Of a stretch of DNA of 64,000 nt, positions 1 through 64,000 are shown piece by piece. The stretch is from an uncultured bacterium (lineage in GTDB: Bacteria > Patescibacteriota > Minisyncoccia > UBA6257 > 2-01-FULL-56-20), in the NCBI GenBank assembly GCA_963707865.1, contig OY970175.1:16748-80747 (forward strand). The letters are read 5' to 3'. A program made the position numbers and the translations under genes. The notes below the pieces were generated by a model. That model was not told the origin of the DNA. It saw only the letters and a list, made by a program, of their open reading frames with translations, and did not search any database. The number at the start of each line of letters is the position of its first letter. Positions within the stretch are counted from its first letter, which is position 1.

Positions 1-111
1 CGGAAGATCGCGGAAAAGAAGCTGCCGGACTTAAACACCGACAATCTGGACGCGGCGGAAAAAATCATCCGCGGCACCGCGCGGAACATGGGGATAGAGG
101 TGACGGACTAA
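1..111 (+). CDS. 3' end of unidentified upstream gene (partial; ...[22 protein letters not shown])
   Basis: Open frame running to TAA at 109-111; 5' end outside window; product not recognised. Confidence 0.25.
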
Positions 112-160
112 GAGCGGTCAGTTTAGAAGAATCCGAGATGTGACATGCCGTAAGAAGTTT

Positions 161-634
161 TCAACGAGCAGGTTTCCGTGCGGTTGCTTGCAGTATTCTG
201 TGCCAGTGGTTATGCCCTGTCTCGTCGTCGTAATCGTCAATGATTTCGGTTGCGATCTCGGCGAAGCCACTATTATTTAGGAGATCGTGGATTTTGTGGA
301 TGGTCAAATCCGAGGTGCTCTGTTTGTCGGAGATGTCAAAGGTGCGCAGGAAGAGACATCCGCCCGGCTTCAAGTTGTCGTACGCAGTACGGATCAACTG
401 CGCACGATTTTCGAGTTTGTGCAGGACATAATTGGAATATACGAGGTCAAACGGAGCCGCATCGGATAAAAATGGCTTCTCCAAATCCGTGTCCATTTTT
501 ATGTCAACCCCCACCGCCTTCCATCCGAGCTGTTTAAGATCGTTCGCGTCAACGAGTTCGCCGGCTCCTAGGTCTAACGCCTTACCAGGAACATTAAAGT
601 TCTTCTTTATAAATTTTTCCAAAAACGGATTCAT
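161..634 (-). CDS. class I SAM-dependent methyltransferase
   Basis: 157 aa; glycine-rich motif I LDLGAGEL and acidic motif II GVDI typical of Rossmann-fold methyltransferases. Confidence 0.55.
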   Translation of the reverse strand: MNPFLEKFIKKNFNVPGKALDLGAGELVDANDLKQLGWKAVGVDIKMDTDLEKPFLSDAAPFDLVYSNYVLHKLENRAQLIRTAYDNLKPGGCLFLRTFDISDKQSTSDLTIHKIHDLLNNSGFAEIATEIIDDYDDETGHNHWHRILQATARKPAR

Positions 635-713
635 GGTATCTTTAAAATCAATGATGGGGAATTTGACCTAAAAGTCAAATATCGTTTAATGAAGTTTTAA
701 GGTTTATAATGAG

Positions 714-1406
714 ATGAATCCTATGCCTACGCAAGGCAAGTTCATCGTGATAGAGGGAACGGACGGATCGGGGAAGACCGTGCAATTTGAGCGGCTGGTG
801 CTCGCGTTGCCCGAAGGCACGAAGCTGGGGACGCTGGACTTCCCGCAGTACGGGGAGCCGTCGTCGTATTTCGTGGAGAAATATCTTACCGGGAAATACG
901 GTGGCGAGCTCGGACCATATGCGGCATCTGTCCTTTTCGCCGTGGATCGCTTTGACGTCAAATTGAAAATCCTTCAGTGGTTGGGAGAGGAAAGGATCGT
1001 TCTCGCGAACCGGTATGTTGCGTCCAATATGGCGTATCAGGGAGCAAAGATTGCTCACAGAGGAGAGCGCGAAGAATTTTATCGCTGGCTCCATGAGCTG
1101 GAATTCGGAACCCTCGGTGTTCCAAAACCGTACATAAATATCGTGCTGCATGTTCCCGCAGAAATTTCCTACAAGCTTGCGGGAAAAAGTCATGCGCGGG
1201 AGCACCATGGAGGTGGGAACGAAGCACGCGATCTCCACGAGGCGGACTTTGCGTACCAGAAGTGTGCGGAGGAAGTATACCTGGAAATCGCCGCGCTTTT
1301 TCCCAAGGAATTTGAAGTGATTGAATGCGCGCCGGAAGGCGTCCTTCTTTCGACGGACGAGATCCATGCCCTTGTGTGGCAAGTCGTCCAAAATGTTTTG
1401 GGTTGA
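714..1406 (+). CDS. tmk: thymidylate kinase
   Basis: P-loop FIVIEGTDGSGKTVQ plus LID and dTMP-binding regions (NRYVASNMAYQ); 230 aa. Confidence 0.85.
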   Translation: MNPMPTQGKFIVIEGTDGSGKTVQFERLVLALPEGTKLGTLDFPQYGEPSSYFVEKYLTGKYGGELGPYAASVLFAVDRFDVKLKILQWLGEERIVLANRYVASNMAYQGAKIAHRGEREEFYRWLHELEFGTLGVPKPYINIVLHVPAEISYKLAGKSHAREHHGGGNEARDLHEADFAYQKCAEEVYLEIAALFPKEFEVIECAPEGVLLSTDEIHALVWQVVQNVLG

Positions 1407-1462
1407 TATGCAGTAGCCGCGCAACCTTTACTTTGTGCCGCGAATCGCGAATAATCAAACCA

Positions 1463-2896
1463 ATGGCGACTGCGAAAAAATATAAGCCGACCATCGGCTT
1501 GGAAATCCACGCGGAATTGAAAACGCGGACGAAGATGTTCTGTGATTCGCTGAATGATCCGGGGGAAAGGCGTCCAAATGTGAACGTCTGCCCGGTGTGT
1601 CTCGGGCATCCGGGGACATTGCCTGTTCCAAACAAGCGGGCGATAGAATACGTGCTGAAAACCGGACTCGCGCTCGGCGGACACGCGAACGCGGTCACCA
1701 AATTTGACCGCAAAAATTATTTCTATCCCGACCTCCCGAAGGGCTATCAGATTTCGCAGTACGACAAGCCGCTCATCCACGGCGGCGAATTAATGGGCGT
1801 CCGTATCCGGCGGGTCCACCTGGAAGAAGACACGGGGACACTCGTGCACGCGGGGGATGCCTCGCTCGTGGATTACAACCGTTCCGGCGTGCCTTTGATG
1901 GAACTTGTGACGGAGCCGGACTTACATAGTGCGGGCGACACTACCGCCTTCGCGCGTGAGCTCCAGCTCATATTGCGCTACCTCGGCGTTTCGGACGCCA
2001 ACATGGAAAAAGGGGAGATGCGCATTGAGGCAAACGTGAGCTTGGACATGGGCACAAAGGTGGAGCTCAAAAATATCAATTCGTTCAAGGCGGTGCACGA
2101 TGCGGTGGAATATGAACTCACGCGGCAGGAAGAGGCGCTTGCGCGCGGGGAGAAATTGACGCAAGAAACGCGGGGCTGGGACGAGGCGAAACAAAAAACC
2201 GTGTCACAGCGCTCAAAGGAGGAGGCGCACGATTATCGCTATTTTCCCGAACCGGACATCCCGCCGTTTGAAGCGATTGCGTTTGAGCCCGAAAGGCTGC
2301 GCGAGACGCTGCCCGAACTTCCTGCACAAAAGCGCACGCGGTTCGCGCGGGAATACGGCTTGGACGCGAGACAGGTGGAAATTTTGGTCTCCGACCGTTT
2401 CGCTGCCGATTATTTTGAAGAAGCGTCGTCGGAACTTTGCGAGCAATTGTCGGGTGAGCGTTTGTCCGCCACCGCCGTTGCGACGCTCTATAATTATCTT
2501 ACGAGCGATCTGCGGGGTTTGATGAATGAGGGCGATGTGGCATTCTCGGAATTGAAAGTGACGCCCGAACACCTCGCGCACCTTGCAGCGCTCGTTGAAG
2601 AAAAGAAAATAACGAGTCGCCAGGCGAAGGACATGCTCGCGAGAATGTTCGCAACCGGCGACGATCCAGGAGAGATCACAGCGAGCGAGGGTATTGGCGT
2701 GGTTTCTGATATGGGCGAGATAGAAACGGTCGTGCGCGCGGTCGTTGCGGAAAATCCAACCGCGGTTGCCGATTATAAAAAGGGTAAGACCGCGAGCCTG
2801 CAATTCCTGATCGGCAAGGCGATGGGCAAGCTGAAGGGCCGCGCGCAGCCCACGACGCTCAAAGAACTTTTTGAACGCAATCTGAATGGCGCTTGA
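1463..2896 (+). CDS. gatB: Asp-tRNA(Asn)/Glu-tRNA(Gln) amidotransferase subunit B
   Basis: N-terminal YKPTIGLEIHAEL and C-terminal GatB/YqeY domain; ATG at 1463 chosen inside the 1325 ORF because homology begins at MATAKKYKPT. Confidence 0.9.
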   Translation: MATAKKYKPTIGLEIHAELKTRTKMFCDSLNDPGERRPNVNVCPVCLGHPGTLPVPNKRAIEYVLKTGLALGGHANAVTKFDRKNYFYPDLPKGYQISQYDKPLIHGGELMGVRIRRVHLEEDTGTLVHAGDASLVDYNRSGVPLMELVTEPDLHSAGDTTAFARELQLILRYLGVSDANMEKGEMRIEANVSLDMGTKVELKNINSFKAVHDAVEYELTRQEEALARGEKLTQETRGWDEAKQKTVSQRSKEEAHDYRYFPEPDIPPFEAIAFEPERLRETLPELPAQKRTRFAREYGLDARQVEILVSDRFAADYFEEASSELCEQLSGERLSATAVATLYNYLTSDLRGLMNEGDVAFSELKVTPEHLAHLAALVEEKKITSRQAKDMLARMFATGDDPGEITASEGIGVVSDMGEIETVVRAVVAENPTAVADYKKGKTASLQFLIGKAMGKLKGRAQPTTLKELFERNLNGA

Positions 2897-3788
2897 AGGA
2901 CGCTATGGCCTCGCGAGATTGCCGGATCCAGCGAAGGTCTTTATCTTTCCTGAACCACGAGAGCTGGCGTTTGGCGTAGCGCCACGTGTTGGTTTTGATG
3001 CGCGCCACCGCATCTTCGAGGGAGGTCTTTCCTTGGAGGTGGTTTACAAGCTCGCGGTAGCCGATGGCATTCAGCGCCTCGCAATCGGCACCATATTTTT
3101 TTAAGAGCCATCTGACTTCCTTGAGGAGCCCGGCGCACATCATCTGGTCCGCGCGGGCGTTAATGCGTTTTCGGAGCTCGCCCAAAGGGGGATTAAGTCC
3201 GATTCTCAACGTATCAAAAAGCGGCGCGCGCGTTTTGCGCTGAGCGGTGAATGGTTTCCCGGTTGCGAGCGCGACCTCAAGCGCCCGCACGACGCGCCGC
3301 GGATTTTTCAGATCTACGATGTCCGCCGCTTCGGGATCAAGCACCACAAGTTTTTTCGCGACCGCGGCGAGCCCTTTTTTCTTGATCTCGCATTCAATTG
3401 CAGCGCGTAGCGTTGGATCCGCGCTTACTTTTGGGATGTCAAGGTTGTCCAGTACCGCCCTTACGTACAGTCCCGTGCCGCCGACAAGAATAGGCAGTTT
3501 TTTTCTCCGCAAAATGTTTTTGATCGCAGCAATGGCATCCGCCTTGTACTCTGCGACCGTATAATGTTCGTCAGGATTTTTTATATCAATAAGATGATGG
3601 GGGACGGCGCGCCGTTCCGCCAAAGTCGGCTTTGCCGTACCGATGTCCATCCCACGATAAACCTGCCGCGAATCTGCGGAGACGATTTCGCCATTGAACT
3701 TTTTGGCCATGGCGGCCGCAAGCGCGGTTTTTCCGCTTGCCGTTGGGCCGACGACAGCCACTATCTTTTTATAGCTTCTTTCTCTCAA
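2859..3788 (-). CDS. miaA: tRNA dimethylallyltransferase
   Basis: P-loop VVGPTASGKT and SADSRQVYRGMDIGTAKP motif; 309 aa; 3' end overlaps the convergent gatB by 38 nt. Confidence 0.9.
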   Translation of the reverse strand: MRERSYKKIVAVVGPTASGKTALAAAMAKKFNGEIVSADSRQVYRGMDIGTAKPTLAERRAVPHHLIDIKNPDEHYTVAEYKADAIAAIKNILRRKKLPILVGGTGLYVRAVLDNLDIPKVSADPTLRAAIECEIKKKGLAAVAKKLVVLDPEAADIVDLKNPRRVVRALEVALATGKPFTAQRKTRAPLFDTLRIGLNPPLGELRKRINARADQMMCAGLLKEVRWLLKKYGADCEALNAIGYRELVNHLQGKTSLEDAVARIKTNTWRYAKRQLSWFRKDKDLRWIRQSREAIASFKRHSDCVQKVL

Positions 3789-5520
3789 TATTTTCTCTGA
3801 TGTTTTTCAGAAAATCATCTAAATTTTGCGAGCCCTCGTCTCCTTTTTTTGTCCGGACGGCCACCGCGCCGTTTTTTTGTTCTTTTTCGCCGACCACGAG
3901 TATAGAGGGGATTTTCATGAGCTCCGCTTCGCGGATGCGCTTGCCGAGCGACTCGTTCGCCTCCGAAAGTTCCGCGCGGACACCAGCGGTTGCAAGTTTT
4001 TCATAAACCTCGCGCGCATATTCGGAAAATTTTTCGCTTACGGGGAGCACGCATACTTGCGTGGGCGCGAGCCAGAGAGGGAAGGCACCCGCAAAATGTT
4101 CAATAAGGACGCCAAGGAACCGTTCAATGGAACCCATGATGGCGGCGTGGATCATGACGATCCGCTCATGTTCGCCTTTCTCGTTTACGCAGAAAAGATC
4201 AAAACGCTCCGGCATATTCATATCTAGTTGGATGGTCGCCACTTGGTGTTCGCGGCCGAGCGCGTCTTTTGCCATAAAGTCCAGCTTCGGGCCATAGAAT
4301 GCCGCTTCACCGACGCCTTCAAACGTTTCCGTCGTTTTCTCCGCTGCGATCTCGCGGAGCATGTTCTCCGCTTGCTTCCAGTGTTTCGCGTCGCCCAAGT
4401 ATTTTTCGGGATGTACTGGGTCGTGGAGCGAGAGCCGTACGCGGAGCGGAAAGCCGAACACGCCGTAGAACTCGTGCACAATGTCCCAAATTTTCACGAA
4501 CTCCTCTTTGGTTTGCGATTGCCGGCAGAAGACGTGCGCATCGTCCTGTGTGATCGCGAGGACACGCGTGATCCCCGCGAGCTCGCCCGATTGTTCATCA
4601 CGATATACTTTAGTGGTCGTTGCATACCGCTGCGGGAGTTCGCGGTAGCTCCATTGCCGGCGCGCGTAGATCTGCGCGTGGTGCGGGCAGTTCATCGGCT
4701 TCATGACGAAGAGGTGCCCCTCGCGCGTCGTTATTTTAAAAAGATCGTCTTTGAATTTTTCCCAATGGCCGCTTGTCTCGTAGAGCTCTTTTTTGGCAAG
4801 ATGGGGGATATCCACCTGCACATAGCCACGTTCCTCGCGGAGTTCCCAGACGAAATCGTCAAGGAGATTGCGGAGGAGCGTACCTTTCGGGGTCCAAAGG
4901 GGAAGTCCCGGTCCCACAAGGTCAGAAAACGTAAAAAGATCCAGCCGCTCACCAAGCTTTTTGTGATCGCGTTTCTCGGCCTCTTCGCGGAGCGTGAGGA
5001 AGTCACCCAATTCTTTTTTGCTCCCGAATGCGAGGCCATAGATGCGCTGGAGCATCGGATTTTTCTCGTTGCCGCGCCAGTAGGCGCCCGCGATCTTGTC
5101 CAATTTGAACGCGTCGCCGGGAATTTCTTTTGTGTTTTCCACATGCCCGCCGCGGCAAAGGTCCATAAAGACCTCGCCCGTGCGGTAGACGGTCAGCTTT
5201 TCACCGCCCTCCGAGAATTCTTTGACGAGTTCCAATTTGAACGGCTGGTTCTTGAAAAGTTTTTTTGCTTCGGCCACGGTCACGGGTTCGCCCGCGAACG
5301 GCATATTTTTGTTGACGAGACTCCGCATCGTTTTTTCAAATGTCTTCAGATCGTCGGGCGTGAGCGAGCGCGGCAGAAGAAAATCATAATAAAACCCGCT
5401 CTCAATCGTGGGGCCGATGCCGAGTTTCGCGTCCGGGAATTCCTTCAAGACCGCCGCGGCGAGCAAGTGGGCGAGCGAGTGGCGGATGGCATCCAACGAA
5501 GCAGGTTCCGATTTCGGCAT
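3769..5520 (-). CDS. thrS: threonyl-tRNA synthetase (compact, no N1/TGS domain)
   Basis: Starts at the editing domain (RHSLAHLLAAAV, HxxxH); RDHKKLG motif; class II catalytic core and C-terminal anticodon-binding domain; 583 aa. Confidence 0.88.
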   Translation of the reverse strand: MPKSEPASLDAIRHSLAHLLAAAVLKEFPDAKLGIGPTIESGFYYDFLLPRSLTPDDLKTFEKTMRSLVNKNMPFAGEPVTVAEAKKLFKNQPFKLELVKEFSEGGEKLTVYRTGEVFMDLCRGGHVENTKEIPGDAFKLDKIAGAYWRGNEKNPMLQRIYGLAFGSKKELGDFLTLREEAEKRDHKKLGERLDLFTFSDLVGPGLPLWTPKGTLLRNLLDDFVWELREERGYVQVDIPHLAKKELYETSGHWEKFKDDLFKITTREGHLFVMKPMNCPHHAQIYARRQWSYRELPQRYATTTKVYRDEQSGELAGITRVLAITQDDAHVFCRQSQTKEEFVKIWDIVHEFYGVFGFPLRVRLSLHDPVHPEKYLGDAKHWKQAENMLREIAAEKTTETFEGVGEAAFYGPKLDFMAKDALGREHQVATIQLDMNMPERFDLFCVNEKGEHERIVMIHAAIMGSIERFLGVLIEHFAGAFPLWLAPTQVCVLPVSEKFSEYAREVYEKLATAGVRAELSEANESLGKRIREAELMKIPSILVVGEKEQKNGAVAVRTKKGDEGSQNLDDFLKNIRENIERKKL

Positions 5521-5591
5521 GATATAGCCATTGTAAAACAGAAGTTGGGCATCTTCAAGCTTAACTTTTTGCGTTGAATGATATAGAATGA

Positions 5592-6875
5592 ATGAACATG
5601 CTGGATATTAAGATACTTCGCGAAGATTCTGAACGGATAAAAAAAGCGACCGTTGCAAAGAACGGCGACCCGAAGCTGGTGGACGAGTTTTTGAAATTGG
5701 ACGAGGAGTGGCGGAAGCTCACACAAGAGGTTGATGCGAAGCGTGCAGAGCAGAAGAAATTGAGCGAGAAGCGCGATGTTGAGGGCGGGAAGAAGAATAA
5801 AGAGGAGATTAAACTGCTCGCGGAAAAAATCGCGACAATTGAGAAAAAACGGCAGACAATTTGGGAAAAAATTCCGAATCTGCCGTCCGAAGACACGCCG
5901 GTCGGTAAGGACGAATTGGCGAACAAGGTGTTGCGCAAGAACGGCGAGCCCAAAAAGTTTGATTTTGAACCGAAGGACCACGTGGCGCTCGGCGAGGCGC
6001 TCGGGATTATTGATATTGAATCCGCTGGGAAGGTGGCGGGCAGTCGTTTTGCATATTTGAAAGGCGACCTCGCGCGCATGGAGTTCGCGCTCATTCAATA
6101 TGTGATGGAGGTGCTTACGGACGTTAAGATCATTGAATCAATAGCAGACGGCGTGAAGCCGGGATATTCCGCAAAGCCCTTCATGCCGGTCGTGCCGCCG
6201 GTCATGATCCGCCCGGAAGTGTTCCAGCGCATGGGGCGGCTTGAGCCAAAGGAAGAGCGGTATTACATGCCCGCCGACGATCTTTATTTGATCGGCTCCG
6301 CGGAACATACGCTGGGACCGCTGCATATGGATGAGACAATTCCCGAAGAAAAATTGCCGATCCGCTACCTCGGTTTCTCCACCGCCTTCCGGCGCGAGGC
6401 GGGTTCGTACGGAAAGGATGTGCGCGGCATCCTTCGCGTACACCAGTTTGATAAGCTGGAGCTGGAGAGTTTCACCGTGCCGGAGGACGGGATCACGGAA
6501 CAGGATTTTTTCGTGGCGGTGCAGGAATATTTGATGTGGTCGCTTGAGCTGCCGTATCAGGTGATCATTTGTTCCACGGGCGATCAGGGCGATCCGGATG
6601 CGCGGCACTTGGATATTGAAACGTGGCTGCCATCAGAGAAAAGATACCGCGAGACGCATTCGGCGGATTACATGACGGATTACCAGGCGCGGCGCCTCGG
6701 CACGCGCGTGCGTCGCAAGGATGGGAAGAGCGAAGTGGCGCACATGAACGATGCCACGGCGCTCGCAATCGGCCGCACGCTCATCGCGATCATGGAAAAT
6801 TATCAGACGAAAGAGGGGAAGATCGGCGTTCCGAAAGTGCTTCAGAAATACGTTGGGAAGGAGGTTATTGGTTGA
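5592..6875 (+). CDS. serS: seryl-tRNA synthetase
   Basis: N-terminal MLDIKILRED, coiled-coil arm, class II motifs; 427 aa. Confidence 0.9.
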   Translation: MNMLDIKILREDSERIKKATVAKNGDPKLVDEFLKLDEEWRKLTQEVDAKRAEQKKLSEKRDVEGGKKNKEEIKLLAEKIATIEKKRQTIWEKIPNLPSEDTPVGKDELANKVLRKNGEPKKFDFEPKDHVALGEALGIIDIESAGKVAGSRFAYLKGDLARMEFALIQYVMEVLTDVKIIESIADGVKPGYSAKPFMPVVPPVMIRPEVFQRMGRLEPKEERYYMPADDLYLIGSAEHTLGPLHMDETIPEEKLPIRYLGFSTAFRREAGSYGKDVRGILRVHQFDKLELESFTVPEDGITEQDFFVAVQEYLMWSLELPYQVIICSTGDQGDPDARHLDIETWLPSEKRYRETHSADYMTDYQARRLGTRVRRKDGKSEVAHMNDATALAIGRTLIAIMENYQTKEGKIGVPKVLQKYVGKEVIG

Positions 6876-6882
6876 TGCGCGC

Positions 6883-7704
6883 ATGAAAATCGGGGTCTTT
6901 GACTCTGGTTTGGGCGGGCTGTTTATCATGCGGGCTTTGGCGCGCGAACTTCCTCAATACGACTATGTATATCTTGGCGACACGCAACGGGTGCCGTATG
7001 GCAATCGCTCGCCGGAGACGATATATCAATTTTTGGAAGAAGCCGTTTATTTTTTGTTCAAGAGAAATTGCAACCTTATTATCGTCGCGTGCAATACGGC
7101 GTCCGCGGAAGCGCTCCGTAAGATCCAACGGCAGTATCTTCCGCGGCATTATCCAAAACGGCGAGTCCTCGGCGTAATAATCCCCACAGTGGAAGAGGCC
7201 CTCGCAACTGTCAGCGAGAGCAATACTGGAAGGGTTTCAGCACTAAGGCGGCTCGGTGTGCTCGCCACCACGGGTACTGTTCGATCGGGAACTTATGTGC
7301 GGGAGGTGCGTAAACTGAATCCGCGTGCGAAGGTTTTCCAAAATGCCGCACCGCTACTTGTTCCTTTGATTGAAAACGACGGGCTGCAATGGGCGGACCC
7401 GATTGTACGCGTATATCTCGCGCCGCTCACGCGGAAAAAAGTAGAAAAGATCGTTTTAGGATGTACGCATTATCCCGCTCTTAAAAAAACGATTCAAAAG
7501 GCAGCCGGCGTCCCCGTGATTTCCCAGGATGAGATCATTCCGCGCAAATTAAAAGATTATTTAAAGCGCCACCCGGAGATAGATTCGCGGTTGGACAAGA
7601 AGCGCAGAAGGGAACTCCTCGTTACGGACATCACGCCGGCGTATGTGAGATTATCTCGGAAGTGGTTCGGGAAAACTGCAAAACTGAAAAGCGTTGTGTT
7701 GTGA
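6883..7704 (+). CDS. murI: glutamate racemase
   Basis: MKIGVFDSGLGGL and CNTAS active-site regions; start set at the internal ATG just after the serS stop. Confidence 0.85.
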   Translation: MKIGVFDSGLGGLFIMRALARELPQYDYVYLGDTQRVPYGNRSPETIYQFLEEAVYFLFKRNCNLIIVACNTASAEALRKIQRQYLPRHYPKRRVLGVIIPTVEEALATVSESNTGRVSALRRLGVLATTGTVRSGTYVREVRKLNPRAKVFQNAAPLLVPLIENDGLQWADPIVRVYLAPLTRKKVEKIVLGCTHYPALKKTIQKAAGVPVISQDEIIPRKLKDYLKRHPEIDSRLDKKRRRELLVTDITPAYVRLSRKWFGKTAKLKSVVL

Positions 7705-7722
7705 ACTAAAAGCTGGCCACCA

Positions 7723-8043
7723 TTATTCTCGAGTTTCTAGCGGATAAAGATCATAAGCTATTTCCTCATAAGGATGGACTCTTTTCAGGGCAGCCAATAC
7801 TTCAGTAACTAATTCAGAATCACATTGGCACTCAATTCTTTCTTCTTCTACTTCTTCAAACTTTCCTACTTCACCTATTGCTGGTTTCGCGCCTTGTTCG
7901 GGCTTGAATCGGCCAACGCCCCTAACGCTAAAACTACAGAAGGAATAAGCTCCGAGCTTCCCAGCTCCGGCTTGGCCAATAGCTTTTCTCGCTTGTTCTG
8001 CATAAGGTACAGGAATCGTGAAAACGAGTTTGTATTTGGACAT
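7723..8043 (-). CDS. small conserved hypothetical protein (possibly CutA/PII-like fold)
   Basis: ~106 aa from MSKYKLVFTIPVPYAEQARKA...HPYEEIAYDLYPL; resembles the CutA1/Nif3-insert pattern; weak assignment. Confidence 0.3.
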   Translation of the reverse strand: MSKYKLVFTIPVPYAEQARKAIGQAGAGKLGAYSFCSFSVRGVGRFKPEQGAKPAIGEVGKFEEVEEERIECQCDSELVTEVLAALKRVHPYEEIAYDLYPLETRE

Positions 8044-8087
8044 GAATATATTATAACAACCCAGAAATCTTCTGCGAAATATACCCG

Positions 8088-9239
8088 CTATGGACAAACA
8101 ATCCGCCGGATCTGCGCAGGCAGTCTGATGAACAGCTCGTACGGAATCGTCCCGCAGAGCTTCGCCATGTTTTCTACGGAGTTCGGCGCGCCGCGCTCGG
8201 CGCTCACGACGAGTACTTCGTCGTCAATCTGCGGATGGGGAACTCGCGAGACATCAAGGGAGGTCATGTTCATATTGATGCGGCCGACATAGGGGCAGGA
8301 GACGCCGGCCACGGTGGCCGTGCCGCAATTTGAAAGCCGGCGGTCAATGCCTTCCGCGTAGCCGACGGGGATCGTGGCAATAGTCACTTCTTTTTTGGCT
8401 TTGAATGTCCCGTGGTAGCCGACACTTTCTCCGGGCTTCACGGTTCGCACCGAAGTGATGCGCGTTTTCATCTCAAGTACGGGCTTGAGATCAAGATCCT
8501 GGTTTTGGCTCGTGTTCACACCATAAAGGCCGATGCCAAGGCGCATAAGATTGGCGTCAATCTCGCGGGAATAGTGGCTCCCCGCCGTGTTGCTCAAATG
8601 AAAAAAACGCACGTTTGAATTTCCTGGGGGATGTTTTTCTCTCACTACGCGTACTGCGGCATTCCACCGTTCAATTTGTGTTTTTGTATGCGCGGATGCG
8701 GGGGTATCGGCGTCTGCAAGATGGGAATATACCCCTTCAAGCGCGATCTGCTTGTTCTGGGCGATGACGTGAAGCGCCTCCCCCAGCTCTTCTAGGAGGA
8801 TACCCTGCCGGTGCATGCCGGTGTCAATTTTAAGATGGATTACGACGGGACGCCGCCGCGCAAGAGAAAGCCGCTGCAGTTCCGCGAGGCTCGTGATGCC
8901 GAACGACATGTTTTTCAACGTGCTTCGCAGAATGTTCGGGAGCGGTGTGTAGCCGAGAATAAGCAGCGGCGTGCGCACCCCCTCGTTTCTTAAGATGAGT
9001 GCTTCCACATACGAATCTATGCACAGGAAGTGGAGCGATTGATCGTCAAGAATTTTTGCGACTTGGACGAGGCCGTGGCCATACGCGTTGCTTTTGAGCA
9101 CGGGGGCGATCACGACGCCCGGATTCACCACCTGAAATTGCCGGAGGTTGTGGAGGATCCGGTCGCGATGGATGACGATGATAATGAGCGGCTCATAGCG
9201 GAACCGCAGGCTCCTGATTTTGCGGAATAAAATCCTCAT
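8088..9239 (-). CDS. alr: alanine racemase
   Basis: PLP-lysine motif APVLKSNAYGHG; the 8088-9548 ORF trimmed to the internal ATG (MRILFRK) where homology begins. Confidence 0.8.
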   Translation of the reverse strand: MRILFRKIRSLRFRYEPLIIIVIHRDRILHNLRQFQVVNPGVVIAPVLKSNAYGHGLVQVAKILDDQSLHFLCIDSYVEALILRNEGVRTPLLILGYTPLPNILRSTLKNMSFGITSLAELQRLSLARRRPVVIHLKIDTGMHRQGILLEELGEALHVIAQNKQIALEGVYSHLADADTPASAHTKTQIERWNAAVRVVREKHPPGNSNVRFFHLSNTAGSHYSREIDANLMRLGIGLYGVNTSQNQDLDLKPVLEMKTRITSVRTVKPGESVGYHGTFKAKKEVTIATIPVGYAEGIDRRLSNCGTATVAGVSCPYVGRINMNMTSLDVSRVPHPQIDDEVLVVSAERGAPNSVENMAKLCGTIPYELFIRLPAQIRRIVCP

Positions 9240-9264
9240 AGTGTTATTATCATTATATAGGTAT

Positions 9265-10125
9265 ATGGAACTTGACGCATACCTCTCCGATAAACAAAAA
9301 AAGCGTAAAAGGAAGCGGCGGTACGGATACGCCATCCTTGTGTGTGCATTCATTTTTTTTCTTGTGCTCGGCGCCGCATGGGTTGCATTCCGCTCGCCGT
9401 GGCTTCGTATAAAAAACATCACGGTGGAGGGAAATAGCGCGGTATCTTCCGACAGCGTGACGACGTTGCTCCAATCAAGCGTGCTCCGCGACCATAATTT
9501 CTTGAAATCACTCCTCGGCATCAACAATATGCTCATCTGGCCGAGCACGCTCGCGACGAGCGACCTAGTGTTTGTCCCGCAGCTTGCATCGGTCGCGATC
9601 GCAAAGGACTATGTTTCGCGTACGGTTGCTATAGAGGTGACGGAGCGCGCGCCGTTCGGAATATGGTGCTTTGTCTCCAGCATTTCCGGACCACTCGCGC
9701 CCGCGGCGGTCGCATCCGACACCGCGTCATCGGAAGACGAGAACTGTTATTGGTTTGATAACCAGGGGGTTCTTTTTAGCAGGACGTTTGATACGCAGGG
9801 GAGCTTGATGTTCGCCATCCACGATTATTCCCAAAACGGCCGCGGTCTCAACAACAGGGCCTTGCCGGATGAGTTCGTGCCGAATCTCATTTCCATCGTG
9901 AACGTGATCCGGGCGAGCGGCGTTCATGTAGACGATGTGGCGCTCAGAGACATCGGTCTCCAAGAAATTGACGTCACGACCTACGACGGCCCGTCGCTTT
10001 ATTTCAGTTTGCGCTTTCCAGCGGACGAGGATTTGTCTGTTCTCCAAAATCTAATGGCCAAGCCCGGCTTTAATAAGCTACAATATGTTGACTTCCGGGT
10101 AGAGAACCGCGCGTATTACAAATAA
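9265..10125 (+). CDS. FtsQ/DivIB-like cell division protein (POTRA domain)
   Basis: Lys/Arg-rich N-terminus, one TM helix, IKNITVEGN POTRA signature; start codon 25 nt from the divergent alr start. Confidence 0.55.
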   Translation: MELDAYLSDKQKKRKRKRRYGYAILVCAFIFFLVLGAAWVAFRSPWLRIKNITVEGNSAVSSDSVTTLLQSSVLRDHNFLKSLLGINNMLIWPSTLATSDLVFVPQLASVAIAKDYVSRTVAIEVTERAPFGIWCFVSSISGPLAPAAVASDTASSEDENCYWFDNQGVLFSRTFDTQGSLMFAIHDYSQNGRGLNNRALPDEFVPNLISIVNVIRASGVHVDDVALRDIGLQEIDVTTYDGPSLYFSLRFPADEDLSVLQNLMAKPGFNKLQYVDFRVENRAYYK

Positions 10126-10416
10126 GCTGAACCCTTCTTTTGTCTTTGCCGCTCACGCTGCGAACTTGAGAAATCTAGCTCGCTCATATACGAAAATCAG
10201 CCACCCTGGTCGCTGCTCCCGGGTACCCGGCGGAGTTTCTATTCGCTCGCTGATTTCTACCTCATTCTCCGCTACGAGCGGAAAATACAAAAGAAGGGCT
10301 CCATGTTTTTGGTTGGAATCGAGCATGCTTTTAAAAGTTGTTCGGATCCTCTCCCGTGCACTAAATAAAATTCTAGGCTCCGAGATCTTGCGGGATCGGA
10401 GCCTGCGAACGGGGTG

Positions 10417-10629
10417 TCATAGGAAACCCCCGCAAACGCAAAACGCATAGCAGAGAATTGCAATTTGGAATGCAACCCCTGCGAAAGCGAAGATTGCGAG
10501 AACGAGGTATGCCTTCGCCTCGCGTGCGAACCTTTTCTCATATTTCTCAAGGACCGCTACCATGCCCGACGTGGTATCCTGCTCGCCGAGCTTCCTCCAC
10601 AAACCCTGAAAATCAGGTAGGAAGAACAT
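10417..10629 (-). CDS. small hypothetical membrane protein
   Basis: 70 aa with C-terminal hydrophobic helix; no homology recognised; may be spurious. Confidence 0.2.
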   Translation of the reverse strand: MFFLPDFQGLWRKLGEQDTTSGMVAVLEKYEKRFAREAKAYLVLAIFAFAGVAFQIAILCYAFCVCGGFL

Positions 10630-10781
10630 ACGTCACCTCCTCCAAAGAACTTAATTACGACTTAATTGTAGCATATAAATCGATATATTGTCAAGTACAC
10701 GTAAAACAGGCTTGTTTTTGGCTAAAAGCCAAAGTTGTTTGAAGATCGTCCAGGCCTGTGCGTCAAGAATCTTTTAGTAAG

Positions 10782-10809
10782 TTTTTAATGTGTATTGTGG
10801 TAGTATATT
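10782..10809 (+). promoter_or_regulatory. promoter-like box TTTTTAATG-N13-TATATT (cassette promoter family, copy A)
   Basis: AGTTTTTAATGTGTATTGTGGTAGTATATTC ~22 nt upstream of the ATG at 10831; same box upstream of three other accessory units. Confidence 0.45.
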
Positions 10810-10830
10810 CGCACGGAACCGTTAGGCTTA

Positions 10831-11418
10831 ATGACCAAAATCATGGATGCGATAATTTCAATCCTCGTCTTTTTTGGAATCACTGCGGATAAATATCCGT
10901 TCGTGGCGTTGTTTGTGCTCTTGGGAACTTTGACTGTGGCGATAGGGTTCTGGCAAAACCAGAAAATAGATGGACTCGAGGTTAAGTTTGGGGCTGTGTT
11001 AGACGACGTGAGAGCCAGTGCGGGCAAAATTAAGAATAACATTATCGCTATAAAGACCTTTCTTGCTACAAAATGGCCGGAGGATTTCAATTTGTCGCTG
11101 ATGGAATCTATGAGTCCGTTGCGGATCAAGCCAAAGGGATTGGAAATCTTACAGCAAAGTGGATTCGTGAGCGTTATGGAGAATGCGGAATACCGCCGGA
11201 AGATATTATCTTATATTTCCGATCAGGAGCCGAAGACAAAATTAGACGTGGAAAGAAATGCTATTATTTATTTCCCTATGCTGCTGGAAGAAACATTCAC
11301 GCGGCCGATAAGCTCATATCTGTACAAGTTTCCCACAAAAAGAGAGGCATGCATGACGCTCGCGGCGCTCTATGTCCGCGACGAATACCTCAAAGAACAC
11401 CCAGAGATTACGGAATAA
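10831..11418 (+). CDS. hypothetical protein (N-terminal TM helix), AT-rich accessory gene
   Basis: 195 aa; visibly lower GC than flanks; no recognised domain. Confidence 0.4.
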   Translation: MTKIMDAIISILVFFGITADKYPFVALFVLLGTLTVAIGFWQNQKIDGLEVKFGAVLDDVRASAGKIKNNIIAIKTFLATKWPEDFNLSLMESMSPLRIKPKGLEILQQSGFVSVMENAEYRRKILSYISDQEPKTKLDVERNAIIYFPMLLEETFTRPISSYLYKFPTKREACMTLAALYVRDEYLKEHPEITE

Positions 11419-11421
11419 CGG

Positions 11422-13401
11422 TTACAGGTGATAGATGAAGATTGAGGTGCCGGCGCGGTAGTCGGGCGAGGGGACGCTGCCCATGCCCGGGGCGGGCGGC
11501 CTCAAAACCGTGAGCCACGAATAGGTGTCGGAGGCGTTGCGGACTTGGCCGGGAGCGAGCGGCTGGATCGCGCCCTCAAGCGTGTTTACGGAAACAGCGA
11601 GCCAGTGGATGCCGTGGTCTACGGGATTGCCTTTGGAGGAAGACCAGTCAACTTCTTTGTTCCCTAGATAATAGTGCGGATTTCCGCCGCCGAAATAATC
11701 CACGGCGATCTTGTCCACATCGGGATGCGTGGCGACCCACGCCTGGAGTCGCAGGAGGTCTTGCCCCCAGTCGTAGTTGGAATCGGTCACATAGTGATAT
11801 CCGTTCCAAATGCCGCCGCCGAGTTCATTGAAGTACGACAGGAAATATGGAGCGGCGAAGAGGGTTTCCAAAAGGAGCCAGATAAGCAGGACGACGAGAA
11901 AAAAATATTTGATGCTCGCGCGCACGAAAGATTTCGCCGCGGCGCTTAGGGAAGCAGCGATGGATGTGCCGAGCGAAGCCATGGTGGCGCCGCCCGGGGG
12001 CGAAATGCGGAAAGAGATATTTACAATCCATTTTTTCCAGACGCCTGCGGCAAGGATATAAATGAAAGGAAGCGTGGGCATGAGGTGGCGAAGCCCGATG
12101 TTCAACGGACTTTGCATGCTGTAGCCCCAATAGAGCACGATGAACGACGCCATGGAGAATTCCGGAAGGTTCACGCCGATGTAATCCAAAATGCGTTGCC
12201 CCCGGCGCCGGCCGAGGTACCTATCGCGTCGGATCATCCACCATGCGGCGAGCACGAGCGCCGTGAGCACGATGACGAGCGTGGGGATGGGTTCTTTGAG
12301 GAGGAAGAGGAGCGGGAAATAGGTCCAACCGCCGGCACCGCGCACTTCGCCCCAGAAATAGATGGTGTTGCCGCCGGCGGACCGCTGGAAGACCATAAGG
12401 ATGCCGAGCATGTATTGTGCGACTGGCCGCAGCACTGGATTTTTTGCCATCCAGAGGTCAATGTCGGCGAGGCAGCGCATGCCCGTGCAGTGCGCGCCCG
12501 CGGGCGCCGGGCCGTTTGCGAAAGAACCCAGAATGAACTGCGTATCGGAGGCCTGTTTTGTGATGGGATAATTGACAGTGAAAAGGAAATAGATCGGGTA
12601 GACGATACACACATAGCCGATCGCAAAGATGAGAATAAGGCGCCAGAGCCAACGCAGTCCGCGCATAAGAAACGTTTTGAAACGCCGCGATTGCTCCATT
12701 GTGCCGCGTTCGGCGATGACGTTGCGGAGCCAGAGTACGAAAGCAAGAAAGATGAAAAGCGGCACGAGGAACGGCGTGGAAAATTTTGTGATCTGCGCAA
12801 CACCAAAAGAAAGTCCCGCATACCAAAGGTGTTTTGTGGATGGCGATTCAACGAACTTCAGAAAGAAATAGGTGGCGAAGATGACGCCGAAGGCGGCACC
12901 CACATCCGTCGTCACATAATGACCATGGGCGAGCACGGTGGGATCAAGCGCGAAAAGTGCGGCGGGCAGGAGCGCCCACCAGTTGCCCATAAGTCCCCGT
13001 GCGAGGAGATAAATAAAGAGAACGACAAGGAGCGTGATCAAGATCGGGAAGATGCGCGCGGTTTGGATGATTGCGTTCGCGTCATTGCCCGATTGATAGA
13101 GGAATTGCGCGCCGACGTCCCACTGCGCGTTCACTTGGTTCTTCCATGCGTCGCTTTGAACGGGGAACGTGGGATTTAGAAAAAGCACCGGCAGCATTGC
13201 AAGCGCTTTTATAAGCGGCGGGTGCTCGGGATTCAGCCGGTAGTCAAGATTGTGCACATAGCCGTAGCCCGCCGGAATATGCGCAAGCTCGTCCATAATG
13301 GCCGAGTCGGTGCGCGAGGCCCAGAGCATGAGCGAGAAAGAGGCAAGACAGACGAGGGCGAGCGTCCACCACGCAAGACAAGAAGAAGTTTTCTTGAACA
13401 T
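11422..13401 (-). CDS. GT-C fold glycosyltransferase, PMT/ArnT (GT39/GT83-like) family
   Basis: 659 aa polytopic membrane protein; conserved DELAHIPAGYGY loop-1 motif of dolichyl/undecaprenyl-phosphate sugar transferases. Confidence 0.7.
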   Translation of the reverse strand: MFKKTSSCLAWWTLALVCLASFSLMLWASRTDSAIMDELAHIPAGYGYVHNLDYRLNPEHPPLIKALAMLPVLFLNPTFPVQSDAWKNQVNAQWDVGAQFLYQSGNDANAIIQTARIFPILITLLVVLFIYLLARGLMGNWWALLPAALFALDPTVLAHGHYVTTDVGAAFGVIFATYFFLKFVESPSTKHLWYAGLSFGVAQITKFSTPFLVPLFIFLAFVLWLRNVIAERGTMEQSRRFKTFLMRGLRWLWRLILIFAIGYVCIVYPIYFLFTVNYPITKQASDTQFILGSFANGPAPAGAHCTGMRCLADIDLWMAKNPVLRPVAQYMLGILMVFQRSAGGNTIYFWGEVRGAGGWTYFPLLFLLKEPIPTLVIVLTALVLAAWWMIRRDRYLGRRRGQRILDYIGVNLPEFSMASFIVLYWGYSMQSPLNIGLRHLMPTLPFIYILAAGVWKKWIVNISFRISPPGGATMASLGTSIAASLSAAAKSFVRASIKYFFLVVLLIWLLLETLFAAPYFLSYFNELGGGIWNGYHYVTDSNYDWGQDLLRLQAWVATHPDVDKIAVDYFGGGNPHYYLGNKEVDWSSSKGNPVDHGIHWLAVSVNTLEGAIQPLAPGQVRNASDTYSWLTVLRPPAPGMGSVPSPDYRAGTSIFIYHL

Positions 13402-13412
13402 TGCTTTTATTA

Positions 13413-13447
13413 TAGCGTAGAACCCATCCTATATGTGAGATGGGTTC
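13413..13447. promoter_or_regulatory. conserved 16-nt motif TAGCGTAGAACCCATC plus palindrome (GAACCCATC-N10-GATGGGTTC), copy 1
   Basis: Begins 12 nt after the divergent start codon at 13401; same motif and geometry at 21670. Confidence 0.5.
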
Positions 13448-13473
13448 TAAAGAGATGATGGTACAATACAACT

Positions 13474-15504
13474 ATGCAAGGTACTGTTCCGCCGCCGCGC
13501 AAAGACGAGGAGGTTCGTCCCAGCGACCTCGTGAAAGTTATCAAACAGGAACCTAAGGACGAGGCGTTGGAGAAAAAAAGATCGTTGCCCCGCAAGCCTC
13601 GCTTCCCGAAAGGTATTGCATGGGGGATTGCGGGGCTTGTCGTGCTTTTCGTCGGCGGCTCAATTGCCTCTCTTTACCTCATCCGCGCCAAGGTGGCATC
13701 TTCATTCTCAACGAGCCTCGGGACGCTTCGCTTGGGTGTGGAAGACCTTCAAAATTTTGATCCCCAGTCTGCCGCGCAGAAATTTTCTTCTTTGCAGGAT
13801 CTTTCCTCGGGGGATCTTGGCACTGCCGTGAAAACATTCGGGTCTCTTTTGGGGGGAGGGGGCGGTGCCATCACGTCGCTCGTCGACATTTCCAAACAAC
13901 TCACGCTTTTTGCGCAAGAAGTGAGCGACGTGGCGTCAAGCTCGTACGGGTTTTTTACAAACGGACAGGGAGGGCCTTTCATTGCTGACCTCGGCCGTAT
14001 ACGCGACACGCTAGGTACGATTGATGCCGCAAGCGATCAACTAACGGGCACGGCATCGCTGTTCGGAGGGCTTTCTTCGTTCGGGGGCAACGATTTTTAT
14101 CTTTCGCTCAAAACGCAGATTAAGAGCACGAAGAATATGCTGGACGTTCTTTTGCCCTGGTTCTCCGATCCGCATCCCCATCACTTCCTTGTGCTTTTGG
14201 AAAATCCTTCGGAGATGCGTCCCGCGGGAGGATTTCTCGGAAGCTATGCGGATGTTACGATGACGAGCGGTACCATAACCGACGTCGCCGTGCATGATAT
14301 TGCGGACGTTGACGCGGCATTCAATCGCAACATCATCCCCCCGAAGCCGTTGCAGCTTGAGGTGACAAGATGGCGGCCGGCAGATGCGAACTGGTTTTTT
14401 GATTTTCCGACCTCTGCTTCAAAAACCATCGCTTTTTTTGAGGAATCGGCCCTTTACGCAAATGCTTCCACGACGTTTGACGGCGCCGTTGCGATTTCGC
14501 CGAAGGTAATCGGGGATCTCTTGGCCATCACGGGCCCGATTTCCGTAGGGAGGTCAACGACGACCTTCACGGTGGATAACTTCCTCGTTCAGATTCAAAA
14601 GATCGTCCAAAGCGGCCAGTCATTGTCCGCCACCTATCCCAAGCAGGTCATCGGCGATCTTTCAAAAGCGATTTTCGCGGCGCTTGCCTCTTCTACTACT
14701 ACAGACGGGCATGGCGCACTGCTTGCCATGGTGCTTAATTGGATAACCAATAAAGACGTGATGGTATATTTCAAAGATCCGGCGATGGAAGCCGTTGCGG
14801 ACGCGAACGGCGCTTCGGGCGCGGTCTATGCGTTGCCGCAGAAATTCAACGGCGATTACCTCGCAGTCGTGGATGCGAACGTAAACGGCGGGAAATCGGA
14901 CTTATATGTCTCAAGCACGATCGCCTATACCGCACAAATCAATCCGGACGGTACGATGACAGGGCACCTTGTCGTAGCGCGGAAGCACAATGGCAACAAA
15001 AGCCCGTATTCGTGGTATCGGGCGACGAATCAGGATTACGTGCAGATCTTCGTTCCAGAGGGCACGACGCTCGCGAATGTTTCCGGTACCGTTTTGAAAA
15101 AAATTACGCCGCCGATCAACTATGCAAAAAAGGGCTACATAACCGACCCCGCTGTTTCTACAATTGAGTCAACGGAGCAGACCCTCTTCGCGTATCCGGG
15201 CATCGCGTGGCACGAAGAGTCCGGGAAGCAGGTGTTTACGACGTGGTCTGTCGTGAAGGCAGGGGCTTCCACGCAATTCTCACTTGACTACACGCACCCC
15301 ATGTCCGTTCCTCCCGCGGAGGGCGTGACATACCAGTTTGTTTTTGAAAAACAGGCGGGCACGCATCGGTCATATGAATATGACATTGACGCGCCGCTTG
15401 GCTATGTCTTTGTTGAAAACGGCGGCCTCGCGACATATTTGTATCAGTCCGACGATCCGCCCGGGCGGCTCATCTTCAATTTGACGTTGCAGAAACTTCA
15501 GTAG
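13474..15504 (+). CDS. membrane-anchored extracytoplasmic protein (DUF4012-like)
   Basis: 676 aa; basic N-terminus, one TM helix, large Gly/Ser/Thr-rich ectodomain; divergent from the GT39 gene. Confidence 0.45.
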   Translation: MQGTVPPPRKDEEVRPSDLVKVIKQEPKDEALEKKRSLPRKPRFPKGIAWGIAGLVVLFVGGSIASLYLIRAKVASSFSTSLGTLRLGVEDLQNFDPQSAAQKFSSLQDLSSGDLGTAVKTFGSLLGGGGGAITSLVDISKQLTLFAQEVSDVASSSYGFFTNGQGGPFIADLGRIRDTLGTIDAASDQLTGTASLFGGLSSFGGNDFYLSLKTQIKSTKNMLDVLLPWFSDPHPHHFLVLLENPSEMRPAGGFLGSYADVTMTSGTITDVAVHDIADVDAAFNRNIIPPKPLQLEVTRWRPADANWFFDFPTSASKTIAFFEESALYANASTTFDGAVAISPKVIGDLLAITGPISVGRSTTTFTVDNFLVQIQKIVQSGQSLSATYPKQVIGDLSKAIFAALASSTTTDGHGALLAMVLNWITNKDVMVYFKDPAMEAVADANGASGAVYALPQKFNGDYLAVVDANVNGGKSDLYVSSTIAYTAQINPDGTMTGHLVVARKHNGNKSPYSWYRATNQDYVQIFVPEGTTLANVSGTVLKKITPPINYAKKGYITDPAVSTIESTEQTLFAYPGIAWHEESGKQVFTTWSVVKAGASTQFSLDYTHPMSVPPAEGVTYQFVFEKQAGTHRSYEYDIDAPLGYVFVENGGLATYLYQSDDPPGRLIFNLTLQKLQ

Positions 15505-15514
15505 GAAAACCGCG

Positions 15515-15595
15515 ATGGAGAATCTCACGCGCACAAGAAATTTCGTCATTATCGCCCATATTGATATCGCACGTTGCGACAACGCAACGGCATGA
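15515..15595 (+). other. remnant or duplicated 5' fragment of lepA (MENLTRTRNFVIIAHIDI...) with CGTTGCG-ACAA-CGCAACG hairpin
   Basis: 26-codon ORF whose codons 9-18 repeat the authentic lepA N-terminus (RNFVIIAHID) with synonymous changes; ends at the lepA start. Confidence 0.5.
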
Positions 15596-15599
15596 ATCT

Positions 15600-17429
15600 A
15601 TGAATAATATTCGAAACTTTGTTATCATCGCCCACATTGATTCGGGGAAGTCCACGCTTGCAGATCGTTTTTTGGAGATCACGGGAACGGTGCCCATGCG
15701 CTCTATGCGCGCGCAGTATTTGGACCGCCTGCCCTTGGAGCGCGAGCGGGGGATCACGATCAAGATGGCGCCGGTGCGGATGGCATATAGCGTGGACGGC
15801 AAGGAATATATTTTGAATCTGATCGACACGCCGGGACACTCGGATTTTTCGTATGAGGTTTCTCGCGCGCTCGCGGCGGTGGAGGGGGCGATACTTTTGA
15901 TTGACGGCACAAGAGGGATCCAGGCGCAGACGCTGTCCAATTTGCGCGCGGCGCAGAAAGCGGGGCTCACGATTATCCCCGCCGTGAACAAGATTGATCT
16001 CGCACTGCCGCAGATTGAAAGGGTGGTGGAATCGGTCGTCGAACTTTTGCACATGCCGAAGGAGAGCGTGCACCGAGTTTCCGCAAAGACCGGCGAAGGC
16101 GTGAGGGAATTATTGGACACGGTAGTGCGGGAAGTGCCGCCCCCTCGCGACGTTCCCGCGGATGCAAAATCCTCTCTGAACGCAAATCGCGGCGGTGGTG
16201 CCCATGACGCCGGAAAAGCTCTTATCTTTGATTCGCTCTATGATGATCACAAGGGCATCATTGCTTTCATACGCGTGTTCGGCGGCGAGTTCAAAACCGA
16301 GAACATGCGGTTTATGGCAACGGGCGTTGCGTTCAAACCGAAGGAAGTGGGCTATTTCACGCCGGACCCCGTGGCGTCGCCTGCGATCGTAAACGGCGAG
16401 ATCGGCTATCTTGCGACAGGACTCAAGGAACCGTCGCGCGTGAAAATCGGAGATACGGTGCTTGCGACCCACCACGGAGGAGGAGAAGTCGGCGCGGATG
16501 CGTTGCCCGGCTATCGGGAACCGGCACCAGTCGTATTCATTTCGTTCTACCCCGACCACGATACGAAGTTTGACGACCTCAAACGCGCGTTTGAGAAGCT
16601 GCGCTTGAATGACGCAGCGTTTTCCTTTGAGCCTGACGCGAACGAGGCGCTCGGCCGCGGCCTTAAAGTCGGTTTTCTTGGACAGCTTCACTTTGAGATC
16701 ACCGCGAGCCGCTTGGAACGGGAATATAACCTGCAATTTTTAACGAGTTTTCCTACGATTGCGTACCGCGTACAGGATCGCGGCGTGGTGCGCGTGATCA
16801 AGCAACCGCAGGATTTTCCGGACAAGCCGGAGAAAGTGTGGGAACCCTTTGTTCGTTTGGAAATCCTCACGCCGCAGAAATATTTAAGTGCGGTCGTCAA
16901 CTTGCAGACCGTATTTGATATTGAGATCGCGCAAGTAAAGAACATCGGCGAAAATCTTTTGATAGAAGCGAAGATGCCTTTGCGTGAGTTGATCCGCGAT
17001 TTTGATGACCGGTTAAAATCGTCATCGCAAGGATATGCATCGTTCACCTACGAGCTTGCCGGGGAGCAGGAAGCAGAGGTGGAAAAATTGGAAATTTTAG
17101 TTGTGGACGAAGTGGTGCCCGCGCTCACGCGCATCGTTCCCAAAAAAGATCTTGAGCGCGAGGGGAGGCAGACCGTGGAGCGGCTGAAGGAACTTTTGCC
17201 GAAGGAGCAGTTTGCGCAGGCGATCCAAGCAAAGGCACTTGGCCGCATCATCGCGCGCGAAACGATCCCGGCAATGAAAAAGTTGTTGGGCAATTTCGGG
17301 AAGACCGGCGGCGACCGCACGCGGAAGATGAAGCTATGGAAAAAGCAGAAACGCGGGAAGGAGAAACTCGCCGGCATGGCCCGGGTGGAGCTCACGCCGG
17401 AGGTGTTTCGCGAGATACTGAAAAAGTAG
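15600..17429 (+). CDS. lepA: elongation factor 4 (LepA)
   Basis: G1 motif AHIDSGKST, DTPGHSDF, C-terminal LepA domain; start trimmed to MNNIRNF. Confidence 0.9.
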   Translation: MNNIRNFVIIAHIDSGKSTLADRFLEITGTVPMRSMRAQYLDRLPLERERGITIKMAPVRMAYSVDGKEYILNLIDTPGHSDFSYEVSRALAAVEGAILLIDGTRGIQAQTLSNLRAAQKAGLTIIPAVNKIDLALPQIERVVESVVELLHMPKESVHRVSAKTGEGVRELLDTVVREVPPPRDVPADAKSSLNANRGGGAHDAGKALIFDSLYDDHKGIIAFIRVFGGEFKTENMRFMATGVAFKPKEVGYFTPDPVASPAIVNGEIGYLATGLKEPSRVKIGDTVLATHHGGGEVGADALPGYREPAPVVFISFYPDHDTKFDDLKRAFEKLRLNDAAFSFEPDANEALGRGLKVGFLGQLHFEITASRLEREYNLQFLTSFPTIAYRVQDRGVVRVIKQPQDFPDKPEKVWEPFVRLEILTPQKYLSAVVNLQTVFDIEIAQVKNIGENLLIEAKMPLRELIRDFDDRLKSSSQGYASFTYELAGEQEAEVEKLEILVVDEVVPALTRIVPKKDLEREGRQTVERLKELLPKEQFAQAIQAKALGRIIARETIPAMKKLLGNFGKTGGDRTRKMKLWKKQKRGKEKLAGMARVELTPEVFREILKK

Positions 17430-17483
17430 CACAAGACGGCACGCCGTCTTGTGCGTTTCTTTTTGAGAATCTAAACTGAAGCT

Positions 17484-17774
17484 ATGAAGATTGTAGGAGC
17501 AGCTATTCTCTTTGTTATTCTTGTTTTGGTGGGAGCGCGAGTGTATTCGTTTTTCGCGCAGGAAAAGCAATTAAGCGCGGACCTTGCGGACATTCAGGCA
17601 CGGCTTACAAAGGCGCAATACGACGAGGTAAGTTTGCAATCGGAGGTGCAATACCTCGCAAATCCGCTCAACTTGGAGAAAGAGCTCCGCGCGCGGTTCA
17701 ACTACAAAAAACCCGGCGAGACGATGATTATTATCGTACCCGCGCAAAGTTCCACGGCGACGACCACAGATTAA
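17484..17774 (+). CDS. FtsB/DivIC-like septum formation initiator
   Basis: N-terminal TM helix, coiled coil, C-terminal NYKKPGETMIIIV matching the FtsB/DivIC family. Confidence 0.55.
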   Translation: MKIVGAAILFVILVLVGARVYSFFAQEKQLSADLADIQARLTKAQYDEVSLQSEVQYLANPLNLEKELRARFNYKKPGETMIIIVPAQSSTATTTD

Positions 17775-17800
17775 AAAAAGATTAAAGAACCTTTGACGAA

Positions 17801-18169
17801 ATGATTGCGACGGCTACCATAAATTCCATGGGGCACATGACACTTGAAAAGCTGGCGCTCATGATGGGAGCCGAATTCAAAAATATTGATCAGCGTTTTG
17901 AGGGGGTGTACGAGGAAATCGGCCGCTTGGGCCGCCGCATGGAGGCAGGTTTTCAAACCATGCGGGCGGAGATGAGCGATATAAGAAGCGATATTTTCGC
18001 ACTGAAGGAAGATATGAAAGAAGTTAAGGAGGATATTGGGATGATGAAGAAGGATATCGAGACGATGAAGGAGGATACAGACGTTCTCAAAAAAGAATCG
18101 CAGATTCACCATGCGGAACTTGCCGGTCTCGATGGCCGGGTGGTGCGTCTTGAAAAAGGAGTTATATGA
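17801..18169 (+). CDS. coiled-coil hypothetical protein
   Basis: 122 aa, heptad-rich EDMKEVKEDIGMMKKDIETMKED; 4-nt overlap with pcm start. Confidence 0.35.
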   Translation: MIATATINSMGHMTLEKLALMMGAEFKNIDQRFEGVYEEIGRLGRRMEAGFQTMRAEMSDIRSDIFALKEDMKEVKEDIGMMKKDIETMKEDTDVLKKESQIHHAELAGLDGRVVRLEKGVI

Positions 18170-18807
18170 AGGTTGATGCCGAAGAACTTATACGCGATTT
18201 GATCGCGGAAGGATATTTGAAAACGTCCACGCTCGTGAGCGCGTTCCGGGCGATCGACCGCAAGGATTTCGTGTTGCCGGAATACGCCGGGGAGGCGTAC
18301 GGGAATTATCCGTTGCCGATCGGGTTCGGACAGACGATTTCCCAGCCGCTTACGGTCGCATTCATGCTGGAGCTCCTCGCTCCGCGCGCAGGAGAAAAAA
18401 TTTTGGACATCGGCTCGGGCTCTGGGTGGCAAACCGCCCTTTTGGCGCATGTGGTGAGCGGGGGAGGAAATGCGCATGGCCGCGTGACGGCGATGGAGCG
18501 GATTTCCGAACTCAAAGCGATGACCGAGCGCAACGTGGAGAAATACGGTTTCGTAACGCGCGGCATCGTGCGGGCGGTACTTGGCGACGGTTCAAAAGGA
18601 TATGCCGCGGGCGCGCCGTACGACAAGATCATTGCCGCGGCGGCGGGGGGAGAAATTCCTGCTGCGTGGAGAGAACAACTCCGGCCGGGCGGGAGGATCG
18701 TAGCGCCAGTAAGGGAGAGTGTCGTTGCTATGGATAAAACCAAAAAAGGAGATTTCAAAATACGGGAATATCACGGTTTCAGCTTTGTGCCGCTCGTGGA
18801 AGATTAA
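18166..18807 (+). CDS. pcm: protein-L-isoaspartate O-methyltransferase
   Basis: GQTISQP substrate motif and LDIGSGSGWQTA SAM-binding motif. Confidence 0.85.
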   Translation: MKVDAEELIRDLIAEGYLKTSTLVSAFRAIDRKDFVLPEYAGEAYGNYPLPIGFGQTISQPLTVAFMLELLAPRAGEKILDIGSGSGWQTALLAHVVSGGGNAHGRVTAMERISELKAMTERNVEKYGFVTRGIVRAVLGDGSKGYAAGAPYDKIIAAAAGGEIPAAWREQLRPGGRIVAPVRESVVAMDKTKKGDFKIREYHGFSFVPLVED

Positions 18808-18858
18808 TTTGCGCTGACCGTTGAACCCCGCCGAGCGCGGTGGTACAATGCCTGTGTC

Positions 18859-18929
18859 GCGGGTGTAGTACAGTGGCAGTACGGTAGCTTCCCAAGCTAT
18901 AGACGAGGGTTCGATTCCCTTCACCCGCT
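18859..18929 (+). tRNA. tRNA-Gly (anticodon CCC)
   Basis: Hand-folded cloverleaf: acceptor GCGGGTG/CACCCGC, D arm GTAC-AGTGGCA-GTAC, anticodon loop TTCCCAA, T arm GAGGG-TTCGATT-CCCTT; CCA not encoded. Confidence 0.8.
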
Positions 18930-18991
18930 CAATAAGAATGGAAAGGTGTTACCATTAAAGTAAGCTGCGTGATATCCCGAGGAAACAAACA

Positions 18992-20080
18992 ATGAGCGAG
19001 AGACCAGAAATTTATGTTCCCAGCGTTGCTCGCTTTCCTGACGATCTCAGAGCAAGGTACGATTTGTTGGAGCCCGCGCGGGAAAAGGGATACAAAACGG
19101 GCCTTATGTTGGTGTTGCGGCAGGGCGATTTTTCTGCAGAAGAAACGAAAAAACAGTTGGGTAATCTAGATCCTTATGTTAAGCTCGGCGGCGCAGAACG
19201 ACCAGCCGTCTTTGCTATGCATCCTAACATGCCATTGGAAGGGAAAGAGCGATTGAATCTGCTCGATAATCCCGGCTTTTCTCGGGAATATATCGAGCAA
19301 GGGATAGAACTAGCCGCTCGCATACCCGACGAGCTATCTTCCGAACAGGGTCGCGCGATCAGTTTTCACCTCAATACGTTGATAAAGCCCCAACAGTGGA
19401 CATCAGATAAAGAATATTGGGCAGAGGCCTTTGCGGGGGTGCTGGACACCGTAAGGAAGATAACAACATTCGGTAAAGAGCACGGCGTGAAGGTGGCCAT
19501 TGAAACGGTCCCAATTCCAGAATTTGGCGACATTAAAAAGAGTCCAAAATCGCTTCTGGGCGATGGTCATACTTACTGGGCCGATCTGGGCAATCCCTGG
19601 CCGCTGTTATTTTGGCGAGATGAAATTGCCAAGGTGAGGGCTGCCGGTTCCGGATTGGCCATAGATATTTGTCACTCGTTTGTCGCTTTACGGGCGGTGC
19701 ACGAGATCGGCCGTCTGATCAAATCGGGCAAGAAAAATGATGCTTTATCAACGTATATGGTACATGAGGACGATGTAAGCAAGGCCCCGCCTATTGGACA
19801 ATTTGGTGAGACGGTGATAGGCAATACTCAGCGTGGCGATATTTGGCATATGAATGATGCAAAAAGCGCTTATGCTACGCCACGACTCCATGGTGATGAG
19901 AAATACTTCGAAGAAGGTATCGCTTTGTTCGACGGAGACATTCCGGCGGATATTTTAAGGAAATTAATACGAGCTGGCTTGGAAAAGCAAATTAAATTTG
20001 TGTTAGAGATTAATGAAAAAGATTTTAAAAACAATCCGAGTACCAAAAAATCGTTGGATTTTGTTCTGCGAGAAAGTTAA
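18992..20080 (+). CDS. xylose-isomerase-like TIM-barrel protein (sugar phosphate isomerase/epimerase family)
   Basis: 362 aa with VAIETVP and AIDICHSF strand motifs; AT-richer than neighbours; directly downstream of tRNA-Gly. Confidence 0.4.
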   Translation: MSERPEIYVPSVARFPDDLRARYDLLEPAREKGYKTGLMLVLRQGDFSAEETKKQLGNLDPYVKLGGAERPAVFAMHPNMPLEGKERLNLLDNPGFSREYIEQGIELAARIPDELSSEQGRAISFHLNTLIKPQQWTSDKEYWAEAFAGVLDTVRKITTFGKEHGVKVAIETVPIPEFGDIKKSPKSLLGDGHTYWADLGNPWPLLFWRDEIAKVRAAGSGLAIDICHSFVALRAVHEIGRLIKSGKKNDALSTYMVHEDDVSKAPPIGQFGETVIGNTQRGDIWHMNDAKSAYATPRLHGDEKYFEEGIALFDGDIPADILRKLIRAGLEKQIKFVLEINEKDFKNNPSTKKSLDFVLRES

Positions 20081-20151
20081 AAAACGGTGAGTTCCGTTTT
20101 GGGTTCAAGCGAAGAGCGTTGCGGATAGAGTAGAAAATATTCCGCGATAGA

Positions 20152-20961
20152 CTATTCTTTTTTCTTGAACAAGCTCAATAAAAAGAGCGCGGCGGCCGTG
20201 ACGACGATCGTGGGGCCTTGTTCCAGCGCGTAGTGCGCGGAGAGGTAAAACCCGACGAGCATTGCGGCGATGGAAAGCGCTATGGAGGTTATGAGGAACA
20301 TGCCGAGCGAATGGGTGAACTGGCGCGCGGCGGAGGCGGGAATGATGATGAGGGAACCCACAAGCAATGCGCCGAGGAAGCGCAACGAAACAAGGATAGC
20401 GAGGCCAAAGACGAGCAAAAACCAAAGGTTCACGGTGTTCACGTTGATACCGGCGGAGGCAGCGAGTTCTGGGGAAAAGAGGGCAATGATCAATTTGTTG
20501 CGCAGCACCCAGAGCGCTGCAATGACGATTATACTCACCGCCATCCCGAAGATGAATCCGCCGGCAGAGAGATTTCCAAATCCGCCGAAGAGTGCATCAA
20601 CAAGATCTTCGGTGGAATGAATAAGAAGTGCGCCCAGTGCCACGGAACTTGCAAAGATGACGCCGATCGCAGCCTCGGCGGAAAGTTCGGTGGATTTTTG
20701 AAGATGCCAAATAAGAAGAATACCGATGAGGAGAGTGAGCCCGCCGCCCGCGAGGGGATTGATCTTCCAGACGATGGCGAGGCCCAACCCAGGGATTGCG
20801 ATGTGCGACATTACGTCGCCTGCGAGCACCGTCCGTTTCATCAGTGCGAAGGCACCGACGAGGCCTGCGGCTGCGGCGGCAAAAATAGCGAGCGTGATGG
20901 AATAAATATCAGTGAGGGTCATGGAGATGGTGGAAGTGGTGGAAATATTTGTGCGGTCCAT
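20152..20961 (-). CDS. metal (Zn/Mn) ABC transporter permease, ABC-3 family
   Basis: Eight hydrophobic segments; ZnuB/MntB/TroCD-like; a start at MTLTDIYS (20922) would remove most of the 53-nt overlap with the ATPase gene. Confidence 0.8.
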   Translation of the reverse strand: MDRTNISTTSTISMTLTDIYSITLAIFAAAAAGLVGAFALMKRTVLAGDVMSHIAIPGLGLAIVWKINPLAGGGLTLLIGILLIWHLQKSTELSAEAAIGVIFASSVALGALLIHSTEDLVDALFGGFGNLSAGGFIFGMAVSIIVIAALWVLRNKLIIALFSPELAASAGINVNTVNLWFLLVFGLAILVSLRFLGALLVGSLIIIPASAARQFTHSLGMFLITSIALSIAAMLVGFYLSAHYALEQGPTIVVTAAALFLLSLFKKKE

Positions 20962-21658
20962 AAAGTTTTTCCAATACGTCTTTGGTGAGAGCTTCGTCGG
21001 GTGGGCCGAAGCAGAGCTCAGACGTGTGGAGACAAAGCACTTTCGTAGCGTACTGGTACACGACGTTAAGGTCGTGCGAGACGAGGATGGTTGTCATGTC
21101 GTATTGGTCCTGAAGGCGGTGGACGAGTTCATAAACCTGCTCTTCGCCGGACTCGTCAATGCTCGCAGTCGGTTCGTCAAGCAGCAGCACGCTCGGCTTG
21201 CCCAGCCGCGCTTCGTCGTGCGAAGTGGTGCTCGGCAAGCCAAGGAGTGCGAATGCAATAAGCGCGCGCTGGAACTGTCCGCCCGAAAGGTGCCCCACGG
21301 GCGTTTCAAGTATTTTTTTTGTGAGACCGACGGCATCCGCGACGGCGCTCGCTTCGGCTTTCGCGAGACGGAGCGTCGCCGATTTAGCCGCGAGAAGATT
21401 GTGGAAGTTGATGGGGAGGTGGCGGTCGGCGTCTATTTTTTGCGGCACATAGCCGATCCGCGTGCCGGGGGCCCACGCAACCGTGCCGCGGTAGGGAATC
21501 ATGCCGAGGAGCGCGCGCAAAAGGACGCTCTTACCCGCGCCATTGGGACCGATAACCGCAAGCGCATCCCCCTTGTCAAGTGTAAAATTGATACTCTGCA
21601 ACGCGGTTCTTCCGCCCAATACTACGTTCAGATCGGAAACGGTAAGCGCATCTGCCAT
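20909..21658 (-). CDS. metal ABC transporter ATP-binding protein with His-rich C-terminal tail
   Basis: Walker A GPNGAGKS, signature LSGGQFQRA, Walker B LLLDEP; tail HKYFHHFHHLHDPH. Confidence 0.85.
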   Translation of the reverse strand: MADALTVSDLNVVLGGRTALQSINFTLDKGDALAVIGPNGAGKSVLLRALLGMIPYRGTVAWAPGTRIGYVPQKIDADRHLPINFHNLLAAKSATLRLAKAEASAVADAVGLTKKILETPVGHLSGGQFQRALIAFALLGLPSTTSHDEARLGKPSVLLLDEPTASIDESGEEQVYELVHRLQDQYDMTTILVSHDLNVVYQYATKVLCLHTSELCFGPPDEALTKDVLEKLYGPHKYFHHFHHLHDPH

Positions 21659-21669
21659 TGTGAATATTG

Positions 21670-21732
21670 TAGCGTAGAACCCATCTTAAAAATAGGGCAT
21701 AAGAGCCATGCGGCCTATTTTTAAGATGGGTT
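21670..21732. promoter_or_regulatory. conserved 16-nt motif TAGCGTAGAACCCATC plus 20-bp-arm palindrome (GAACCCATCTTAAAAATAGG-N16-CCTATTTTTAAGATGGGTTC), copy 2
   Basis: Begins 12 nt after the divergent start codon at 21658; between the ABC ATPase gene and the histidine kinase gene. Confidence 0.5.
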
Positions 21733-21780
21733 CCGGCGGCGGATGGGAAAGGGAGGAGACCAGAATGATAGAATGAAGGT

Positions 21781-23571
21781 ATGCAGAAGCCGTCTAAAAG
21801 AAAACTTCGGAATCGGATCTTTCTCGTGATTCTCGTCGGGCTTGTCCCTATCGCGGTTGCGGTGGGGCTTGGTATCTACACCGTGAACAGCTCACACCGC
21901 GAGGATGTGGCACGGCTTGAATCGGCGGTGCTTACAGAGAAGGCGCAGGAAGTAGAGACCTATGTGAACGAAAACATCTTAAGCCACCCCCGGATCGTAT
22001 CGCCCCAAGGGACAAGCATTGCACAATCAACTTCGGCGCAGAAATTTGCCCTCAGCCAAACAATGAATGTGCTCACCTTTCTTAATGTGGAATCTTTTGT
22101 CAATTTGAGCGGAGAAGAATTGGTGCGCCTTGATCGCGCGTATCCCGACGGCTATCCCGCGGATGCCTTGCGCGACATGAGCGCCACGCCGGCGTTTCAG
22201 ATCGCCCGTGCGGGCAACTATTATATCGGTCCCATTTCTTACATTTCTTCCACGCCCTCGGTCACCTTTTCGTCTCCCGTGGAGGATGATGCAAAAAACG
22301 TGATAGGGGTGATCGTGGGCGAGGCGAATCTGGCGGAGCTCCAAGCGATTGTTACGGAAGCGAAGATCGGCACCACCGGGTACCTGTATCTTGTGGATGG
22401 ACAGGGGAACACGATTGGCGGTGGAGGGCCGATGAAGGGGACTACGGGACAAACGGCTACGGTGAATGGGGTTAACCTGTCGACGGTACAGGCGGCACTC
22501 GCTGGGGAAGATCTTCTTACCGCCGACACGCAAGAGACCTATAAAAACATCGTAGGGGAAACGGTGGTCGCTGCGGAAAAATATATTCCGGAATTTGGTT
22601 GGGGACTCGTCGTGGAATGGCCGACAAGCGAGGCGAACGCCGTGATCAATACGCTTTTCTTGCGCAACGCTATCACATTTGCCATTGTGTTGCTCATCGC
22701 GTTCGCCGCGTCGCTCTTCCTCGCCGCATATGTGGTGCGCCCGGTGCGGAAGTTGCAGGAGGGCGTGGCGCGGGTGGCGCAGGGAAAGTTTGACGAGGGG
22801 GTTTACATCGCAACTGGCGACGAATTGGAAGCCCTCGGCGACTCGTTCAATAACATGGTGCAGGGGTTGAAGCAGTTGGAACAGCTGAAAGACGAGTTCG
22901 TCTTTATCGCGGCGCACGAGCTGCGGACCCCCGTGGCTGCGATGAAGGGATATCTTTCTCTTGTTCTTGACGGTACGACGGGCGCCATCACTGATGGGAC
23001 AAGAGCGTACGTGGAGAAGGTAATCGCGTCGGATAACCGTCTTGTCCAACTGGTGAACGACCTTCTTGAGGTCGCCCGCTCAGAGGCGGGACGGCTTACG
23101 ATTAAGGTGTCGCCGATTGACATGGCGCCGCTCGTCTGTGCAGTGCTTGACGAACTCAAAGCGCTCGCCGACGAGAAGTCGGTAAAAATGGTCTACGAAC
23201 CGTCTGTAGATTTGCCGAAGGTAGTGGGCGACGCGGATCACGTGAAGGAAGTTATGGTCAATCTTGTGGGCAATGCGATCAAGTATATGGGTGGCGCGGG
23301 GACGGTGACCATTTTGCACGAAGTGAAAGACGGCGCGCTCCTGACGCACGTCGCAGATACTGGGATCGGCATTGCAAAGGAAGCACAGGAAAAATTGTTT
23401 CAAAAATTCTACCGCGTGCAGACGGAGAAGACGCGCGACATCACGGGCACCGGCCTTGGCCTTTTTATCGTGCGGGAGATTATGGAAAAGATGGGTGGAA
23501 AAATCTTGGTTGAGTCCGAGGAAGGAAAAGGGTCCATGTTCAGCATTAGCCTCCCCCTCGCAAAAACGTAA
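21781..23571 (+). CDS. sensor histidine kinase (TM - extracytoplasmic Cache-like domain - TM - HAMP - HisKA - HATPase_c)
   Basis: H-box FIAAHELRTPVAAMKGY; N, G1 and G2 boxes (NLVGNAIKY, DTGIGI, GTGLGL); no response regulator gene in window. Confidence 0.8.
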   Translation: MQKPSKRKLRNRIFLVILVGLVPIAVAVGLGIYTVNSSHREDVARLESAVLTEKAQEVETYVNENILSHPRIVSPQGTSIAQSTSAQKFALSQTMNVLTFLNVESFVNLSGEELVRLDRAYPDGYPADALRDMSATPAFQIARAGNYYIGPISYISSTPSVTFSSPVEDDAKNVIGVIVGEANLAELQAIVTEAKIGTTGYLYLVDGQGNTIGGGGPMKGTTGQTATVNGVNLSTVQAALAGEDLLTADTQETYKNIVGETVVAAEKYIPEFGWGLVVEWPTSEANAVINTLFLRNAITFAIVLLIAFAASLFLAAYVVRPVRKLQEGVARVAQGKFDEGVYIATGDELEALGDSFNNMVQGLKQLEQLKDEFVFIAAHELRTPVAAMKGYLSLVLDGTTGAITDGTRAYVEKVIASDNRLVQLVNDLLEVARSEAGRLTIKVSPIDMAPLVCAVLDELKALADEKSVKMVYEPSVDLPKVVGDADHVKEVMVNLVGNAIKYMGGAGTVTILHEVKDGALLTHVADTGIGIAKEAQEKLFQKFYRVQTEKTRDITGTGLGLFIVREIMEKMGGKILVESEEGKGSMFSISLPLAKT

Positions 23572-23728
23572 AAACCTTCTTTTGCTGAACTCGTCTTCAC
23601 GCCGAAGGCAGCGCTTGCTTTTATTGTTTTTTGTTGTATAATAGGCGGGCTCTTTGAAATAGATGTTTTTGCGGCTCTTTTTAAATTTAATAACTTAAAG
23701 AGTCGAAAAAACTAATATACAGACAGAA

Positions 23729-25225
23729 ATGAATAGAATAAACAGATTGAAGAAGATTACGGTGATTGGATTGGGGATTCTCTTGATGGGGAGCGCTTTA
23801 GTTCCGGCAATGATCGGTTCCGAAGGGTTCACCGTCGCGCGCGCCGACAGTGTTGCAACAAGTACGGCGAGCACTACCACGAGTTCTAGCGCGAGTACGA
23901 GCGCAAGCGGAAGTGCTGATGCGAGCAGTACCGCGAGTGCGGGAGGCATAGATACGACCGCAAGCACAACCGCGAACGCAAGTTCTAGTACGAGCGCGAG
24001 CGGGGGAAGTGCGAGCGCCAGTGCAAGCGCAGACGCGACGGCAGGGTCGGGCACGAACGAGAGTACCTGTAAGGTGACGACCGGCTCGATCACCATTTGC
24101 AAAGTGATCGAGAACGCAAGCGGTACAATCGTGAACGGTGCGGCATTCCCTGGGCAGGTCTTTACAGTCCCGGGGATAGCCACGGTGCCTTCAACGACCG
24201 CAGGTGCGGCAGGACTGTTGCCGACCTCGGTCTTTACGACGCCGGTTCCCTGGAACGAAGAACTTTTCGGTTCTCGCGCGGACAATGCGAAGTGCCTTAC
24301 GTACGACCATCTTGCCCTCGGCGATTACTACTACGGGCAAGAGCAAATTGCGACCTCAACGTATCAGTGGGCAACCCCGCGCTACAATGACCAAAATACG
24401 GTTACTGCAGCGACGCCGGCGAACACATTCCCATACAGCGGCGAGCTGTTTGACAACGATCCCTCCAATGACAGCCAGCGGAACCAGAACGCTGATGGGG
24501 ACATCACCCTCACGCGCGCACGTCCAAACCGCGAACTCATCGTTCTCAACCAATTCTTGGGGAGCGGTACGACGACGCCTCAGAGCGCAGGCCTCACCAT
24601 TGTGAAGACTGCCGATGTGACCTCTACAGTTCCCGGCGGCACCGTGCACTATATGCTCACGGTGGATGCCTTGGGTCCTGTGACGTCAACGGGAGTGGTC
24701 GCGACGGATACGCTTCCTTCGGAGCTTACGTTTGAGAACGCCACCGCTTCGGTGGGTTCTTACGCCAGCTCCACGGGTACGTGGACCATCGGCGACCTGA
24801 GTCCGAGTTCCACGGCGACGCTTGCAATCCAAGCGACCGTGAACCCGAGCACGCCCACGGGCACGACGATCGTGAATACCGCGATCGTAGGGGAGAATGC
24901 CAGCACGACGAATCCGAATCCGAACACGTCCTCAACCATACCGGTTATTGTGACAAGTACCAGTACTTGCACATCTAACTGCGGTGGCGGCGGAGGTGGC
25001 GGCGGCGGAGGCGTGAGCTCAAGCACCTGCACCATAGTGAGCGACACGAACAACTTGGTGTACGGCAGCGGTCCGGTTGCGATTAATAACCCTTACGTGG
25101 CCTCATGGCTTGATACCACGGGCCTCGCGAATGGCGGGAACGCCGCGCTTGTTGCGACTCCGTACAACACTCGTTGGACGGCGTCAATTCCGGGCGGTAC
25201 TCTGCACATACATATGGCCCCTTGA
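23729..25225 (+). CDS. secreted Ser/Thr-rich surface protein with DUF11 (conserved repeat) domain and (Gly)10 tract; 3' end runs into the IS element
   Basis: Signal peptide, S/T/A low-complexity region, DUF11-like block LTIVKTADVTSTVPGGTVHYMLTV...; stop codon lies inside the IS left terminus. Confidence 0.6.
   Translation: MNRINRLKKITVIGLGILLMGSALVPAMIGSEGFTVARADSVATSTASTTTSSSASTSASGSADASSTASAGGIDTTASTTANASSSTSASGGSASASASADATAGSGTNESTCKVTTGSITICKVIENASGTIVNGAAFPGQVFTVPGIATVPSTTAGAAGLLPTSVFTTPVPWNEELFGSRADNAKCLTYDHLALGDYYYGQEQIATSTYQWATPRYNDQNTVTAATPANTFPYSGELFDNDPSNDSQRNQNADGDITLTRARPNRELIVLNQFLGSGTTTPQSAGLTIVKTADVTSTVPGGTVHYMLTVDALGPVTSTGVVATDTLPSELTFENATASVGSYASSTGTWTIGDLSPSSTATLAIQATVNPSTPTGTTIVNTAIVGENASTTNPNPNTSSTIPVIVTSTSTCTSNCGGGGGGGGGGVSSSTCTIVSDTNNLVYGSGPVAINNPYVASWLDTTGLANGGNAALVATPYNTRWTASIPGGTLHIHMAP
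24587..25012 (+). repeat. ~425-bp direct repeat copy 1 (DUF11-coding block, ~98% identical to copy at 26999)
   Basis: Same encoded peptide QSAGLTIVKTADV...TSTSTCTSNCGGGG in both genes; identical reverse-frame ORFs 24356-24649 and 26685-27062 in the ORF track. Confidence 0.8.
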
Positions 25226-26192
25226 AGTGTAAGCTGGGGAATATGCCACAAACACTCGCAAAAGACGCAGCAGAGGAACGGATGCGGTGGATCACCCCGC
25301 ATCTTGAGAAAGAGATGAGTATCAAGGACATTGCTGCCCACGCGCCGTTTTCATATCGCACGCTCAAGCGGTGGGTGGCGGCATATCGCAGGGGCGGGAT
25401 CGATGCGCTCGTGTCGCACTCGCGCAGGCCGCACACGCATCCGAAACAATTCTCACAGACCATCGTGAATCGGATCAGATCGTTGCGAACAGCAACGGAT
25501 CTGGGTCCTGATGTCCTCATGTATCTCCTCGCCCGCGAGGGCCTGAAGCTCTCCGTGCGGGGTATTGCCAAAGTCCTGAAACGTGAGGGGCTCTCAAGAA
25601 CCAAAAAACGGTTGGTGCCCAAAGCAAAGTGGAAACCGACCGCCACGTTTCCCGGAGAGATCATCGAGATTGATGTCGTTTATGTGCGGAGATTCAAGGG
25701 GCAATGGCTCTACCAGTTCACCGCGATTGATTGCTGCACGCGGTGGCGGCATCTCTGGGTGACCCAAGAACAATCCACGCGGACCGCGATCTTGTTTCTC
25801 GAGAAAGTCATTGCTACGGCACCCTTCCGCATCCGTGCGGTGAAGACCGATAACGGATCAATCTTCACGAACCGGTACGTGGGATATCCGAAGTCAGCAG
25901 ATCCCCTGAAGCCGCGGTTGCATCCTTTTGATGTTACTTGTGAAAAACAAAAAATGACGCACTATCTCATCGCCCCGGGGCATCCTGCGCAGAACGGCAA
26001 GGTGGAGCGGTCGCATCGCAATGACCGCGAACGGTTCTGGAACAAGATATCATTCCGCACGGTGGCCGAAGCGAAACAAAAACAGGCCGCGTACTGCGCC
26101 TGGTACAACACGGTCTGTCCTCATCTTGCCCTTGCGGGAAAGACGCCGGTTGAATATCTTCAAGCTATCGAGGGGACAAATGTGCGGACATG
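25200..26192 (+). mobile_element. IS481-family insertion sequence (~1 kb)
   Basis: Single DDE transposase ORF; imperfect terminal inverted repeats (left CTGCACATACATATGGCCCCTT; right reverse complement TCCGCACATTTGTCCCCTCG); boundaries approximate. Confidence 0.55.
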
Positions 26193-26193
26193 A
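25243..26193 (+). CDS. IS481-family DDE transposase
   Basis: N-terminal HTH, rve integrase core with AIDCCTRW / VKTDNGSIFT / HPAQNGKVERSHR (D-D-E) motifs; ATG 25243 preferred over the TTG at 25174. Confidence 0.8.
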   Translation: MPQTLAKDAAEERMRWITPHLEKEMSIKDIAAHAPFSYRTLKRWVAAYRRGGIDALVSHSRRPHTHPKQFSQTIVNRIRSLRTATDLGPDVLMYLLAREGLKLSVRGIAKVLKREGLSRTKKRLVPKAKWKPTATFPGEIIEIDVVYVRRFKGQWLYQFTAIDCCTRWRHLWVTQEQSTRTAILFLEKVIATAPFRIRAVKTDNGSIFTNRYVGYPKSADPLKPRLHPFDVTCEKQKMTHYLIAPGHPAQNGKVERSHRNDRERFWNKISFRTVAEAKQKQAAYCAWYNTVCPHLALAGKTPVEYLQAIEGTNVRT

Positions 26194-28130
26194 AACAGGG
26201 CGCGAGCTGGATCTGGGCGACACCGACGATTGATAACCCGCTCGTGAACGAGGCATACACGTTCAAGAAAACCTTCACGGTTTCGGGAACTCCGGCTTCG
26301 GCGACGTTGGACATCAACGCTGACAACTCCTACGGCGTCGTACTGAATGGCGCCACGGTTGCTTCAAACTCAAACGAGCTTAACTACTTCATTCAGAATG
26401 AGGGACAGTTCAATGTTGCTTCCGCGTTGCACAACGGTACGAACACCATTGCGGTGACGGTTGCGAATTTCGGCATGCCGAGTAGCACGCCGCAATCCAA
26501 CCCGGCTGGCCTGCTTTATAAGCTCGCCATCCAGGGTGCGACCTGTACGACTCCCACTTCTACCCCGACCTCCACGATCCCGTCCGCGGACATCGCCATT
26601 GCGAAGACCGCGGATGTAACGTCAACGGTTGCGGGTGGCACGGTGAACTATACACTTACCGTAACCGGTCTTGGCCCCACAACCTCAACGATTGTGGTTG
26701 CCAATGATCGATTGCCTGCCGGCGTGAGTTTGATCTCTGCGACATCTTCGCAGGGGACTTACAACATGACGACGGGTGATTGGAACATCAACACGGTGGC
26801 GCCGAACGCGACGGCTACCCTGATTATCGCAGCCATGGTTGATCCGCGTGAAGCGGGCGAGAGCATTACGAACACCGCGACCGTTTCCGAGTTGAGTTCG
26901 CTCATTGATCCGAATCCGGCGAACAATTCTTCCTCGGTTACGATCATGGTCCAGCCCACGAGCACGTGCACTTCCAACTGTGGCGGAGAAATTCCTCAAG
27001 CAGGCCTCACCATTGTGAAGACTGCCGATGTGACCTCTACAGTTCCCGGCGGCACCGTGCACTATATGCTCACGGTGGATGCCTTGGGTCCTGTGACGTC
27101 AACGGGAGTGGTCGCGACGGATACGCTTCCTTCGGAGCTTACGTTTGAGAACGCCACCGCTTCGGTGGGTTCTTACGCCAGCTCCACGGGTACGTGGACC
27201 ATCGGTGACCTGAGTCCGAGTTCCACGGCGACGCTTGCAATCCAAGCGACTGTGAACCCGAGCACGCCCACGGGCACGACGATCCTCAATACGGCAATCG
27301 TAGGGGAGAATGCCAGCACGACGAATCCGAATCCGAACACGTCCTCAACCATACCGGTTATTGTGACAAGTACCAGTACTTGCACATCTGACTGCGGTGG
27401 TGGCGGAGGTGGCGGTGGCGGAGGCGGCGGAGGCGGCGGAGGTGGAGGTGGTATCTCGGTGTCCGTTGGCGGCGGTGGCACGGCGTATTCCATAGCCATC
27501 AATAATGGCGCGACGTCCACGCCGACCACGAATGCGACACTTTCGCTCTACGGAACGGGAGCCTACGCGATGGCGATCGCGAACGAGCCCTTCCCGAGTT
27601 CCATTGCGACGTCAACCGCGAGTTCAACTGTGGGCGACACCGGATGGATTCCGTACACGACTTCTATGCCGTGGACACTTACACCCGGCGCGGGATTGAA
27701 AACCGTTTACGTGCGATACCGTGACGTGAACGGCAACATTCTTGCGACCGTGAACGCTTCCATTGAACTCCTGGGCGGGCAGGTGCTTGGCGCTTCCGCA
27801 AGCTGCGGCACCTATCTGAACGATTACATCCGCCTCGGATGGAACAACAATCCCAATGAGGTGGCGAAGCTCCAGACATTCCTGAACAAAAATCTGGGAC
27901 TGAATCTGCCGATCACGGGCGTCTATGACCAAAAGGGTTTCAACGCCGTGGAGCAATTCCAGCTCAAGTACAACGATCAAGTGCTTGCGCCATGGGTGCC
28001 CCTCGGTTTGCTGAACAAGATGACGCCGACCGGTTTCGTTTATCAGACGACGAAATGGGAGATTAATATGCTGCAGTGCGCAGCGCTCAATCTTCCGCTC
28101 CCAGCTTTACAGGTCTATGGGACACCGTAA
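26190..28130 (+). CDS. surface protein: N-terminal beta-sandwich-like domain, two DUF11 blocks, (Gly)20 tract, C-terminal peptidoglycan-binding-like domain; no signal peptide, start codon formed at the IS right end
   Basis: DUF11 blocks at aa ~130-260 and 265-395; C-terminal IRLGWNNNPNEVAKLQTFLNKNLGL...GFNAVEQFQ resembles PG_binding_1. Confidence 0.6.
   Translation: MKQGASWIWATPTIDNPLVNEAYTFKKTFTVSGTPASATLDINADNSYGVVLNGATVASNSNELNYFIQNEGQFNVASALHNGTNTIAVTVANFGMPSSTPQSNPAGLLYKLAIQGATCTTPTSTPTSTIPSADIAIAKTADVTSTVAGGTVNYTLTVTGLGPTTSTIVVANDRLPAGVSLISATSSQGTYNMTTGDWNINTVAPNATATLIIAAMVDPREAGESITNTATVSELSSLIDPNPANNSSSVTIMVQPTSTCTSNCGGEIPQAGLTIVKTADVTSTVPGGTVHYMLTVDALGPVTSTGVVATDTLPSELTFENATASVGSYASSTGTWTIGDLSPSSTATLAIQATVNPSTPTGTTILNTAIVGENASTTNPNPNTSSTIPVIVTSTSTCTSDCGGGGGGGGGGGGGGGGGGGISVSVGGGGTAYSIAINNGATSTPTTNATLSLYGTGAYAMAIANEPFPSSIATSTASSTVGDTGWIPYTTSMPWTLTPGAGLKTVYVRYRDVNGNILATVNASIELLGGQVLGASASCGTYLNDYIRLGWNNNPNEVAKLQTFLNKNLGLNLPITGVYDQKGFNAVEQFQLKYNDQVLAPWVPLGLLNKMTPTGFVYQTTKWEINMLQCAALNLPLPALQVYGTP
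26999..27424 (+). repeat. ~425-bp direct repeat copy 2, followed by expanded (GGN)20 tract
   Basis: See copy 1; Gly tract at ~27395-27455 is twice the length of the one at ~24985-25015. Confidence 0.8.
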
Positions 28131-28149
28131 TCACGCGAATGCCCAAAAA

Positions 28150-28192
28150 CAGTCCAGCACCATCCTAAAAAGTGGTGCTGGATTGTTTTTTG
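28150..28192 (+). terminator. rho-independent terminator (CCAGCACCA-loop-TGGTGCTGG + T6)
   Basis: GC-rich hairpin followed by TTTTTT, 20 nt after the surface-protein stop. Confidence 0.6.
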
Positions 28193-28222
28193 GACAGCTT
28201 TGTGATATAATATGACCAATGC

Positions 28223-28285
28223 TGCCTGTCTGCGCCCCTCCGGCCTCCTTTGAAGCCAGAGTCGGCCGGAGGGGCGCAGACAGGC
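28223..28285 (+). promoter_or_regulatory. 22-bp perfect inverted repeat (GCCTGTCTGCGCCCCTCCGGCC ... GGCCGGAGGGGCGCAGACAGGC) in the 5' UTR of the CAP-domain gene
   Basis: Lies between a TATAAT box (28206-28211) and the ATG at 28296; ends 10 nt before the start codon. Confidence 0.6.
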
Positions 28286-28295
28286 GACCATTTCA

Positions 28296-29360
28296 ATGTT
28301 CAAGAAACTAAAGTATTATTTTATTCCGCACGAGGGGAACGATCACAAGCCGCACATCCTGCGGCCGAAGGCGGTTGCTTTTGTGTGCCTCGTCGCGATC
28401 GTTGTGGAGGGTGTTTTTCTCCTCGGTTCGTCATTCGTGATTCCGCGCGTGAAGCTTTTTGGACTGATCATCGCGAACGCGCTCGTTGACGGCACGAACC
28501 AGGCGCGCGCTACCGCCGATCTGCCCGCGCTTCGCGAAAGCGGGCTTTTGGACGCGGCGGCGCAAAAGAAGGCGAACGACATGGTGACGAACAATTACTT
28601 TGCGCACACGAGCCCGTCGGGTCTCACGCCGTGGTATTGGTTTCAGAATGTAGGCTATCAGTTTGCCGTTGCAGGGGAGAATCTTGCGGTGAATTTTGCC
28701 GATTCGGCAGACGTGACGAATGCATGGCTCAACTCCCCCGATCACCGCGCGAATATCATGAATGCCGGTTTCTCCGAGATCGGCATGGCGACGGCGCAAG
28801 GTGAGTTCCAAGGGCACCCCGCCGTTTATGCGGTGGAGCTTTTCGGCACGCCGGCAGTTTCGGCTATGCCGTTCGTGGCGACCGCGGCAGCTGCATCGCC
28901 TACGGAAAGCGCTACGACTACGAAGACAACTGCGCGCGTCCCGGTGACAAAACCCATTGCCGTGGTACCGCTCCTTATTGCGACAAACTCAGCAAATTCC
29001 ACTTCGCAGCAGAATTTTGTGATGGTGAAGGGTGCGCAAACAGAAACGGCTTCCGCGACAACGGCCGGCGCGACGACGACCGCGGGAGGAGCGCTCGCCT
29101 CGGCACAAGCGCCCGCCCAGTCCCCGCCGCCGCAAACCAACCTCGTCCAGAGCGCCTTCGCCGATCCGCGCCGAACCGTGGATTACTTCTACTTCGGCAT
29201 TGCGATCCTTTTTGCCATTGCGCTCTCTCTGAATATTTTTGTCAGAATCCACGTCCAGCACCCGCAGCTCATTCTCGGAGGAATGTTGGTTATCCTCCTC
29301 GCCGGACTTTTCATCGTCCTCAACCAGCACTTCGGTGCCTCTGGAGTCGTTATTTTGTAA
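28296..29360 (+). CDS. CAP/SCP/PR-1 (YkwD-like) domain protein with N- and C-terminal TM helices and Ser/Thr/Ala-rich linker
   Basis: CAP motifs NNYFAHTSPSG, GENLA, WLNSPDHRANIM; 354 aa. Confidence 0.65.
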   Translation: MFKKLKYYFIPHEGNDHKPHILRPKAVAFVCLVAIVVEGVFLLGSSFVIPRVKLFGLIIANALVDGTNQARATADLPALRESGLLDAAAQKKANDMVTNNYFAHTSPSGLTPWYWFQNVGYQFAVAGENLAVNFADSADVTNAWLNSPDHRANIMNAGFSEIGMATAQGEFQGHPAVYAVELFGTPAVSAMPFVATAAAASPTESATTTKTTARVPVTKPIAVVPLLIATNSANSTSQQNFVMVKGAQTETASATTAGATTTAGGALASAQAPAQSPPPQTNLVQSAFADPRRTVDYFYFGIAILFAIALSLNIFVRIHVQHPQLILGGMLVILLAGLFIVLNQHFGASGVVIL

Positions 29361-29547
29361 TTTATCAGATTCGCCTCCCGGCAAGTTGAGAAGCCTCCCG
29401 CGCCTTATTCCGGCGTTTCACCCTAAATAAAATCCGTGTTGAATGTGAGAAATTTTCCTTCGCTGGAATTCTCCGTTTTCGCTCGAAAATCCGTCGCGAT
29501 ATGCAATTGCCAATTTTTGAGATAGGTTCTAAGCTCATAGCATAGCG

Positions 29548-31278
29548 ATGCCGTCGCCGACAACCGAACGTATCAAAAGCAAGCTGGACATCGTGGATTT
29601 CCTCCGCGGCTATTTGACGCTCACGCCCGCGGGGAAAAATTTCAGGGCGCTCTGTCCGTTCCATAAGGAGAAGACACCTTCGTTCATGGTGTCGCCTGAG
29701 CGGCAGTCGTGGCACTGCTTTGGGTGCGGCGTTGGCGGCGATATCTTTGCCTTCGTGATGCGTTACGAGAACATGGAATTTGGCGAAGCGCTCCGCCTGC
29801 TCGCGGAAAAAGCGGGCGTGGAACTGCGCCGCGAGAACCCCGCCGAGTACCGCTACACCGGCTTGCTCTACGACCTGAACGAGACAGCAAAAAATTATTT
29901 CAAGAAAGCGCTCGCGGCGGCGCCCGTTGCCAAACAATATCTCGCCGAACGCAGCTTGAAACCAGAAACGATTGAAGAGTTTGAACTCGGCTGGGCGCCG
30001 AATGAACCGGAGGCGCTCTCCATGTACCTTCTGAATTCCGGCAGCGCGCCGCAGGATCTTGTCCAGGCGGGGCTTTCCATAAAGACCGAGCGCGGCCTCA
30101 TGCTTGACCGCTTCCGCGGGCGCATCATGTTCCCGATCCATAATCATCAGGGCAAAGTGGTCGGCTTCACCGGCCGCATTCTTCCGCAGATAGAAAAAAT
30201 GCTCGCCGCGAATAAGGGACAGGAAGCTGCAAAATATGTGAACAGCCCCGAGACACCAATCTTTCAAAAATCACGCCTTCTCTACGGATTTTGGAAAAGC
30301 AAAGACGCCATCCGCGATGCAAAGTCGGCGTTCCTTGTAGAAGGCCAAATGGATTTTTTGATGAGCTGGCAATCCGGGGTGAAAAACGTAATCGCGAGTT
30401 CGGGCACCGCTTTGACTGCCGACCATCTGCGGTCGCTTCACCGCCTCGCCGATGAATTGATAGTGAGCTTTGATAATGACGTCGCCGGTTCCGACGCTGC
30501 GGAGCGGGCGATTGACCTTGCCGAGGCAAACGACTTTGCGGTGAAAGTGGCCATCATGAAAGATTTTAAAGATGCGGCCGATGCCGTGCAGGCAGACCCT
30601 TTGAATGTGCAAAAAGCGGTGAGCGGCGCCGTGGCTGCCCCTATCTTCTATTTTGATAAATACCTTCCGGAAGATCCTGAAAAATTGAAAACGCGCGAAG
30701 GTCTGTGGCAGCTCCGCGCCGTGCTCGGAAAACTGAAGAACATCGCGAGTCCCGTGGAGCGCGGCTTTTGGCTGAAGGACCTTTCCGTGCGCTCGGGCAT
30801 TGCGGAAAAAACACTGGAGGAGGAGATGGCGAGGGCGAACGCCGCGGGCATTCCGGCCGCCGCGCCGAAAGAAGAAATGGCGCCAAAGCGCGAGGTGGGG
30901 CGCGCCGAGCTCATCGTTGAAGCATTGCTCGCCGCCGCGCTCGCAAAAAATGATTTCGCAATATTTGATGACTGCGCGACATTTTTGGATCCCATCCAAA
31001 AGGAGATTCTCCGTATACTGAAGAGCGGAAAGACAAAGAGCGAAGACCCATCGCTGGACGAAACGATCGGTCTCATTGTCCTCCGCGCCCCGGGCGACAT
31101 CGCGCTCGAAGAAATTGAGGCGCTCAAAGCCGAGCTCTCAAAGGAATATTATAAAGAGCGTCGCAAAATCCTCGCGCAGGCGATAAAGAACGCCGAGGCC
31201 CGCGGCAATGAGACGGAGCTCAAAGCGGCATTGGAGGAATTGAAAAACTTACCGGTGATCATGGGAGGGGAGTCCTAG
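29548..31278 (+). CDS. dnaG: DNA primase
   Basis: CHC2 zinc finger (CPFHKEKTPSF...HCFGCG), RNA polymerase domain, TOPRIM (EGQMDFL). Confidence 0.9.
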   Translation: MPSPTTERIKSKLDIVDFLRGYLTLTPAGKNFRALCPFHKEKTPSFMVSPERQSWHCFGCGVGGDIFAFVMRYENMEFGEALRLLAEKAGVELRRENPAEYRYTGLLYDLNETAKNYFKKALAAAPVAKQYLAERSLKPETIEEFELGWAPNEPEALSMYLLNSGSAPQDLVQAGLSIKTERGLMLDRFRGRIMFPIHNHQGKVVGFTGRILPQIEKMLAANKGQEAAKYVNSPETPIFQKSRLLYGFWKSKDAIRDAKSAFLVEGQMDFLMSWQSGVKNVIASSGTALTADHLRSLHRLADELIVSFDNDVAGSDAAERAIDLAEANDFAVKVAIMKDFKDAADAVQADPLNVQKAVSGAVAAPIFYFDKYLPEDPEKLKTREGLWQLRAVLGKLKNIASPVERGFWLKDLSVRSGIAEKTLEEEMARANAAGIPAAAPKEEMAPKREVGRAELIVEALLAAALAKNDFAIFDDCATFLDPIQKEILRILKSGKTKSEDPSLDETIGLIVLRAPGDIALEEIEALKAELSKEYYKERRKILAQAIKNAEARGNETELKAALEELKNLPVIMGGES

Positions 31279-31452
31279 TTCGTTTCTTAATTGGTATCAA
31301 TGCCCCAGGCGCCGTATGCGCTATATATTTTCTGCAGAGGTCGCGGACGATTGACATGGCGCATTCACCATAGCGCAGGGGTCATTAAAAGAAGCTAAAA
31401 TACAGCGCGCTTGCTAAACGGCGAAAAATAATCAATAATAAAGCATTCTCTG

Positions 31453-32673
31453 ATGCCCACCCGCCACAAGAAGCCCAAGAAGAGGCCGCAAAAAAAGGGC
31501 GGTGCGAAAAAGCGCACCCTCAAACGAAAGGCGGCGAAAACGAAGGCCGCAAAAGGAAAAAAGAAAAAGCCACTTTCAAAGCTTGAGAAAGCCGTCAAGG
31601 CAAACGCGGCGGAGATTGAGGAGCTCATTGAGCGCGGCCGGCCGCGCGGATTCGTGACGGACAACGAGATTCTTTACTATTTCCCGAAGATAGAGGACAG
31701 CGTGGAATTGCTTGACGAGATCTACAATCGGCTGGAAAAAGCCGGGATTAAAGTGATTGAAACGAGCGCGCTTATAGATTTCTCAAAGGACGAAGGAGAA
31801 AAAAACATTGACGAATCCCTGGCGTTTGAAGGCGACGTGCCGGACGCCGTGCAGATGTATTTGAAGGAGATAGGGAAGACGCCGCTCCTCACAAAAGACG
31901 AAGAACGCGAGCTCGCGAAGCACGCGGAGAAAGGAGACGAGGATGCGCGCCAGAAATTGATGAAGGCCAATTTACGTTTGGTGGTTTCCATTGCAAAGCG
32001 TTACGTGAACCGCACGCCACACTTGAGCATTCTTGATCTCATCCAAGAGGGGAACATCGGTCTCTCGCGCGCGGTGGAAAAATTTGACTATCGGCGCGGA
32101 TTCAAATTCTCTACGTACGCAACGTGGTGGATCCGCCAGGCGATCACGCGTGCACTTGCCGACCAATCGCGTACCGTCCGCATTCCGGTACACATGGTGG
32201 AGACGATTTCCAAATATACGCAGGTGCGCCGGCAGCTCATTCAGGAGCTAGGTCGCGATCCCTTGGCAGAAGAGATCGCCGCGGAGATGGGAATAGACGT
32301 GGATAGGGTGCGCCACATCCAGAAAATTTCGCAGGAAGTACTTTCCATTGAAACGCCGATTGGCGACGAGGAAGATTCCACGCTTTCCGATTTCATCCCC
32401 GACGAACGAAATGCAACGCCATCCCAGCTCACCGCGCGCGCGATGCTCCGCGACCTCATCCGCGAGATCATGATTGACCTCACGGAACGCGAACAGCAGA
32501 TTTTGAAGATGCGGTTCGGCCTTGATGATGGCATCAGCCACACGCTTGAGGAAGTGGGGAGGGCTTTCGGCGTCACGCGCGAACGCATCCGGCAGATTGA
32601 GGCGAAGGCGCTGGAGAAGATCCGCGAGCACGGCAAGGCACCGGCGCTCGAAGGATTTGAGAACCTCCCGTAG
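31453..32673 (+). CDS. rpoD: RNA polymerase sigma-70 factor with Lys-rich N-terminal extension
   Basis: Region 2 ([14 protein letters not shown]), region 3 and region 4 ([11 protein letters not shown]) motifs; classic dnaG-rpoD arrangement. Confidence 0.9.
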
Positions 32674-32831
32674 CCCGCACTGCAACTCACTGCATCCGAA
32701 AGTTTGATATACTCGACTAGCTGGGTTTATCGTCCGACCGCCTGGGCGATAATAATAACCCCGGGAAGTTGAAGCTTCGGCGCCTTATATAGAAAAAGTG
32801 ACTGGAATTCGGTAGGAAATCTTTTAATAAC

Positions 32832-32855
32832 TTTTTAATGTCCTCTGAGTATAAT
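32832..32855 (+). promoter_or_regulatory. promoter-like box TTTTTAATG-N9-TATAAT (copy B); -10 overlaps the first in-frame ATG, implying a leaderless transcript
   Basis: AACTTTTTAATGTCCTCTGAGTATAATGCTCATGATG; almost identical to copy C 337 bp downstream. Confidence 0.5.
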
Positions 32856-32859
32856 GCTC

Positions 32860-33153
32860 ATGATGGACATCGTTGAAATTCTGAATTATCTCGGCATAAC
32901 GCATGACAGGGCGCTTCCTTTCGCCATACTTATAGTGGCGATGGTTTATATTAGCTATGCTTTTACCGCGCCGATAAAACGATCTGTCTCAAAAATATCC
33001 AATGCGATATTGGAAATACAGACGATATTTCACCAGGATGGCGTGGACTTGAAATGCCATCTTGCAGAAAGAACGGGCAGCCCGTTGCGGCCCACCCGAT
33101 ACGGTAAGCAGCTCATCATGGAAAGCGGCCTGGAAACCATCTTGAATGAATAG
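32860..33153 (+). CDS. small hypothetical protein (one TM helix), accessory cassette gene
   Basis: ORF track 32854-33153; the ATG at 32854 lies inside the -10 box so 32860/32863 is the more likely start; no homology recognised. Confidence 0.35.
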   Translation: MMDIVEILNYLGITHDRALPFAILIVAMVYISYAFTAPIKRSVSKISNAILEIQTIFHQDGVDLKCHLAERTGSPLRPTRYGKQLIMESGLETILNE

Positions 33154-33167
33154 GACGGTTTTATAAT

Positions 33168-33191
33168 TTTTTAATGCGCGGTGAGTATAAT
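33168..33191 (+). promoter_or_regulatory. promoter-like box TTTTTTAATG-N9-TATAAT (copy C) upstream of hicB
   Basis: ATTTTTTAATGCGCGGTGAGTATAATGCTT; a GGAG ribosome-binding site lies 8 nt before the hicB ATG. Confidence 0.5.
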
Positions 33192-33243
33192 GCTTTGCAA
33201 AGGTCGCAAAGCAGGCGTTGTTATTTTTATGGAGATGCATACA

Positions 33244-33480
33244 ATGGAATCTGTGAAGACAAAATATAAATTCCCGTACATCATTGAGGAGGACGAGGAT
33301 GGATTTTATGCTACCTGTCCGGCCCTCAAGGGGTGTTCCACGCAGGGCGATACTTGCGAGGAGGCATTGGCCAACATCAAAGACGCAATTTGGTTATGCC
33401 TTAAGGTCATGGAAGATGATGGCGAAAAGATTTCGGAACCGAAGGCATCCGACTTGCCTACAGTAGAAGTCACTATATAG
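33244..33480 (+). CDS. hicB: HicB-family antitoxin (UPF0150)
   Basis: YIIEEDEDGFYATCPALKGCSTQGDTCEEALANIKDAI matches the HicB RNase-H-like fold consensus; 79 aa from the GGAG-preceded ATG. Confidence 0.6.
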   Translation: MESVKTKYKFPYIIEEDEDGFYATCPALKGCSTQGDTCEEALANIKDAIWLCLKVMEDDGEKISEPKASDLPTVEVTI

Positions 33481-33484
33481 TATC

Positions 33485-33721
33485 GTGTCGAAACTTCCTC
33501 GTATTACCGCTCGCGAAGCGGCGGCTCGGTTAACATTGCTTGGCTTTCGACCGGTATGTCAGAAAGGAAGCCATAAGCGTTATCAAGATGTAAATGGGAG
33601 GGGCGTAGCGATCCCATTCCACGGATCAAAAATTCTTCATCCCAAGATCCTGAAAGATATCATGCGTCAGGCGGGGATTGCGGAGTGGCGACGCGTTGCA
33701 ATTCCGCCGATTTTATCTTAA
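33485..33721 (+). CDS. hicA: HicA-family mRNA interferase toxin
   Basis: LLGFRPVCQKGSHKRYQ...GVAIPFHGSKILHPKILKDIMRQAGI matches the HicA/YcfA consensus (GSH, basic dsRBD-like fold); 5-nt gap after hicB. Confidence 0.65.
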   Translation: MSKLPRITAREAAARLTLLGFRPVCQKGSHKRYQDVNGRGVAIPFHGSKILHPKILKDIMRQAGIAEWRRVAIPPILS

Positions 33722-33732
33722 CTTTTAGATAC

Positions 33733-35514
33733 ATGGAATCAGCCGAAATCCGCAAAAAATTTCTTGAGTTCTTCAAAACGCGCGGACACGTGATCGTGCC
33801 CTCGTCGTCGCTCGTGCCGGACGATCCGTCGGTGCTTCTCACGACCGCCGGCATGCAGCAGTTCAAGCGTTATTACACGGGTGAGCTTGATGCGCGCAAG
33901 GATTTTCACTTGCCCGACGGCGCACCGGCGAAAGGCGTCGTTTCCATCCAGAAATGTTTCCGCACCTCAGATATTGACGAAGTAGGGGATGAATCACATC
34001 TCACGTTCTTTGAAATGCTCGGCAATTTCAGTTTCGGCGGCTACGGGAAAGAAGAGGCGGTCCAATATGCGCATGAATTTATCACTAAAGAAATGGGACT
34101 TGCTATTGATTATGTGTCGGTCTTTGAGGGAGATCGCGATGTGCCCGCCGACGAGGGATCGGAGAAGATATGGAAGTCACTTGATTCAAAGATCAAGATT
34201 GAACGGCACGGTCGTGAGGATAACTTCTGGGGTCCGACTGGTCCGGAGGGTCCCTGCGGCCCTACGGTGGAGATTTATGTAAAAAATGGTGCAGGAAAGA
34301 GCGTAGAGGTTTGGAACCTTGTTTTCAATCAATACTACCGGCACGCGGATGGACGGCTCGCGCCGCTCAAGATGCTGGGCATTGACACCGGCATGGGCTT
34401 TGAGCGCCTCGCGATGGTATCGCAAAAAACGCCCACCATTTTTGAGACAGATTTGTTTGTGCCGATTATCGATCTTCTCCCCAAAGGGGTCGATGATCTT
34501 GAGAAACGGATCCTCGTCGACCACGTGCGGAGCATTGCCTTCTTGGTCTCCGATGGCGTGCGTCCTTCAAATAAGGAAGCGGGGTACGTACTTCGTCGTT
34601 TGATGCGGCGAGCGATTGTGCACGCAGGGCAACTTGCGCCGGGTATCGGTGAGAATACCGATTACCGCATTGTCGCAAGAGAAACCATGGAAAAACTGAT
34701 TGGGAAAGTTGCAGAGATGTACGGGTCCGCGTATCAGGAATTGGACCCCAAAATAGTAACTAGTGTCTTTGGAGAAGAGAATGGCAAATTTCAAAAAACG
34801 TTAGATGCAGGTTTGAGAGAGCTTCATAAATTGAAAACGGTTGATGTTCCTGCCGTATTTAAATTGTATGAGAGTTACGGGTTGCCCTACGATATTATAA
34901 AAGATATTGCGCCAGAGAGAACAAAAAATCTGAGTCGAGAAGATTTTGATAAGGAGTTCAAAAAACACCAGGAACTTTCCCGCGCCGGAGCCAAGAAAAA
35001 ATTCGGCGGGCACGGGCTGGTCTTGGATACAGGCGAGCTTAAAGCGGGGAACGAAGAGGAAATGAAGAAAGTGTTGCGCCTCCACACAGCGACGCATTTG
35101 CTCCAGCAGGCGCTCCGCGAGGTTTTGGGCCCTGACGTGCGTCAGACGGGATCCGATATCACGCCCGAACGCACGCGCTTTGACTTTTCCTTCCCGCGAA
35201 AGTTGACGTCCGAGGAAATTAAAAAAACGGAAGAGATTGTGAACCAAAAGATCAAAGAAGACCTGCCGGTAAGCTTCAAAGAAATGCCAAGAAATGAGGC
35301 GGAGGGCGTGGGTGCACTCCACTTTTTCAAAGAGAAATATCCCGAGAAGGTGAAGGTGTATTACGTGGGCCGCGACTTGGCACACGCGTGGAGCAAGGAG
35401 TTCTGCGGCGGGCCGCATGTTGCGCATACTGGGGAGATCGGCCACTTCAGAATTGTGAAGGAAGAAGCGGTGGGCGCCGGCATTCGCCGCGTGCGCGGGA
35501 TGTTGGATAATTGA
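33733..35514 (+). CDS. alaS: alanyl-tRNA synthetase (compact, no C-Ala domain)
   Basis: Class II catalytic core (FFEMLGNFSFG, WGPTGPEGPCGP), editing domain HTATHLL and CGGPHV (HxxxH/CxxxH); start trimmed to MESAEIRKKF after the hicA stop. Confidence 0.85.
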   Translation: MESAEIRKKFLEFFKTRGHVIVPSSSLVPDDPSVLLTTAGMQQFKRYYTGELDARKDFHLPDGAPAKGVVSIQKCFRTSDIDEVGDESHLTFFEMLGNFSFGGYGKEEAVQYAHEFITKEMGLAIDYVSVFEGDRDVPADEGSEKIWKSLDSKIKIERHGREDNFWGPTGPEGPCGPTVEIYVKNGAGKSVEVWNLVFNQYYRHADGRLAPLKMLGIDTGMGFERLAMVSQKTPTIFETDLFVPIIDLLPKGVDDLEKRILVDHVRSIAFLVSDGVRPSNKEAGYVLRRLMRRAIVHAGQLAPGIGENTDYRIVARETMEKLIGKVAEMYGSAYQELDPKIVTSVFGEENGKFQKTLDAGLRELHKLKTVDVPAVFKLYESYGLPYDIIKDIAPERTKNLSREDFDKEFKKHQELSRAGAKKKFGGHGLVLDTGELKAGNEEEMKKVLRLHTATHLLQQALREVLGPDVRQTGSDITPERTRFDFSFPRKLTSEEIKKTEEIVNQKIKEDLPVSFKEMPRNEAEGVGALHFFKEKYPEKVKVYYVGRDLAHAWSKEFCGGPHVAHTGEIGHFRIVKEEAVGAGIRRVRGMLDN

Positions 35515-35567
35515 GATCATAGGAAGCGGTGCTTAACAAGTTCTCACTTGGGCGCTAAAATGAAATT

Positions 35568-36761
35568 GTGAACCTGGATTTCTTCCGGTCGCGGGAAAAG
35601 TTTTTGATATTGGAGATCACGCCCAAAGGCACGAACGGACTATTCTTAAGCGTGGACGAGGGCCGGAATATCGTGGTGGAAAAATTTGTGAGGCAGGACA
35701 ATCTCAAAAAATTTCTGAGGACGCCCGCGCGGCGCGTTTCCGAAACAACATGGGAGGGGAAACGCCTCTTCCATTCGCGGCGGCGCGTGGTCGCAGTGGC
35801 GGATGCAGCACTCGCGACTACGATCCCTATCCCCCTTGTGCTTTCCCGCGAACGCGCGAATGCGAAGACGAAAATCACGATCGCGGAACTTGAGAATCTG
35901 ATTGCGCAGGCGATGGCGAAGATTTTCAACGGATGCCGGAGCGAGGCGGCGAAGCGGTTCGGGGTGGACGAATTAGATGCGGTCCTCGTCGGCGCGCATG
36001 CAAAGCATTTCAAGGTGGATCGCAAGGCGCATGCGAGCCCCGTGGGCGGAACAGGGAAGAAAATTTCGCTGCTTTTGGAATTTACCTTTACGACGCGCGC
36101 GATTTTTGGAGACCTCAGGCCGTTCTTCAACTCCCCGGAAGGACTCTTCTTTAGAGAAGCTCCACAGGCGCGCCTCCGCGCGCTCGCGCGCATGCGCCCG
36201 CTGCCGCTCAACGTAATTGCGGCGGACAGCGAAGGCGCCTCGCTCTATGTGTTGGAAAGACCGAAGGGGAACTATGCGGTGCTCTATCGCGAGAGGCTGG
36301 ATTGGTCCTTTTCGTCGCTCATCAAAAAAGTGGTGGAAGCCCTTGCGGTGACGGAAACAGCCGCGCAAGAGCTCTATTGCCGTTATCATCAAAAAGAAAT
36401 GTCGGCACATGCGGCGCGCGCGTTCAAGCCCATCGTGGAATCCCCGCTGCGCGATTTTCTGGAAACGATAGAAAAGAAAAAGATCAAAGGACCGACGTAT
36501 GTGGACATGCCGCATGCACTGCCGTTCGCATTACCCCACAAACACGGCAAGGCGACACTCGCGGAGTATCCCGTAGAAGAGTTGATGGGAAAATTCGGGT
36601 TCAATCTTTCTCTGGCGGTGCGGGAGAAGGTGCGGGGAGAGGGCGAAGGCGAACGTGCCGTCCTCCGGTCACTCTTCTACTTTATAGAAGCTTATATTGA
36701 CGAGGATCGATCTCTCATCAACCAAAAGCTCCGCCGCCGGCTTCATTGGCTTGCGGAGTGA
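35568..36761 (+). CDS. hypothetical protein, possibly actin-like ATPase (PilM/FtsA-like)
   Basis: 397 aa; N-terminal FLILEITPKGTNGLFLSVDEG resembles a sugar-kinase/actin-fold phosphate-1 region; weak. Confidence 0.3.
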   Translation: MNLDFFRSREKFLILEITPKGTNGLFLSVDEGRNIVVEKFVRQDNLKKFLRTPARRVSETTWEGKRLFHSRRRVVAVADAALATTIPIPLVLSRERANAKTKITIAELENLIAQAMAKIFNGCRSEAAKRFGVDELDAVLVGAHAKHFKVDRKAHASPVGGTGKKISLLLEFTFTTRAIFGDLRPFFNSPEGLFFREAPQARLRALARMRPLPLNVIAADSEGASLYVLERPKGNYAVLYRERLDWSFSSLIKKVVEALAVTETAAQELYCRYHQKEMSAHAARAFKPIVESPLRDFLETIEKKKIKGPTYVDMPHALPFALPHKHGKATLAEYPVEELMGKFGFNLSLAVREKVRGEGEGERAVLRSLFYFIEAYIDEDRSLINQKLRRRLHWLAE

Positions 36762-36812
36762 CGCGACACGGCCTGTCGGAAATGTGGTATACTTTTTATA
36801 ACTTGTGTCCAA

Positions 36813-38504
36813 ATGAAAAAAATAACCGTTCTTAAAGAGGAAGGTGTTGCGGAGGTCATTGACCGCATTCTTAACGAACCGGACGAAGAGATCGTGCTTG
36901 TCATCACGACCGGATCCGCGCTCGGGCATTCGGTGCGCAATTTTCACCTTTTGAAGCGCGAGGCCTCCGCGGAAGGAAAGACGGTGGTCATAGAATCCGT
37001 GGACGAGACAATTCTCGCCTTTGCGAAAGAAAGCGGTCTTGAAGGAAGCCATCCGCTCTGGCGCGGCGTGCGTGGCGCAGGCGGCGTTTCGGATATTGTT
37101 CCCGTAAGCGAGGAAGCAGAAGAGACGCAACCGCCGAAGAAGCGCGGCAGGAAAAAGACGGAGGGGACAAGGCTCGTCGTGCACGAGGAGCCGCCCGTGG
37201 GCGGGGATGAATCCGATGAGGGCGAGATCGCAGAGGAAGCGGTCGCCATTGAGGAAGCGGAGCACAGGTTTTTCAGAAGAAGAAACCCCGCGGAACTTGC
37301 GGAACGGTCCGGCCGAGAAGAAGGGGAAGAGGAAGAAGCGGAAAAAAGGACCCGCCGCTCGATACCCCGCAAGTTTGTTATTTGGGTTCCGGGCGTGGTT
37401 GTCCTTATACTCATCATTCTTGGCGTGATGACGTGGTATTTCGGGCATGCGACCATCGCCATTGATTTCCAAAAAACGCCGTGGACCTATAGCGGTACTC
37501 TCGTAGCGGATAAGTCCTTTGCGACAACGATGCAGAAAGCGGGCGCGATCACGATTCCGGCGCAGATATTCTCCGCGCAAAAGAACACCACCCAACTTTT
37601 CCCGGCATCCGGCAATGCGAACGTGTCAATCAAGGCGCAGGGAACCATCACGATTTACAACGCCTACAGTTCTTCAAAGCAGGACCTTGTGGCTGCCACG
37701 CGTTTTGTGACGCCGGACGGAAAACTGTTCCGGCTCGCGAGCGGCGTCACCGTGCCGGGCGCGCAGGTGACGAATGGTGCGATTGTACCGTCTTCCATTG
37801 ACGCGCAGGTCGTTGCCGACCAGCCAGGGGCAGATTATAACGTGGGTCCCGTAGATAAATTGACCATCCCCGGTTTCCAAGGTTCTCCCAAGTATAATGC
37901 GTTCTATGGTCAGTTGAAGAACGGAACAAGCGGTGGCTTTGTGGGGGCAAAAGCAGTGCCGACCACAGCGGACGTCGCGAGTGCAAAAACAAAGGTGACG
38001 AGTCTCCTGCAGGCGAATCTTGTGAGCAACATCACGGCGAGTTACCCCAGCAACTTCAAGATTTTGGATGGCGCAACGAACATTAGTGTGACAAAACTCA
38101 CCGCGAACACCTCAACGGACAGCAACGGCAACTTCAGCGTCTTCGGGGAGGCTTCGCTCCAGGCGATCGGTTTCAACGAGGCAGCACTTAAGGCATATCT
38201 CCTTGCACAAGCGCAGGCGCAAGAAGCGAACTCAACCTTCAGTTCGTCCACGCTAGAATACAGTGGAGTAAAGGCGGATTTTACAAAAGGAACAGTAAGC
38301 TTCTCGGTCACGGGCGAGGGGACGCTTGAACCTGTTTTTGATGCGGATGCGTTCAAGGCAAGTATCGCGGGAAAGAGCATCAATGATGCCCGCCAAGCGA
38401 TTGCGGCGCTCCCTGAGCTTGCGGACGGCAAGATTTCCGCGTGGCCCGTATGGCTCTGGAACATCCCTTCCAACCTCAATAAGATCTGGTTAGCCGTAAA
38501 TTGA
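36813..38504 (+). CDS. hypothetical membrane protein (cytoplasmic N-domain, Glu-rich linker, one TM helix, large extracytoplasmic domain)
   Basis: 563 aa; TM helix FVIWVPGVVVLILIILGVMTWYF; no recognised domain. Confidence 0.4.
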   Translation: MKKITVLKEEGVAEVIDRILNEPDEEIVLVITTGSALGHSVRNFHLLKREASAEGKTVVIESVDETILAFAKESGLEGSHPLWRGVRGAGGVSDIVPVSEEAEETQPPKKRGRKKTEGTRLVVHEEPPVGGDESDEGEIAEEAVAIEEAEHRFFRRRNPAELAERSGREEGEEEEAEKRTRRSIPRKFVIWVPGVVVLILIILGVMTWYFGHATIAIDFQKTPWTYSGTLVADKSFATTMQKAGAITIPAQIFSAQKNTTQLFPASGNANVSIKAQGTITIYNAYSSSKQDLVAATRFVTPDGKLFRLASGVTVPGAQVTNGAIVPSSIDAQVVADQPGADYNVGPVDKLTIPGFQGSPKYNAFYGQLKNGTSGGFVGAKAVPTTADVASAKTKVTSLLQANLVSNITASYPSNFKILDGATNISVTKLTANTSTDSNGNFSVFGEASLQAIGFNEAALKAYLLAQAQAQEANSTFSSSTLEYSGVKADFTKGTVSFSVTGEGTLEPVFDADAFKASIAGKSINDARQAIAALPELADGKISAWPVWLWNIPSNLNKIWLAVN

Positions 38505-38579
38505 ATGTTTGACAAACAATGGAAAGGAGCGCTATAATCGTTCCGTTGCTTCCACTATGAGCATGAGCTCGGTTTTTAT

Positions 38580-38792
38580 TTGGGAATGACGGAAGGCGCG
38601 AAGGAAGGAAAAGTCCTGGAAGCCTTGCCGAGCTTGACGTTCCGGGTACAGCTCCCGGGAAGCGAGGCGCCTGTTCTCGCGCACCTCGCGGGGAAGATGA
38701 AGATGCACAATATCCGGGTCCTTCCCGGCGATCGGGTGCTCGTCATACTTTCCCCCGATGGCACGCGAGGGCGTATCGTACGCCGGCTCTAG
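38580..38792 (+). CDS. infA: translation initiation factor IF-1
   Basis: S1-like OB fold; [20 protein letters not shown]...GRIVRR conserved. Confidence 0.85.
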
Positions 38793-38823
38793 ACGGAGCA
38801 TAGTACAAACGTGCACGCTATCC

Positions 38824-38937
38824 ATGAAAGTGCGAAGTTCGGTAAAAAAAATGTGTGCGAGTTGCCAGGTTGTCAAACGCCGCGGCAAAATTTATATTGT
38901 GTGCAAAAATCCAAAACATAAACAGCGGCAGGGTTAG
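38824..38937 (+). CDS. rpmJ: 50S ribosomal protein L36
   Basis: Hand translation: [37 protein letters not shown] (37 aa, C-x2-C...C-x4-H zinc ribbon); absent from ORF track because it is under 60 aa. Confidence 0.8.
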
Positions 38938-38953
38938 TCCCTGCATTTTCCCT

Positions 38954-39337
38954 ATGCGCATTCTTGGCGTTAACATTCCAGACAATAAAAGAACGGAAAT
39001 CGCACTCACGTATCTATATGGCATTGGGCGGTCTTTGAGTGAGAAAACGCTTGCGGCGGCGAAAATAGACGGAGGAAAACGCGCGAAGGATCTTACTGCC
39101 GACGAGGTCGCGCGCATTCAGGGCTTTATAGAAAAGAATTTTGCGGTGGAAGGCGTACTTCGCCAGCGGATAAAGGGTAATATCAACCGCTTGAAGGAAT
39201 TACAGACCTATCGCGGCATGCGGCACCTTCGCCGCCTGCCTGTCCGCGGTCAGCGCACGCGCACGAATTCCCGCACTGTCCGTGGGAACGTAAGAAAGAC
39301 CGCCGGCAGCGGCAAGAGAAAGGTTGAACTCAAGTAA
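38954..39337 (+). CDS. rpsM: 30S ribosomal protein S13
   Basis: MRILGVNIPDNKR; start trimmed from ORF 38855 to the conserved N-terminus. Confidence 0.9.
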   Translation: MRILGVNIPDNKRTEIALTYLYGIGRSLSEKTLAAAKIDGGKRAKDLTADEVARIQGFIEKNFAVEGVLRQRIKGNINRLKELQTYRGMRHLRRLPVRGQRTRTNSRTVRGNVRKTAGSGKRKVELK

Positions 39338-39342
39338 CATCC

Positions 39343-39798
39343 ATGGGAAAGAAAAAGATCACGACGCCGTCGGCGGAGGGAGCCCAGAAGACGCCCGAAG
39401 GGGTGAGTTCGGCTGCGGCAAAGGCGGCGCCTCCCGCGAAGCGCGCGAAGAAGGTCACGCAGGGGAGGGTGTACATCAATGCTTCCTATAACAACACGAC
39501 GATTACGGTAACCGACGAGCGGGGCGACGTACTCACGTGGGCGTCGGCGGGTTCGCTTGGTTTCTCGGGACCGAAAAAGGCGACGCCGTTCGCTTCGTCA
39601 AAGGTGATCGCTGCGATCGCCGAGAAGATCCAAGCAACGGGCCCTGCGGACATCCATGTGATCGTAAAAGGCATCGGCTCCGGCCGCGATTCGGCCATTC
39701 GATCGCTCATCAATCAAGGATTCAATATTCTCTCCATAAAAGATGCTACGCCGATCCCGCACAATGGGCCTCGTCCGCCCAAAGTCCGCCGCGTTTAG
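39343..39798 (+). CDS. rpsK: 30S ribosomal protein S11
   Basis: GRVYINASYNNTTITVTD and KGIGSGRDSAIRSL motifs. Confidence 0.9.
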   Translation: MGKKKITTPSAEGAQKTPEGVSSAAAKAAPPAKRAKKVTQGRVYINASYNNTTITVTDERGDVLTWASAGSLGFSGPKKATPFASSKVIAAIAEKIQATGPADIHVIVKGIGSGRDSAIRSLINQGFNILSIKDATPIPHNGPRPPKVRRV

Positions 39799-39834
39799 TC
39801 ATTAGAAATTGGACATTAGAAATTAGAAATTTTC

Positions 39835-40452
39835 ATGATCGGTCCCAAAGAAAAAAGAGAACGGGCGCTTGGCACTCACCTTGGATTGAAGGGCGAACGC
39901 GGCATGTCGCCGAAATCAGCCGTTTTGCGGAAGCCGTACCGGCCGGGCGTGCACGGTCCGAGGTCGCGACAACGTCCGCTTTCGGAGTTTGGCCTCCAGC
40001 TCCGTGAGAAGCGGAAGTTCAAGTTGAGCTACGGCGTTGACGAACGTGGCTTGAAGCGGCTCTTCAAGATGGCAGTGGCGGCCAAGGGCGCTTCCGGTGC
40101 AAAGATGCTGGAGTTCCTTGAGAGCCGGTTGGACAACGTGATATATCGCCTTGGCTTCGCCCCCACGCGGCTCGCCGCGCGGCAGCTCGTCGTCCATGGC
40201 CATATCGCCGTGAACAAAAAAAAGGTGCAGTCGCCGGGTTTCATGGTGAAAAAAGGGGACGTCATCGCCGTGCGCGAAGGTTCTGAGAAGAACATGGCAA
40301 TCGCAAAGCGGATGGAATTGCTTAAAAAATTTGATCCGCCTTCCTGGCTTTCGCTCCATCCGGAGAAGATGGAAGGTATGGTACTTTCCCCGCCGGCGGA
40401 TTCCGACATTCCTTTTGAAATAAACCTTTTGGTCGAATCATTCTCAAAATAA
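39835..40452 (+). CDS. rpsD: 30S ribosomal protein S4
   Basis: S4 N-terminal domain plus S4 RNA-binding domain (LESRLDNVIYRLGFA). Confidence 0.9.
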   Translation: MIGPKEKRERALGTHLGLKGERGMSPKSAVLRKPYRPGVHGPRSRQRPLSEFGLQLREKRKFKLSYGVDERGLKRLFKMAVAAKGASGAKMLEFLESRLDNVIYRLGFAPTRLAARQLVVHGHIAVNKKKVQSPGFMVKKGDVIAVREGSEKNMAIAKRMELLKKFDPPSWLSLHPEKMEGMVLSPPADSDIPFEINLLVESFSK

Positions 40453-40457
40453 AAACT

Positions 40458-41240
40458 ATGGAATACGCATACTTAAGCTCAACAGTTTCTGTAAAAACCG
40501 TCTCCGAAGACGCGAAGAACGGTGTGTTTGAGGTAGAGGGCCTTTTCGCCGGTTATGGGCTTACCATGGGGAACGCGTTGCGGCGGGTGCTTCTCTCCTC
40601 TCTTCCCGGCGCCGCGGTGACGGAGGTCAAAATCAAGGGCGTGCCCCACGAATTCTCCACCCTGCCCGGCGTTAAGGAAGATATAGTGGAACTCATGCTT
40701 AACTTTAAAAAGCTTCGTTTTCGCCTGCACGTGGATGAGCCCCAGACGCTTGCCTTAAAGGTAAAAGGCGAGCGGACGGTTACCGGAGGCGACATTGTGC
40801 TGAATTCCAGCGTGGAATTGATGAATCCGGACGAGGTGCTTGCGATGCTCACTGCGGGGGATGCGGAGCTTGATATGGAAATAAAAGTGGAACGCGGTCT
40901 CGGCTATGTGCCCGTGGAGGCTCGAAAAACCGAGGGACGCCTTGCAATCGGCACGATCGCGATAGATGCGATCTTCACGCCCGTCACGCGCGTGAACTAC
41001 ACGGTGGAAGATATGCGCGTGGGAGATCAGACGGACTACAACCGCCTGCGCCTTGAGATTGAAACCGACGGTACCATAAGTCCTTCTTCGGCGCTCCACA
41101 AAGCGGCGAATGTCTTGAAAGACCACTCTGAAAAAGTGGCGGCGGTCGCCGTCGCGGAATTTGAGACGCCGAAGGCCGTATCTGCATCGCATGCCGAGCC
41201 CAAAAAGAAAAGTCGTGCAAAGAAAGCGAACGGAAAATAG
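40458..41240 (+). CDS. rpoA: DNA-directed RNA polymerase alpha subunit, N-terminal domain only, with Lys-rich tail
   Basis: Alpha-NTD dimerisation/assembly domain recognised; protein ends after ~225 aa of NTD with a 35-aa basic tail (AEPKKKSRAKKANGK); no alpha-CTD helix-hairpin-helix fold. Confidence 0.85.
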   Translation: MEYAYLSSTVSVKTVSEDAKNGVFEVEGLFAGYGLTMGNALRRVLLSSLPGAAVTEVKIKGVPHEFSTLPGVKEDIVELMLNFKKLRFRLHVDEPQTLALKVKGERTVTGGDIVLNSSVELMNPDEVLAMLTAGDAELDMEIKVERGLGYVPVEARKTEGRLAIGTIAIDAIFTPVTRVNYTVEDMRVGDQTDYNRLRLEIETDGTISPSSALHKAANVLKDHSEKVAAVAVAEFETPKAVSASHAEPKKKSRAKKANGK

Positions 41241-41252
41241 CCGACGGATCCC

Positions 41253-41606
41253 ATGCGTCATTTGAAGAAAGGCAAAAAGTTTGGTCGCTTGCGCGGCGCG
41301 CGGATCTCTTTCCTGCGCAATTTGGCGAACGACCTCGTTCGCGCGGGCCGCGTCACAACGACGGAGGCGCGCGCGAAGGCGATCCGCCCGCAGGTGGAGC
41401 GCTTGGTCACGTTTGCAAAGAAACAGACGCTTGCCGCCCGTCGCGAACTTTTGAGCCGCGTGCACAACGAAAAGATCGTGAATAAGCTTTATCACGATCT
41501 CGGGCCGCGGTATGCGGAACGTGCCGGCGGGTATCTCCGCATCACAAAGCTTGCAAAGAGCCGCAAACGGGATGGCACGCGGATGGCGCGAATTGAATTT
41601 GTATAA
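41253..41606 (+). CDS. rplQ: 50S ribosomal protein L17
   Basis: MRHLKKGKKFGR...GGYLRITKL. Confidence 0.9.
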   Translation: MRHLKKGKKFGRLRGARISFLRNLANDLVRAGRVTTTEARAKAIRPQVERLVTFAKKQTLAARRELLSRVHNEKIVNKLYHDLGPRYAERAGGYLRITKLAKSRKRDGTRMARIEFV

Positions 41607-41617
41607 TAGACACCCCT

Positions 41618-41965
41618 ATGGATTATCACATTGACGCAAAAAACAAAATACTGGGTCGCGTGGCATCGGAGATTGCGCTTATTTTGCAGGGCAAGAAAAG
41701 CGCTTCGTACGCGCGGAACCGCGTTTCGGGCGACAAAGTGTACGTGAAGAACTATAAAGATATCGTCGTAACCGGCGAGAAGCGCACGCAAAAGATATAT
41801 CGCCACCACACGGGTTACGTGGGACATCTGAAGGAGCTCACGTTTGAACAGAAATTCGCGAAGGATCCGAAGTCGGTTCTCCGGCGCGCGGTCCGCAAAA
41901 TGCTCCCGAGGAACTTTTTGAACCAGAAAAGATTGAACAATTTGACGTTCGTGGATTCCGAATAA
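41618..41965 (+). CDS. rplM: 50S ribosomal protein L13
   Basis: IDAKNKILGRVASEIALILQGK. Confidence 0.9.
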   Translation: MDYHIDAKNKILGRVASEIALILQGKKSASYARNRVSGDKVYVKNYKDIVVTGEKRTQKIYRHHTGYVGHLKELTFEQKFAKDPKSVLRRAVRKMLPRNFLNQKRLNNLTFVDSE

Positions 41966-42519
41966 TGGATCTTAAACCCATGCCTAGCGAAAAAGAAACC
42001 AAACATACTGCATCGCACGCCGCGCCGCGCGCGCATCGGGCGCCTGCGGCGGCGGCGCGTGTGATTGCTCCGCACGCGGCACACGCCGTTGCTGCCACCG
42101 CGCATAGCCCCCGCCCCACACATGCCGCTCCAGAAGAGCGCTACAGCGAGGCCATTGGCCGCCGCAAGACCGCTGTTGCGCGCGTGCGGATCATGGCTGG
42201 CAAAGGAAAAGTGACCGTGAACGGCCAAGAGCCAAAACAGTATTTCGTGTTGCCGCGGCTTCTTGCGATCGCGCTCGCCCCGCTTCGCGAACTGAAGCTT
42301 GATGACGTTGACGTGAGCGTGAAAATCGGGGGCGGCGGCATAAGCGCCCAGGCCGAAGCCGTGCGTCACGGCATCTCCCGCGCGATCGTTGTCCGGACAG
42401 CCGAATGGAAGCCGCGCCTTCGCGCGTTGGGCTACCTCACCCGCGACTCCCGCATGGTGGAGCGCAAGAAATACGGTTTGAAGAAAGCGCGCAGAGCTCC
42501 GCAGTGGGCGAAGCGCTAG
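41965..42519 (+). CDS. rpsI: 30S ribosomal protein S9 with ~55-aa His/Ala/Pro-rich N-terminal extension
   Basis: Conserved core from GRRKTAVARVRI to RMVERKKYGLKKARRAPQWAKR; extension HAAPRAHRAPAAAARVIAPHAAHAV precedes it. Confidence 0.85.
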   Translation: MDLKPMPSEKETKHTASHAAPRAHRAPAAAARVIAPHAAHAVAATAHSPRPTHAAPEERYSEAIGRRKTAVARVRIMAGKGKVTVNGQEPKQYFVLPRLLAIALAPLRELKLDDVDVSVKIGGGGISAQAEAVRHGISRAIVVRTAEWKPRLRALGYLTRDSRMVERKKYGLKKARRAPQWAKR

Positions 42520-42722
42520 GGGAGCACCGCAGAGCGGTAGACGTACGGAGAGTCGGACTCCGCGAACCCCGATTACCAAGTCGGGATTGGCACCGTGCTA
42601 CGCCCACCGCGCGAACGATTGTATCAGACAGAGATTATTTTGTTTAAAAGAAACTTGACTAACGCATTGGACCTCCTATACGGTCTGTATTACCAGGTCG
42701 GGATAGGCTCGTGTTCGAACCC

Positions 42723-42752
42723 TGCAAAAGACCCAGCGATGGGTCTTTTGCT
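42723..42752 (+). terminator. rho-independent terminator after the ribosomal protein cluster
   Basis: AAAGACCCA-GCGA-TGGGTCTTT hairpin followed by a T-rich tail. Confidence 0.5.
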
Positions 42753-42849
42753 ATACTGAAGTAACAATGATGGATATTGAAAAAGAAATTGCGGCCATCA
42801 AATGTTAGGCCTTGGCTTTTTAGCCGGATAAACCTATAATCTTTGCATT

Positions 42850-43737
42850 GTGGAAAAATTAGAAAACGAAAGCGGCTATGAAAAGATTGGCCCTACGGCG
42901 TGGGGCGTAGCGCATTTCCGAACATTTTCGGATATTAAATATGCCGAGGAGATCTTTGAAGAACTTGATAGTGTAGTGAAACCAGCCGATCCGGTTCAAT
43001 TGGAATATATGGGAAGCATAAGGCGGTCCGAACTCGCTCTCGCGCCGCAATTTGAAGCCCGTTACAAACTTATCAACTGGCTGCTGAAGGAGAACAAGAC
43101 AAACCAAATTTTGGAACTCGCTACGGGCCTTGCGGGACGGGGGCTCGCGACGGCAGAAGCAGATCCGTCGTTGCAATACGTGGAGGTTGATCTTCCGGCA
43201 ATGGCGGCGCACAAGAGGGAGATGCTCCAAAATCTGTTTGCGAAGGGCAAGGCGAAACCGCAAAGCAATCTCCACGTGGAGGATGGGAACGCCCTGGATG
43301 AGGGCTCCCTTTTTGCCGCCGCTCGTTATTTCAAAGACGAGCCCATCTCGGTGGTGAATGAGGGGTTGCTGCGATATTTGACCCCCGACGAGAAAAAGAT
43401 CGTGGCGGAGAATGTCCGCGCCCTGCTTCGGAAATTCGGCGGCGCATGGATTACTTCCGACATCAGCACAAAAAGGGTATTGGCGTATGAGGAGGAGAGA
43501 ACGGACAATCACGCGAGGGTGAAGGCGATGTCGGGAATTGACGTTAAAACAAACAGTTTTGAGGATCAAGACGCAGCGCAGAAGTTCTTTGAAGACCTTG
43601 GGTTTAGCGTTGAACGGCACAGTTTCCTTGAGGTCGCGGGCGAATTAGTTTCGCCTAAAAAACTAGGACTTTCGGATCAAGAAGTGGAAAACATGATTCA
43701 ACATGCCACGGTTTTTGTGATGAGGCTACGGCAGTAA
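42850..43737 (+). CDS. class I SAM-dependent O-methyltransferase (LCM/TcmP-like family)
   Basis: YEKIGPTAWGVAHFRT N-terminal signature and LELATGLAGRGL SAM-binding motif; AT-richer than flanks. Confidence 0.5.
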   Translation: MEKLENESGYEKIGPTAWGVAHFRTFSDIKYAEEIFEELDSVVKPADPVQLEYMGSIRRSELALAPQFEARYKLINWLLKENKTNQILELATGLAGRGLATAEADPSLQYVEVDLPAMAAHKREMLQNLFAKGKAKPQSNLHVEDGNALDEGSLFAAARYFKDEPISVVNEGLLRYLTPDEKKIVAENVRALLRKFGGAWITSDISTKRVLAYEEERTDNHARVKAMSGIDVKTNSFEDQDAAQKFFEDLGFSVERHSFLEVAGELVSPKKLGLSDQEVENMIQHATVFVMRLRQ

Positions 43738-43777
43738 CCATATGTTCAAAATGTGAATAGGGGTATATAATGGTCAT

Positions 43778-44542
43778 ATGGAGTGGCTCACCTACATAGT
43801 TATCGTCATCGTCATCATTCTCCTCGCGGGGATCAAGGTGATAAAGGAATATCAGCGGGCGGTTGTATTCCGCTTGGGCCGCCTCGTGGGCGCGCGCGGC
43901 CCTGGCCTGATCTACGTCCTCCCGATTTTTGAGAAGATGGTGCGCGTCGGCCTTCGCACTGTCACCATGAACATCCCGTCGCAGAAGATCATCACGAAGG
44001 ACAACGTTTCCATTGACATCGCGGCGGTGGCGTACTACCACGTGGTGGACGCTCAAAAATCCGTGGTCGCGATTGAAAATGTCCACGACGCGGTGAACCA
44101 GATCAGCCAAACGACGGTCAGGAATGTCGTGGGCCAATTTATGCTCGACCAATTTTTATCACAGACGGTTGATATCAATGAAAAGATAAAGAACGTGATC
44201 GACGTCCATACGGAGCCGTGGGGCATCCAGGTAACCGCGGTTGAGATCAAGGATGTTATCCTGCCTGACAACATGCAGCGGGCGATGGCGAAGGAGGCGG
44301 AGGCCGAACGCGAGCGGCGGGCAAAGATCGTTGCCGCACAAGGCGAATTTCAAGCGGCTGAAAAATTAGGGCAAGCAGCCGAGATCATTGCCGCGCATCC
44401 CGTCGCCCTCCAGCTTCGTACGCTCCAAACGATGGCGGAAATCGCCACCGAAAAGAACTCCACGATCATTTTCCCGGCACAGTTCATGACGACGGTCAAA
44501 GAAGCTCTTGAGACGCTTCAGCAGGATAAGAAGAATAAGTGA
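43778..44542 (+). CDS. SPFH/band-7 (stomatin-like) membrane protein
   Basis: N-terminal TM helix, SPFH domain (VVFRLGRLVGARGPGL), C-terminal coiled coil (KEAEAERERRAK). Confidence 0.8.
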   Translation: MEWLTYIVIVIVIILLAGIKVIKEYQRAVVFRLGRLVGARGPGLIYVLPIFEKMVRVGLRTVTMNIPSQKIITKDNVSIDIAAVAYYHVVDAQKSVVAIENVHDAVNQISQTTVRNVVGQFMLDQFLSQTVDINEKIKNVIDVHTEPWGIQVTAVEIKDVILPDNMQRAMAKEAEAERERRAKIVAAQGEFQAAEKLGQAAEIIAAHPVALQLRTLQTMAEIATEKNSTIIFPAQFMTTVKEALETLQQDKKNK

Positions 44543-44575
44543 ACAGATTAAGAAGGGTAGTGGTACTGCCGCGCG

Positions 44576-45097
44576 CTACGAGTGCTTCTCCAGGCTAAGG
44601 TTTGAAAGTGCCAAGAGCAGGGCGGGCATCATAAGGTCCTTCCTTGTGAGCGTTTTCCCGGAAAAGTATATGACGGGGTCTTCCTCTCCCGCGAGGCTCT
44701 GGGTGAGGGCGTCAATTTTGATGTGACCATCCTGTATTTCTTTGATCATCCACAGCGGTACGCGTATGCCGGGGGTGAAGCTTTCCGCGGTCTTGCCTTC
44801 TTTGGTCTTCACGGCGGCGCAGATCACGTAATACCATTCGTTCGCGTTGAAGATAAAAACAAGCGAATTTTCTATTCCCACGCCCACGTCTATACCTTCG
44901 CGGTTGACCGCTTCCGCTGCGCAGGACCTTGCCCTTTTGAAAAGCTCTTCAAACCCGAATGTCTGCGAGGGAAGGGATGGACGGAAGGTGTTGTCGGCGG
45001 CGACGGTCGCTTCAATGCCGAGCCGCTTCGCGGCCTCCTCCACCGCCGCTTTCTTGAGATCGAAATAGCGCTTGGAAGTGTAGAAACCAATAGTCAT
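44576..45097 (-). CDS. non-canonical purine NTP phosphatase (DUF84 / YjjX-like inosine/xanthosine triphosphatase)
   Basis: 173 aa; overall pattern of the DUF84 family (GVGIENSL...WYYVICAAV); moderate. Confidence 0.45.
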   Translation of the reverse strand: MTIGFYTSKRYFDLKKAAVEEAAKRLGIEATVAADNTFRPSLPSQTFGFEELFKRARSCAAEAVNREGIDVGVGIENSLVFIFNANEWYYVICAAVKTKEGKTAESFTPGIRVPLWMIKEIQDGHIKIDALTQSLAGEEDPVIYFSGKTLTRKDLMMPALLLALSNLSLEKHS

Positions 45098-45140
45098 CCT
45101 TACCAGTATAGCACTTTGAAAATTGTTATAATGAGAACAT

Positions 45141-45587
45141 ATGCAATTCCTTACGAAGCTGGAACGGGCGATACGCCGGAGGTTAAAGCGCCATCCGTTG
45201 CTCTATGCATTCGTGGCCGGAGTCGGCGTCGTTCTCTTTTGGCGCGGCGTGTGGCATTTTGCCGACTTCCTCGCGCTCAACTTCATATCGGCGAACGACA
45301 CGACGACGAGCATTGACTGGGCGTCGGGTCTTGACAGCGCTTTGTCGCTCGTTGTCGGCGGACTCCTTCTGCTCTCCACGGGACTTTTTGTGTCCGAGCT
45401 TTTGAGCGGGGAGGTTTTGATCACGCGTACGGAGAAGGAAGAGGAAATTACGGGAAAAACCGAAAAGGGCGTGGAAAGGGAATCGGCGGAATTGCCCCAC
45501 ATTGAGGAGGAGATCCATCACATTGCGAAGGAGATAGAGGATATTGAGAAAGATCTCCACGCGAGAGGCGGGGAAAGAATGGAATGA
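45141..45587 (+). CDS. hypothetical membrane protein with acidic coiled-coil C-terminus
   Basis: Two predicted TM helices; no homology recognised. Confidence 0.3.
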   Translation: MQFLTKLERAIRRRLKRHPLLYAFVAGVGVVLFWRGVWHFADFLALNFISANDTTTSIDWASGLDSALSLVVGGLLLLSTGLFVSELLSGEVLITRTEKEEEITGKTEKGVERESAELPHIEEEIHHIAKEIEDIEKDLHARGGERME

Positions 45588-45647
45588 AGGGAACGATCGT
45601 CGCGAGCGGGAAAGTTGTGCTGCGTCCGATCGCGCTCGGCGATGCGC

Positions 45648-47936
45648 CTACGCCTTCACGGTTATTTCCGCCGGAACATCTTCAATTTCACAAATGCCGC
45701 CTACGCATGCGAGCTCCTTCTTCACATCGGTCGTATCTTCCCGTTCGTAAAGAAGGATCTGCGAGAAGTCAATTTCGGGCATTTTGGCGAGCACCTCTTC
45801 ATAACGTTCTTTTGTGATTTCTTCGTAAGGCGCCAAGAGATATGCGTGGTCTTCGCGCGGGAGGAAGGAAAGTCCGCCGATCATATCCCAGTTCTTGTAG
45901 ACCCAATCCGCAACGTCCACCCACTCGTTCTCGCCGACGGAGACCGTGATGGAAGGATTGTGTTCGGTGTAATTCGCTTTTACCTTCTTCCAGTGTTCAA
46001 GTTGGTCAAGCGCGGTAAGATCGTTCTTCGTAAGCCCACCCTCGGGAGCCCTCACTGGGAATTCCACTACGTATGTATTTGCGGAGGAAAGCGACTGACC
46101 AACTTCGGGGGAGTAAGTGACCTTCTGGTCCTTCATCATTTGGAATAGCGCGTCGGTCGCGGCGATGCGTACGCGGCGGATGTAATACTTCGCGTGGCGC
46201 GGGTGGAGGCCGGAGGACGAATCAACCGTCTGCGAGAGATTGCCTGACGGTTTTACGCATGTGATCGCCATTGAAGCACTGATGCCGAAGCGGTCCGCAT
46301 ACTCCGCGTTAATCTTCACCGCGTGGTCACGGAGCTTGCGAAGGACATTTTCGTCGCGGACCGCGGCGCAATCCCACTGGCCGGTGATGGAAACGCCCAA
46401 AAGCCGCTCGCGGTCGCAATTTTGCTTCCACTCTTTAGAGAGATAGGGGAAATTGGTGAGTGCGGATTGGTAGGTGCCAAGGATCGTCGCGAGCCGCATC
46501 TTCCTTGTGAGTGTTGCTTCGGTATCCTCCGCGCGGGCCACGACCTCGGAGAGATTACAGAACTCCTTCGGTTGGAGGATGATCTCACCGCAGGGGTTCG
46601 TGCCCAGGCGGTTGATCTCTTCCTTCAGGAATTTCTTGCGGCGTTCGGGGAGTTGGTAGACAAGGCCTCCGCGGTTGAAGATGCCGCGTTCGCCCGTGCC
46701 GCTCTTCGCGAGCGAGATCCATTCCTCAAGGAACTGCGTGGAATTGGGCTTTTCCGTGTATACCGCGGAATTGTTCGCCATGGAACGCTGGGGTTCCGTC
46801 ATCCAGAACTGGCCATTCTTTGCATTCCGCATTTCTTGGTCATCAAGGTCGGAAAGCGAAATTGTGGCGCTCCGGCGTACGCCGCCCGCGACGACGATCT
46901 CGCCGATCTTGCAGCAGATGTCGTGCACGTCAATATTTGAAAGACGACGCCCTTGTTTCGCGAGGATCTTCCTCCGTGCGAAGGAGAGGAGTGCGCGGAG
47001 CGGTTCCGGTCCGGAGCTTTTTCCACCCATCGTGTAAAGGCGCGCGCCTGCGGGACGCAATTGCGAAAAATCAAAATCAATGTCCTTTCCGTCGAACCAT
47101 GTTTTCAAACCGATTGTAAGAGCGTCGCACCATCCCTCCTTGCTGTCCGCAATCACGTGCGCATCCAGTTTTTTCCCGGTCTGCCGTTTGATCTGGGGGA
47201 GCTTCTGTACGTTCTGGCTTTCCACGGAGAAGCCGACGCCCGTGCCGCACATGGAGATGTACATCATCTCGGCGAAGTCCTCCGGCTTCTGTGGCGCGAG
47301 GTATGAACAGTTAAACGCGGCGACATTCGTAGAGCGCGCCGCTTTTCCGGCAAATTGCAAAAGCCGCATGGAGGGCATCGCTTCCTGTTTTAAAATTCCC
47401 TCCCGCACTTCTGCGTACTCGGCGTCGGTAAGTTTCTCGCCGAGATTTTCTTTCATGAAATCCATGTAGCGGTCAACCGTTTCTATCCACGTTTCGCGCC
47501 GGCCCTCTTCGGGGATCCATTTTGAGTACGTCCGGTAGTACACGAATTCGGCAAGCTGGTTCCTGAAATATTTTTTGCTTTCTTCGGCGAGTTGCCGCAC
47601 ACGCTCCGGGATCTCGCGCTTCATCTCGCGGATCTGCGCACGGTCGGCACGGTACAAAATGTATGCCTTCGCCGTTTTCGCGTAGTCCATGAGGATAAGC
47701 TGGGTCTCTGTGATATCCTGGACCTCTTCTATCGTGGGGATATGGTCCTTTGGGAACTTTTTTTCAAGCGTAGCTACCACTTGCTCCGAAACTTTCTCCG
47801 CATCCTCCTTTGATTTGGCCTCTCCGGTCACGTTCATCGCCTTCGCAACGGCGTTCGTGATCTTCGCTTGATCGAACGGCACTATGCGCCCATCCCTTTT
47901 TCTTACTTCTGTGAAATGATGCTTCCCAAAAATCAT
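45648..47936 (-). CDS. nrdJ: class II (adenosylcobalamin-dependent) ribonucleotide reductase with N-terminal ATP-cone
   Basis: ATP-cone VRKRDGRIVPFDQAKITNAV; RNR barrel motifs (FNCSY, radical-site region CGEIILQP); 762 aa. Confidence 0.85.
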   Translation of the reverse strand: MIFGKHHFTEVRKRDGRIVPFDQAKITNAVAKAMNVTGEAKSKEDAEKVSEQVVATLEKKFPKDHIPTIEEVQDITETQLILMDYAKTAKAYILYRADRAQIREMKREIPERVRQLAEESKKYFRNQLAEFVYYRTYSKWIPEEGRRETWIETVDRYMDFMKENLGEKLTDAEYAEVREGILKQEAMPSMRLLQFAGKAARSTNVAAFNCSYLAPQKPEDFAEMMYISMCGTGVGFSVESQNVQKLPQIKRQTGKKLDAHVIADSKEGWCDALTIGLKTWFDGKDIDFDFSQLRPAGARLYTMGGKSSGPEPLRALLSFARRKILAKQGRRLSNIDVHDICCKIGEIVVAGGVRRSATISLSDLDDQEMRNAKNGQFWMTEPQRSMANNSAVYTEKPNSTQFLEEWISLAKSGTGERGIFNRGGLVYQLPERRKKFLKEEINRLGTNPCGEIILQPKEFCNLSEVVARAEDTEATLTRKMRLATILGTYQSALTNFPYLSKEWKQNCDRERLLGVSITGQWDCAAVRDENVLRKLRDHAVKINAEYADRFGISASMAITCVKPSGNLSQTVDSSSGLHPRHAKYYIRRVRIAATDALFQMMKDQKVTYSPEVGQSLSSANTYVVEFPVRAPEGGLTKNDLTALDQLEHWKKVKANYTEHNPSITVSVGENEWVDVADWVYKNWDMIGGLSFLPREDHAYLLAPYEEITKERYEEVLAKMPEIDFSQILLYEREDTTDVKKELACVGGICEIEDVPAEITVKA

Positions 47937-48033
47937 TTATGAAAAATTAATTGATATTTAATGTCGACGTAGAACCATTCTACCACCATGCCCTGTCAAA
48001 GGGGAGGTGTGGATAGCAATTCTTTCATCAACT

Positions 48034-49344
48034 TTACGATGGGAAGTCAAATTGCGCGAGTTTACTGGAAGAATTTATGAGATAGAAAATATTTTCCTGC
48101 GGTTTGTAAAGGGGCAATGTCCCTTTTGCGACGGTGACAAAGTTGCGGAGGCCAAGATCGTCAATATCCAGGAAGGAAACGGAATCGGGATACACGACGA
48201 AAAGATGATTCATATCCTTATACCAGATTGTACGGACGGCGTTCTTTACGTCGGGGAGGTTAAACCGGTGGTAGGTTTGCGCATCTGTGAGCGGGAGCAC
48301 TTCCAAACTCCTCTCTTCCAAGGCCGCGATCGCCGAACCGTCGTCCGCGACCGAAAACGTTTTCACGGAGTCCGCTAATTTTTGGAATGTTGCGGCGTTA
48401 ATGTCGTAAAGGTACAGTGCGCCGTCATTTTGAAGGACGGCGAGAAGGTTGGGGGTTGCCCACGCGAGCGCGAGGGTCTCTCCCGGAACGGCCAACGCAC
48501 TTTTCGTCGTCGTTTTTGTGAATTTGTCGTAGAGAACGACGGTGGTGCCGGAAGCGTTTCTGAATCTTGTCCAAGCGATGAAAGCGGGGGAGAGCGCCGG
48601 CGGTGCGGTTCCCAAAACGGTGCCGGCGGGTACCTGCTCAATCATGGAAGACGACGCGAGTGCCGCGTCAACGATCCACACCCGCCGGTCGCCCGCGGCG
48701 ACAACCTTGGTTGCGTCGGACGGATCAATCGCGATGCTTGTGATATTGCCCGTGAACAACGCCGAAAGATTGGTGGAGGTACCATTGTCAAAGTCATAGA
48801 GGAGATATGCACCGCCCCCCCCGCTTTTTAAAATAATATTTTTGAAATTGCTGCTTTCGCTCGTGAGGTCTCCATGGCCGATCGTATTACCGCGCCAGAC
48901 GATGGCGTCGCTCGCCGTCTGCGAAATGAATTCCCCCGACGCGACGAAAAAATTTTTGAAGGAGACCGCCGAAGTGGTCGCGGGCGCATCAGGAACAAGG
49001 ACCGCGTACTTGAGTGCAGCGACGAGCGAAGGAAGCACTTCGGCATTCTCGTGCCAGTCGAGGTAGCCGCCCTTTTTGAGTGTTAAAGAATAGTTGTGCG
49101 GGAAGAGTTCGGAAATGAGTGTGCCGCGGGAAAGAAATCCCGACTGGTTCGGGATTGGCTTGTCGTTCAAAAAAATACTGGCATCTCGCGGAAAGGATTG
49201 CACGTAAATCGCCCCGACCTTTTCCGCGCGCCATAGGGCGAAATCAAATCGCCATCCTTGGGCATAGAGCACTACGCCCACGCCAAGGACGACAAAGACC
49301 GCGACGAGCGTATAAAAGATGGCCCTTCTTGCTCTTTTCGTCAT
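48034..49344 (-). CDS. membrane-anchored PEGA-domain protein with beta-rich ectodomain
   Basis: TM helix, PEGA-like segment (AIYVQSFPRDASIFLNDKPIP...YSLTLKKGGY); ORF trimmed to the MTKRARR start. Confidence 0.5.
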   Translation of the reverse strand: MTKRARRAIFYTLVAVFVVLGVGVVLYAQGWRFDFALWRAEKVGAIYVQSFPRDASIFLNDKPIPNQSGFLSRGTLISELFPHNYSLTLKKGGYLDWHENAEVLPSLVAALKYAVLVPDAPATTSAVSFKNFFVASGEFISQTASDAIVWRGNTIGHGDLTSESSNFKNIILKSGGGGAYLLYDFDNGTSTNLSALFTGNITSIAIDPSDATKVVAAGDRRVWIVDAALASSSMIEQVPAGTVLGTAPPALSPAFIAWTRFRNASGTTVVLYDKFTKTTTKSALAVPGETLALAWATPNLLAVLQNDGALYLYDINAATFQKLADSVKTFSVADDGSAIAALEERSLEVLPLTDAQTYHRFNLPDVKNAVRTIWYKDMNHLFVVYPDSVSFLDIDDLGLRNFVTVAKGTLPLYKPQENIFYLINSSSKLAQFDFPS

Positions 49345-49446
49345 GGGTGAGGTACGAGGTAGATTGTAACACACGGGGGTTTGCACCAAGCCGTTCGCGG
49401 ATGGGGTATATACGCTGCGCGTATATACCTGGTTCGCTCGGTTAAA

Positions 49447-49640
49447 AGGAAAGCTTGCTTTCCTTTTTCCCTCGCTGCCAGGTATAATAATGGTGTCCCG
49501 CCACAGATCTCGGATCAAATAATTATAAAAGGGAGGACAAATCGCTGCGGTCCGTGGATTGCAGCTGAGCCCACCCACTTGGCGGAAAGCCAGAGATCAG
49601 GCGGGATAAGCAAGGGGCCGGCGCGATGCCGGCTTTTTGC
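49447..49640 (+). ncRNA. candidate small RNA unit: palindromic operator (AGGAAAGCTTGCTTTCCT), TATAAT at 49483-49488, ~140-nt transcript, terminator GCCGGC-GCGAT-GCCGGC-T5
   Basis: Promoter-like and terminator-like elements in the same orientation with no ORF between; RNA class not recognised. Confidence 0.35.
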
Positions 49641-49644
49641 TATC

Positions 49645-49816
49645 CTGCGGGTAATTTTGTTGTTCGAACCCGCTTCGGCTCGGGCACTGCGCTCGTTCGC
49701 TTACGAAAATTTGACACCCTCCGCGGCAAGCACGGGGGTCCCGTCAAATTTTCTGCTCACTCGCACGGTGCTGTTTCCTCGCCTCCGCTAGGTTCTCACA
49801 ACAAAATTACCCGCAG
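49645..49816. repeat. 172-nt nested palindromic element (19-bp perfect terminal arms CTGCGGGTAATTTTGTTGT / ACAACAAAATTACCCGCAG; inner 11-bp stem GAAAATTTGAC...GTCAAATTTTC)
   Basis: Seen directly in sequence; between the PEGA gene start and the 3' end of the pterin dehydratase gene; MITE-like or structured RNA. Confidence 0.6.
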
Positions 49817-49830
49817 AACAACAAATGTCG

Positions 49831-50160
49831 TTATTGCGCGGCAAGTTGATTGATCTTTGCGGCGAGGATGAAATCGTTCTCGGAGAGACCGCCGATGGCG
49901 TGCGTCGTGAGTTCAAAACGGACAAGATTGTAGAAGATGTAAATATCAGGATGGTGCCCCTCCGATTCTGCGAGGTCCGCTACCTTATTAACGAAAGCCA
50001 TCGCTTCTTTGAAATCTTTGAACTTGAATTCTTTCGTGATCTTTTTTCCATCGGGAGACGTCCAGCCGGGCGCGTACTTCAAATAGTTCGGCACGCGTTC
50101 GGGGTCCAGGGGCGGCATGCCGCCTTCGCACGGGATGCAATGTTTTTTCGTGAGGTCCAT
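49831..50160 (-). CDS. pterin-4a-carbinolamine dehydratase (PCD/DCoH)
   Basis: 109 aa; conserved EGHHPDI and C-terminal motifs of PCD. Confidence 0.75.
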   Translation of the reverse strand: MDLTKKHCIPCEGGMPPLDPERVPNYLKYAPGWTSPDGKKITKEFKFKDFKEAMAFVNKVADLAESEGHHPDIYIFYNLVRFELTTHAIGGLSENDFILAAKINQLAAQ

Positions 50161-50174
50161 AGAAGTAGGATATG

Positions 50175-51062
50175 TTAAAAACTTGAGGCGTTCACGTGGG
50201 CTGCGGCACTGACGATTTTGCCTAAGAGGTATGTCGCGAGTGCGGTGCCGAGCATTAAAGAGACCGATTCGCTAAACTCGCGCGTGAACTTCCTGTCAAA
50301 GATAACCGCGCCGTAGAATGTGAACGCGGCGAGGAGAATGATGCCGACCGAGGCGGAGGTGACGAATGCCATAAGCATCGTGCGGATGAGGAAATAGGGG
50401 AGCGCGAGGCAAATCACGGAGACCATGTAGGAGATGCCGGTGATGAACGCGGAAAGGACCGGTGACTTGCCCGGGTCTTGCTTCGCTTGGAGGTATGCCG
50501 CCGAGCCCATGGAAATCGCGGCGGCGAATCCGACGATGACGCCGGAGATACCGGCAATGAGCGTGGAACCCGTGACGCCGAGGAATCCCGCGTGCACGCC
50601 CGTGATCTCTACGATCGCGTCAGCGAGTCCGAGGGCCACAAACCCGACGTAAGCGACGCGTTTTTCCCTCAACTGTCCGATGAACGACTGCTCGTGCGAT
50701 TGTTCATCTTCAATGATTTTTTGTAAACGCTCTTTGTGTAAAGAGGGGAGAACGGGGAGCATTGCTTGGTACGTCGCGGTTGAATTCTTTTCGTGCGATT
50801 CCATCCACTTTGCCGTAAAAGTGACACCGAAGACGCTTGCAAGAAGCGGAGTAGCCCAGCGGCCGAACCAATAGGGCTTCGGATCAATGCCCGGCAGAAG
50901 CGTCTTCCAGAATTCGTAATGCGTTTTTTCGTGCGCGGAAAGCTTTTGGAGAAGTGCCTTGTTTTCCGGTTTTTTCTCGCGGCGCGCAAGCGCATGATAC
51001 ACGTAATGTTCCGTGATCTCATTCCGCGCGTGGGAGAGGTATTGTTCTTCGTTATGGTTCAT
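50175..51062 (-). CDS. VIT1/CCC1-family iron/manganese transporter with N-terminal ferritin-like domain
   Basis: Ferritin-like/rubrerythrin half (EHYVYHALARRE...EQSHEQSF) fused to a 5-TM VIT1 domain. Confidence 0.7.
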   Translation of the reverse strand: MNHNEEQYLSHARNEITEHYVYHALARREKKPENKALLQKLSAHEKTHYEFWKTLLPGIDPKPYWFGRWATPLLASVFGVTFTAKWMESHEKNSTATYQAMLPVLPSLHKERLQKIIEDEQSHEQSFIGQLREKRVAYVGFVALGLADAIVEITGVHAGFLGVTGSTLIAGISGVIVGFAAAISMGSAAYLQAKQDPGKSPVLSAFITGISYMVSVICLALPYFLIRTMLMAFVTSASVGIILLAAFTFYGAVIFDRKFTREFSESVSLMLGTALATYLLGKIVSAAAHVNASSF

Positions 51063-51064
51063 CG

Positions 51065-51135
51065 TCGGGCCGCCGGGAATCGAACCCGGTCTAAACGCAC
51101 CCCATGCGCTTGTACTACCGGTATACTACGGCCCG
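51065..51135 (-). tRNA. tRNA-Pro (anticodon GGG)
   Basis: Hand-folded: acceptor CGGGCCG/CGGCCCG, D arm GTAT-ACCGGTA-GTAC, anticodon stem AGCGC/GCGTT, loop ATGGGGT, T arm CCGGG-TTCGATT-CCCGG. Confidence 0.75.
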
Positions 51136-51140
51136 TCCTT

Positions 51141-51953
51141 CTATTTTCTTTTTCTTAATAACTCTACCACTTTTTTGAAGTTTTGCAGTTTTCGATTTAA
51201 ATCGGGGTGCAACCTCCCGCTGCGTAACTCTAGGGCGCTTACTTGCAATGCGATGGCATCGATGAAATATTTGAATAATTTTCTTTCAAAGTCGGGGTGT
51301 TCGTTCGGAGAAGGAGAAAATTCGTTTATTCCTTTTTCAACCAGATCGCTCGGAAATGCAAAATAAAAGAGAGGAACGTGGGCAACGCTGTCTAGGGCTA
51401 TGCCCTTCTTCCCATCCTCATCGCCGAGCCGAAAACCGTATTTCAAGGTCGCGCCGCCGCCGTTGATGTTGCGGTCCTGTACCAGCGCCTTCTTATTTTC
51501 AAAAGCATCGCCTTCCATTGCGCCGACCTCGTCGAAGGCGCAGACAAGATTTCCGGTCACCTTTTCAAAAATAATCGTATCAACCCCGTGTATCATGTCG
51601 TCGTGGGGCGATGATCGGGCAATGATGAAACCAGATCCGAAATATTTGTGGAAGAGGGCGTAGGCAAGCATTTCTAGTTTTTCGCCGCCAGTCATCAGCC
51701 GCTCTTTGTGAAGCATCTCGGCGTTCAGTTGGCCTTCCCTTGTATGCGCAAGATCTTGTCCGGCTTCGGGGTAGATTGCCTTATAGGCAAGCATGTCGAT
51801 GCGCCCATCTGGCCGCAGGGGGACACCCTGCATTCGGGCTTCCGCCGCCGCTGTTTCAATAAATGCCTCAAGACGCTTTAATCCTGAGCGGCCTTCTGCG
51901 ACGGGGGGTTGTACTTCAAGAGGTTTCACTTTGTGACTATGCGGTTTTAGCAC
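51141..51953 (-). CDS. hypothetical protein
   Basis: 270 aa, no recognised domain. Confidence 0.35.
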   Translation of the reverse strand: MLKPHSHKVKPLEVQPPVAEGRSGLKRLEAFIETAAAEARMQGVPLRPDGRIDMLAYKAIYPEAGQDLAHTREGQLNAEMLHKERLMTGGEKLEMLAYALFHKYFGSGFIIARSSPHDDMIHGVDTIIFEKVTGNLVCAFDEVGAMEGDAFENKKALVQDRNINGGGATLKYGFRLGDEDGKKGIALDSVAHVPLFYFAFPSDLVEKGINEFSPSPNEHPDFERKLFKYFIDAIALQVSALELRSGRLHPDLNRKLQNFKKVVELLRKRK

Positions 51954-52137
51954 CCGCTGGCTTTTTTGCGAGTGTCTTCAGGCAATTCGTGCAGATGAGC
52001 TTCCGCACGCCGTTTACTTTGGCGTACTGCAAATTGGGATACTTGCGGCTCCAGTTCACGGGGTTATAGTGGCCGCGAAGCAGGCGGCGCGCGCCGCCCA
52101 TTTGTGAGCCCTTATGGCAGAGAGCACATTGTCTCAT
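51937..52137 (-). CDS. rpmB: 50S ribosomal protein L28 (zinc-ribbon type)
   Basis: MRQCALCHKG...KYPNLQ...LICTNCLK fits the L28 C-x2-C...C-x2-C pattern; internal ATG chosen. Confidence 0.55.
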   Translation of the reverse strand: MRQCALCHKGSQMGGARRLLRGHYNPVNWSRKYPNLQYAKVNGVRKLICTNCLKTLAKKPAGAKTA

Positions 52138-52252
52138 GGCGATTATGATATGCGAAAACGGAACTTTTTGCAACTCCGCACGGTTACTGGTTGGGCATTG
52201 CGCCGGGCACGGGGCGCGCGGCGCAGGGGGTCCCGGTCAGCGTCGTCCCGCG

Positions 52253-52738
52253 CTACTCCGCCTTCACGTTCAGCTTCTTCGATTTCCTTTTGTTCGCTTT
52301 TGGCAAATGCACCGTGAGGATGCCGTTCTTGAAGGTCACGCTCGCGCCCTCGGGATCAACTTCTTGGGGAAGGATGATGGAGCGTGCGAACCGGCCCCAG
52401 TAGCATTCCTGATACAGATAATCCTCGCTCTCGGCGCTCCGTACGCGCTCACGCGCGCCGCGGATCACGATGGAATCAGGCGTCACATTCACGTCAATAT
52501 CCTCCGGCTTCACGCCCGCGATCGCGGATTCCACGACGATTTCCGAAGGCGTCTGGTATACGTCTACAGTGAGCTGCCCCTCCGGTTCGTTCACAGGCTC
52601 TAGTTTCTGGCGCGTCGCTTTCGGCCGCGCGGCGAGTACGCTCGCGTCGGCTTTTGCGAGTTCAACTTCGTAATGTGCACCGGCATCCGACTTCGCACCC
52701 GCCAATGATTCAAAAAATTTTTCGTCTTGCGTGTCCAT
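52253..52738 (-). CDS. Hsp20/alpha-crystallin family small heat-shock protein
   Basis: Alpha-crystallin domain (VDVYQTPSEIVVESAIAGVKPEDIDV...GILTVHLPK). Confidence 0.8.
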   Translation of the reverse strand: MDTQDEKFFESLAGAKSDAGAHYEVELAKADASVLAARPKATRQKLEPVNEPEGQLTVDVYQTPSEIVVESAIAGVKPEDIDVNVTPDSIVIRGARERVRSAESEDYLYQECYWGRFARSIILPQEVDPEGASVTFKNGILTVHLPKANKRKSKKLNVKAE

Positions 52739-52740
52739 AA

Positions 52741-53430
52741 TTATGCAGGGGATACTTTCAATTTCTCAAAGTCGTTCAGTACGAAGAAGCCGACGATGAG
52801 AAGGAATACGACCACATACGTCGCATCCCCGTAATTCAGTATAAGATAGTTGAAAAATGCGTGCAAGGCAGTAGCGATTACAAGGCCAATCACAAGATTT
52901 TGCCCTATTTTCTTCCGCGCAATGCCGAGTGCCCAGTGGTATCCCACGATGCCCGACGTGAGCGCATGGAGTAGGGTGGCGCCCACGAACCGGAGCGAGG
53001 CGGTCGCGAAGAACATGCCAACCAGTGCCGTCTGCGAAACTCCGAGAGAGATATTAGAAACGGCACCGATATTCTCCAACGTCGCGAATCCCATCGCGGC
53101 CACGATCATGTAAAGCATGCGTTCCACCGGCTCATCAAGCAGCGGGCTTTTGCCGACCGCGAAATACGCCGCGCCGAATTTCATCACTTCTTCAATGAGC
53201 GCGAGTCCCGCGAGCGAAATAAGGGAAAATTCCTGGATACCCCATTGGTTCTCCGCATGGCCAAATATCTGTTCAATAACAATCGTGAAGAACCCGAACG
53301 CAACGCCCACGAAGAATGTGAGCACGATCAGGCGCTTCGGCTCGGGATGCGGTTCTTCGGTGAAATAAAACACGAGCCAGGCGAATCCGGGCAGGAGGCC
53401 GAACACGAGCGTGACAACAACCAAGGGCAT
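52741..53430 (-). CDS. PrsW-family intramembrane glutamic protease
   Basis: Polytopic; conserved EExxK (IEEVMKF), FATLEN and HALTSG motifs. Confidence 0.7.
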   Translation of the reverse strand: MPLVVVTLVFGLLPGFAWLVFYFTEEPHPEPKRLIVLTFFVGVAFGFFTIVIEQIFGHAENQWGIQEFSLISLAGLALIEEVMKFGAAYFAVGKSPLLDEPVERMLYMIVAAMGFATLENIGAVSNISLGVSQTALVGMFFATASLRFVGATLLHALTSGIVGYHWALGIARKKIGQNLVIGLVIATALHAFFNYLILNYGDATYVVVFLLIVGFFVLNDFEKLKVSPA

Positions 53431-53450
53431 TGTTTTATTGTATCATCTCG

Positions 53451-55607
53451 CTACCACCTCTCTACCATGAGCATTTTCCCCGGGCGGAAAATATCGTATA
53501 TCTCTTCCGTGAGGAATGGCATGAACGGATGGAGCATTTTGAGCGACTCCAAGAGCAGGTGTTCAAGGAGCGCGTAGCTTTCCGCTTTTTCTGCCGCGGT
53601 GCCGTCGCGGAGCTTATTTTTTTTGGCCTCCACAATCTTGTCGGCAACCGTATGCCAGACATAATGATAAAGTTTTTCCGCCGCGAGATGGAAATCAAAA
53701 CTTTCAAGGTGTGCCGTCACTTCTTTTTTGAGCGCGGCGAGCTCTTTTACTTCTTCGTGCTTTGCGAGCGCCGGCTCGTCCGCACGCGCGGCGTTCGCGG
53801 TGGCGGTCGTGGCGTCAGCGGCGTCCATTTCCACGGGTTTGTTCATCTGGATAAACCGCGCGATGTTCCAGAGCTTCGTGGAGAAGTTGCGATAGCCGCG
53901 GATACGGTTCTCGCTGAGCGCGAGCGATGTGCCGGGGGTGTTGCCAATAATCAGTCCGATTCGGAAAGCGTCGGTGCCGTACTTTACGGTAAGATCAAGC
54001 GGGTTGATAACGTTATTACGGCTCTTACTCATTTTTTTCCCCTTGGCATCAAGGACAAGACCATGGAGATAGACAGTCTTGAAGGGGACCGTGCCGGTAA
54101 CATAAAGGCCGAACATGATCATGCGCGCGACCCAGAAAAAGATGATTTCCCCGGCAGTTTCCATGACGCTCGTGGGATAAAAAGTTTTGAAATCCTTTGA
54201 ATCGGGATAGCCCAAGCTGGCGTATGGCCACTGGCCTGACGAGAACCATGTGTCAAAGGTATCGGTTTCCTGCCGCACGTCGCTTTTGCAGTCGGGGCAT
54301 TTTATAACGGTATTTTCAATGTCTACGACGCCTTTGCCGCATCGTTCGCAAATCTTCGCGGGGATAGGGATTCCCCATACGATCTGTCGCGAGATGTTCC
54401 AGTCGATGATGTTCTCAAGCCAGTGGAGAGATATCTTTTTATAGTGCTCCGGCAGGAACGTGACGTCACCACGCTCAATAGCTTTGATAGCCGGCGCTGC
54501 AAGCGGCTTCATTTTCACGAACCATTGGTCTTTGATCTGGGGTTCGATGAGCGTTCCGCACTTGTAGCATTTTTTCACCACATGGGCATAATGCTCGTCT
54601 ATCTTTTCAACGAGTCCTTTGGCTTTCAGTTTCTCAATGATTTTCGGCCGTGCGTCCAATATTTTCATGCCGGCAAATTCTCCCGCGATGGGGAGAAGCC
54701 GCCCGTTGAAGTCAATGATCTGTTCCCGGTCCAGCCCGTGCCGTTCGGCGATTTCAAAATCCACGGGATCGTGCCAGGGAGTTATTGTCATGACGCCAGT
54801 CCCAAAGCCCATGTCAATGGCGGTATCCTTGATTATCGTCGCCGTGATGGGGCCATTGATCCACTCCAATTCTATTTTTTGACCATCTTTGTACTTTGTG
54901 TACCGTTTGTCGTCAGGGTGCATGACGACATATTTGTCTCCGAACTTTGTTTCGGGCCGCGCCGTGGCGATCGTGAACGGCCCGTATCTCAGATAATAAA
55001 ATTTGTCGGTTTGCTCCTCATCGCTGGTTTCGAGGTCCGAGAGCGATGTTTGATGCTTGGGGCACCAGTTTACGATTTTTCTCCCGCGATATACCAAACC
55101 GTCATTCGCCAGCTTCTTGAAGGTATGATACACAGTTTTCACGACATCGGGGTCAAGCGTGAATTTTTCGCGCGACCAGTCGCACGATGCTCCCATACTC
55201 CTCGTTTGGTCCTCTATATTTTTCTTGTTGTTGAGCGTGAATTCCGATATCTCTTTATAAAGCTGGTCGTGGTCCATGCCAAAACGGGAACGTCCTTCTT
55301 TCTCCAATTGCCGTTCGTACACAACTTGCGTTTCAAATCCGGCGTGGTCCAATCCCGGCAACCATAAGGTTTTGTGACCGCGCATCCTATGATAACGCGT
55401 CATGATGTCTTCCACGGTGAGCACAAGGCCGTGGCCCGCATGAAGATTGCCGTTCGCGTTCGTTGGCGGCATGATAATCGTGAACGGTTTGGCGTCCGGC
55501 TCAGCCACTCCTTTTTCGACGCAAACGTCGGGATTGAAAAATCCGGATTTTTCCCAGCGCTCGTAAATTCTGGACTCAACTTCTTTTATGTCGTAGCGCG
55601 GTTCCAT
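53451..55607 (-). CDS. valS: valyl-tRNA synthetase (compact, 718 aa)
   Basis: HIGH-type motif PPTNANGNLHAGHG, LWLPGLDHAGFETQ, KMSKS (KMSKSRNN); no long C-terminal coiled coil. Confidence 0.85.
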   Translation of the reverse strand: MEPRYDIKEVESRIYERWEKSGFFNPDVCVEKGVAEPDAKPFTIIMPPTNANGNLHAGHGLVLTVEDIMTRYHRMRGHKTLWLPGLDHAGFETQVVYERQLEKEGRSRFGMDHDQLYKEISEFTLNNKKNIEDQTRSMGASCDWSREKFTLDPDVVKTVYHTFKKLANDGLVYRGRKIVNWCPKHQTSLSDLETSDEEQTDKFYYLRYGPFTIATARPETKFGDKYVVMHPDDKRYTKYKDGQKIELEWINGPITATIIKDTAIDMGFGTGVMTITPWHDPVDFEIAERHGLDREQIIDFNGRLLPIAGEFAGMKILDARPKIIEKLKAKGLVEKIDEHYAHVVKKCYKCGTLIEPQIKDQWFVKMKPLAAPAIKAIERGDVTFLPEHYKKISLHWLENIIDWNISRQIVWGIPIPAKICERCGKGVVDIENTVIKCPDCKSDVRQETDTFDTWFSSGQWPYASLGYPDSKDFKTFYPTSVMETAGEIIFFWVARMIMFGLYVTGTVPFKTVYLHGLVLDAKGKKMSKSRNNVINPLDLTVKYGTDAFRIGLIIGNTPGTSLALSENRIRGYRNFSTKLWNIARFIQMNKPVEMDAADATTATANAARADEPALAKHEEVKELAALKKEVTAHLESFDFHLAAEKLYHYVWHTVADKIVEAKKNKLRDGTAAEKAESYALLEHLLLESLKMLHPFMPFLTEEIYDIFRPGKMLMVERW

Positions 55608-55693
55608 GACGTAATAAGCCCATCATACGCGTTTTTCGCACGTTTTTAAAGATATAAAAAAGAAGGCAAAAAAGTGTGACCGCCCGGTTCTTT

Positions 55694-56143
55694 CTACGAA
55701 GAATCCGGGCGGCGGATGAGTCTCACGATGGAGATACCGATAGACACTCCCATCGTTACCCCAGACGAAACGTTACCTGTCAGGGCACCGTAGGAGTATG
55801 TCCAAAAGCAAGTAAAGAGGAGGCAGGAATTACAGATGGTGCGTTCCAGTCCCTCCGCTGTGAGGCGTTCCCAAAACAACGCCGCTCCGCCAACCAACAT
55901 GGCCACCCAAGGAGCGACACATTTTGGTTGAATTATCGATCCTATTATAACAGCGAAGAGGGCGACGCTCCCAAGGGCCAAGAGAAATCCAATAATTACG
56001 TCCTCAATGAAGTAAGGTCCCTTTTCGTGCCACCACTGTTTCGGCGATTGTGGGAATAATCGTTTCAGCAGTCGTTTCGCGCGCAGATACCCGATTAACA
56101 AAGAGCGTCGGATGCGCCATCCTATTCTAATCATTTGGTGCAT
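55694..56143 (-). CDS. hypothetical membrane protein
   Basis: 149 aa with 3-4 hydrophobic helices. Confidence 0.3.
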   Translation of the reverse strand: MHQMIRIGWRIRRSLLIGYLRAKRLLKRLFPQSPKQWWHEKGPYFIEDVIIGFLLALGSVALFAVIIGSIIQPKCVAPWVAMLVGGAALFWERLTAEGLERTICNSCLLFTCFWTYSYGALTGNVSSGVTMGVSIGISIVRLIRRPDSS

Positions 56144-56203
56144 TGTGCACCTCCCGCTAATTGTTGTAATGCTCGGTCAGCGTTTTGTCAACCTGCCGCC
56201 GGT

Positions 56204-57319
56204 CTATCGTACCGCTTGGAGATAGGCAATGAGTGAATTCCACGCGTCGTGAACGGCGGGGAAGAGTGCGATTGTGGTGTAAATAAAGAGGATGAGGAGG
56301 ATCAGCGTAAGGAACCCGCTTTCGTGATGGTGATAGTAGTAGCCGTTGCGGGAATAGCAGTGGGCGTTGTGGATGAGATGCCGGAAGGGGAGCGAGACAA
56401 GCCAGAAGAGGGCGATGATAAATACGATGGAAACCCAGAGTGGATGGCCAACGCCTAAAGCATGTCCGAAGACCGTGCCGTGGAAAACGAGCGACCAGAG
56501 CGCGATGACAAAGAGTACGAAGAGTGCAACGCTCACGATCGTTCCGACGAGCGCGCCGAACCAGCCGCACGCGCCGCATCCGCGATGCTCCGCGCGTGCT
56601 TCCTCGCGCCGCATGTCCCGGTCCCTTCGCCGTTCCTTCCGCCACGCGTGCCGCTTCGCGCGCATCTCGTACTTCCACGCGCGCATTTTTTGTTTCCATT
56701 CCTGCTTGCTTTTGCTCGGATCGGGTTGGTATTTTTCGTATTCCACCCGCGCTCGGTCAATGAAATCCTGCGCGGTGAGCGGCGGTTCGCCATGTGCCTG
56801 CGCGATCTCATCTTCCGTGTGCGCGATGGGCATCACGAGCGTGAGGACAATATATGCGACGATCCAACCCCCGCCTGTAAATATAGTGAGCAGCACAAAA
56901 AGCACGCGGACGAGCGTAACGTCAATATTGAAATACGCCGCAAGGCCGGTGCAGACACCCTTCAACATCGATCCTTCAAAGATGCGATAGAGCCGCTTCG
57001 GCGCTGCGGATTTTTTTTGAGCGCCGGATGCAGCTGCACCTGCGTCCGTATCCGCGCCCGCCCGCGCTCCCTCCACGGGCCCCATCTTCGCGATGATCTC
57101 TTCCACCTCTTTTTCCGTGACTACGTTTTTCCCGCCGCGCAAATAGCTGTCGCACTTGTCCGCGATCGCCTGTTCAAAGTCCGCCATGATCTCGTCCTTG
57201 TCCGGATTATCTCTGAGTGTCGTAGCGGCGTGATCCAAATATTTTCGCAAGGCATCGTAGCCCGCTTCCTCCAACTGGTACGCCCTGCCGTTCAGATTGA
57301 TGGTGATAACTTTATTCAT
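56204..57319 (-). CDS. PspC-domain stress-response membrane protein
   Basis: PspC domain RLYRIFEGSMLKGVCTGLAAYFNIDVTLVRVLFVLL; basic cytoplasmic loop; additional TM helices; start trimmed to MNKVITINL. Confidence 0.7.
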   Translation of the reverse strand: MNKVITINLNGRAYQLEEAGYDALRKYLDHAATTLRDNPDKDEIMADFEQAIADKCDSYLRGGKNVVTEKEVEEIIAKMGPVEGARAGADTDAGAAASGAQKKSAAPKRLYRIFEGSMLKGVCTGLAAYFNIDVTLVRVLFVLLTIFTGGGWIVAYIVLTLVMPIAHTEDEIAQAHGEPPLTAQDFIDRARVEYEKYQPDPSKSKQEWKQKMRAWKYEMRAKRHAWRKERRRDRDMRREEARAEHRGCGACGWFGALVGTIVSVALFVLFVIALWSLVFHGTVFGHALGVGHPLWVSIVFIIALFWLVSLPFRHLIHNAHCYSRNGYYYHHHESGFLTLILLILFIYTTIALFPAVHDAWNSLIAYLQAVR

Positions 57320-57678
57320 ATTCTTGTTTTGATTTGTTTTGTTCCGACTTTTTTGATGAATTTGTCCAGGATTTCCCAATATGCTTCCAATTCCTCAAGC
57401 TGCTCCTTGCCTCCGTCCGTGAGGCGATAATATTTCCGCGGCGGGCCTGCGGCGGACTCCACCCATTCATAGTCCACGCTCCCCTCACGCCGGAGCTCGC
57501 TCAAAAGGGGATAGAGCGTGCCCTCCTGCGTTTCAAATTCGGTGTCCACGAGGATCTGCAGAATATCCGCGGCGTAGACCTTGTGCGCCCCGATGATCTT
57601 TAAAACCACGAGCTCAAGAAGGCCCTTCCGTATCGGGGTGAATTTGTCCTTTGCTTTAGGCGCCTTTTCTGTGGGCAT
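57316..57678 (-). CDS. PadR-family transcriptional regulator
   Basis: Winged-helix motif LVVLKIIGAHKVYAADILQ...GTLYPLLSELRREG; stop overlaps the pspC start. Confidence 0.8.
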   Translation of the reverse strand: MPTEKAPKAKDKFTPIRKGLLELVVLKIIGAHKVYAADILQILVDTEFETQEGTLYPLLSELRREGSVDYEWVESAAGPPRKYYRLTDGGKEQLEELEAYWEILDKFIKKVGTKQIKTRI

Positions 57679-57683
57679 AGTCC

Positions 57684-57712
57684 CATTATAGCAAGCTACC
57701 TTGCTGTGTCAA
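57684..57712 (-). promoter_or_regulatory. canonical sigma-70-type promoter (TTGACA-N16-TATAAT) with palindrome AGCAAG-GTAG-CTTGCT in the spacer; -10 ends 6 nt before the padR ATG
   Basis: Minus strand reads TTGACACAGCAAGGTAGCTTGCTATAATGGGACTATG. Confidence 0.55.
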
Positions 57713-57764
57713 GGTACCGCCTGTGGATAACAAAATATGTTATACTCAACCCTACAACTAAACA

Positions 57765-57918
57765 GTTTATCTTGAGCGTGGCGAGGGAACTGGCCCAATG
57801 ACCCACCGACAACCCCCGGCAAGGCGCAATTGCGCGGCGACGAAAGGGTGTCACATCCAGCCCGCAAGGGAAAGATAAAGGTCGCAATGCTTTTCTTTGG
57901 GGAAGGGCATTTTTTATT
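57765..57918 (+). promoter_or_regulatory. SAM-I (S-box) riboswitch with terminator-type expression platform
   Basis: TTATCTTGAGCGTGGCGAGGGAACTGGCCCAATGACCCACCGACAACC ... GAAAGATAAAGG matches the S-box P1/P2/kink-turn/P3 consensus; followed by hairpin and T7 run; upstream of metK. Confidence 0.8.
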
Positions 57919-57999
57919 CTGTTCGGTTGGGAAATTGTTTGCGGGAGGTTTTCCTGAAGGCGCCGGAAAATAAATTAAATAGAAATAAATTAATTAAAA

Positions 58000-58998
58000 A
58001 TGAGCACAATTATAAAAACCGCGGAGTTCGTTTCGCCGAAGCATCCGGACAAGGCCTGCGACCAGATTGCGGACGCGCTTCTTGACGCTTATCTTGCGGG
58101 CGACAAAGCGGGGGGGCCGCGAAGCCGCGTGGCGGTGGAGGTGATGGGCGGGCACGGACACATCACGATCTCGGGCGAGGTCACGAGCGCGACCGAGGTG
58201 GACATTCCCATGGTGGTGAAGAGAATCGTGGGTCAGGAATACGAAGTTCATCCGTACCTTACGAGGCAAAGCCCGCAGATCGCGCAGGGCGTGGACACGG
58301 GTGGCGCAGGAGACCAGGGGATCATGATGGGCTATGCCACGCGCGAAACGGAAAATTTCATGCCGGTTGAATACGAACTCGCGCGGAAACTGTGCCGCGC
58401 GATCTACGAAAAATATCCGTACGACGGGAAAACGCAGGTGACGGTGGAATGGCCGAGCGGTACGGGGAACGGAACGCCAAAAGTGCGCACGGTCGTCGCA
58501 AGTTTCCAGAACACAAAGAATGCGGAACTCCTCGCGCTTGCACAGAAGGCGATGCAGGAATTCGGGTACGACGCCCAAGAATATCTGATAAATCCGGCAG
58601 GCGAGTGGACGCTTGGGAGCTTTGATGCGGATTCGGGACTCTCCGGCAGGAAGATCGTGATAGACAACTATGGCCCGGAGGTCGGCGTGGGCGGCGGCTC
58701 ATTTTCGGGAAAAGATTACACAAAAGTGGACCGGTCGGGCGCGTACATGACGCGGCGGATCGCAGTGGATTATTTGAAGAACCATCCGGAGGCAAAGACC
58801 GCGCGCGCGAAGCTCGCCTACGCGATCGGGAAAGCGGAACCCGTGATGGCGGTCATAGAAGTGAATGGCGAAGAGTTCCCGATAGAAGGATACGACCTCA
58901 CGCCAAAAGGAATTTTCACGTTTCTGAAATTGAGCGAGGTGAAATGGTTAGAGACGGCCGCGTGGGGCCACTTCGGAAGGGAGTTCAGCTGGGGATAG
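58000..58998 (+). CDS. metK: S-adenosylmethionine synthetase (compact, 332 aa)
   Basis: GHPDK, GAGDQG, GGGSFSGKD, DRSGAY and AWGHFGR motifs. Confidence 0.85.
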   Translation: MSTIIKTAEFVSPKHPDKACDQIADALLDAYLAGDKAGGPRSRVAVEVMGGHGHITISGEVTSATEVDIPMVVKRIVGQEYEVHPYLTRQSPQIAQGVDTGGAGDQGIMMGYATRETENFMPVEYELARKLCRAIYEKYPYDGKTQVTVEWPSGTGNGTPKVRTVVASFQNTKNAELLALAQKAMQEFGYDAQEYLINPAGEWTLGSFDADSGLSGRKIVIDNYGPEVGVGGGSFSGKDYTKVDRSGAYMTRRIAVDYLKNHPEAKTARAKLAYAIGKAEPVMAVIEVNGEEFPIEGYDLTPKGIFTFLKLSEVKWLETAAWGHFGREFSWG

Positions 58999-59019
58999 GA
59001 ACGCACCAGGCGTTGTTTG

Positions 59020-59481
59020 CTAGTTCAGCGTCCAGACGGCGTAGTTTAAATACCCGGCGAAGCTGACCCAGAGGATATAGGGCAGAAGAAGATATGCGGC
59101 CACGGGAGAGATTTTATAGAACGTAAGAATAGTGGCGAGGATCGCGAGCCAGAGAAGAACGATGTCCGCGAATGCGCCCGCGGGGTTGTGCGCGCCGAAA
59201 AATATCGCCGACCACGCCATGTTCAAGAGCAATTGAACGCCGAATATGATGAGCGCGGTCCGGACCTCGGTGCGTTCAAATCCTTTTTGCCACACAAGAA
59301 ACGCCGCGATGCCCATCAAAAGATAAAGCGTTGTCCAGACGGGGCCGAAGATCCAGTTTGGAGGATTCAGAGCGGGCTTTATAAGCCCCGCGTACCAGCC
59401 AGAAATGGCAGGGACGGTAAATATGGAACCCACGGCGCCAGCGAGTTCGCAGATAACGACGGCAACGACGAGCTGGACCAT
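59020..59481 (-). CDS. TspO/MBR tryptophan-rich sensory protein
   Basis: Five TM helices; PPNWIFGPVWTTLYLLMG signature; start trimmed to MVQLVV. Confidence 0.75.
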   Translation of the reverse strand: MVQLVVAVVICELAGAVGSIFTVPAISGWYAGLIKPALNPPNWIFGPVWTTLYLLMGIAAFLVWQKGFERTEVRTALIIFGVQLLLNMAWSAIFFGAHNPAGAFADIVLLWLAILATILTFYKISPVAAYLLLPYILWVSFAGYLNYAVWTLN

Positions 59482-59565
59482 AAGAAAAGTATAACAGGTT
59501 CTAAAATGAAGAGCGCCGTTCCCTGGTGGAACGGCGCCGTCTTGCCGTGTAGACAAGACGAAATA

Positions 59566-60957
59566 TCAGAAAACGTAATTCAGACCGAATCGGGGCGTGA
59601 GGACACCGCCGGAGATATTTGTGTTCAGGCCGAGCCGTAGATGTTTCCACGACCTGTGCCTGAGCCAAACCTCCGGTTCGCCTGCATCGGGACGATGGCC
59701 GCCACGTGCACGGTAATAACCGGCTCCGGACAGAAACATCCCGTGGCCGAGAGGCAACTCCTTGGTTCCCCAAACAATGAGTGTCTCTTGTGGAACGCGC
59801 ACGCCGGCGACTCGGGAAAACTGGCCGACGGTAAGGTTTTTGAATACCTTGCTCAGCAGCCCCCCGATTAGAGGAGCTTCGGTCAGCCGGACTTTTCCTC
59901 CCAATTGCATGAAGGGGTGTTTTGAGGTTCCCCCTTGTTCTGAGGTGAAGGAGAGGAATTGCAGGCGCTTCAAGGGTGCCGTGTAGTTAACTGCATTGTT
60001 CGTGAGAAACGGCACCTTCCCGATTTCCGCGAACCCGGAGCCAGAGATTTTTCCGTACGGCGTCTGGACCGCCTAAGTGTAATTTGGTTCCACCATATCG
60101 CCAGCGAAGCCATTAGGCGTGAACGGCAGAACTTCTACATTTAGGCTGCCAGTGGTCTTGGCTATCTGCGCAGAACTGTCTGTGTTGCGCCTTTTTCCGC
60201 CCGCGCCGGTTTGCGCTTTCGCGATCCCACCCATACTTCCGAAAGAAAGCACGGTTGTGATTACGAATGACGCGAACCGCAGTGCCGCTATCAGTTGTTT
60301 CCGCGGATCGATTTTGGACGGGTATAGGAATATCGAGATTGGCCATCCAATGGTCGCCAACGCCATGCGCCAGGTCTCAATCGGGATTTTCAGCCCTTTC
60401 CCTCGGAGCCGTAGCAGGAAGAAAACGAGCGCCAGCGGTAATGACTGAAAGTACGCTAAGCGGAGTATCGGCCACAGGCTTCCGTAATCCGGACCGTTGT
60501 GCTCTCCGGGTTTCGGATTACCCGCGCCGAAATACGCAAGGCTCGCCTTCTGCATCGCTTCCTCGGGGTAACGCTTGTCGTACTTCTGCTTGAGCTCCTC
60601 GAGGTGACTGCTTCGGAGAGCGCTTGTTCGAATTCTCAAGATCACTACCATTCTCGGGTCTTTCTCTCGCTCCCTGCGATCTTCGTACTTTTGGAGTAAA
60701 AGCTCCGCACGTCTCGCGCGTCCCTGGAGTTTGAAATATTCCTGGGGATCGTCACTCGCAGGTTTTTGGAACTCCCCCTTTAGCGAATCGAGCTCGCTCA
60801 TGATCTCCTCGGCTTTCAGAGATGGTATGTCCTTCAGGGTCAGCCATTCCGACACAGTGTCGAGCCGGCTGATTTCCAAAACCACCGGAAGGACGACCAG
60901 AGCGAACAGAACAACAACAGCGAAGTAGAACCACCCCCACTTAATCTCCAATCGCAT
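59566..60957 (-). pseudogene. membrane/secreted protein gene interrupted by a single in-frame TAG (ORFs 60073-60957 and 59566-60015 share one reading frame)
   Basis: Codon 60075-60073 is TAG in the same frame as both ORFs; read through, the product would be ~463 aa (TM helix, coiled coil, TM helices, Gly-rich beta region ending ...GLNYVF). Confidence 0.45.
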
Positions 60958-61099
60958 GCTATCCCCCTATCCTTCTTTTTTTGTGATTTAACAAGCCTAG
61001 TAAAGCAAGTTAAAGGCCGACCATATTTTAGTATATTTATTAATTAATGTCAATCAGTTCGTCGTAATATCTTCATTGGGCGGGTGTATACTGAACCTA

Positions 61100-61825
61100 A
61101 TGTCTCGCAAATCCGGGCGCAAAAAGAAGCTCGCTATTTTTGACATTGACGGGACGATCTTCCGGTCCAGCCTGCTCATTGAACTTGTGGACGCGCTGAT
61201 CCACGAGGGGATCTTCAAGCCGAGCGCGATGCGGATCTACGAGCGGGATAAACGCGCATGGCTTGACCGGAAGGGGGACTACGACGCCTATATTAAAAGT
61301 GTCGTGAGGGCGTTCCTCAAAAATATCAAAGGCGTGCCGTATGTCCGCTTCGCGCGCGTGGCAAAAAAGGTGGTCGCGCTCCACAAGAACCGCGTGTACC
61401 GTTATACGCGCGATCTCGTTCACGCTTTGCGGCGCAAGGGATATTGGCTCGTCGCAATTTCGCACTCGCCGCGCGGGATCGTGGGGCCGTTCGCCGCACA
61501 GATGGGATTTCATAAAGTGTACGGGTTGCTGTACGAGCTTAGCCCCACGGGGCGGTTCAACGGGAAGGTGATGTTTGAGGATCTTATTTTTGACAAGGCG
61601 AAGATCGTGGCACGCGTGCTTGCAAAAGAAGATGTCACGCTTCGCGGGTCCGTGGGCGTGGGGGATACGGAGGGCGACATTCCTTTTTTAAAGCTCGTCA
61701 CCCGGGCGATCTGCTTCAATCCGAACGGGAAGCTCTACCGCGCGGCGCGCCGCCGCGGCTGGGAGGTCATCGTGGAGCGGAAGGATGTGGTGTACCGGAT
61801 TCAACAATCTTATGGAAAAGCTTGA
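61100..61825 (+). CDS. HAD-superfamily hydrolase (HAD-IB, phosphoserine-phosphatase-like)
   Basis: Motif I LAIFDIDGTI, motif II and motif III (GDTEGDIPFL). Confidence 0.65.
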   Translation: MSRKSGRKKKLAIFDIDGTIFRSSLLIELVDALIHEGIFKPSAMRIYERDKRAWLDRKGDYDAYIKSVVRAFLKNIKGVPYVRFARVAKKVVALHKNRVYRYTRDLVHALRRKGYWLVAISHSPRGIVGPFAAQMGFHKVYGLLYELSPTGRFNGKVMFEDLIFDKAKIVARVLAKEDVTLRGSVGVGDTEGDIPFLKLVTRAICFNPNGKLYRAARRRGWEVIVERKDVVYRIQQSYGKA

Positions 61826-62972
61826 AGCAAAAGACCGCGTCTTCACGATCGGCGAATATATAGAGATCCTGAACACGTTCTTCAAGGCGCAGGCGGCGAG
61901 GATCACGGGGGAGGTCTCGGAACTGAAACGCGCGGCATCGGGCCACGTGTATTTCACGATCAAAGGCAAGGGTGACGGCGGCGTGAACGACGGCGGCGTT
62001 TTGGATTGCATCATCTGGAACCGCAACTACGACCTTTGCGGGGTCACGCTTGAAGTGGGCATGGAAGTGATCCTTTCGGGGCACCCGAACATTTACGCGC
62101 CGAACGGACGATTGTCGTTTATCGCGGACACGGTGGAGCTCGTGGGCGAAGGGGCGCTTAAAAAGGCATACGACGCGCTCCGCAAAAAATTGGAAGCCGA
62201 GGGGGTATTCGCGCCAGAGCGGAAACGGCCGCTTCCGGAATATCCGACGAAGATCGGCGTCGTCACGTCCATGAAGGGCGCCGTTATCCATGATTTTCTG
62301 AACAACCTCGGGAAGTTCGGGTTCAAGGTGCGCGCGGCGGATTCGCGCGTGGAGGGCCAGGCAGCGGTCGTGCCTCTTTTGAAAGCGCTTGCCGTTATGC
62401 GGAAGGAAGCGCTCGCGGGGCGGCTTGACGTGCTCGTCCTGATCCGCGGCGGCGGCTCGCTTGAATCGTTGCAGGCGTTCAATAATGAAAAGCTTGTGCG
62501 CGAGATCGTGGATTTCCCGGTGCCGGTCATCGCAGGGATCGGGCATGACAAAGACGTGCCCTTGGCCGCGCTTGCGGCGGACTTTATGGCATCCACCCCG
62601 ACCGCGACGGCGCATCTTTTGAGCGCGCCGTGGGAAGAGGCGTACGCGAAGGTGAGGGAAGTCGCGTATCTTTTTTCCCGGATAGAATCGCGGTTTGAAC
62701 GGATCCGCGCGGACATGGATACCGCCTGGAGCACTGTTTTGGACCGCACGGCGCAGGGGATTGAACACGTGAGGGAAACGCTCACGAACGCGGAGCGATT
62801 ACTGCGGCTCCACGATCCGCGCAGGCCCTTGCGACTCGGCTATGCGATCGTGCGGAAGGATGATGTGGGACGGACGGGGAAATTGGTGCGGAGCGTGCGG
62901 GACGTCACCGCCGGAGATGTTTTGAACACGGAACTTGCGGACGGGGTGGTGAGGTCAAGGGTGGAGGAGTGA
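61812..62972 (+). CDS. xseA: exodeoxyribonuclease VII large subunit
   Basis: N-terminal OB fold (VSELKRAASGHVYFTIKG), catalytic region GIGHDKDVPLAALAADFMASTPTA. Confidence 0.8.
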   Translation: MEKLEAKDRVFTIGEYIEILNTFFKAQAARITGEVSELKRAASGHVYFTIKGKGDGGVNDGGVLDCIIWNRNYDLCGVTLEVGMEVILSGHPNIYAPNGRLSFIADTVELVGEGALKKAYDALRKKLEAEGVFAPERKRPLPEYPTKIGVVTSMKGAVIHDFLNNLGKFGFKVRAADSRVEGQAAVVPLLKALAVMRKEALAGRLDVLVLIRGGGSLESLQAFNNEKLVREIVDFPVPVIAGIGHDKDVPLAALAADFMASTPTATAHLLSAPWEEAYAKVREVAYLFSRIESRFERIRADMDTAWSTVLDRTAQGIEHVRETLTNAERLLRLHDPRRPLRLGYAIVRKDDVGRTGKLVRSVRDVTAGDVLNTELADGVVRSRVEE

Positions 62973-63196
62973 TGATTTTTTAGACGTTTACTTAAATAAA
63001 AACGGACCCCTTGCGGGGTCCTCGGGTGCCTAATGGCAATAGTACTGTCATTATAGTTGAGGACTTTGAATATCGTTTGAGCATGGAAAAAGTTCATTAA
63101 AATCAGAAATCCGCCCGTGAGGGCGGATTTCGATCAAAAACGAGTAAGCCAAATGCTTACTTGGTTATTGTAGCAAAACAGTTGGCTTCGTCAGGT

Positions 63197-63234
63197 GTTT
63201 TTTAATGATTTTTTAATCTCTGTCATGCTATAAT
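63197..63234 (+). promoter_or_regulatory. promoter-like box TTTTTTAATG ... TTTTTTAATC-N10-TATAAT (copy D)
   Basis: GTGTTTTTTAATGATTTTTTAATCTCTGTCATGCTATAATAATCG; drives no ORF. Confidence 0.45.
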
Positions 63235-63240
63235 AATCGT

Positions 63241-63316
63241 GTGCTTGGGGGACTAACGTCCCGTTCGGCAAAGCTGAGCCCAAGCACGCTAAAGACACCG
63301 CGCGAGCGGCGTTTTT
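63241..63316 (+). ncRNA. candidate small structured RNA (10-bp stem GTGCTTGGGG...CCCAAGCAC enclosing GGAC-TAAC-GTCC, then weak hairpin + T5)
   Basis: Promoter, hairpins and T-run in series with no ORF; T-run abuts the stop codon of the convergent BrnT-like gene. Confidence 0.3.
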
Positions 63317-63746
63317 AGTTCTGAGGTTTTGATCCGAATAATTTTTCATCGCGCTTGGGGCTGGTTTGGAAGTCAGGGATAATGCTCCAAAAATGTGTCA
63401 TGCCATTTTCGCCCATCTTTCTTATTACGACCTTGATCTTTTCGCCGCGTAAAATCGCGATAATCCCCCAGTAGCGAACCATTTTATTCTTCCTGCGGTG
63501 CATTTCCACCGTCATTTCAAATTCCTGGTGGGTGGTAGAAAGTCCAATGAGCTCAACTGCCAAGGGAAGCAGGGAAAAGCGTCTGATCTGCTGGTTTCTT
63601 GCGCGCCCCTTGCGGCCTCGTTTGAAAAGGATATGCCGGAAACCGTGATTGGAAAAATATATCAGTTCCCGTAGGGCCGGAGAAAAAACAGCACCGATCG
63701 TTTGGTAATATTTCCCGGCTTCGGCACGAACGAGCCCGTAGTCCAT
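63315..63746 (-). CDS. BrnT-like (DUF497, RelE/ParE superfamily) ribonuclease-toxin-like protein; no adjacent antitoxin ORF
   Basis: C-terminal VRYWGIIAILRGEKIKVVIRKMGE resembles the BrnT R-F/Y-W...RGEKIRIISARKA signature; N-terminal SNHGF resembles the KHG region; assignment by recall only. Confidence 0.35.
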   Translation of the reverse strand: MDYGLVRAEAGKYYQTIGAVFSPALRELIYFSNHGFRHILFKRGRKGRARNQQIRRFSLLPLAVELIGLSTTHQEFEMTVEMHRRKNKMVRYWGIIAILRGEKIKVVIRKMGENGMTHFWSIIPDFQTSPKRDEKLFGSKPQN

Positions 63747-63840
63747 GAACCCATTGTGCTCCGCAAGCCATTAAATCATTCTAAAATTGGGATTGGCCCT
63801 CACGTGCCGAATTTTTTCCGAACGCGGTATAATAAAACCA

Positions 63841-64000
63841 ATGGCTGCGAAACCCGCGAAAGAAGATTTCAAACATCAGTTGGAGGAGATCGGAAAGATC
63901 CTTGCGTGGTTTGACGCGCAGGAGGAACTGGATGTGGAAGCGGCGCTCGGGAAGATAAAGAAAGCGGCGGAGCTTATCAAGGCGAGCCGGAAGAGGTTGG
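63841..64000 (+). CDS. xseB: exodeoxyribonuclease VII small subunit (5' partial in window)
   Basis: MAAKPAKEDFKHQLEEIGKILAWFDAQEELDVEAALGKIKKAAELIKASRKRL matches the XseB helical hairpin; TATAAT at ~63824. Confidence 0.65.
   Translation, partial: MAAKPAKEDFKHQLEEIGKILAWFDAQEELDVEAALGKIKKAAELIKASRKRL

Follow-up and report, generated by a model that had tools for sequence, protein, structure and literature searches.

The 486-bp non-coding gap at 49345-49830 of the window (the whole stretch of DNA analysed, 64,000 nucleotides) holds a gene, here called unit A, that is probably the ssrS-type gene of a Paceibacteria genome and would encode a miniature 6S RNA overlooked by Rfam. As judged from sequence comparisons, the RNA family to which unit A belongs is widespread in Paceibacteria. 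The gap also holds unit B, which its alignments indicate to be a member of an old family of rod-shaped elements, ~160-175 nt long and low in copy number, with a conserved core and covarying stems; this family is small and previously undescribed. The gap separates two minus-strand genes, and the non-coding island described in the initial annotation is borne out by its two borders, the ATG of a PEGA/beta-propeller gene at 49344 and the stop codon of a pterin-4a-carbinolamine dehydratase gene (pcd) at 49831. The related loci used for comparison are all MAGs labelled Paceibacterota, Parcubacteria, Minisyncoccia or Liptonbacteria. The features of the gap and its borders, together with a second copy of unit B found elsewhere in the window, are as follows.

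48034-49344, minus strand: PEGA/beta-propeller gene (start ATG at 49344; 100% identical over 436 aa to P0001)
49363-49368, minus strand: -10 box of the PEGA/beta-propeller gene, TACAAT, ~18-20 nt before the ATG at 49344
49405-49429, strand not applicable: palindrome GGTATATACGC-TGC-GCGTATATACC, an insert between the two divergent promoters
49444-49467, strand not applicable: palindrome AAAAGGAAAGC-TT-GCTTTCCTTTT, 16-39 nt 5' of the unit A -10 box
49483-49488, plus strand: -10 box of unit A, TATAAT
49491-49610, plus strand: core of unit A, a 6S-like RNA (covariance model R1, 131.9 bits; RNAalifold; covariation)
49495-49502 with 49600-49607, plus strand: unit A stem P1, 8 bp
49506-49511 with 49593-49598, plus strand: unit A stem P2, GAUCUC/GAGAUC
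49512-49530, plus strand: 5' bubble strand of unit A, GGAUCAAAUAAUUAUAAAA, A/U-rich and unpaired
49531-49538 with 49569-49576, plus strand: unit A stem P3, GGGAGGGC/GCCCACCC
49544-49565, plus strand: unit A hairpin P3a, loop CCGUGG
49580-49592, plus strand: 3' bubble strand of unit A with hairpin P4 (UGGC-loop-GCCA)
49609-49641, plus strand: intrinsic terminator of unit A, stem AGCAAGGGGCCGGC / GCCGGCUUUUUGCU, T-run at 49634-49638
49645-49816, plus strand (the orientation of the upstream gene): unit B, a nested palindrome of 172 nt with a rod shape (covariance model R3, 171.5 bits)
49645-49663 with 49798-49816: terminal stem of unit B, a perfect 19-bp inverted repeat
49705-49715 with 49743-49753: central 11-bp stem of unit B, GAAAATTTGAC
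49703-49790: conserved core of unit B (a GAACC/GGUUC helix is also in the rod)
49831-50160, minus strand: pcd, with its stop at 49831 forming the right edge of the gap
10129-10301, plus strand: second, diverged copy of unit B (model R2, 104.9 bits; R3, 169.1 bits)

Unit A appears to be an independent, single-copy transcription unit on the plus strand, since its -10 box is conserved, a terminator lies downstream and each locus carries one copy. A -10-like hexamer ends 2-6 nt 5' of the model start in 122 of 129 distinct homologues (TATAAT in 68, TATACT in 38), the promoter reads TGGTATAAT in about half of 30 loci inspected, and a hairpin followed by a T-run is found within 80 nt downstream of 102 of 127 homologues. 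The initial annotation had proposed an sRNA-like promoter-terminator unit here, and this proposal is upheld by the 129 distinct homologues and by strong covariation; the TATAAT box that it named is present on the plus strand, as is the GC hairpin with its T5 terminator. A simple promoter scan of the gap returned no two-hexamer sigma-70 promoter, and the same scan did not flag the terminator because it appears to use the maximal stem, which swallows the T-run. The A-rich/stem/U-rich symmetry of this terminator suggests that it may be able to work in both directions.

To describe the family, we used R1, the covariance model of unit A, whose matches are 119-134 nt long (median 123). R1 matched 54 of the 71 genome loci fetched via the propeller protein, with scores of 45-139 bits, and matched the window once, at 49491-49610. 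A pattern scan of metagenomes that took no account of gene context retrieved 114 loci, each with exactly one copy of unit A, and R1 recovered all 100 of the 100 metagenome loci searched with it.

Unit A folds much more stably than shuffled sequence, with a z-score of -6.2. In the close relatives L001/L003 and L002/L004, which share 87-89% propeller-protein identity with the window, the region 49491-49640 is near-invariant, and the changes found in its hairpins are compensatory. A consensus structure predicted by RNAalifold from a 12-sequence alignment leaves a 5' stretch of 19-20 nt, CGGAUCAAAyAAU..., unpaired, with double compensatory changes in 12 of 34 pairs. Covariation in relatives, which the initial annotation had put forward as a check, is strong when 86 distinct sequences are aligned: both-side changes occur in 27 of the 34 pairs, 94.8% of cells pair (compared to <=51% in slid controls), and the covariation score is 0.561 (compared to <=0.07 in slid controls). 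G-U pairs are far commoner than A-C cells on the plus strand, which identifies the RNA strand as the plus strand of the window. A small protein encoded within unit A was rejected, as the sole candidate frame has no standard start codon and relatives differ by compensatory changes in stems rather than by synonymous ones.

Unit A lies 55-200 nt upstream of the propeller gene in the 54 genome loci, divergent from it in 49 and on the same strand in 5, while the neighbour on its other side varies (pcd, VIT1, HSP20 and others). Among the 114 metagenome loci retrieved free of context, ~68 have a propeller neighbour and ~46 (~40%) have other contexts. The back-to-back arrangement of the unit A and propeller promoters is a conserved synteny in many Paceibacteria, and it is not universal. 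On the propeller side, CTACAATC or TAGAATC is found 10-25 nt 5' of the propeller ATG in ~30 relatives, and in two of the relatives (L005 and L046) the promoter reads TTGAGG-17 nt-TACAAT. A -10 box so close to the ATG suggests that the propeller mRNA is near-leaderless, and neither unit A nor unit B was found to fall within the propeller 5' UTR.

The two -10 boxes are ~35-45 nt apart in most relatives. The spacer between unit A and the propeller gene measures 146 nt in the window versus the usual 55-70 nt in most relatives, and this longer spacer is due to the two lineage-specific palindromes at 49405-49429 and 49444-49467. The former is present in the window and in L002/L004 and is missing from L001 and most relatives. 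The latter was described in the initial annotation as an operator; the palindromic sequence is indeed there, but its reading as an operator finds no conservation, with an unrelated palindrome at this position in L001 and nothing in most relatives, whose spacers are short.

6S RNA is described as occurring in nearly all bacteria (PMC8414754) and as a 160-200 nt rod whose central bulge is enlarged (PMC8414754, PMC8876501). In 6S RNA of the Bacillus subtilis type, a hairpin lies opposite the 5' bulge, and the bulge carries the start site of the product RNA (PMC8414754, PMC8876501). The consensus fold of unit A, from RNAalifold and covariation, has the same rod layout of a closing stem, a large central bubble and an internal stem with a loop, and it also has conserved nucleotides flanking the bubble and a hairpin (P4) in the 3' bubble strand. 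Its length falls short of the 6S range, with a core of ~120 nt, or ~150 nt with the terminator hairpin, compared to 160-200 nt.

In E-value scans over 32 short loci containing family members, the Rfam 6S/SsrS model RF00013 gave sub-threshold matches of 21.8-26.2 bits in 7 of the 32 members. The gathering score of RF00013 is 46.4 bits, which no family member reaches (best 26.2), and the window copy of unit A has no Rfam 6S match even at E<=10. Nevertheless, all seven matches coincide with the coordinates and strand of unit A and are mostly full-length, and no 6S match fell outside unit A in the ~70 kb scanned. When the E-value of the best member is rescaled to a 125-nt RNA alone, our own arithmetic gives ~5e-4 against all 4227 families, and the same arithmetic gives a significance of ~1-2% after allowing for the choice of the best of 32 members. 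The RF00013 alignments place 'cCuGAgCCgAaaau...GGGag' and 'caCCCACCUgg' on the invariant motifs of unit A, and the GGGAG and CACCCACCUGG of unit A fall on upper-case (most conserved) positions of the RF00013 consensus. Element by element, P1/P2 correspond to the closing stem of the Rfam 6S model, the unpaired CGGAUCAAAUAAU... to the 5' strand of its central bubble ('cCuGAgCCgAaaauuuuuauaaua'), GGGAG to its 'GGGag', P3/P3a to its internal stem, and CACCCACCUGG with P4 to its 3' bubble strand ('caCCCACCUgg..').

The initial annotation had considered 6S RNA and found no match. This holds for the window copy searched with Rfam, but the family as a whole shows the architecture of 6S RNA, and its alignment to the 6S model is in register. 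The initial annotation had also advised a cmscan search against Rfam, and the gap proved to have no match at gathering thresholds and, at E<=10, nothing beyond chance-level miRNA/sRNA matches; likewise, the only other Rfam 15 families to match units A and B were miRNA or sRNA families at chance level. SRP RNA, tmRNA, RNase P, 5S rRNA and known riboswitches and ribozymes were dismissed, as Rfam returned nothing for them at E<=10, and their motifs are presumably unlike those seen here. Searching R1 with filters off against the E. coli ssrS gene (L188), which represents the gamma-proteobacterial type only, turned up nothing meaningful, the best score being 8.7 bits on the wrong strand. As in E. 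coli, a neighbouring 5-formyl-THF cyclo-ligase gene might be expected, but of ten downstream proteins whose sequences were read none looks like this enzyme; these ten proteins resemble HD-domain proteins, NifS, LepA and PurD. In the literature searched, we found no paper tying 6S RNA to the Candidate Phyla Radiation (CPR).

Unit A is predicted to be transcribed from its own -10 promoter on the plus strand, to end at the intrinsic terminator, and to fold into a short closing stem (P1 and P2), a large asymmetric central bubble and a short stem-loop (P3 and P3a). The bubble consists of the single-stranded 5' strand CGGAUCAAAyAAU... and a 3' strand, CACCCACyUGG..., containing P4. If unit A acts as a 6S RNA, the folded RNA would mimic an open promoter and fill the active-site cleft of the sigma-A/sigma-70 holoenzyme, and the polymerase would then copy the 5' bubble strand and the 5' strand of P2 into a short product RNA, leading to the release of unit A. 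Product RNAs start at C40 in B. subtilis and at U44 in E. coli (PMC8876501), and by analogy to these sites initiation on unit A is predicted opposite the UC of GGAUC. The predicted product RNA reads 5'-(G)AUCCGAGAUCUG, with predicted 5' starts of 5'-GAUCCGAGAUC or 5'-AUCCGAGAUC, and its synthesis would unwind P2.

We weighed the 6S reading of unit A against the idea that it is some other RNA with a housekeeping or regulatory role, specific to this lineage and working with the PEGA/propeller gene, with which it might share the promoter region or compete for it. Such a tie would account for the adjacency to the propeller gene, which holds at 54 of 71 loci from genomes and at ~68 of 114 context-free ones from metagenomes and which outlasts the inversion of unit A (on one strand with the propeller gene at 5 of the genome loci and 5 of the 68 metagenome ones), and it sits well with the spacing of the two -10 boxes and with the fact that every 6S score is under the Rfam threshold. 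Nevertheless, we consider this idea improbable, as ~40% of metagenome copies of unit A occur in unrelated contexts, the propeller protein is probably extracytoplasmic (a conclusion drawn from its N-terminal membrane segment and PEGA/propeller fold), and the in-register matches of unit A to the 6S model would be left unexplained. We also rate a new propeller-linked housekeeping RNA as less likely than unit B representing a new class of 3'-end element. A cis-acting riboswitch or leader, with the terminator controlling a downstream gene or an antisense transcript, is very improbable: the fold does resemble a three-way junction with highly conserved unpaired nucleotides and a terminator directly after it, and at 5 genome loci unit A does precede the propeller gene in the same orientation, but it is transcribed away from that gene in 49 of 54, faces a convergent gene both in the window and in the closest relatives, is preceded by a -10 box of its own in 122 of 129 homologues, and has no evident antiterminator pairing that would compete with its fold. 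A 6S RNA remains our preferred reading of unit A.

Turning to unit B, the 19-bp perfect terminal inverted repeats, the 11-bp stem and the CTTCGG hairpin noted in the initial annotation are all present. It folds much more stably than shuffled sequence, with z-scores of -8.9 on the plus strand and -9.7 on the minus strand. A search for other copies of the terminal repeats was answered in part: the 19-mer has two matches in the window, which are the element's own arms (0.00 expected), and BLASTN orthologues of the element were retrieved from the closest relatives only, at 92% identity in L001/L003 and 76% over 96 nt in L002/L004/L166/L169. Two pairs of the 11-bp stem have undergone double compensatory changes in L002/L004, where the terminal stem differs in sequence and keeps its pairing. 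These two also have a cupin gene separating unit B from pcd, with unit B still adjoining unit A. Unit B had no match to an Rfam family above chance level.

The second copy, which is of the same size, was found by a window-wide search for inverted repeats; an ftsQ-like gene (9265-10125, plus strand) has its stop codon 3 nt before this copy begins. The two copies share the core ACGAAAAU..CACCCU..GGGnnCCCGG..UUUCU..UUCGCUCG..CUCCGCUA. The terminal arms are unrelated among copies (CTGCGGGTAATTTTGTTGT in unit B, GAACCCTTCTTTTGTCTTTGCCGCTC in the second copy, and TTAAATCATTTGCTCGAACC in the member from L075), while the interiors align. R2 and R3, both models of the unit B family, detected only these two copies in the 64-kb window, and over ~1.5 Mb of Paceibacteria DNA they detected orthologues and three further sites, for a total of 4 independent loci. 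The second copy has an orthologue after ftsQ in L190/L192, and nothing occupies this site in L189 (from the genome that also gave L001) or in L194. The L075 member is set between a stop codon 4 nt before it and an ATG 20 nt after it, and a member in L125 lies right after a stop codon and is cut by the contig end. All 4 independent loci have the element directly after the 3' end of an upstream gene that runs in the same direction.

A six-sequence alignment of the unit B family yields a rod of six helices in which 91% of cells pair. Double changes occur in 27 of 51 pairs, and the covariation score from these 6 sequences is 0.497 compared to <=0.15 in slid controls, a result that a DNA palindrome would produce too. 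The two lines of evidence on strand disagree. Counted on the plus strand, G-U cells (19) exceed A-C cells (10) and a single U-G pair is kept by 6 of 6 sequences, yet in 5 of 5 members the fold is 9-14 kcal/mol more stable on the minus strand. A clear U-run follows the rod in the second copy alone (UUUUU), with the window unit B having no U-tract on either strand.

With slightly less than even confidence, we favour unit B being a structured 3'-end module, serving as a terminator, an insulator or an exonuclease block. Directly after unit A in other Paceibacteria, we found near-perfect palindromes of 75-226 nt which resemble bidirectional terminators (A-tract, long stem, U-tract), and it is from these that we guess at a role of unit B in 3'-end formation or insulation. 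A more tentative and broader proposal is that the family is a new, orientation-specific class of structured element marking the 3' ends of CPR transcription units, either as RNA or as single-stranded DNA. As such, it may be a termination, processing or protein-binding module, with the core ACGAAAAU / CACCCU / UUUCU / UCGCUCG / CUCCGCUA held in a covarying rod.

The initial annotation had offered a MITE, a 5' leader for the minus-strand PEGA gene, or an unknown structured RNA as possible identities for unit B. The leader can be set aside, as a TACAAT promoter of its own serves the PEGA gene and unit A separates this gene from unit B. The MITE proposal fares somewhat better, as there are dispersed copies and one presence/absence polymorphism, but the terminal repeats are not conserved, there is no target-site duplication and the copies are old. 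An unknown structured element remains the best description. In its more general form, in which the family consists of non-autonomous mobile palindromes (MITE, ERIC or Correia-like) tolerated only at the 3' ends of genes, we regard mobility as rather unlikely. The two copies within 64 kb, the dispersed copies in other species, the long and perfect terminal arms, and the second copy's presence after ftsQ in the window and L190/L192 and absence from the same site in L189 would all be expected of a mobile element. However, wholly different terminal repeats around a conserved interior are the reverse of the usual MITE pattern, no direct repeat lies beside unit B, and comparing the filled and empty ftsQ sites gives no clean duplication. 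Additionally, the paralogues are as diverged as copies from different species, the orthologues have been retained with compensatory changes, only 4 independent loci occur in ~1.5 Mb, and the unit B core had 0 matches in viral contigs.

Unit B could also act on the minus strand or as DNA, either as part of the pcd 3' UTR or as a hairpin or cruciform palindrome whose perfection is due to repair and not to selection for an RNA. The greater stability of the minus strand in 5 of 5 members points this way, as do two pairs in the L001 unit B that are G-U on the minus strand and A-C on the plus strand, the 19-bp and 11-bp arms that have no wobble pairs, as a DNA palindrome would give, and the 75-226 nt palindromes at the same place after unit A elsewhere. 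We judge this unlikely, as in L002/L004 the cupin gene splits unit B from pcd and unit B stays by unit A, 6 of 6 sequences keep the U-G pair on the plus strand, where there are 19 G-U to 10 A-C cells, and every copy is oriented like its upstream gene.

Three further candidates for unit B were rejected. A second 6S copy does not fit, as R1 matches the window solely at 49491-49610. An integron attC site or a plasmid single-strand origin was considered because the copies follow stop codons and show a one-strand bias; the core is conserved, the outer arms vary, and there is no integrase or replicon context, from which we infer that it is neither. Hairpins closed by GAACC...GGTTC were considered as a wider repeat family, and the extra matches in the window fall inside coding regions.

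If unit A is the 6S RNA of the CPR, annotation pipelines are systematically missing a global transcription regulator in a very large bacterial group. It would also provide a compact natural model for which parts of 6S RNA are needed for recognition by the polymerase, and the R1 alignment could serve as the seed of an Rfam family. With unit B comes a small and well-defined family of covarying rods at the 3' ends of genes in ultra-small genomes, where all non-coding bases can be expected to face scrutiny.

Small palindromic intergenic repeats are known from other bacteria as ERIC/IRU (enterobacterial) and Correia (Neisseria) elements. Similar to these, unit B is an imperfect palindrome of 100-180 nt near gene 3' ends, in transcribed intergenic regions, with dispersed copies and presence/absence differences; unlike them, its family is very low-copy, its arms are not conserved, it has no target-site duplication, its orientation is uniform and its stems covary around a core. 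Similar to bidirectional intrinsic terminators, unit B lies between convergent transcription units, and its second copy is followed by UUUUU. In contrast to such terminators, the unit B in the window has no U-tract, and at 172 nt with conserved sequences in its internal loops it is over-elaborate.

Similar to B. subtilis 6S-1 RNA and RF00013, unit A is free-standing and has a closing stem, a large bubble and an internal stem-loop, and with 6S-1 it additionally shares the A/U-rich single-stranded 5' bubble strand and the small hairpin in the 3' bubble strand. In contrast to 6S RNA and RF00013, the core of unit A is only ~120 nt and both of its helical arms are short, so the '-35-like' arm of 6S RNA would be largely missing, and unlike E. 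coli ssrS it has no apparent link to a 5-formyl-THF cyclo-ligase gene. Truncated versions of 6S-1, consisting of the bubble and two short arms, complete the full in vitro cycle of binding, product RNA synthesis and release with ~10-fold lower affinity (PMC8876501), and unit A has the same minimal layout as these engineered RNAs. If our reading of unit A is correct, nature has reached the minimal design of a bubble with two short arms that is known to work in vitro only via engineered constructs (PMC8876501); those are laboratory constructs, whereas unit A would be a natural form, conserved across a whole bacterial class.

Upstream of the PEGA/propeller gene's ATG (window 49342-49368, minus strand), a TACAAT or TAGAAT box is conserved at a distance of 10-25 nt across about 30 related loci, lying around locus position 3975-4003. 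No obvious Shine-Dalgarno sequence was found at this start in the window or in the same set of about 30 loci. Because the box lies so close to the ATG and no obvious Shine-Dalgarno sequence accompanies it, the sequence suggests near-leaderless translation of the PEGA/propeller gene.

Just 3' of the 6S-like RNA gene, five related loci from other Paceibacteria genomes (L023, L026, L080, L128, and L013) carry a palindrome that is almost perfect and spans about 85 nt; in L128 it is partly duplicated and reaches 226 nt. The arms of these palindromes vary by species, the apical hairpin GCCACGUrGGAACGUGAC is kept, and the 5' arm overlaps P1, the closing stem of the 6S-like RNA, by sharing its final bases. 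Only in the close relative represented by L002/L004 is a cupin-2 gene inserted between pcd and unit B, the rod-shaped nested palindrome; it has its own TATAAT-like box, and a terminator-like hairpin lies beside it in the opposite orientation (CGACCAACGCTTAGGTCGGCTTTTT, other strand).

Other features of the window are as follows.

10378-10405: terminator hairpin belonging to the 70-aa membrane-protein ORF
10417-10629, minus strand: membrane-protein ORF, 70 aa, with a strong Shine-Dalgarno sequence
18859-18929, plus strand: tRNA gene
21677-21733: hairpin of 57 nt whose 20-bp arms pair perfectly (GAACCCATCTTAAAAATAGG / CCTATTTTTAAGATGGGTTC)
28142-28193: long hairpin, first of an adjacent pair, 21-nt arms, 90% complementary, A-tract/T-tract shape
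28224-28285: long hairpin, second of the pair, 29-nt arms, 90% complementary
51065-51135, minus strand: tRNA gene, immediately upstream of the VIT1/rubrerythrin-like gene that is close to the unit A/unit B gap
57764-57881, plus strand: SAM-I riboswitch aptamer, 53.5 bits, exceeding the Rfam gathering score

A diverged second copy of the unit B element (10129-10301) lies directly 3' of an ftsQ-like gene, at a site that is occupied in related loci L190 and L192 and is without the element in L189. The roughly 530 nt beyond this copy (window 10302-10830) are sparsely coding, with the membrane-protein ORF as their single ORF. The 57-nt hairpin could be a terminator or a short element related to unit B, and it is like the GAACC/GGUUC inner helix of unit B in its GAACCC start and GGGTTC end.

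Follow-up and report, generated by a model that had tools for sequence, protein, structure and literature searches.

In-frame TAG codons within a conserved coding frame are found in programmed amber decoding (pyrrolysine, suppressor tRNAs and TAG-reassigned codes), and also in nonsense null alleles of surface and envelope genes, such as receptor-loss alleles, in which one transition has made a stop of a conserved sense codon and the rest of the gene is intact. Among envelope proteins themselves, those of the OmpM/SlpA type consist of an N-terminal anchoring domain, a helical stalk and a C-terminal β-barrel, while the intimin/invasin β-domain (4e1s, 4e1t), the KdgM/NanC porins (4fqe, 2wjq) and PcoB (7pge) are solved outer-membrane barrels of 12 antiparallel strands with a C-terminal aromatic residue. 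To our knowledge, Patescibacteria are generally regarded as having no outer membrane; Minisyncoccia is a class of Minisyncoccota, that is, of the Patescibacteria/CPR.

Here we describe a gene, found in a 64-kb stretch of Minisyncoccia DNA (the window), that invites comparison with all of these systems. MetK and RpoA of the window share 90%-identity clusters with NCBI proteins labelled ‘Minisyncoccia bacterium’, and the contig from which the window is taken measures 898,885 bp. The question originally posed was whether a lone amber codon in this gene might be a recoding signal. The answer is negative, as the amber codon gives no evidence of recoding. We lean slightly towards the view that the TAG is a genuine and very recent nonsense allele of one ancestral 463-codon gene, located in a dispensable, swappable slot for envelope proteins, and we treat an error of the consensus sequence as its close rival.

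Layout and conservation of the interrupted gene

On the minus strand, an open reading frame of 294 codons (60957-60073) ends in TAG and is followed in the same frame by a further 168 codons (60072-59566), which contain no other stop and no frameshift. Counting the TAG itself (294 + 1 + 168), the split gene comes to 463 codons in a single frame of which the TAG is the only interruption (Table 1). Nineteen sense codons, AVQTPYGKISGSGFAEIGK, lie between the TAG and a GTG at 60015-60013, beyond which the frame continues to its TGA. After the TAG, the source annotation calls just the last 114 codons, as a protein of their own (P0006). The initial annotation had pointed to two same-frame ORFs parted by a lone TAG and 19 sense codons, and its coordinates proved exact when the ORFs were checked.

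Table 1. Features of the interrupted gene and its surroundings (positions in the window; codons of the 463-codon frame)
Feature	Position	Strand	Remarks
Variable segment with gene, promoter and terminator	59455..61123		No homology to the third relative (L006/L007), which aligns up to 59454 and again from 61124
Sigma-70-like promoter, TTGACA, 17 nt, TAAAAT (11/12 matches)	61025..61053	-	Upstream of ATG 60957
Codons 1-294	60076..60957	-	Separate 294-aa protein (P0001) in the source annotation
N-terminal helical membrane domain, codons ~1-243	60229-60957	-	
Disordered Gly/Lys-rich linker, codons ~244-267		-	Starts at the conserved AKA|Q motif
Predicted β-barrel domain, codons ~268-463	59569..60156	-	Mapped from the model of the orthologue P0002 (strands 265-459)
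In-frame TAG, codon 295	60073..60075	-	TGG (Trp) in the orthologues L001 and L002
Codons 296-463, remainder of the predicted 12-stranded β-barrel	59569..60072	-	Intact frame, end ...RFGLNYVF
TGA, true stop of the putative ancestral 463-codon gene	59566..59568	-	Same end position in both orthologues
Intrinsic-terminator-like hairpin, 11-pair stem (8 G-C pairs), then T-rich tail	59512..59538	-	Just after the TGA

The sigma-70-like promoter is the only promoter-like site between 59300 and 61200. From there to the terminator-like hairpin behind the TGA no strong terminator was seen; the scan lists just two weak 5-pair hairpins in between, a number not above chance. The whole unit is enclosed by a single promoter and a single terminator and, judged by these signals, is one transcription unit.

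When the fused sequence was used as the query of a word-indexed search of 5.8 billion proteins, the search returned, besides the window's own 294-aa product, a protein of 460 aa (P0002) that is 59% identical to the query over 100% of its length, with the junction unbroken. The DNA of this orthologue (L001) has TGG at the site of the TAG. A scan of the GTDB species representatives yielded a sister genome (L002; OY970382.1, isolate MFD03726.bin.c.5, chromosome of 887,956 bp) and no other relative. Its orthologue shares 88% nucleotide identity with the window gene and likewise carries TGG at the site. Two scans of JGI metagenome contigs, with N-terminal and then with C-terminal patterns, gave no further relatives or copies of the site. 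Both orthologues align end to end across the junction, in agreement with the proposal that an amber codon splits a gene of about 463 aa. An alignment of orthologues had been suggested as the check, with a sense codon at the site as one outcome and termination at the same position as the other; the two orthologues show the former.

Conservation extends to the wider family. An exhaustive profile search recovered 146 cluster representatives at E ≤ 0.001, and many of the family proteins, at 440-500 aa, span both halves of the split gene. When 27 members were aligned, 18 of the 26 other than the window gene proved to have Trp, within the motif SPEYxW, in the column of the TAG. Since Trp is conserved in this column and both orthologues have TGG, the TAG is a one-base change of a Trp codon and not a gene boundary. 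One G of the coding strand has become A, a single transition (at 60074 of the plus strand, T stands where C is expected), and what is seen here is what characterizes a nonsense allele: uninterrupted orthologues with a sense codon, a stop one substitution away from it, and a conserved residue at the site. From the alignments, the two annotated calls of 294 and 114 aa are one disrupted gene, and annotation pipelines should merge them as such.

The encoded protein and its family

Scans with Pfam and NCBIfam of both halves of the gene, of P0002, of a stand-alone barrel and of P0004 gave nothing above noise, and the family profile had no match among PDB sequences. The protein was modelled with AlphaFold2 using P0002 as the target and a 50-sequence family alignment. 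The model has a mean pLDDT of 90, with helices at residues 7-240, disorder at 240-261 and twelve β-strands at 265-459. We read the hydrophobic helices 7-41, 158-186, 191-211 and 218-240 as transmembrane segments and the helices between them as a probable helical bundle. The tryptophan replaced by the TAG corresponds to W292 of P0002, within the second strand (285-296); the first 294 codons of the window gene accordingly hold, besides the membrane domain and linker, β-strand 1 and half of β-strand 2 of the barrel. The model agrees with the original description of the protein as N-terminal helices followed by a β-like C-terminus with a terminal aromatic residue, which is Phe.

Searched against the PDB with Foldseek, the model matched only outer-membrane barrels (intimin/invasin β-domains, OmpG, KdgM, NanC, PcoB, FapF and porins), with a probability of ~1.0 and, for the 12-stranded hits, target-normalised TM-scores of 0.47-0.60. 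The C-terminal domain is thus confidently predicted to be a 12-stranded β-barrel of the outer-membrane type. Neither BamA nor any LPS gene turned up when 20 ORFs of the window, located from 35.5 to 63.7 kb, were scanned with Pfam.

In about 25 members of the family the barrel stands alone, in a protein of 215-235 aa that has a classical signal peptide. The AxA|Q cleavage motif of these proteins aligns with ‘AKAQ’, a conserved motif found behind the last hydrophobic helix of the fused form and located in the window at codons ~240-250 (60208-60240). This alignment suggests that AKAQ is an internal signal-peptidase site in the fused proteins, in which case export would be directed from within the chain by the last helix, and signal peptidase might set the barrel free. 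The single family member with a named source comes from a ‘Patescibacteria group bacterium’, and the other members lie among housekeeping genes on gene-dense small contigs. The stand-alone barrel genes P0029 and P0039 adjoin divergent genes for TrmB-family regulators on three independent contigs (L004:920-2630, L005:507-2217 and L009:6279-8714).

Resting on structure prediction, we regard this as an undescribed family that would join a helical membrane domain to an outer-membrane-like β-barrel; the fold class is known, the fusion is unusual and the lineage is unexpected. The existence of such a family (146 cluster representatives and no annotation) in a lineage considered monoderm bears on how these episymbionts build their envelope and make contact with their hosts.

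Variation of the locus among relatives

The orthologue in the sister genome has a premature stop of its own. A CGA has become TGA at L002:7363-7365, eight codons before the end of the gene, which removes the conserved last β-strand, RFGLNYVF. A third Minisyncoccia relative, represented by JGI and Logan contigs (L006/L007) and placed in the same Minisyncoccia clusters as the window, retains synteny with the window on both sides of the locus (PrsW-ValRS-PspC-PadR-MetK-TspO ... HAD-XseA). In place of the split gene it holds, on the opposite strand (L006:8430-9955), an unrelated gene for a 412-aa protein (P0160) that shows no homology to the family (hhalign probability 0.08). By eye, the design of this protein is like that of the split gene, with hydrophobic helices, then ‘AALAQ’, then a β-rich C-terminus, and its only homologue is a stand-alone protein of 249 aa whose signal peptide aligns with the AALAQ motif. 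Its AlphaFold2 model has a pLDDT of 35, too low to interpret. The comparison shows a locus that varies between close relatives and is, by its sequence, dispensable or exchangeable; the slot at 59455-61123 looks like a swappable cassette for envelope proteins.

Several neighbouring regions also differ among the three genomes or deserve mention. The window shares with L006 a stretch (55694-57719) that comprises a 149-aa ORF and the genes for PadR and a PspC-domain protein; in L002, 466 bp replace these ~2 kb. The valyl-tRNA synthetase (ValRS) gene at 53451-55607 on the minus strand encodes 718 aa in the window, compared with 853-861 aa in L002 and L006, and is without an insertion of ~120-140 aa near the zinc-binding region. 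It is a mosaic, near-identical over the C-terminal ~170 aa and in a central block but only ~50% identical in the N-terminal third, a pattern that suggests recombination within the gene. An assembly defect was considered for the short ValRS and rejected, as the difference is an in-frame mosaic/indel difference and not a disruption. Further along the window, a SAM-I riboswitch (RF00162, 53.5 bits; 57764-57881, plus strand) lies directly upstream of a gene for a short (332-aa) S-adenosylmethionine synthetase (58000-58998). Elsewhere, ~700 bp at 10126-10830 lack a convincing ORF and gave no match to Rfam even at E ≤ 0.1; they could be an undescribed RNA or a decayed gene.

Origin of the amber codon and relation to known systems

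Selection on the gene bears on the age of the lesion. Between the window and the sister genome, the whole gene has a dS of 0.43 and an ω of 0.14 (Nei-Gojobori), with ω at 0.17 upstream of the TAG and 0.10 downstream, as compared with 0.11 for TspO, 0.08 for MetK, 0.16 for HAD and 0.18 for XseA among its intact neighbours. With P0002 as outgroup, the derived amino acid changes downstream of the TAG number four in the window and five in L002, with five ambiguous. The relaxed selection or additional lesions expected downstream of the stop in an old pseudogene were not seen, as ω is 0.10 there and the changes are balanced. Since the 168 codons after the TAG have been under normal purifying selection for nearly the whole divergence of the two genomes, the stop must be either very recent or absent from the organism.

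Three explanations had been offered for the TAG at the outset, namely recent pseudogenisation, a sequencing error, and readthrough or recoding; the first two stay candidates and the third is not supported. In a regulated pair of products, made by programmed or leaky readthrough, a truncated membrane domain would be accompanied by the full-length barrel protein, and the intact and constrained downstream frame would fit such a scheme, as might a relative with a premature stop in the same gene if this were taken for a tolerated feature. However, the relative's stop is another codon at another site, and the TAG is conserved in neither orthologue, both of which have the TGG of the family's Trp. TAG is also a frequent and genuine stop in the window. 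Among the 45 non-overlapping ORFs of at least 150 aa, 16 end in TAA, 16 in TAG and 13 in TGA, and the TAG codons of ValRS and TspO stand exactly at the C-terminus that these proteins have in common with their orthologues, which upholds the early remark that a global change of the code is unlikely. ARAGORN found no tRNA-CUA in the 64 kb, only tRNA-Gly(CCC) and tRNA-Pro(GGG), and the 101 nt from the TAG onward fold no better than shuffled sequences (z = 0.31). We consider recoding very improbable; what interrupts the gene is an ordinary nonsense lesion, or else a miscalled base, and not a recoding signal. Even less probable, in our estimate, is a natural fission into two genuine genes, one for the membrane protein and one for a separate β-domain protein starting from the GTG at 60015 or an ATG at 59910. 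The two calls of the deposited annotation would fit such a fission, as would the stand-alone barrels (~215-235 aa) that the family includes; yet these natural barrels begin ~30 residues before the position of the TAG (profile position ~265-270) and carry their own signal peptide ending in AxA|Q, whereas the downstream ORF of the window has no signal peptide and lacks the first two or more β-strands. The break interrupts a β-strand where a conserved Trp belongs, the 19 codons that lead from the TAG to the GTG are themselves homologous coding sequence, and there is no internal promoter. No other genome was found to share the split. A superficially similar pair of ORFs in the window, 35568-36761 and 36813-38504 on the plus strand (397 and 563 aa, without Pfam hits), is also in one frame with one TGA and 17 codons between its members. 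It was considered as a second case of readthrough or error and rejected, the spacer being an AT-rich, promoter-like intergenic region (TGgTATACT); most likely these are two genes and not another split.

The choice between a real allele and a miscalled base is the harder one. If the coding-strand A is a long-read consensus error, arising for example from methylation-induced confusion of purines, the organism would have TGG and an intact 463-codon gene, and the TGA of the sister genome would have arisen as the same kind of artefact. We give this reading serious though less than even credence. The downstream frame is intact, with an ω of 0.10 and no excess of derived changes, just as if there had been no mutation. 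The sister genome is a long-read circular MAG of the Microflora Danica (MFD) catalogue, which was built from Nanopore reads only, with Flye as the assembler and a single round of Medaka polishing (PMC12313526), and the genome of the window is probably Nanopore-only as well. [quoted passage not shown] Both premature stops belong to this class of substitution. Each is a G-to-A change of the 5'-most base in a run of Gs (window, CTT[G>A]GGCGG; L002, opposite strand, ATC[G>A]GGG), a pattern that may indicate a systematic miscall. The local sequence, however, is off the RA/TY motif, since the R is here followed by G, and for this lack of fit we rejected a methylation-type motif common to the two nonsense sites, even though both lie at a G run. 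For two genomes to acquire stop-creating errors independently in one and the same 1.4-kb gene would be a coincidence of low probability, whereas the five neighbouring genes that were compared are intact in both the window and L002 and the locus is demonstrably dispensable in the third relative. A second independent stop in the same gene is unlikely under random base-calling error and is to be expected in a dispensable gene, as this one appears to be from the TGA of L002 and from the replacement of the whole segment in the third relative; this supports a real allele. We infer that the base at 60074 is real rather than miscalled.

For a real nonsense allele, the following course of events can be envisaged. 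The Trp295 codon would have changed from TGG to TAG by a recent single transition in a 463-codon gene, whose ancestral product would have comprised a polytopic helical membrane domain, a linker with the signal-peptidase-like AKA|Q and the C-terminal 12-stranded β-barrel. Termination at the TAG would leave a 294-residue product with the membrane domain, the linker and ~1.5 β-strands (~30 barrel residues), and the barrel could not form because the remaining 168 codons would have neither an export signal nor a convincing translation start of their own. The locus would then be a dispensable slot of the Minisyncoccia genome, subject to recurrent null alleles and to gene replacement, and pressure on a surface protein, exerted for instance by phages or through interaction with the host, may be the cause of the recurrent loss. 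A broader claim would be that the premature stops are real and recurrent, and that a widespread, undescribed barrel family of the Patescibacteria, stand-alone or fused via AKA|Q, occupies a swappable locus that is switched off by nonsense mutation or exchange. We think this unlikely in its full extent. If true, the family would be a contingency-type protein of the cell surface or of host contact (or a phage receptor) in a lineage believed to lack an outer membrane. Real or artefactual, the TAG provides a checkable example of the single-base stops that MAGs built from long reads only can carry.

In its relation to known systems, the site shares with programmed amber decoding an in-frame TAG within a conserved coding frame, but it differs in that the TAG is unconserved, replaces a Trp, is a common terminator in the window, and is accompanied by neither a tRNA-CUA in the 64 kb nor a stimulatory structure downstream. 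The likeness to nonsense null alleles of envelope genes is closer, extending from the single transition in an otherwise intact gene to the uninterrupted orthologues, the variable locus and the independent premature stop of a second relative; unlike an old pseudogene, the gene has no sign of decay, and the putative variant base comes from a metagenome consensus. The protein resembles those of the OmpM/SlpA type in architecture, the level at which they were compared, in having an N-terminal anchoring or helical part before a C-terminal barrel. No homology was detected, and it differs from them in having no SLH domain, in an N-terminal part that is itself predicted to be membrane-embedded, and in the signal-peptidase-like motif that parts this domain from the barrel. 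With the solved β-domain of intimin/invasin, the KdgM/NanC porins and PcoB, the predicted barrel shares its 12 antiparallel strands and C-terminal aromatic residue (OmpG, also among the matches, is 14-stranded), but sequence identity to the solved barrels is only 10-13%, searches of Pfam, NCBIfam and PDB sequences gave no match, and here a polytopic helical membrane domain precedes the barrel in the same chain.
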